Source: Candidatus Micrarchaeia archaeon | GTDB lineage: Archaea > Micrarchaeota > Micrarchaeia > CAILAH01 | Assembly (NCBI GenBank): GCA_038740245.1 | Contig: JAVYLZ010000015.1 | Location: 1-14,524 of the forward strand | DNA length: 14,524 nt | Direction of reading: 5' to 3' | Shown here: positions 1-14,524 of the stretch, one piece after another | Layout: each line of letters opens with the position of its first letter | Position numbering within the stretch: the stretch's first letter is position 1 | The notes under the pieces: model-generated | Databases searched by the model: none | Seen by the model: only the letters and a program-made list of their open reading frames with translations | Told to the model about the DNA's origin: nothing | Position numbers and translations under genes: made by a program

Positions 1-57
1 CCAAAAGCAGATGCTATCAGCCACAACAGCGGTTTGCCTAACGCTGCCGGGCTTCAT
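1..57 (-). CDS. Possible 5' part of a gene running off the left edge (MKPGSVRQTAVVADSICFW...), product unknown
   Basis: Open frame from ATG at 57 to the window edge, with a GGTGG Shine-Dalgarno-like motif just upstream and a TTTATATA box near 81-88 on the minus strand. Alternative ATG at 69. Too short to identify. Confidence 0.35.
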   Translation of the reverse strand, partial: MKPGSVRQTAVVADSICFW

Positions 58-178
58 AACCACCAACATCTGGCTGGCAATATATAAAAACATGCCGCGC
101 TCTAGCAAAAATTTGTGCATATTATCTTTTATTGTCTTGCGCTATAATATTAGCGCTGAAAAGGGATGTGGTGGTGCC

Positions 179-331
179 ATGGCATTTGAAAAAATGATTG
201 TATGCCCCTGCTGCAGGGCTGAGAAGGGGATGGATTTTGTGATTTTTGAAAAAGACGGCGAGTTCCACTGCCCGCACAATCCAGGGCACAAGTTCAAGTT
301 CAACAGCGACGGCCTTATTGTTTTCCTTTAA
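179..331 (+). CDS. Small Zn-ribbon-like protein, 50 aa
   Basis: MAFEKMIVCPCCRAEK...FHCPHNPGHKF contains CxxC plus CxxxxxH metal-binding knuckles. GGTGGTG RBS lies directly before ATG 179. The ORF-track extension to 11 crosses an AT-rich promoter region. Confidence 0.7.
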   Translation: MAFEKMIVCPCCRAEKGMDFVIFEKDGEFHCPHNPGHKFKFNSDGLIVFL

Positions 332-358
332 TTCCATTTCCTGATTTTTCCAAAAAAG

Positions 359-572
359 TGGAGGGGAGGAGATTTATTCGCCACGGATGCCGTGGGTTGC
401 GAAGGGCAGTGCAGGGGACCCTCCGTTTGAACTCCTGAACCCGCTAGGGGACCGGACTTTTTATTTACCAACCTAGCATTTTCGCGGGGCGAAAATAGCT
501 GGGGTTGCGAATGGGGCGGATACACCCCATTCGTCCTAAATCCGGCGCGTTTGACCGCTCCGCCACCCCTCC
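359..572 (-). tRNA. tRNA-Leu(TAG) with two introns: 458-534 (77 nt, position 37/38) and 374-426 (53 nt, T-loop, about 58/59)
   Basis: Spliced product, 84 nt: GGAGGGG TG GCGGAGCGGTCAAACGC G CCGGA TTTAGG^G TCCGG TCCCCTAGCGGGTTC AGGAG TTCAA^AT CTCCT CCCCTCC A. Perfect acceptor, anticodon and T stems, long variable arm, A73, no encoded CCA. Relaxed BHB-like junctions: TTTA/TAAA helix with AA|G bulge, and GTTC/GAAT helix with AA|A bulges. Confidence 0.92.
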
Positions 573-690
573 GAACGAAGTGAGGGGGTGCGGGACATCA
601 GCAAAGCTGATGCTGACCGCCACCCCTCCATAGAGGGCTCCGGCCACTATGGCCCGGTAATTTTTGCCTCGGCAAAAAATACGCGGACCC
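573..690 (-). other. Structured putative 5' leader of tRNA-Leu: hairpin array with a 13-nt direct repeat of the tRNA 5' end
   Basis: ccgccacccctcc occurs at both 560-572 and 617-629. Its imperfect inverted copy gagggggtgcgg is at 582-593. Hairpins catcagc-aaa-gctgatg (596-612) and tttttgcc-tc-ggcaaaaa (661-678). The nearest TATA box is at 712-718. Confidence 0.55.
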
Positions 691-711
691 ATTTCCTTGA
701 ACATTCCAAAC

Positions 712-724
712 TATATAACCTTTC
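712..724. promoter_or_regulatory. BRE/TATA element between divergent tRNA-Leu and nth, possibly bidirectional
   Basis: Minus strand reads GAAAGG-TTATATA. Plus strand reads TATATAA, starting 30 nt before the in-frame ATG at 742. Confidence 0.55.
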
Positions 725-741
725 TAATGAAACGTTTTCCG

Positions 742-1416
742 ATGCTTGGAAACAAAAAGTTTATGGCTGGCCTCCCCAAATGCCTTTCACGAATGGAAAA
801 AATGGCCAAAAAAATGGATGCGCCGGTAATGCGGCTTGAGGGCCATTCAAAGGAAACGCCTTTCAAGATTCTCGTATACACAATGCTCTCTGCGCGCACC
901 AGGGATGAAGCCACTATTGAGGCAGCAAAACGGCTTTTCTCACGGTTTAAGACGGTTAAGCAGATAGCTGAAGCCGATGAGGAGGAATTGCAGGAGCTCA
1001 TACGGCCAGTTGGGTTTTACAAAGAAAAGGCACGGCGCCTCAAGCAGATGTGCGTGCTCCTGCTGGGACGGTTCGGCGGCAAAGTCCCAAAAACACTGGA
1101 TGGCCTAACTTCACTTCCTGGCGTGGGCATCAAGACCGGCAACATTGTGCTCGCGCGGGCGTTTGGCCATAACGTTATCGGCGTTGATACCCACGTGCAT
1201 CGGATAAGCAATCGGCTGGGCCTCGTCAAAACAAAAACCCCGGAGCAAACAAGCGCGCTTCTCAATAAGGGCATCCCAGAAAAATACAGGAGGCGGCTTA
1301 ACAGGATATTTGTGGGGTTTGGGCAAACGATATGCAGGCCGGTTGGGCCAAGGTGCGGCATATGCCCCATTTACGAGATATGCCCGCGCATAGGCGTGCA
1401 TACGAAACATTTATAA
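742..1416 (+). CDS. nth: Endonuclease III (HhH-GPD DNA glycosylase/AP lyase with 4Fe-4S cluster)
   Basis: PFKILVYTMLSARTRD, HhH motif LPGVGIKTG with catalytic Lys, VDTHVHRISNRLG with catalytic Asp, and C-x6-C-x2-C-x5-C (CRPVGPRCGICPIYEIC). Start uncertain (742, 763 or 793). The ORF-track start at 664 overlaps the tRNA leader and promoter. Confidence 0.93.
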   Translation: MLGNKKFMAGLPKCLSRMEKMAKKMDAPVMRLEGHSKETPFKILVYTMLSARTRDEATIEAAKRLFSRFKTVKQIAEADEEELQELIRPVGFYKEKARRLKQMCVLLLGRFGGKVPKTLDGLTSLPGVGIKTGNIVLARAFGHNVIGVDTHVHRISNRLGLVKTKTPEQTSALLNKGIPEKYRRRLNRIFVGFGQTICRPVGPRCGICPIYEICPRIGVHTKHL

Positions 1417-1461
1417 TAATAAAATGAGAAGGACATCTGGTTATTCGGCTGCGGTGAGTGG

Positions 1462-2391
1462 ATGGTTAAAGGTTCTCTTGTCAAAAAGAAGTATGATTTA
1501 AGCCTTGTCCCTGTGCGGAACGACGGTGCCAACGTGGGGCTGCGCAAGTCAATAAAGGAAGACCTGCGCGAGGGCGCAACACACACGGAGATTGCGCTGA
1601 AGCTGCTGAATAATGAGGAGGCAAAGGTGCGCATAAACCCCAAAATACTAACTCCGGACGCAGTCATCGCAAAATTCGTGGCCGAAAACCCTGAGCTTGC
1701 AAAAAACCACAAGGAAGTGCTCGCTGAATCCTCGCGCATAAACTACAGCCTTGATAAGGCGCCCAACCACAAGGCGTTTGCGATATGGGCGCTCGTATCC
1801 TCGCACCTGTTTTACCCTGAGATAAGCGGCAGGCATTTCACCAAGCACCCCACTTTTGAGCACGCCGAGATGGACCTGAAGGAGCTTTACTCAAGCCTTG
1901 GCAAGGTGCTGCAGGGTGAGGACGGGCCGCACATTGACACGATTGCAAAGTTCACTGACAAGATGGCAACTGAGACTGCCACCGTGCGTACAATGCTTGA
2001 TGAGGAAGAGCAGCGTGTCTCAGAGCTTGTGCAGGATGCACGGAAAGTGTGCGACCTTCTGCACGCTGCCGGCTACAAGGCAATAGTGCTTAAGGAAGGC
2101 GAGAAGATTGACCCGCTGGTGCTCAACATCGCAGCCAATTCGGAAGATGAGCGGGCGTTCTTGGTTGTAAAGCCGAGCGGCAAGCGGCTCAAGGTTTCCC
2201 TGAGGGCAGTCAAGGGCAAAATTGGCGCAAACCTGTACCGTGTGCTTAATGAGGAAGAGCGCATTGCGCGCGGCGGCGAAGAGCTTCACGATACGTGGAG
2301 TGGGAGCCAAATCGCGGGCGGTGCACCGCTTGACGGCACGGCAATAAGCTTTGGCAGGCTGGCTGTGGTGCTTTCAAAGCATAAATGCTAA
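1462..2391 (+). CDS. Hypothetical protein, 309 aa, with a DHHA1-like C-terminal domain (possibly a degenerate DHH-family protein)
   Basis: GGTGAG RBS upstream. The C-terminus KVSLR...LYRVLNEEE...WSGSQIAGGAP..GTAIS resembles the DHHA1 S-x-R / GG..AGG pattern. No intact DxD or DHH motif is visible. Confidence 0.6.
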   Translation: MVKGSLVKKKYDLSLVPVRNDGANVGLRKSIKEDLREGATHTEIALKLLNNEEAKVRINPKILTPDAVIAKFVAENPELAKNHKEVLAESSRINYSLDKAPNHKAFAIWALVSSHLFYPEISGRHFTKHPTFEHAEMDLKELYSSLGKVLQGEDGPHIDTIAKFTDKMATETATVRTMLDEEEQRVSELVQDARKVCDLLHAAGYKAIVLKEGEKIDPLVLNIAANSEDERAFLVVKPSGKRLKVSLRAVKGKIGANLYRVLNEEERIARGGEELHDTWSGSQIAGGAPLDGTAISFGRLAVVLSKHKC

Positions 2392-2392
2392 G

Positions 2393-3193
2393 CTAACCCT
2401 TCTTTTCTGGCGCGTGCGCAGGAAGCCGTATTTTGCCCAGAAGCGCGGCCAGTTTTGATATCTCAACTGACTTGCTTTCCACTATTGAGACCTTTGCATC
2501 ATCAAGGCGCATAAGCAGAAATGCAAGGTCCTGCTCCTCCTTTAAGTCGGAGGCAAACTTTGAGAGCACATCAGCACTTAGCCGTGCGCTGCCGCTGCCG
2601 TACGCACCTACCATCAGCACGCGGCGCTCAAGCACGTGCGGGCCCTTGTAAACCTCAAACACCGAGGCCGGCTTCCTGAGCAGTGTGCCTTCCGTCTTTG
2701 GCTCAACTGCCATAAAATCCATGCCAAGGCTGCGCATAAATTCCACGGCTTCGGCGTGCCGCCCCTTTATGCTCGGTGAGGCAATAAATCCCTTGGCCTC
2801 AAACCCGTTCTCAGCCATGTAATCCCTTGCGGCAGTGGACATAAATGCGACCATGGCCTTTGCATTGCAATCCTTGGCAACCATAAAATCCTTGAGGTAT
2901 ATGTACTGGGAGGATTTTGAATAGATGAAATGCCCTACTGCAACCGCATTGCCGGCCATATCCTTGCCGATAATCATGAAATTGATGCTCTTGGTAATCC
3001 CGTAATCACGCGTGTAAGTGAGCCGGTCTATTATCTGGTCGTTTATGAAATTGCGGAGTATGGTGTCGCGCACAATCATGTTCAGCGCGTTTTGCTTGAG
3101 CGTCAGGTTTGAGCTGTCGGTCACCGTGAACGGAGTGACCATATAGCCCTGCGCGAGCGCCTGTGAAGACAGCTCTGCAAGCTCCTGTGACAT
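2393..3193 (-). CDS. Hypothetical protein, 266 aa, possible divergent GNAT-fold acetyltransferase
   Basis: Real start is likely MSQELAEL at 3193, with a TTTATA box at 3216-3221 suggesting a leaderless transcript. FMIIGKD..GNAVAVGHF...YIYLKDFMV and AVEFMRSLGMDF resemble the GNAT beta2-4 strands and motif B. Confidence 0.6.
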   Translation of the reverse strand: MSQELAELSSQALAQGYMVTPFTVTDSSNLTLKQNALNMIVRDTILRNFINDQIIDRLTYTRDYGITKSINFMIIGKDMAGNAVAVGHFIYSKSSQYIYLKDFMVAKDCNAKAMVAFMSTAARDYMAENGFEAKGFIASPSIKGRHAEAVEFMRSLGMDFMAVEPKTEGTLLRKPASVFEVYKGPHVLERRVLMVGAYGSGSARLSADVLSKFASDLKEEQDLAFLLMRLDDAKVSIVESKSVEISKLAALLGKIRLPAHAPEKKG

Positions 3194-3227
3194 GCTAGTA
3201 TATTGGCAGTGTGTGTATAAAAAGGTA

Positions 3228-3555
3228 TAGCCCCGCCAGGATTTCCGACCCTGTAACACACCACTTTTAGGGGGGAGGGTCCCGCACGACACGCATTCGG
3301 CAAAGCCGAATTGTGCCCCATCTTCGCAAAGCGAAGATGATGGGTGGAGGGGATGTGCCCCTCCCATCAGTGTTCGAACCTGGGTCTATGGGTTTCTCTA
3401 ATGTGTTTTCGGGCGAGCCCGAAAACTGCCGGGTTTGTAAGGGCAGGCACTCCATCCCACGGTTTTTGAGCTTGCTCAAAAACTCCCGGGGTTATATGGA
3501 GCGGCAGCCCACTATTTCCAAAGCCCACCATCCTTGGCCACTAGACGACGGGGCT
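3228..3555 (-). tRNA. tRNA-Gln(TTG) with two introns: 3394-3517 (124 nt, 37/38) and 3242-3372 (131 nt, T-loop 59/60)
   Basis: Spliced product, 73 nt: AGCCCCG TC GTCTAGTGGCCAAGGAT G GTGGG CTTTGG^A CCCAT AGAC CCAGG TTCGAA^T CCTGG CGGGGCT A. Archaeal Gln A1-U72 pair. Both junctions form good BHB motifs: CTTT/AGAG with GG|A and AA|A bulges, and TTCG/CGGA with AA|C and AA|T bulges. Confidence 0.95.
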
Positions 3556-3582
3556 ATACAACCCTAATTAGTGCGGAAAAAC

Positions 3583-3590
3583 CATATATA
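3583..3590 (-). promoter_or_regulatory. TATA box of tRNA-Gln
   Basis: TATATATG on the minus strand, about 28-35 nt upstream of tRNA position 1. Confidence 0.5.
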
Positions 3591-3623
3591 CCTGCACAAA
3601 AAGCAGCGCCCACTCCCCAACGG

Positions 3624-4352
3624 TCAGCGGACTTCCTCATAATGCGAATGCGGCCTCCCAAACAGTTCGTACCTGAGGGTGTTTGATGCGTGGAACCCGA
3701 CAAACTTTATGTAGCCCCATTTCTTAAGCCGGCGCACGCTCGTGTAAACGACTGCATCGTTATGGAATGCAAACTTGCCTTTTCCTACAAGGCGCATGCT
3801 TAGATCCCCGTCCTCAAAGGTTACGAGTTTTTCGTTGAACCCGCCAACCTCAAAAAACCTGTCCCTGCGGAATGCGCTGTTTGAGCCTATAAATGCAGGT
3901 TTCCCAAGCAGCAATAGCAATTTCATCCATTTTCTTGTGTAAAGCTTTGCGCCCGTGCTTACCAGCAGGTTTTCATGCCCGCGCAGGCGCTCAAGCGGGA
4001 GTATGGGGCCTGTTGCAGCTATGCAATCTTTATCAGCAAACGCATCATGGTATGCTGCGACAAGTCGCTTTGAGGCAACACTATCGCCGTCTATGAATAT
4101 CAGATGCTTGCCCTTCGCCGCCTTTGCACCGGCATTCCTGCCAACTGCAATCCCCCGCGGGCACAGCACCACTTTATCAGCATATTTCTCTGCAATGTCA
4201 ACCGTGCTATCCGTGCTGTGGCTATCCGCAACAATAACTTCGTATGAGCAATCGGTATCCTGCAGTGCCAACGACTGCAGGCACCGCCCTATCAGCTTTT
4301 CCTCATTGAAAGTCGGGACTATGATGGAGAATTCCGGCAACGCACCCACCAT
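3624..4352 (-). CDS. Glycosyltransferase family 2
   Basis: FSIIVPTFNEE, EVIVADSHSTDST, GRNAGA, FIDGD (DxD), GGFNEKLVTFEDGDL, TSVRR. The ATG overlaps the ferredoxin stop (TGATG). Confidence 0.92.
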   Translation of the reverse strand: MVGALPEFSIIVPTFNEEKLIGRCLQSLALQDTDCSYEVIVADSHSTDSTVDIAEKYADKVVLCPRGIAVGRNAGAKAAKGKHLIFIDGDSVASKRLVAAYHDAFADKDCIAATGPILPLERLRGHENLLVSTGAKLYTRKWMKLLLLLGKPAFIGSNSAFRRDRFFEVGGFNEKLVTFEDGDLSMRLVGKGKFAFHNDAVVYTSVRRLKKWGYIKFVGFHASNTLRYELFGRPHSHYEEVR

Positions 4353-4639
4353 CAATAGACGCTTTCAACCTCAATTGCTCCATCCTTCTCAATTATAACC
4401 TGGCATGCGAGCCGCTTGTCATCCTCTGCACCGAGCATCTCCAGCGTCCTTGCCTCGTTTGGCGTCCTCTTGTTCAGGAACTCCATACCCTTTTTAATGC
4501 TCACAAGGCACGTGCCGCACCGGCCATCCGAGCACGCAAAGTGCACGCTGGCACCCTGCTCCTCAATCACCTTCTTGAGCGGTGTGCCCACAGGGACTTC
4601 CACTTCAATGTTATCTCCTGGAAACCTAACTTTTGCCAT
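4352..4639 (-). CDS. 2Fe-2S ferredoxin, 95 aa
   Basis: FACSDGRCGTC (C-x4-C-x2-C) followed by RLACQ. Confidence 0.92.
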   Translation of the reverse strand: MAKVRFPGDNIEVEVPVGTPLKKVIEEQGASVHFACSDGRCGTCLVSIKKGMEFLNKRTPNEARTLEMLGAEDDKRLACQVIIEKDGAIEVESVY

Positions 4640-4692
4640 CTAAATCAACCAAAGATATTATGAAAAGAGGTTTTTTAAGCATAAAATTGGAA

Positions 4693-5048
4693 AGCCCCCG
4701 ATGGGATTTTTGGGCAGCCAAAAGGGTTTTCTTTTGAACCCGAGGGCCTTTTCTTTTCCAAAAGAAAAGGGGCTCGAACCCACGACCTCTCGCTATAGGG
4801 GCGTATCCATCCCCTGTATCCCGGTAGTTTTCCGGCAAGGCCGAAAACAGCGCGGGGGCAGAATGGACTGCATTCCCTATTGTTGAGACGCACATCTTTG
4901 CAAGGCAAGAGTGCGCCAATTTCGCGCAGGGCGAAATTGAAGGGGGAAAGGGGGTTGCACGCAAAGCGTGCAAATTGTCGGCGAAGCCGACAAATGCCCC
5001 TTTCACCCTTCTTACAAGGCGAGCGCTCTACCACTGAGCTACGGAGGC
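4693..5048 (-). tRNA. tRNA-Thr(TGT) with two introns: 4795-5012 (218 nt, anticodon loop) and about 4707-4772 (66 nt, T-loop 59/60)
   Basis: Spliced product, 72 nt: GCCTCCG TA GCTC AGTGGTA GAGC G CTCGC CTTGTA^A GCGAG AGGTC GTGGG TTCGAG^T CCCAT CGGGGGC T. All four stems pair and U73 is typical of archaeal Thr. Exact splice points are uncertain by 1-2 nt because the BHB motifs are imperfect. Confidence 0.88.
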
Positions 5049-5072
5049 CTTTGTGGATTTTATGCAAGTAAT

Positions 5073-5080
5073 CTTTATAT
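5073..5080 (-). promoter_or_regulatory. TATA box of tRNA-Thr
   Basis: ATATAAAG on the minus strand, about 25-32 nt upstream of tRNA position 1. Confidence 0.45.
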
Positions 5081-5114
5081 CCTATCTGCATATTGGGAAT
5101 GCAAAAAAGGGGAT

Positions 5115-6152
5115 TTAAAACATCGTTGTAAACATCAGGTCAAGAGCGGCCATCACTATGAAAAGCACACCAAGCGCCGCAATAAGGAAGAACGGCAGTA
5201 TTTTGAGGCCGTTCCTTGCCGAGCCGGTCTGAATGACTGCAAGTATGAAAGACGCAAACACCGATGTTATTGTTATTGCAAGTATTGAGAACAGCTTAAA
5301 GTCATCTGCGGTTATCTGCGGTGGCGAGAACCCGATTATCCCAAAGCCGCCCTGCGAAACCTCAGGGACGTTTGCCCATACCGCGCCCAGCGTGCCAATG
5401 AGCTTGGATGAGACAGCAAACAGGATAGGGGCACCCACTATCGCCGCAAATGATATGAATATGACATACATCAGCATCGATGAGCTGGCCTCCTTGTACA
5501 TTATCTGCATCCTGCGCAGGTCTGCGGCCGTGCGCTCAAGTATCTCACCAATCTCGCCACCTGATGCAATGCCGAACTTCAGGACGCTGACCGTCCTCTG
5601 CAGGTATTTTGAGTTGAACCTGTTTGACAGGTATGTGAGCGAATCCGAGATGGACTCGCCGCTGAACGTCCTCTTCATGGCAATCTGGACTTCCTTTGCG
5701 AGAATGCCAAACTCAGGGGTGGCCGCACGCCAGAGCGCCTGCTCAACTGGCAGGCCCGCACGCACGTTTGCCGCGGCCAGCTGCAGGAAATCCGGAAGCA
5801 CTGCCTCCAGCTCACGCTTGCGCGCGTCAATCTGGACGAGAAAATATGCGTACAGAGCTATAGCCACTGCAAGCAGTGTTGCAACTTCAACTGCAACGAG
5901 CATTACAATTGCACCGATAACCTCGGCAAGCGGTGTGCCCATGCCTGCAAACGGTGCTGAAAACGCCTGCAGCCACGACGTTGAGAAAATTGATACAATG
6001 AATACGACAAGCCCCAGCGCGAGCGAGTAGGCAACCGTTGTGCCAAGTAGGGCTTCCGCCTCTCCCATAACACCGGCAGTGTCAATAAACCTGCCAACAC
6101 TGCGGACAATGCCTCGCGGCAGCAAGTGACCCATCTTTTCAAACGTGCTCAT
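5115..6152 (-). CDS. Type II secretion F-domain / TadC-FlaJ-like pilus assembly membrane platform protein
   Basis: ELEAVLPDFLQLAAANVRAGLPVEQAL...EFGILAKEV...SGGEIGEILE is a T2SSF signature, with multiple transmembrane segments. Confidence 0.88.
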   Translation of the reverse strand: MSTFEKMGHLLPRGIVRSVGRFIDTAGVMGEAEALLGTTVAYSLALGLVVFIVSIFSTSWLQAFSAPFAGMGTPLAEVIGAIVMLVAVEVATLLAVAIALYAYFLVQIDARKRELEAVLPDFLQLAAANVRAGLPVEQALWRAATPEFGILAKEVQIAMKRTFSGESISDSLTYLSNRFNSKYLQRTVSVLKFGIASGGEIGEILERTAADLRRMQIMYKEASSSMLMYVIFISFAAIVGAPILFAVSSKLIGTLGAVWANVPEVSQGGFGIIGFSPPQITADDFKLFSILAITITSVFASFILAVIQTGSARNGLKILPFFLIAALGVLFIVMAALDLMFTTMF

Positions 6153-7000
6153 ACCTCAAACCTCGGCCTTGAACTCTCAATCATCGTCAAGAATGTGTAT
6201 TGCATCAGCAGCACCAGCAGCAGTGCGCCAAACAGGAATGCCGGGCTCAGCACCACACCGGTGAACGTAAATATCGTAACGAACAGCGTGACCCCCAGTG
6301 AAGGCATAATTATGCCGAACAGCATGTAAAACATGCCAAGGGGGTTAAGCTTCTGGCCGTATGCCTTTATCTCAATGAGCTGCTCCTGCGACATCTGGTC
6401 AAGTATGGTTTCCAGTGCAACCGCAACATCTGAGCCGGAGCGTATTGAGTTTACAATCTGCAGCACGAGGCGCTTGAATGGCTTTGAGGGGGTTTCCTCG
6501 GCCACATCCTCCATCGCAACATCAAGCGGGACACCAAGGTTTGTCTTGTCAACTATCTCCTTGAACGCCTTGCTCGCCTCGCCGTAATCCGAGGTCAGGT
6601 GCACTATTGCATCGTAAAGCGGTATGCCGCCGCGCACCTCAATGAGCAGCTGCCTGCCGGCAAACAGCAGGTCCTTGTCAATGTTGCGCTGGCGCGAGAG
6701 CATAACCACATCAACACGCCTCATCATAAACAGGAACACCACAACTGCAAGCAACGGCACCATTATGACGAGCCAGAGCAGGCTGCCGTTTGAAACTACC
6801 ATAAACAGCGCAATGCAAACAGAAAGTATGAGCGTAAGAAGCGCTGAGACAACAAGCACATCCTTGATATACTCGTTTTGGGTTTTCTTCATCTTTGCCA
6901 TGCGCAGCTTTTTGCGCAGGTCCGGGAAGAATGAGCCCAGGTACTCAACTAATGCATCAAGTGCAGAGCCTTCCTTCTTGCCTTTGCTTGCTTCAGGCAT
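6149..7000 (-). CDS. Type II secretion F-domain / TadC-like pilus assembly membrane protein
   Basis: IDKDLLFAGRQLLIEVRGGIPLYDAI...YGEASKAF...SGSDVAVALE is a T2SSF signature. ATGA overlap with the downstream paralog. Confidence 0.88.
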   Translation of the reverse strand: MPEASKGKKEGSALDALVEYLGSFFPDLRKKLRMAKMKKTQNEYIKDVLVVSALLTLILSVCIALFMVVSNGSLLWLVIMVPLLAVVVFLFMMRRVDVVMLSRQRNIDKDLLFAGRQLLIEVRGGIPLYDAIVHLTSDYGEASKAFKEIVDKTNLGVPLDVAMEDVAEETPSKPFKRLVLQIVNSIRSGSDVAVALETILDQMSQEQLIEIKAYGQKLNPLGMFYMLFGIIMPSLGVTLFVTIFTFTGVVLSPAFLFGALLLVLLMQYTFLTMIESSRPRFEV

Positions 7001-7032
7001 AAAACCACATTAGGGGATTTGCCGGGAAGTAA

Positions 7033-7040
7033 TTTAAATA
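7033..7040 (+). promoter_or_regulatory. TATA box for leaderless hisS, in the divergent spacer with the tadC-like pair
   Basis: TTTAAATA begins 28 nt before ATG 7061. Confidence 0.5.
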
Positions 7041-7060
7041 TGTTGTTATTAACTTATCGT

Positions 7061-8320
7061 ATGCCTCCCAAGTTTTCGCGTGCGCGCGGCATGCGCGACA
7101 TACTGCCTGAGGATGAGATAATATACAAGCGGCTTATTTCTGCGATTGAGAATGCATACCGGGCATACGGGTACGACCCTGTTTCACAGCCCGCAATTGA
7201 GCGGCTTGAGACACTGGAGGCAAAAAGCGGTGAGGGCATAACCTCGGAGATATTCAGAATTGATGACGGGGAACTTGGCCTGCGGTTTGACCTTACGGTA
7301 TCGCTTGCACGCCTGTATGCCGAGAACGCGGGGCTTGCACTCCCATTCAAAAGATACTGCATAGAGAAGGTGTGGCGCAGGGAGGAGCCGCAGTACGGGA
7401 GATACCGCGAATTCCTGCAAGCCGATGCAGACGTGCTGGGTGCACCGGGGGTTGAGTGCGAAGCCGAGCTGATTGCGTGCGCCTGCGACGTGCTTGGCAG
7501 TGTGGGCATAGAAAATTATGTGGTGCTAATAAACAGCCGCAAGCTGATGACCGGCGTGCTCCGGCATATCGGCGTGCCTTCCGATAAGATTGAAACTGCG
7601 ATACGCATAATTGACAAGCTGGACAAGAAAAGCGAGGCGGAGGTTGCGGCCGAGCTTTCCGTAAACGGGCTTGGCAACGGCAAGGAGATAATAGCGGCAT
7701 TCAAGCACGACCTTGAATACTATGAAAAGATTCCCGAGTGTGCCGAAGGTGCCGCAGATTTGCGCAGGCTTTTTGCACTGCTCAACGAGTACGGCCTCAA
7801 GAATTGCAGGTTTGAGCCCAGCATTGCGCGGGGGCTGGGGTATTACACAGGCACCGTTTACGAGATAAAAAGCGATGACCCCCAGCTGGGCACCATTGCA
7901 GCTGGCGGCAGGTATGACACGCTTATAGGCATTTATGCAGGCAGGGATGTGCCTGCGGCGGGGATATCTTTTGGTATTGACAGGATAGCAACACTGCTCA
8001 AGAAAAACGCCTCAGTGAAAACGCTAACAGATATAGTGCTCGTTAATGTAACGCCTAAGAATTACGGTGCGTGCATTAGAATGGCAAAGATGCTCCGCAA
8101 AAAAGGTGTTGCGGTCCGCATAGATCTTATGGGTAGGAACATGCGCAAGCAGCTTGAGTATGCCGCGTCACTGGGCGCACGATTTGTTGGGATAATAGGG
8201 GATAAAGAGGCCTCCGAGGGAAAAATGATGCTCAAGGACCTTTCAAGCGGCGGGCAGCTTGAAACTGATGCTGAAACTGCAGCAGAAAAAATAATTGCGG
8301 CGCGGACCATTAATTTTTAG
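7061..8320 (+). CDS. hisS: Histidine--tRNA ligase
   Basis: RGMRD, LRFDLT, WRREEPQYGRYREFLQAD (motif 2), RGLGYYTG, AAGGRYD, GISFGIDRI (motif 3), plus a C-terminal anticodon-binding domain. Start set to MPPKFSRARG. Confidence 0.97.
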   Translation: MPPKFSRARGMRDILPEDEIIYKRLISAIENAYRAYGYDPVSQPAIERLETLEAKSGEGITSEIFRIDDGELGLRFDLTVSLARLYAENAGLALPFKRYCIEKVWRREEPQYGRYREFLQADADVLGAPGVECEAELIACACDVLGSVGIENYVVLINSRKLMTGVLRHIGVPSDKIETAIRIIDKLDKKSEAEVAAELSVNGLGNGKEIIAAFKHDLEYYEKIPECAEGAADLRRLFALLNEYGLKNCRFEPSIARGLGYYTGTVYEIKSDDPQLGTIAAGGRYDTLIGIYAGRDVPAAGISFGIDRIATLLKKNASVKTLTDIVLVNVTPKNYGACIRMAKMLRKKGVAVRIDLMGRNMRKQLEYAASLGARFVGIIGDKEASEGKMMLKDLSSGGQLETDAETAAEKIIAARTINF

Positions 8321-8799
8321 GGGGATACGCGCACTGATGCCGTGCCAGTTGTGGTGTAAGTTTTACCGTCAAGGTTATACTCCATCACAACGCGCGCCTT
8401 CTCAATTGTGCCTACACGGAACCGTGAAGTGTCAACGTTGGTCACAACGATTTGTATGCCAGCGTTTGGACCCACCTCCCCGCCTATAGTGTAAGGTATC
8501 TCCTGGCCGGTGCTGAGGAAGGTTACTTTGCCCTGCGGACGGAGTATCTCATAGCCAAGACCGTTATGGAGAGTAAGCGTAAATGTGCGGCTGCTTTGGC
8601 TAAGCTGCATTGACTTGCACTGGAGGCTTGGCTGGAACATGCACTCCTCATTCATGTATTTCTGTGGGTCAAACACGCCAACGGAATACAGCACTGACAG
8701 CACAACCACTATGGCGATAAGCGCCCAGCCGTAAGTCATAAGGTATTCCATTGCGGCCTGCCCGCGCAATCCCCGTGAAGCCATGAATGGAATACGCAT
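8317..8799 (-). CDS. Archaeal type IV pilin-like protein with class III signal peptide
   Basis: LRG^QAAMEYLMTYGWALIAIVVVLSVL has a basic residue, a G/Q cleavage site, E at +5 and a hydrophobic helix. A Cys pair (C-x7-C) and a beta-rich domain follow. Start could be 8784. Confidence 0.85.
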   Translation of the reverse strand: MRIPFMASRGLRGQAAMEYLMTYGWALIAIVVVLSVLYSVGVFDPQKYMNEECMFQPSLQCKSMQLSQSSRTFTLTLHNGLGYEILRPQGKVTFLSTGQEIPYTIGGEVGPNAGIQIVVTNVDTSRFRVGTIEKARVVMEYNLDGKTYTTTGTASVRVSP

Positions 8800-8901
8800 T
8801 ATAAGTTAATAAATGTGGCGGCAGGCAGCGGGTTGGGGGCCGCACGCACCCCTTCTTGTAAGGTTAATAAAGGTGCGAGTTGAATATGCTTTGGTGGTGC
8901 A

Positions 8902-9195
8902 ATGGCATCTGTGCTGGGCAAGGAAATCAAACGCATACCAATTTACCAGGACACCGGCCCTGTAACCAAAGGGGAGCTTGTTGTTATGGAAGGGGGCATC
9001 GCGCTTGTAAACGGCAACCAGCGCCTTGAATTGCCGCGCAGCATGATTGAGGATGTGCATGTTGTCTCCCCAATGCCTTTGCTGCGGCATAAGATTGCGC
9101 TCAGCTACGTTGACTATATGGGTGCGCATACCACTGTTGAAATTGTAGTCCCGGAGAGGGATTACAGGCATATTGTGCAATGCATAAGAGGGTGA
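8902..9195 (+). CDS. Hypothetical protein, 97 aa (possible PH-like fold)
   Basis: GGTGGTG RBS. Beta-rich sequence with a C-terminal helix (GELVVMEGGIAL...LELPRSMIEDV...). Lies 4 nt upstream of the CBS gene. Confidence 0.65.
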   Translation: MASVLGKEIKRIPIYQDTGPVTKGELVVMEGGIALVNGNQRLELPRSMIEDVHVVSPMPLLRHKIALSYVDYMGAHTTVEIVVPERDYRHIVQCIRG

Positions 9196-9199
9196 AAGC

Positions 9200-10294
9200 A
9201 TGGAGTATGAGAGCGTAAGCCTTATGGATGCAAACGAGCCGGTATCTGCGGCCGTCGCAAAAATAATGCGCGGTGAGCCCTGCGTAATCGTCCTGAAAAA
9301 CGGGCACTATTACGGGATATTTGATGAGCTTGATGTGCGTGAGGTGGCTGACCCGTCCCGTGAAAAAGTTGGCAATCTGGCTGAGCGTGCACCGGTGATA
9401 ACAGAGAACATGGACACGCTTACCGCTGTTAGAATGTTCCTTGACGGGCGGTTTAAAACACTGCCCGTTGTCACTGAAGACGGGTACAAGGTTATCCGCA
9501 GGAACAAGCTGCTCAAGTATCTCCACAAGAACAAGATGCTGCCCAAGGCAACTGTGGGCGAGGTAATGACCATGCCCGTGCTCACGCTTGAGAGCAACGA
9601 GCCGGTCGGGCACGCGCGCGAGGTGATGCGCAAGAACAACGTGCGCAGGGTGGTTGTGACCGAGAATGGCAAGATTGCGGGCGTGCTTGCGATGCGCGAC
9701 ATAATTTCAATTGCCGAGGTGCCAACCGGCAGGCTGCCCTTCGTAAAGGAAAAGCACAGGTCGGATACGCTCCCAATAAAGAACTATATGAGGGAGGAAG
9801 TGTATATGCTTCCGCCGACCGCAAGCGTCTCAGAGGCGGTGCAACTGCTTCAGGACAGCGATGCGTCATCGGTTGTTGTTGCGGAGAAAGGCAGGCCGCT
9901 CGGCATTGTAAGCGTGCGTGACCTGTTTGAGGTGATCGCAACGCAAAAGAGCCAGCTGCCAATCTATTTCAGCGGTATGGACAGGCGGGATGAGGAGTAT
10001 ATGCCAGAAGTCCGCTCAACAATTGAGAGGGCTGTGGAAAAACTTGAGGACATTGCAAGGATTGAATACGTTGCGGTCCACTACAAAAAGCAGCGGTATA
10101 CGGGCCTGCGCAGCATGTACGAAGTCAAGGTGCGTGCAAAAAGCGACAGCATAGTCTCAGTATCCGCTTCAGACTGGGACATACGCAGCGCAACACAGAA
10201 GGCTGCACGCGAGCTTCTTGCAGTGTTCAAGAAGCAGGCCGGCAGGGCCCGCGCAAAAACCAATGCATGGGAGCGCGACCGCCGCCGTGAATAA
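9200..10294 (+). CDS. Four-CBS-domain protein with C-terminal HPF/RaiA-like domain; putative archaeal ribosome hibernation factor
   Basis: Two CBS pairs (e.g. VGEVMTMPVLTL...GKIAGVLAMRDI and IKNYMREEV...GRPLGIVSVRDL) followed by a beta-alpha-beta-beta-beta-alpha-like segment (PIYFSG...IERAVEKL...YEVKVR...SASDWDIRSATQKAARELL). Confidence 0.8.
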   Translation: MEYESVSLMDANEPVSAAVAKIMRGEPCVIVLKNGHYYGIFDELDVREVADPSREKVGNLAERAPVITENMDTLTAVRMFLDGRFKTLPVVTEDGYKVIRRNKLLKYLHKNKMLPKATVGEVMTMPVLTLESNEPVGHAREVMRKNNVRRVVVTENGKIAGVLAMRDIISIAEVPTGRLPFVKEKHRSDTLPIKNYMREEVYMLPPTASVSEAVQLLQDSDASSVVVAEKGRPLGIVSVRDLFEVIATQKSQLPIYFSGMDRRDEEYMPEVRSTIERAVEKLEDIARIEYVAVHYKKQRYTGLRSMYEVKVRAKSDSIVSVSASDWDIRSATQKAARELLAVFKKQAGRARAKTNAWERDRRRE

Positions 10295-10318
10295 GCACTT
10301 TTTTCTTAACTTCCCATT

Positions 10319-10753
10319 TTATTGGAGCACTGAAACCTCAACTGCCTCAACGGACTTGCTAATCCTTATGCCGCGCACGCCCGCACCCTCAAAAGCAACC
10401 TCCCCTGCCTTTTGGTCGCCCTTCTTTAGCTTGACCTGGCTCTTCAGGTTAGTAACACGGATTACGGATGTGCCGTCTGCAAGCGTGTATACCAGGTGGC
10501 CGGTATCCTTGACATAGGAGAGGTTTCCGGCCGGGAAGTACAGGTAAAGCGTTGTTTCGGTGCCAGCACCGTATGCAGAGGCAGCCTCAAACGCCCCCGC
10601 AAGGCGGGACAGCGAGCGCTCAGTTTGCGATACCTCGGAATACCTGTTGAAATCCACTAGAAGCGGGTAGACCGCATATATAAGCGCGAAAATTAGCACC
10701 ACTGCAAAGCCAATCACAATGAGCGTTTCAACGCTTGCCTGTGCACGGGACAT
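10319..10753 (-). CDS. Pilin-like protein with class III signal peptide
   Basis: MSRA^QASVETLIVIGFAVVLIFALI has an RAQ cleavage motif, E at +5 and a hydrophobic stretch. Confidence 0.82.
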   Translation of the reverse strand: MSRAQASVETLIVIGFAVVLIFALIYAVYPLLVDFNRYSEVSQTERSLSRLAGAFEAASAYGAGTETTLYLYFPAGNLSYVKDTGHLVYTLADGTSVIRVTNLKSQVKLKKGDQKAGEVAFEGAGVRGIRISKSVEAVEVSVLQ

Positions 10754-10826
10754 AGTGCTATATTCCGCATATCAAAATAAAAAGGTTTCAGGATGGAAAT
10801 ACCTGTTGCCGAAAGGTGTTTTGCTC

Positions 10827-13181
10827 ATGGAAAGGTATGACAGGAAGATTGAGGAACGGATCGCCGAAGAATGGGTCCGTGATGAAATATACAAGTTCAA
10901 CGAGGGGGCCGGCCCGCTTTACATCATAGACACACCGCCCCCGTTTACCTCAGGGAAACTGCACATGGGCCACGTGCTCAGTTATTCACTGTTTGATTTT
11001 GCCGCGCGGTTCAAGCGGATGACAGGCTACTCAGTGCTTTACCCGCAGGGGTGGGACACGCAGGGGTTCCCGACGGAAGTTAAGGTTGAGGCCAAGTTCG
11101 GGAAGGGCCTGCCGCGGGAGCAGTTCGTTGCGCACTGTGTTGAGTGGACCAAGGAGTATATTGCCACTATGCGTGCGCAGATGCAACGGATGGGCTTTTC
11201 AGCAGACTGGTCCCGTGAATACATCACAATGTCCCCTGAATACCATAAAAAGGTGCAAAAATCGCTGCTGATTATGCACAGGGACGGCCACGTGTACAAG
11301 GGGTCGCACCCAACGTTCTGGTGCACTGAATGCGTGAGCGCAATCGCCAAATCTGAGACGGAGGATGCTGAGAGGGATACAAAGCTCAACCATCTTGTAT
11401 TCACGCTGGAATCCGGCGAGCCGCTCATAATCGCGACCACGCGGCCAGAATACCTGCACGCGTGCGTTGCCGTGCTCGTGCATCCTGATGATGAAAGGTA
11501 TAGGGGCATTGTTGGAAAAAAGATTGCTACACCTCTGGGAAAGCAAGTCCCAATACTTTCAGATGTTGATGTTGACAAGGAATTCGGCACTGGGGCAGTG
11601 ATGGTGTGCACATTCGGCGACAAGCAGGATGTGGTGTGGGCATACCGGCATAACCTCCCCATAATTGATGCCATTGATGAAGTTGGCAGGCTAAAAAATG
11701 CGGGTGAGTTTACCGGCCTGCGCGTGGCCGCGGCACGCGAGAAGGTGCTTGAGAAGCTTAATGCGGAGGGCAAGGTGGTTAAGGTTGAGCCGCTCAGGCA
11801 AGTTGTTAAGGTGCACGACAGGTGCAAAAAGGCGGTGGAGCTTAAGGTTTCTGACCAGTGGTTCTGCAGGCTTACGGGCTACCAGCGGGACATCATAAAA
11901 GCGGCGGACCAGATGAAGTGGATACCTGAATTCACAAAGCAGTACCTGGTTGACTGGACCAACTTCGTTGAGTGGGACTGGGTTATATCGCGGCAGAGGC
12001 ATTTCGGAACACCGCTGCCGTTTTACGTATGCAAAAAATGCGGGGCAAGCAAGCCTGCCGATGAAAATGAGCTGCCTTTCAGGCCTGAGAACGCACGCAG
12101 GGATGTTAAATGCGCGTGCGGGGAACTGATGGAGCCGGAGCAGAGCACGTGCGACTGCTGGGTGGACTCAAGCATCACGCCACTTGTGATTGCCGGGTGG
12201 CCTGAGAAAGGATGGGAAAAATATTACCCGTCTACACTGAGGCCGCAGGGCATTGAGATTATCCGCTCATGGGCGTTTTACACAATATACAGGTGCCTGC
12301 TGCTTACCGGGAAGCCGCCGTTTAAGGAAATGCTGCTGAACGGCAACGTGCTCGGGCCGGACAACCGCAAGATGAGCAAGTCGCTGGGCAATATCGTGGA
12401 CCCGGGCGAGCTCGTTGAGCAGTATTCAGCTGATGCGGTGCGCCTCTGGGTTGCGCTGAGCGGTGCGTCCACACGCGACAGGCCGTTCAACTACCAGGAG
12501 ATGAAATTTGCGCAGTCATTCATAAACAAGGTGTGGAACGCCGCCAACTTCGTTGAGATGTCAACAAAGGATTACACGGCCGGCGAAACTGCACCCAACA
12601 TAGCAGATAAATGGATTCTCTCACGTCTTGAAAATGCAAAACGCAAGGCCATCTCCGCATATAATGAGTATGACTACTTCAACGCGATGAACGCTATGCA
12701 GAACTTCTTCTGGCATGATTTCTGCGACAATTACCTTGAGTTTGCCAAGCACAGGATTTACGGGCAGGATGAAAAATCCAAGAGGGCTGCACAGGAGACG
12801 CTCTACACCGTGCTAAACGAATCGCTCAAGCTGATGGCGCCGGTGATGTCCTTCACAACAGAAGCCATATACAAGGAACTCTTTGCTTCAAGGGAAGGCA
12901 CGAAGAGCATACACATGTGCAGAATGCCCGCTGAAAAGCCAGAGAGGATGAATGATGAGGCGGAGGCACTTGGCGATACACTCGTGGAAGTCGTCTCAGC
13001 GCTCCGCAAGTACAAGAGCACCCGCAAGATGTCATTAAAAGAAAGGATACCCTCAATTAAAATCTCGGTGCCGGGTGAGAGAATCGGGCATGCACTTGCA
13101 CTCGCAGAAGATGTAAAGAGTATAGGCCTTGTTGACAGCATTGATTTTGTTGAAGGCGGTCAGGTCGCGGTGGTTGAGTAG
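10827..13181 (+). CDS. valS: Valine--tRNA ligase (archaeal type)
   Basis: IDTPPPFTSGKLHMGH (HIGH), GWDTQGFPTE, ATTRPE editing motif, GTGAVMVCTFGD, DWVISRQR, KMSKSLGN. Start set to MERYDRKIE, with AGGTG upstream. Confidence 0.96.
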   Translation: MERYDRKIEERIAEEWVRDEIYKFNEGAGPLYIIDTPPPFTSGKLHMGHVLSYSLFDFAARFKRMTGYSVLYPQGWDTQGFPTEVKVEAKFGKGLPREQFVAHCVEWTKEYIATMRAQMQRMGFSADWSREYITMSPEYHKKVQKSLLIMHRDGHVYKGSHPTFWCTECVSAIAKSETEDAERDTKLNHLVFTLESGEPLIIATTRPEYLHACVAVLVHPDDERYRGIVGKKIATPLGKQVPILSDVDVDKEFGTGAVMVCTFGDKQDVVWAYRHNLPIIDAIDEVGRLKNAGEFTGLRVAAAREKVLEKLNAEGKVVKVEPLRQVVKVHDRCKKAVELKVSDQWFCRLTGYQRDIIKAADQMKWIPEFTKQYLVDWTNFVEWDWVISRQRHFGTPLPFYVCKKCGASKPADENELPFRPENARRDVKCACGELMEPEQSTCDCWVDSSITPLVIAGWPEKGWEKYYPSTLRPQGIEIIRSWAFYTIYRCLLLTGKPPFKEMLLNGNVLGPDNRKMSKSLGNIVDPGELVEQYSADAVRLWVALSGASTRDRPFNYQEMKFAQSFINKVWNAANFVEMSTKDYTAGETAPNIADKWILSRLENAKRKAISAYNEYDYFNAMNAMQNFFWHDFCDNYLEFAKHRIYGQDEKSKRAAQETLYTVLNESLKLMAPVMSFTTEAIYKELFASREGTKSIHMCRMPAEKPERMNDEAEALGDTLVEVVSALRKYKSTRKMSLKERIPSIKISVPGERIGHALALAEDVKSIGLVDSIDFVEGGQVAVVE

Positions 13182-13250
13182 GGGGTCTGCATTGCAGGCT
13201 GGGCCCCGTACATCCGCTCATGCTCATAGCATCCAATGCAATGTGGTTAG

Positions 13251-14336
13251 ATGATTCCCGGGATACACATAAACACGTTCGCTGAAATGCTGCTGCACCT
13301 TGGGCTCAGCGGCCTGCCGGGAATTGTGCTGCTCTACATATTTTACGGGATTGCGGCTGCGCTTGACTCAATTTATTCCGTCGCGCTCAACATACCTGAC
13401 GGTGCAACAGGGATAGCACCGGCAGCATCGCAGAGGATGGCTGCGCAGGGGATGCTCGGGCGGGCGGTCTATATGTATCTTGCGGGTGGCGTTATAGGGG
13501 CGGTTGCATCGCTTCTCCTCATCCCAATCATTATGTTCGCATTCCCAACCATACAGCCGGCAGTACAGGAGAATATGTTCATTGCGCTTGCGCTCGCAAC
13601 CACATATTTCCTGCTCAAGGATTTCAAGTGGGAATGCCTTGCAGTATTCATTGCATCAGGCATTTTTGGCGTATGGGCGTTTGGGGCGGGGGAGAACCTG
13701 ATATTCCCGATGTTCGTGGGGTTCTTTACGCTGCCTATGCTGATGGTGCGCACCGCAAGCGCACCCGTTGAGCCGCAGCACAGGGTAAAGGTTGGCCTGC
13801 GCGTCCCGCTCATATCTGCAATTGCAACTGCGTGCGCCTATCTCATTCCCGGCATGGCCACACCCACTATAATAATTGTGCTTGCAGGGGCGTTCGCATC
13901 AATACGCGAGGATGAGTTTGTGGCTGCTCTGGGTGCGATAAATGCCTCAAACATCGCCTACTCAATACTTATGACGGATATAATCGGCAAGGCGCGCACG
14001 GGTGTGGCGATTGTGGCGCTTGAGATGCACCACGCACTGTTCGGCGAGCACCTGCTTGCCGCACTTGCCGGAGTTATTGCATTCTCGGCCGCGGCATTCC
14101 TGCTTTCACGGGCGATACCTTCCGCAGTTTCGTTCTTCTCAACATTCAACAACCCCGTGTTAAAGCTCATAATCGCAATCTACCTATGTGTGCTCATCTG
14201 GCTGCTTACCGGACCGCCCGGAATTCTTGTTGCGGGGGTTGCATGCGTGCTCGGCACCGCCACGCTGCTCATAGGCGCACACCGCACATCACTTATGGGC
14301 AGCATTATCGTTGGTGCACTGCTTTATTACGCATAA
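13251..14336 (+). CDS. TctA/DUF112-like (tripartite tricarboxylate transporter permease family) membrane protein
   Basis: IPGIHINT, LNIPD....IAPA.QRM..QG.LG.A and GKARTG motifs typical of archaeal TctA-like proteins. Many transmembrane segments. Confidence 0.78.
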   Translation: MIPGIHINTFAEMLLHLGLSGLPGIVLLYIFYGIAAALDSIYSVALNIPDGATGIAPAASQRMAAQGMLGRAVYMYLAGGVIGAVASLLLIPIIMFAFPTIQPAVQENMFIALALATTYFLLKDFKWECLAVFIASGIFGVWAFGAGENLIFPMFVGFFTLPMLMVRTASAPVEPQHRVKVGLRVPLISAIATACAYLIPGMATPTIIIVLAGAFASIREDEFVAALGAINASNIAYSILMTDIIGKARTGVAIVALEMHHALFGEHLLAALAGVIAFSAAAFLLSRAIPSAVSFFSTFNNPVLKLIIAIYLCVLIWLLTGPPGILVAGVACVLGTATLLIGAHRTSLMGSIIVGALLYYA

Positions 14337-14361
14337 TAATTTTAGCTTGGATATCCTAGCA

Positions 14362-14524
14362 ATGGATAAGCAGGTGCTTAAGGGGACCGCAATACTGGTT
14401 GCGGCACTGATATTGCCCATCATCATATTCCTATTCTGGGGTGATATCGCCGCATATGACTGGGCGGCGCTAGGCTACTTTGGAGTGTTTGCAGTAATGC
14501 TCATAACCAGCGCGACAATAATAC
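14362..14524 (+). CDS. Partial DedA/VTT (SNARE-associated)-like membrane protein running off the right edge
   Basis: MDKQVLKGTAILVAALILPIIIFLFWGDIAAYDWAALGYFGVFAVMLITSATII. The LGYxGVF...SATII pattern matches the N-terminus of DedA-like proteins. Confidence 0.65.
   Translation, partial: MDKQVLKGTAILVAALILPIIIFLFWGDIAAYDWAALGYFGVFAVMLITSATII

Follow-up and report, generated by a model that had tools for sequence, protein, structure and literature searches.

Three interrupted tRNA genes

The window analysed here, a stretch of 14,524 nt from a tiny hot-spring archaeon, raises the question of whether tRNA genes that consist mostly of inserted DNA can be working genes and, if so, how this DNA came to lie in them. 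A preliminary description had assigned two inserts to each of three genes, 77 and 53 nt long in tRNA-Leu, 124 and 131 nt in tRNA-Gln, and 218 and 66 nt in tRNA-Thr, and these lengths turned out to be exact, with all the genes lying on the minus strand (Table 1). No tRNA was found in the raw window by ARAGORN and Rfam, while ARAGORN called all three once the inserts had been removed in silico, with the anticodons UAG, UUG and UGU as claimed; the cloverleaves thus indeed form only after removal. Introns occupied 61%, 78% and 80% of the Leu, Gln and Thr genes, respectively, in line with the 61-80% given before. In the spliced-tRNA scan, the three genes scored 45.8, 34.1 and 49.5, compared to a best score of 27.7 in the reversed genome. 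Moreover, parts of the inserts were covered at ~99% identity by Logan contigs from three DNA runs, which argues against misassembly, these runs belonging to one study that is possibly the source campaign and therefore not fully independent. No join skipping an intron appeared in these contigs, which cannot show absence, and the one contig joint, at 398-534, belonged to the Leu(CAG) paralog. Among the sequencing runs listed for positions 300-5100 there was no RNA run, which has no bearing on expression.

The central pairs of the splice motif were complete (4/4) in five of the six inserts, the exception being the 218-nt Thr insert taken as a single intron. The inserts had been described as occupying the same two sites in every gene, which does not hold for the T-loop, where the positions, taken as the best splice-motif registers, were 58/59 (Leu), 59/60 (Gln) and 56/57 (Thr). 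Intronless copies of Leu(UAG), Gln(UUG) and Thr(UGU) were looked for and none was found in the assembly, which is 81% complete. The best explanation, held to be probable jointly with the account of splicing and intron growth given below, is that a Micrarchaeota archaeon carries here its working tRNA genes for Leu(UAG), Gln(UUG) and Thr(UGU), each in a single copy. As a side observation, the nearest TATA-like box lies ~146 nt upstream of +1 of the Leu gene, and Leu(UAA) of the relative G003 is also preceded by a 5'-end duplicate, resembling that of Leu(UAG).

Table 1. Positions of the tRNA genes, introns and leader in the window (numbering of the whole stretch).
Feature	Coordinates	Strand	Details	Source
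tRNA-Leu(UAG), 214 nt	359..572	-	exons 572-535, 457-427, 373-359; mature 84 nt	spliced-tRNA scan, ARAGORN
Leu intron 37/38, 77 nt	458..534	-	central helix 4/4, exon helix 6 bp	
Leu T-loop intron 58/59, 53 nt	374..426	-	central helix 4/4	
Leu leader, hairpin-filled	573..690	-	13-nt duplicate of tRNA 5' end at 629-617	
tRNA-Gln(UUG), 328 nt	3228..3555	-	exons 3555-3518, 3393-3373, 3241-3228; mature 73 nt	spliced-tRNA scan, ARAGORN
Gln intron 37/38, 124 nt	3394..3517	-	strict bulge-helix-bulge (4/4, h 5, h' 3)	
Gln T-loop intron 59/60, 131 nt	3242..3372	-	strict bulge-helix-bulge (4/4, h 5, h' 3)	
tRNA-Thr(UGU), 356 nt	4693..5048	-	exons 5048-5013, 4794-4776, 4709-4693; mature 72 nt	spliced-tRNA scan, ARAGORN
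Proposed outer Thr intron 37/38, 140 nt	4873..5012	-	motif 3/4; inferred	
Proposed inner Thr intron 37/38, 78 nt	4795..4872	-	motif 4/4, h' 2; inferred	
Thr T-loop intron 56/57, 66 nt	4710..4775	-	central helix 4/4, h' 4	

Proposed back-to-back introns in tRNA-Thr(UGU)

Taken as one intron, the 218-nt Thr insert formed one of four central pairs at 37/38 and at best two over all registers. Judging from the sequence, it probably consists of two introns of 140 and 78 nt that abut at 37/38 with no exon between them. The earlier count of two per gene therefore stands for the inserts but probably not for the introns of Thr(UGU), which would carry three in all, the T-loop one counted. Over its first 73 nt, the outer intron matched the beginning of the intron in elongator Met(CAU) at 99% identity. 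Since the 78-nt intron sits at the 3' junction of the 140-nt one, the inner would have to leave first, and the outer motif would become productive only after that, so that splicing would be ordered.

Tails of the type CCCT/CCTT/CCTC-NN were found in 11 of the 20 anticodon inserts without the motif and in none of the 142 conforming ones. With an AA junction as the boundary, ten of these 11 resolved into two introns that each carry a motif, compared to a null mean of 0.7 and a maximum of 4 of 11 in 400 shuffles, the AA criterion having been chosen after inspection of the data. The 11 cases came from four isotypes only (Asn, five; Thr, three; Val, two; and Ile), and inserts containing N were left out, except the Asn insert of G002 in this split test. 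For Thr(UGU) alone, the split arose in shuffles at a rate of 0.46 without the AA criterion, which is not significant, and 0.02 with it; furthermore, the predicted minimum fold was more stable than the motif fold of the inner intron by 7 kcal/mol. The inserts of Pro(CGG) and Cys(GCA) still showed two of four pairs and did not split into two introns.

The lack of a one-step splice motif in the 218-nt insert would also suit the explanation that some genes, foremost Thr(UGU), are pseudogenes disabled by repeat insertion, as would an incomplete assembly in which five expected isoacceptors are absent from the tRNA set found. However, the Thr(UGU) exons are intact and equal in length to those of the Thr(CGU) paralog, no second Thr(UGU) copy was found, and the Asn genes of five genomes have kept this end pattern, which there resolves as two introns; such a loss of function is thus very unlikely. 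Sugahara (2007) and Tocchini-Valentini (2009) reportedly described archaeal tRNA introns, nested or adjacent, that are spliced in order, and the two introns proposed here share with those systems that the removal of one creates the motif of the next. They differ in that both are predicted to lie at the same phosphodiester bond with zero exon between them, an arrangement of tRNA introns of which no description was found in the open-access literature.

Genome-wide census of tRNA introns

A total of 41 tRNA genes were found in the genome, each anticodon appearing once except CAU, which appeared twice (initiator and elongator). Of those, 38 were interrupted, 24 of them twice, which supports the genome-wide intron expansion suspected from three genes. 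The 61 complete inserts had a median length of 74 nt and a maximum of 287 nt, 15 exceeded the published maximum of 129 nt, and all 40 complete genes were callable as tRNAs by ARAGORN after splicing. Bulge-helix-bulge splice motifs far exceeded chance genome-wide, as a perfect central helix was present in 16 of the 33 anticodon inserts (shuffle mean 3.3, maximum 11 in 1000) and in 23 of the 27 T-loop inserts (shuffle mean 2.2, maximum 7 in 1000). Self-splicing introns of groups I and II were discarded, since no ribozyme core was matched by Rfam in the window. Standard finders failed, as had been foreseen: default ARAGORN found three genes and, with introns allowed, made 13 calls, several with a wrong isotype or wrong boundaries, while -ps90 with introns up to 3000 gave 170 calls, mostly false. 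As standard tools find three of at least 41 tRNA genes here, such genomes are given misleading tRNA counts and quality labels.

T-loop introns were present in 27 of the 40 complete genes, 24 of them at 59/60, and displaced copies of tRNA 3' ends mark this region as a recombination hot spot. Both observations would fit the proposal of Randau and Soll, as summarised in PMC4033280, that T-loop introns are kept as a block to virus or plasmid integration at the tRNA 3' half, a protection that the preliminary description had also suggested. However, a T-loop intron is present in six of the seven genes of this genome that have a displaced 3' end, and in G004 the intron is retained in three displaced copies, the working gene having lost it. 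Moreover, the anticodon loop holds half of all introns, and a tyrosine integrase was found in none of nine family genomes, drafts that may miss islands, which leaves the protective role unsupported and unlikely.

Splicing enzymes and family relatives

EndA was found in all 20 relatives and not in the window's own genome, searched in its 81% complete assembly. The EndA locus adjoins tRNA-Arg(CCU) in G001 and G002, and as tRNA-Arg(CCU) stands here at a contig start, it is likely, but unproven, that EndA is missing through an assembly gap. In G002, which belongs to the same genus, EndA matched the epsilon2 EndA of ARMAN-2 (4FZ2) over its full length (E 5e-125), fitted the three-unit architecture of ~390 aa with an ASL loop and a Y-H-K triad, and retained Y236, H251, K282 and the ASL pair Y160-K161, residues named in PMC12397907. 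The endonuclease type, a point raised for checking, is thus the broad-specificity epsilon2 in relatives, and the attribution of the genes to a Micrarchaeota lineage with a relaxed splicing endonuclease agrees with the host and its relatives. RtcB was found in all 21 genomes, the window's own included. Considering these enzymes and the motifs present in the sequence, each gene would be transcribed as a long precursor, an epsilon2-type EndA would cut the local bulge-helix-bulge motifs, and RtcB would join the exons. As recognition by this enzyme is confined to the junction, the intron interior would be free to grow.

Long double introns were found in all six family genomes sampled and are therefore a family trait, an outcome that the preliminary description had named as counting against it; no paper reporting this trait was found in the open-access literature. 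The counts in relatives are lower bounds, as up to 30 loci per genome were taken and some genes were missed (56/57 introns, contig breaks); an Ile parse of 894 nt in G003 (an artefact) and a duplicate from a scaffold gap in G002 were left out. Compared to two genomes of the same genus, homology was detectable at 7 of 28 and 4 of 31 co-occupied sites, and intron presence differed at 5 of 42 and 10 of 46 sites. One explanation would have the long introns kept as functional RNAs, either guides or stable circles. The pre-tRNAs of the three window genes fold strongly (z -5.0 to -5.7), and the Trp(CCA) intron, established as carrying box C/D guides according to PMC4090602, was long (138-225 nt) in every family genome where it was parsed. 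However, homology between orthologous introns is mostly undetectable, also inside the genus, and the window had no Rfam match with E up to 5 beyond two weak unrelated ones, which makes a retained function highly improbable. The introns are best explained as tolerated passengers with rapid turnover and not as an adaptation, a reading judged probable together with the rest of the account.

Hairpin modules and the growth of introns

Shared segments with another intron were found in 33 of the 61 introns, compared to none in three shuffled sets; they include five pairs across different intron positions, and 23 introns matched DNA outside introns. In the window, the Leu 37/38 intron starts with a reverse-oriented GGGGTT-type hairpin module and is homologous to its G002 ortholog (77%), the Leu T-loop intron shares a 42-nt segment with the Leu(CAG) 37/38 intron, the Gln 37/38 intron holds modules that also occur outside introns, and a 32-nt stretch of the Gln T-loop intron recurs (91%) in the Ser(UGA) 37/38 intron. 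Whole-intron copies at ≥80% identity were few, joining 7 of the 61 introns across anticodons and 3 across amino acids. The intron at 56/57 of the window's Thr gene belongs to a family that changes between Thr and Arg genes from one genome to another, G001 carrying it in Thr(CGU) (90%) and G002 in Arg(UCU) (78%). Whole-intron copying between tRNAs with matching T-arms would most simply be gene conversion, which does not account for modules beginning at the 5' junction in introns of differing position, nor for those in 5S rRNA. Growth would have proceeded through short hairpin modules that fold on themselves and are copied from one tRNA locus to another, through tandem duplication, and through the arrival of new introns at splice junctions already present. 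This account as a whole, comprising long precursors, splicing by EndA, module-driven growth and passenger introns, is the best explanation and a probable one.

Outside introns, the hairpin modules occurred in the leaders and trailers of tRNA genes, behind RNase P RNA and within 5S rRNA. The GGGGTT-type hairpin, a motif defined post hoc on the same data, reached 3.3 per kb in introns and 1.3 in tRNA flanks, compared to 0.08 for coding DNA and 0.05 for the remaining non-coding DNA. Its matches in introns and flanks ended within 2 nt of an exon boundary in 16 of 27 cases (~2 expected). Both orientations were seen, the reverse one in 11 cases at 5' splice sites and the forward one in 5 cases at +1 or a 3' site. 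One copy directly follows the 3' end of RNase P RNA, and the 5S rRNA carries a 52-nt module-type insert, absent in all six aligned family relatives and flanked by a 3-nt repeat; the duplications at tRNA ends vary in length. Furthermore, 18 of the 22 displaced 3'-end copies start at positions 58-61. In a search of nine repeat-bearing regions, Rfam returned RNase P RNA and a weak Clostridiales-2 match (E 0.1, below gathering) resembling the hairpin. With the motif defined post hoc, these repeats are dispersed short palindromes with defined ends, as in MITE- or REPIN-type elements.

Such a distribution would be in keeping with a small non-autonomous hairpin element that seeds or enlarges introns and is directed, by an enzyme supplied in trans, to sites where stable RNAs are processed (+1 of tRNAs, exon ends, the 3' end of RNase P RNA and a 5S loop), the enzyme being an HUH nuclease, an integrase or a reverse transcriptase joining at RNA ends. 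It differs from the best explanation in the arrival route only, splicing being the same. IS91-like targeting may be an analogy for such insertion, as may the cyanobacterial small dispersed repeats in tRNA introns. However, several matches stem from copies of a single intron family, and two pairs have one end in common, which leaves ~10 independent events, and selection alone could gather inserts at motif-preserving junctions. Moreover, no family-wide mobilising enzyme was found among those searched in the nine draft family genomes, where a Y1 transposase (Y1/RAYT, PF01797), like the integrase, appeared in none, a reverse transcriptase in one and Cas1 in one, namely the window's own genome. There it accompanies a CRISPR array of six spacers, none of which matched an intron, and a TnpB-like match considered as mobilising enzyme was the Cas12f-like gene of this CRISPR locus. 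The hairpin element is accordingly possible, though less probable than the best explanation. It is unlikely that, in its strongest form, such an element, inserted precisely at stable-RNA boundaries via RNA- or cDNA-end joining, is the source of new archaeal introns, founding and lengthening tRNA introns, stacking zero-exon twin introns with a forced order, leaving displaced 3' ends and having made a spliceable 5S rRNA intron.

Comparison with known archaeal tRNA introns

ARMAN-2 (Candidatus Micrarchaeum acidiphilum) shares with the window's genome the phylum, the epsilon2 EndA type, 59/60 T-loop introns, multiple introns and tRNA-Ile(UAU), and the introns named in the consulted text are of 13 and 25 nt (Fujishima et al. 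2011, PMC3239211). Parsing of Ca. Micrarchaeum sp. A_DKE gave 12 inserts over 24 genes, with a median of 26 and a maximum of 67 nt, whereas the introns of the window's genome are longer (median and maximum above) and repeat-built. No description of long, repeat-built tRNA introns in Micrarchaeota was found in the open-access literature.

In Thermoproteales, similar introns also occur in different tRNAs and positions and most genes are multiply interrupted, as far as the accessible parts of PMC4090602 and PMC4033280 report; the same parts give the arrival mechanism of these transposed families (Fujishima et al. 2010) as unknown. Near-identical whole introns in different tRNA types, a trait of that group, were found here too, although sub-intron modules prevail over whole introns, and, relative to what those parts describe, the modules lie on both strands and outside introns, and the introns are about three times longer.

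On the other hand, the tRNA genes of Asgard archaea resemble those described here in being nearly all interrupted, missed by standard software, enriched in motifs and subject to rapid gain, with inserts of a median of 22-23 nt, 1.5% of them in cross-type families, and no arrival route found, according to the available portion of the study (bioRxiv 10.64898/2026.10.13.758758). The same portion names the entry of intron DNA into archaeal tRNA genes as the central open problem (2026). Compared to what it covers, donor-like sequences are visible here within the same genome. As donor-like modules and displaced ends are present in this family and its introns turn over inside a genus, the arrival route is testable by strain comparison, and the proposed back-to-back Thr introns and the 5S insert provide short, direct assays for an enzyme type that has been crystallised.

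Interrupted tRNA genes in the window

No tRNA match was obtained in the raw sequence of the window with ARAGORN or Rfam. A scan for spliced tRNAs, based on the pairing of the acceptor stem, D-arm and T-arm with long inserts permitted, recovered three genes on its minus strand, scoring 45.8 for Leu, 34.1 for Gln and 49.5 for Thr vs. ≤27.7 on the reversed genome. All three spliced products were called by ARAGORN, and the insert lengths of the preliminary description were reproduced exactly. Contigs from three DNA runs covered parts of these inserts at ~99% identity, and the runs containing the window stretch were hot-spring metagenomes, all from one study. At the contig end, a weak fluoride-riboswitch-like match was found, with a TATA-like box just upstream.

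The intron register was taken as the best bulge-helix-bulge motif among those yielding a valid loop. The anticodon introns of Leu and Gln were both placed at 37/38, and those of the T-loop at 58/59 in Leu, 59/60 in Gln and 56/57 in Thr, all of them with 4/4 central pairs, so that the claim of the same two sites in all three genes did not hold for the T-loop. The 56/57 register was independently supported, as no other rebuilds the T-loop in some relatives, e.g. in Lys(UUU) of G002 and G006.

Coordinates of features in the draft genome G000 (the window is contig C15)
Feature	Contig	Position	Strand	Details
tRNA-Leu(UAG)	C15	572-359	minus	inserts 77+53 nt
tRNA-Gln(UUG)	C15	3555-3228	minus	inserts 124+131 nt
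tRNA-Thr(UGU)	C15	5048-4693	minus	inserts 218+66 nt
Thr(UGU) proposed outer intron	C15	5012-4873	minus	140 nt
Thr(UGU) proposed inner intron	C15	4872-4795	minus	78 nt
Fluoride-riboswitch-like match	C15	1-70	minus	16 bits (gathering 34)
tRNA-Val(UAC), L024	C24	5594-5766		50-nt D-loop intron at 15/16
tRNA-Ile(UAU), L015	C3	4137-4420		two introns
RNase P RNA, L358, L390	C1	5424-5801		68.6 bits, below gathering
5S rRNA, L388	C22	856-1023		168 nt
5S insert	C22	~900-951		52 nt
Hairpin-module cluster	C19	11870-11997		
Hairpin-module cluster	C3	32050-32550		
Hairpin-module cluster	C6	4800-5200		
Hairpin-module cluster	C29	1880-1950		
Cas1, Cas12f-like gene and CRISPR array	C1	55700-61350		627-aa Cas12f-like; 7 repeats

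Composition of the 218-nt Thr insert

Read as a single intron, the anticodon insert of Thr(UGU) showed no motif. Across all genomes parsed, a motif at 37/38 was missing from 20 of 162 anticodon inserts. Eleven of these 20 ended in CCCT, CCTT or CCTC plus two bases, vs. 0/142 of the others, and spanned four isotypes only. In 10 of the 11, an internal purine-rich tetramer plus AA paired with that end (inner intron) and, after removal of the inner intron, with positions 32-35 (outer intron), against 0.7 on average and at most 4 in 400 shuffles, the AA criterion having been selected after inspecting the data. AA was the commonest bulge pair of conforming introns (64/~140). Taken alone, Thr(UGU) was not significant in a looser split test (0.46), and the fold needed for its two-intron splicing lay 7 kcal/mol above the predicted minimum. 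On balance, the insert is rather probably two back-to-back introns, of which the inner one would be excised first, making the outer one spliceable; this order, like the splicing of G000 pre-tRNAs itself, is predicted from sequence. Back-to-back introns at one bond were not found in an open-access literature search.

Genome-wide census

A total of 41 tRNA genes were found in G000 (688 kb, 41 contigs, 81% complete), no anticodon occurring more than once apart from CAU (initiator and elongator). Five expected isoacceptors were not found in this draft. Inserts interrupted 38 genes, 24 of them doubly (one truncated by a contig end), and three were uninterrupted, in agreement with the genome-wide expansion initially proposed. 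Default ARAGORN found three genes, none in the window, confirming that standard finders miss such genes. The 61 complete inserts lay in the anticodon loop (33), the T-loop (27, 24 at 59/60) and the D-loop (1, in tRNA-Val(UAC), the sole D-arm intron found). Their median length was 74 nt (range 22-287), with 15 exceeding 129 nt; for archaea, a review gives 11-129 nt, the medians being 12-25 nt (PMC4090602). A perfect central helix was present in 16/33 anticodon and 23/27 T-loop inserts (shuffle means of 3.3 and 2.2, respectively, 1000 shuffles). The anticodon of tRNA-Ile(UAU) is known from ARMAN.

Spread and turnover in relatives

Loci (up to 30 from each of eight genomes) were retrieved by a covariance model built on the 5′ half of tRNAs and then parsed.

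Interrupted tRNA genes in relatives, among the matches listed
Genome	Genes interrupted	Insert length (nt)
G001 (same genus)	20/22	median 65.5
G002 (same genus)	27/27	median 60.5
G003 (family)	19/21	median 48
G004 (family)	8/14	median 111
G005 (family)	23/29	median 34
G006 (family)	23/26	median 49
G019 (another family)	12/18	median 48
Ca. Micrarchaeum sp. A_DKE	11/24	median 26, maximum 67

Including G000, the family had at least 239 inserts (median 62 nt, maximum 386), at least 47 of them above 129 nt, among the matches listed. Since G001-G006 all had interrupted genes and long inserts, long tRNA introns are a family-wide trait, not specific to G000; their being routine in relatives had been named beforehand as counting against the preliminary description. 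Intron turnover is fast, with homology detectable at 7/28 co-occupied sites against G001, 4/31 against G002 and 1/79 against the other four genomes, among the matches listed. Contigs of G003 and G004 often ended within introns beginning with one repeated module (e.g. L209, L215, L220, L237), and tRNA 3′ halves are therefore missing from such assemblies.

Repeat modules

Segments in common with another intron were found in 33/61 G000 introns, vs. 0 in three shuffled sets, while whole-length copies at 80% identity were fewer (7/61). Five sharing pairs spanned different positions, some on opposite strands, and 23/61 introns had matches outside introns, mostly to tRNA leaders and trailers. Tandem repeats were visible in the introns of Glu(UUC), Gln(CUG), Pro(CGG) and Arg(UCU). 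In introns and tRNA flanks, one hairpin type reached 15-40 times its density in coding DNA. Of its 27 matches, 16 ended ≤2 nt from an exon boundary (~2 expected), corresponding to ~10 independent events with a motif defined on the same data. Copying of modules between tRNA loci is the inferred route of growth; no mobilising enzyme present family-wide was found among the candidates searched in nine family drafts.

The 5S rRNA gene carried an insert consisting of a tRNA-intron hairpin module of another type than the enriched one. This insert was absent from six family relatives and had a weak splice motif (3/4, h′ 8); it may represent either an intron of 5S rRNA or an expansion that is not spliced out. 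A copy of the enriched hairpin lay directly 3′ of the RNase P RNA gene, and four clusters of the same hairpin modules lay apart from all parsed tRNAs. The Cas1 of the CRISPR locus was the sole one among nine family genomes.

Splicing enzymes and known systems

The splicing endonuclease EndA was found in 20/20 relatives. The enzyme type at issue was epsilon2-like in G002, but none was found in the G000 assembly, which likely reflects an assembly gap, because tRNA-Arg(CCU), adjoining EndA in G001 and G002, forms the first bases of G000 contig C26. The G002 EndA (386 aa) matched the ARMAN-2 epsilon2 EndA end to end, retaining the catalytic and ASL residues named in the available text of PMC12397907, and cleavage of a relaxed 59/60 intron by the ARMAN-2 enzyme is described in that of PMC3239211. 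RtcB was encoded in G000. In G002 (C49), G003 (C19), G016 and G017, RtcB was interrupted by ~450-500 additional residues in a single open frame, probably an intein. A second EndA-like protein (~150 aa, weak PF01974 match; L392-L398 in G001-G005, G007 and G008) usually adjoined a HIT-like gene, and the G004 protein is a fusion with a HAD-like domain; tblastn of G000 found none.

As far as the available texts go, T-loop and multiple introns with an epsilon2 EndA are already known in ARMAN-2 (PMC3239211), intron transposition in Thermoproteales (PMC4090602, PMC4033280), and heavy tRNA gene interruption in Asgard archaea (bioRxiv 10.64898/2026.10.13.758758). The open-access search returned no report of tRNA introns this long as a lineage norm or built from repeats common to other stable-RNA genes, nor, among the matches listed, of a comparable 5S rRNA insert.

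Displaced 3′ ends

A second tRNA 3′-end copy lay 60-213 nt downstream of 22/221 parsed genes, 18 of the 22 starting at positions 58-61 (among the matches listed). In G000, 6 of the 7 genes with a displaced 3′ end (out of 40) had a T-loop intron, and three displaced copies in G004 held the T-arm and a 59/60 insert, the working gene being intronless. Thus, the introns, suggested earlier to shield the 3′ half from integration, failed to prevent T-loop rearrangement, and the T-loop is a rearrangement hot spot despite them. The end of G000 contig C19 also held a displaced tRNA-Arg-type 3′ end.

Follow-up and report, generated by a model that had tools for sequence, protein, structure and literature searches.

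Families of transposed tRNA introns have been described in Thermoproteales (Fujishima et al. 2010, as summarised in PMC4090602); that review gives intron lengths of 11-129 nt and calls the mechanism of transposition unknown. The multi-intron tRNA genes of ARMAN-2 provide a second point of comparison, and their description mentions no intron repeat family (PMC3239211). Outside archaea, small palindromic repeats are represented by the bacterial GTAG REPs and REPINs (PMC3733652, PMC3116915) and by the repetitive or double-hairpin elements of mitochondria (PMC2800124).

The stretch of DNA analysed here, termed the window, comprises 14,524 nt of a Candidatus Micrarchaeia archaeon (assembly GCA_038740245.1, 81% complete, hereafter G000; G001 and G003 denote genomes of relatives). 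Its tRNA introns carry a two-hairpin repeat of ~55 nt that offers a concrete lead on the origin and growth of archaeal tRNA introns. In contrast to the intron families described in PMC4090602, the introns of this genome reach 287 nt and are mosaics of sub-intron units; copies of these units also lie in leaders and trailers and at one coding start. The T-loop introns at 59/60, the strict and relaxed bulge-helix-bulge (BHB) motifs, a tRNA-Ile(UAU) and an epsilon-2 endonuclease homologue in relatives are features shared with ARMAN-2 as reported in PMC3239211; the repeat family is an apparent difference. The descriptions of GTAG REPs and REPINs match in that the palindromes are short and extragenic, with stems of 6-13 bp and GC-flanked loops of 2-4 nt, and in the dimers, tandem clusters and some in-frame copies; the Pseudomonas cores share the GC-TT-GC apex, and the tag may be GTAG-like. 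They differ in that a RAYT was not found here, GTAA is the tag in 8/19 units with its last base paired in the stem, and a second fixed hairpin is present; moreover, tens of copies lie at tRNA genes of an archaeal host, whereas the bacterial repeats are described as hundreds of copies downstream of ORFs. The mitochondrial elements, compared by description and not by sequence, are likewise small, transposase-less as known, invasive of non-coding DNA and variable between close relatives, but are organellar and not excised by a tRNA splicing endonuclease. A literature search returned no published account of the unit or its family.

Intron-split tRNA genes of the window

Cloverleaf parsing identified three minus-strand tRNA genes, Leu-UAG, Gln-UUG and Thr-UGU (Table 1), each the sole gene for its anticodon among the 39 parsed in the assembly. 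Every one is interrupted by two inserts, in the anticodon loop and the T-loop, with predicted BHB boundaries, and the joined exons give a full cloverleaf with a valid anticodon and mature tRNAs of 84 (Leu), 73 (Gln) and 72 nt (Thr). ARAGORN and Rfam at default settings detected none of the three (0/3), and a relaxed ARAGORN run on the window was discarded as its output was mainly noise. Genome-wide, standard tRNA finding gave 18 matches versus at least 39 parsed genes; intron-split genes are missed by such finders, which may account for missing tRNAs in DPANN assemblies. Introns are present in 36/39 parsed genes and number 57, of which 14 exceed 129 nt.

Table 1. Predicted tRNA genes, introns and repeat units, numbered along the whole window
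Feature	Positions	Strand	Remarks
tRNA-Leu(UAG) gene	359..572	-	exons 572-535, 457-427, 373-359; cloverleaf parse
tRNA-Leu T-loop intron (58/59), 53 nt	374..426	-	relaxed BHB, central helix 4/4
tRNA-Leu anticodon intron (37/38), 77 nt	458..534	-	helix 4/4; largely one reversed two-hairpin unit
Two-hairpin unit in tRNA-Leu intron	478..533	+	GC-apex hairpin 478-496, linker, second hairpin reaching 5' splice junction
tRNA-Leu leader segment	573..629	-	opens with 13-nt copy of tRNA 5' end (629-617); contains hairpin 596-612
Second two-hairpin unit, Leu leader	630..681	-	ends at duplicated tRNA 5' end; read from sequence
tRNA-Gln(UUG) gene	3228..3555	-	exons 3555-3518, 3393-3373, 3241-3228; cloverleaf parse
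tRNA-Gln T-loop intron (59/60), 131 nt	3242..3372	-	strict BHB, helix 4/4, h2 3 bp; hairpins 3295-3311, 3319-3339
tRNA-Gln anticodon intron (37/38), 124 nt	3394..3517	-	strict BHB; hairpins 3405-3426 and 3462-3483, in a head-to-tail pair of reversed units
tRNA-Thr(UGU) gene	4693..5048	-	exons 5048-5013, 4794-4776, 4709-4693; cloverleaf parse
tRNA-Thr T-loop intron, 66 nt	4710..4775	-	best BHB at 56/57
Putative inner (3') intron unit at 37/38 of tRNA-Thr, 78 nt	4795..4872	-	ends in forward two-hairpin unit, hairpin 4827-4848
Putative outer (5') intron unit at 37/38 of tRNA-Thr, 140 nt	4873..5012	-	hairpins 4917-4939, 4955-4973, 4975-4993

A BHB with a 4-bp central helix and 3-nt bulges can be drawn with the helix complete (4/4) at five of the six window introns. 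Across the assembly, at least three of the four central pairs form in 26/31 anticodon introns versus 79/372 shifted registers, and in 81/93 anticodon introns across six genomes. The central helix tracks each anticodon, which was counted in favour of genuine BHB junctions. A mis-parsed gene of G001 (“Phe-AAA”) is excluded from the six-genome count and from those of leaders and duplications and of loops and sharing given below. The anticodon insert of tRNA-Thr gives a direct BHB of only 1/4 and fits solely as two stacked units, the inner of which is individually weak (equal score in 109/300 shuffles); a tandem solution was not found for 5/12 introns with a poor direct BHB. Nested or stacked introns, in which one leaves before the next BHB forms, are reportedly known from crenarchaeal pre-tRNAs through the work of Sugahara (2007) and Tocchini-Valentini (2009). 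Here, the stacked 3' unit would be a repeat copy of ~40-190 nt, and a unit landing on an occupied 37/38 junction would generate stacked introns, the 3' one being removed first.

A full-length splicing endonuclease is encoded in 8/8 relatives and matches the ARMAN-2 structure 4FZ2 (E 4.5e-125), the gene not being found in the 81%-complete G000, and RtcB is present in 5/5 genomes, G000 included. Inserts may be tolerated, with a broad-specificity epsilon-2 endonuclease and RtcB splicing introns out, RNase P removing leader copies and 3' trimming removing trailer copies. The idea that leader hairpins stand in for RNase P was rejected: its RNA was found in 9/9 family genomes and the HARP family in 0/9.

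The hairpins and the two-hairpin unit

The original prediction listed ten GC-apex hairpins in this region. All ten are present, distributed over the three tRNA genes and one leader, with stems of 7-10 bp that are perfect in nine; the hairpin at 4827-4848 has one extra base in its 5' arm. For counting, a perfect stem of at least 7 bp, a loop of 2-5 nt and a GC..GC apex were required. The coding regions of the window hold none (0 in 12,494 coding nt). Genome-wide, 24 lie in 5,913 nt of tRNA introns (4.1/kb), 12 in 10,240 nt of tRNA flanks, 10 in 45,361 nt of other intergenic DNA and 31 in 623,437 nt of ORFs (0.05/kb), so that the expected enrichment amounts to ~80-fold in tRNA introns over coding DNA. 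The six window introns contain 8 such hairpins versus a mean of 0.02 and a maximum of 1 in 1000 dinucleotide shuffles, and the 57 genome introns 21 versus 0.2 and a maximum of 3 in 200 shuffles. The GC..GC apex is found in 36/66 tRNA-linked hairpins versus 31/162 coding hairpins (p=3e-7). An rRNA motif was not found in this assembly.

A single module shared by all ten hairpins, as had been supposed, describes about half of them. Those at 478, 3405, 3462, 4827 and perhaps 4917 are accompanied by a linker and a second hairpin, both of which are lacking at 596, 3295, 3319, 4955 and 4975. The defined unit of ~55 nt runs from a tagged, W-footed GC-apex hairpin through a short linker that includes a G run to a second G/C hairpin, in whose loop further hairpins can nest, and the GTA(G/A)-type tag lies on the opposite strand at the hairpin foot. 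It exceeds the single hairpin named earlier. Among 19 units of G000 the tag is GTAG in 4, GCAG in 2, GTAA in 8 and another sequence in 5, its last base pairing in the stem; it is GTAG in 18/18 metagenome copies, which were retrieved with a pattern that favoured GTAG. The unit pattern (a regular expression) has 23 matches in G000 and 11 in loci of relatives; as copies are related, counts such as these overstate independence. The linker pattern occurs in 6/9 family genomes versus 0/32 other genomes searched, and five bacterial matches in a genome-collection scan were taken as chance, the second hairpin being missing. The unit is asymmetric, and flanking duplications measure 8 to >50 nt or are absent. 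A DDE-type MITE was rejected on account of this asymmetry and the lack of terminal inverted repeats and of a fixed-length target duplication.

The purine bias proposed for loops on the template strand is a local feature. It is observed in 8/9 perfect loops of the window and is absent outside, where the RNA strand shows 23 pyrimidine-rich loops, 24 purine-rich loops and 4 ties. Loops follow the polarity of the two-hairpin unit and not transcription. GNA/GNNA loops number 15 in unit orientation and 1 reversed under a stricter orientation rule that was picked after the data had been seen; with a cruder rule the bias is absent (12:7:3, p=0.36). Both GNA/GNNA and gCNNGc are described as stable DNA loops (PMC10085684), and this, together with the GNA/GNNA polarity, was counted for a DNA-level repeat.

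Copies outside introns and at tRNA processing sites

The unit is also found in tRNA leaders and trailers, at the 3' end of RNase P RNA and where a phosphomutase gene begins. In G000 the phosphomutase copy is in frame with the gene and occupies its 5' end; in three relatives the start is a plain stretch of 4 residues, and G003 carries independent-looking tandem copies at the same site. The in-frame copy contradicts the earlier view that the element is confined to removed RNA. In metagenomes, the unit is repeated head to tail ahead of tRNA and ribosomal-protein-like genes at six loci on three contigs; there it stops 3 nt before tRNA +1.

Several boundaries coincide with processing sites. In 11/122 leaders the end of the second hairpin falls exactly on +1, whereas offsets -25 to -7 together give one match and the background is 73/195,986 positions. 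In 10/61 T-loop introns the second hairpin starts at the first intron base. Duplicated tRNA 3' ends begin at position 59-60 in 9/12 cases, four of them in genes without a T-loop intron; the count leaves out a thirteenth row, an assembly-gap artefact. These duplications enclose just ~45-150 nt and the tyrosine recombinase PF00589 was found in 0/5 genomes, on which grounds an integrative element at the tRNA 3' end was rejected. One reading of the coincidences, which we regard as unlikely, is an archaeal miniature element aimed at +1, 37/38 and 59/60 by a single-strand nuclease or the splicing machinery and serving as an active source of new tRNA introns, with the position-60 duplications as proto-introns and the stacked units as successive insertions. 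The same coincidences would follow if excised intron RNA were joined by the splicing ligase to processed tRNA ends and then copied to DNA. We consider this RNA route quite improbable: both orientations occur in introns, a reverse transcriptase was detected in just 1/9 family genomes, the metagenome units end short of +1, and the loop classes suit DNA better than RNA. Splice-site adjacency can also be selected, and inherited leaders make the loci non-independent.

Intron turnover and the route of insertion

A 14-mer shared with the intron of another tRNA gene is present in 32/57 introns and covers 1,998/5,273 nt. In the window, the T-loop intron of tRNA-Leu has one block in common with the anticodon intron of its Leu-CAG paralogue, the unit at 478..533 matches the trailer of a tRNA-Val gene on C2 over 32 nt, and that at 630..681 matches the tRNA-Leu(UAA) leader on C16. 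The Leu leader segment has a near-identical counterpart on C10 with the inner loop inverted; its interpretation as a D-arm intron was rejected, a full BHB being found in no register, and it is read as leader. The full 218-nt anticodon insert of Thr-UGU is 92% shared with the Thr-CGU intron, and the first ~74 nt of its outer unit are common to the Met-CAU intron.

Comparison of orthologues reveals block duplication and swap, gain or loss as foreseen in the original prediction, and point mutation as well, so that module indels are not exclusive. The Thr-UGU T-loop intron is 90% identical to that of Thr-CGU in G001; the T-loop introns of the two Thr genes are exchanged between G000 and G001, with 90% and 80% identity crosswise and 21-25% within a genome. 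The tRNA-Leu orthologue of G001 is without the T-loop intron site, and the Gln anticodon intron of G001 extends to 250 nt, with a ~104-nt tandem duplication, as against 124 nt in the window. Intron presence differs at 5/33 sites between G000 and G001; a presumed T-loop intron of tRNA-Asp in G001 was rejected as a 3' duplication. Several orthologous introns differ chiefly by substitutions. At strain level, contigs from one study at low depth show point and 1-nt changes only in the window introns, and no module gain or loss; joints at 398-534 and 5008-4941 probably derive from paralogous tRNA genes and were left out. No site was found that is cleanly empty in one sequence and filled in another with the ends of the unit exactly defined.

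The hairpins might instead be selected as structure, the compact stems keeping long introns folded for BHB and cloverleaf at high temperature or blocking viral integration, and the likeness between introns reflecting ordinary transposition of the Thermoproteales type. Predicted pre-tRNA folds do retain the acceptor stem and pack introns as local hairpins, hot-spring runs are the best DNA sources of these sequences, no RNA run being among the matches, and the tRNA genes for Cys, Phe and Ser keep leader hairpins in different genera. On the other hand, species of one genus have almost wholly replaced their intron content while exons differ by 0-4 nt, relatives have short introns or none at the same sites, and identical units lie outside RNA genes. 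Selection for structure is in our judgement improbable.

Probably, a non-autonomous DNA repeat of REP-like character has settled in those parts of the tRNA genes of this Micrarchaeota family that are transcribed and then discarded, and duplication and gene conversion have propagated it further. Such a recurring unit inside and outside introns, with fast turnover in one genus, makes archaeal tRNA intron gain testable. Of the original prediction, a miniature palindrome that builds up in RNA segments discarded during processing (introns, leaders and also trailers) and contributes to intron growth is supported, and REP-like traits are present in the GC-NN-GC apex and the GTA(G/A) foot; the loop bias relative to transcription, a Y1/RAYT gene in the family genomes searched, the single module and the confinement are not supported. 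The first insertion step most likely took place at the DNA level, for which the presence of both orientations, the inverted loop between paralogous leaders and the in-frame phosphomutase copy all argue. Ectopic recombination between tRNA exons that are nearly identical would then carry long introns from gene to gene, and slippage at short direct repeats may lengthen them.

As to the agent, our lead guess, a tentative one, is an HUH-type single-strand enzyme supplied in trans, and enzyme-free replication and recombination are about as likely a route of insertion. The HUH Y1/RAYT gene that had been suggested did not emerge: Y1 (PF01797) was detected in 0/9 family genomes, with assemblies 61-93% complete and the control positive in 6/14, and Y2 in 0/9, with the control silent. 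A TnpB/Cas12f domain is present in 2/9. An account with no mobile element at all, in which slippage and template switching make hairpins, gene conversion homogenises them and the unit is the most stable survivor, draws on the same absence of a transposase from the family genomes searched. The surroundings of these tRNA genes are rich in tandem repeats of 41-104 nt and in blocks flanked by direct repeats, and the loop inversion between paralogues and the exchanged Thr introns fit as well. The account is nonetheless somewhat doubtful, as copies occur where tRNA homology is absent (the phosphomutase start in G000 and G003, the RNase P 3' end, upstream of ribosomal-protein-like genes) and a conserved tag marks the hairpin foot. 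Viral contigs gave 0 matches for two unit patterns, 1 for the first-hairpin pattern and 11 for an 18-nt hairpin, with mosaic context in one record only.

Interrupted tRNA genes of the window and its host

ARAGORN and Rfam detected no tRNA in the window; therefore a custom multi-exon cloverleaf parser was written and applied to 41 candidate T-loops of the window's assembly, of which 39 were parsed. By their anatomy, the inserts in the tRNA genes belong to the introns of bulge-helix-bulge (BHB) type, for which splicing is predicted. The central helix (4 bp) is paired at three or more positions in 26 of 31 anticodon introns versus 79 of 372 shifted registers, and its sequence varies in step with the anticodon; across six genomes, the same pairing is found in 81 of 93 anticodon introns. 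Among 26 T-loop introns, the best BHB position is 59/60 in 23, 58/59 in two, and 56/57 in one, and the 59/60 site is known in ARMAN-2 (PMC3239211). In the window's assembly, 36 of 39 tRNA genes are interrupted, the median intron measures 74 nt, and 14 of 57 introns exceed 129 nt, which is the upper intron length given in a 2014 review (PMC4090602). A tRNA-Val(UAC) gene of the same assembly (C24, 5,594-5,766) carries a D-loop insert of ~50 nt besides its anticodon intron.

Features located in the window
Feature	Coordinates	Strand	Basis	Remarks
tRNA-Leu(UAG)	572-359	-	parser	anticodon-loop insert 77 nt, T-loop insert 53 nt
tRNA-Gln(UUG)	3555-3228	-	parser	anticodon-loop insert 124 nt, T-loop insert 131 nt
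tRNA-Thr(UGU)	5048-4693	-	parser	anticodon-loop insert 218 nt, T-loop insert 66 nt
Short Cys-rich ORF (CxxC ... CxH)	179-331			other strand, directly downstream of tRNA-Leu; no Pfam match
TATA-like stretch	about 700-725			single; between divergent tRNA-Leu and HhH-GPD genes; kept in relative G001
Long ORF, 309 aa	1462-2391			no Pfam match
Long ORF, about 265 aa	2393-3190			no Pfam match

Twelve anticodon introns fail the direct BHB test. Seven of them, Thr-UGU included, fit two stacked units, in which the 3' unit has its own BHB and its removal restores a helix of 3-4 bp for the 5' unit; five do not. The candidate internal junction ends in GGAA in six of the seven. Against shuffles, Asn is well supported (2-4 of 300 score as well) and the window tRNA-Thr(UGU) weakly (109 of 300), although its predicted fold shows the inner helix-bulge-helix. 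A truncated Ile-GAU gene also fits stacking (22 of 300).

The assembly, in which the window is contig C15, comprises 688 kb in 41 contigs and is 81% complete. Genes flanking the tRNAs in the window encode, among others, an HhH-GPD glycosylase, a family-2 glycosyltransferase, ferredoxin, HisRS and ValRS; the TATA-like stretch may be shared by the tRNA-Leu and HhH-GPD genes. A splicing endonuclease of ~390 aa is encoded by all eight family relatives; the single one compared aligns along its length with the ARMAN-2 structure 4FZ2 (E 4.5e-125). The host is read as a member of Micrarchaeota because of this endonuclease and because the window's own genome has tRNA-Ile(UAU) by cloverleaf parse, an ARMAN trait (PMC3239211).

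A two-hairpin repeat unit in introns and elsewhere

The original prediction, that ten GC-apex hairpins share one module, a candidate REP-like or intron-growth system accumulating in introns and leaders, is right in part. The feature is real: all ten hairpins are present, nine of them perfect, and the expected enrichment was borne out. Counted with a GC apex, a stem of at least 7 and a loop of 2-5, under an intron mask that took in three unparsed loci whole, hairpins reach 4.1/kb in tRNA introns; the density is 1.2/kb for tRNA flanks, 0.22/kb for the remaining intergenic DNA, and 0.05/kb for ORFs. The window introns hold 8 versus 0.02 expected by shuffling. No rRNA was found in the assembly when sought as a structured-RNA control.

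BLAST and inspection of all loci define a unit of ~55 nt, which consists of a first hairpin with the GC..GC apex and T-rich and A-rich feet, a linker that includes a run of G, and a second G/C hairpin, which shows covariation of its outer base pairs and can accommodate further hairpins in its loop. Copies occur in introns in both orientations, and also in leaders, trailers, between genes, and at the RNase P RNA 3' end. One copy (C29, about 1,846-1,960) opens a phosphomutase gene in frame as an N-terminal extension; at this site G003 has three tandem related copies, and the start is plain in G002, G006 and G007. A linker pattern has matches in six of nine family genomes and in none of the 32 genomes searched elsewhere in the class. 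A metagenome scan gave six loci on three contigs; in head-to-tail arrays, the copies lie upstream of tRNA genes and of genes whose products look like ribosomal proteins. Free intergenic clusters of hairpin modules, with no parsed tRNA gene adjoining, were observed on C3 (about 32,250-32,500) and C6 (about 4,830-5,080).

The proposed template-strand purine bias fits 8 of 9 perfect window loops and vanishes in the rest of the genome and the relatives' tRNA loci (23:24, 4 ties); locally, the window carries a series of copies in reverse orientation. When loops are oriented by the unit (hairpin, linker, second hairpin), GNA/GNNA loops number 9 among 23 matches in the window's genome and 6 among 11 in relatives, with the reverse class once, under a rule set after the data were seen, with two seemingly spurious matches in the window's genome and two hairpins counted in both orientations; a cruder orientation rule gives 12:7:3. 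As loops in DNA, GNA, GNNA and gCNNGc are stable (PMC10085684), in keeping with the mini-hairpin idea for part of the family; AAA/TTT is the commonest loop overall.

Intron change between relatives and unit ends

Comparison of the window's genome with G001 shows exon differences of 0-4 nt, and intron presence differs at 5 of 33 shared sites. Orthologous introns of Ile-UAU, Lys-CUU and Trp are point-mutated, blocks are duplicated in others (Glu-CUC, +80 nt; Gln-UUG, 124 vs 250 nt), and some are replaced wholesale. In strain-level contigs (three runs of one study), the window introns differ only by point and 1-nt changes. The refuting condition set with the original prediction, point mutation rather than module indels, thus gives a split result, since both modes occur. 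For Thr-UGU and Thr-CGU, the T-loop introns of the two genomes correspond crosswise, with identities of 90% and 80%, and the ferredoxin-linked Thr gene (window 4693-5048; loci L003 and L005) reads UGU in G000 (the window's genome), G001 and G003 and CGU in G002 and G007. Both observations are what conversion among near-identical exons would be expected to give. In G000 itself, an additional 71-nt block sets the Thr-CGU intron apart from that of Thr-UGU, which it otherwise matches (92% over 233 nt).

Of 122 leaders, 11 have the end of the second hairpin exactly at tRNA position +1; its start coincides with the first base of the intron in 10 of 61 T-loop introns and in 9 of 94 anticodon introns. 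Nine of 12 duplications of tRNA 3' ends begin at 59-60, and four of these nine are in genes lacking a T-loop intron. Possible targeting of the unit to tRNA processing sites is graded a lead. Against it, the copies in the metagenome stop 3 nt short of +1, leaders of orthologous genes are inherited, and selection may account for adjacency to splice sites.

Mobilisers and known repeat families

No mobiliser of the unit was found among the enzymes sought in family genomes. The HUH Y1/RAYT transposase that the original prediction proposed to look for did not turn up (Y1 in none of nine genomes), and tyrosine recombinase gave no match in five; Y2 matched none of nine, with a silent control; a reverse transcriptase match occurs in one of nine (G007:C26, 45,301-45,948, L168; 442-aa frame) and a TnpB-like domain in two of nine. 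Bacterial REP families are defined by GTAG tags and GC-flanked short loops (PMC3733652), and Pseudomonas REP cores have a GC-TT-GC apex in common with the unit (PMC3116915). The opposite-strand hairpin-foot word in 19 units is GTAG in 4, GCAG in 2, GTAA in 8 and another in 5. In how it works, the unit resembles a REP, or a hairpin repeat of organelles, that lives inside BHB introns; its membership in a REP family is putative, as no RAYT was found. The features tested argue against a MITE and against an integrative element.

In Thermoproteales, introns are shared among tRNA genes by a transposition mechanism that the review calls unknown (PMC4090602), and a mobile-element model was proposed for one locus of Caldiarchaeum (PMC3293823). 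No description of archaeal tRNA introns being built by a family of palindromic repeats appeared among titles and abstract openings in the literature; one could exist in subscription journals or in supplements.

A 424-kb viral record (L162, 2,440-2,610) contains an intergenic mosaic of GC-apex hairpins, in which the first hairpin and linker start are as in the unit and the second hairpin is missing; this is a single lead. In G002 (C49, 39,632-42,307), RtcB lies in two pieces within a 965-aa frame, which suggests that a domain, for example an intein, is inserted. On C1 of the window's genome (about 58,700-61,000, L169), a Cas12f1/TnpB zinc-ribbon domain lies in a frame of 629 aa, after which a 37-nt CRISPR-like repeat occurs at least twice; the arrangement resembles type V-F systems.
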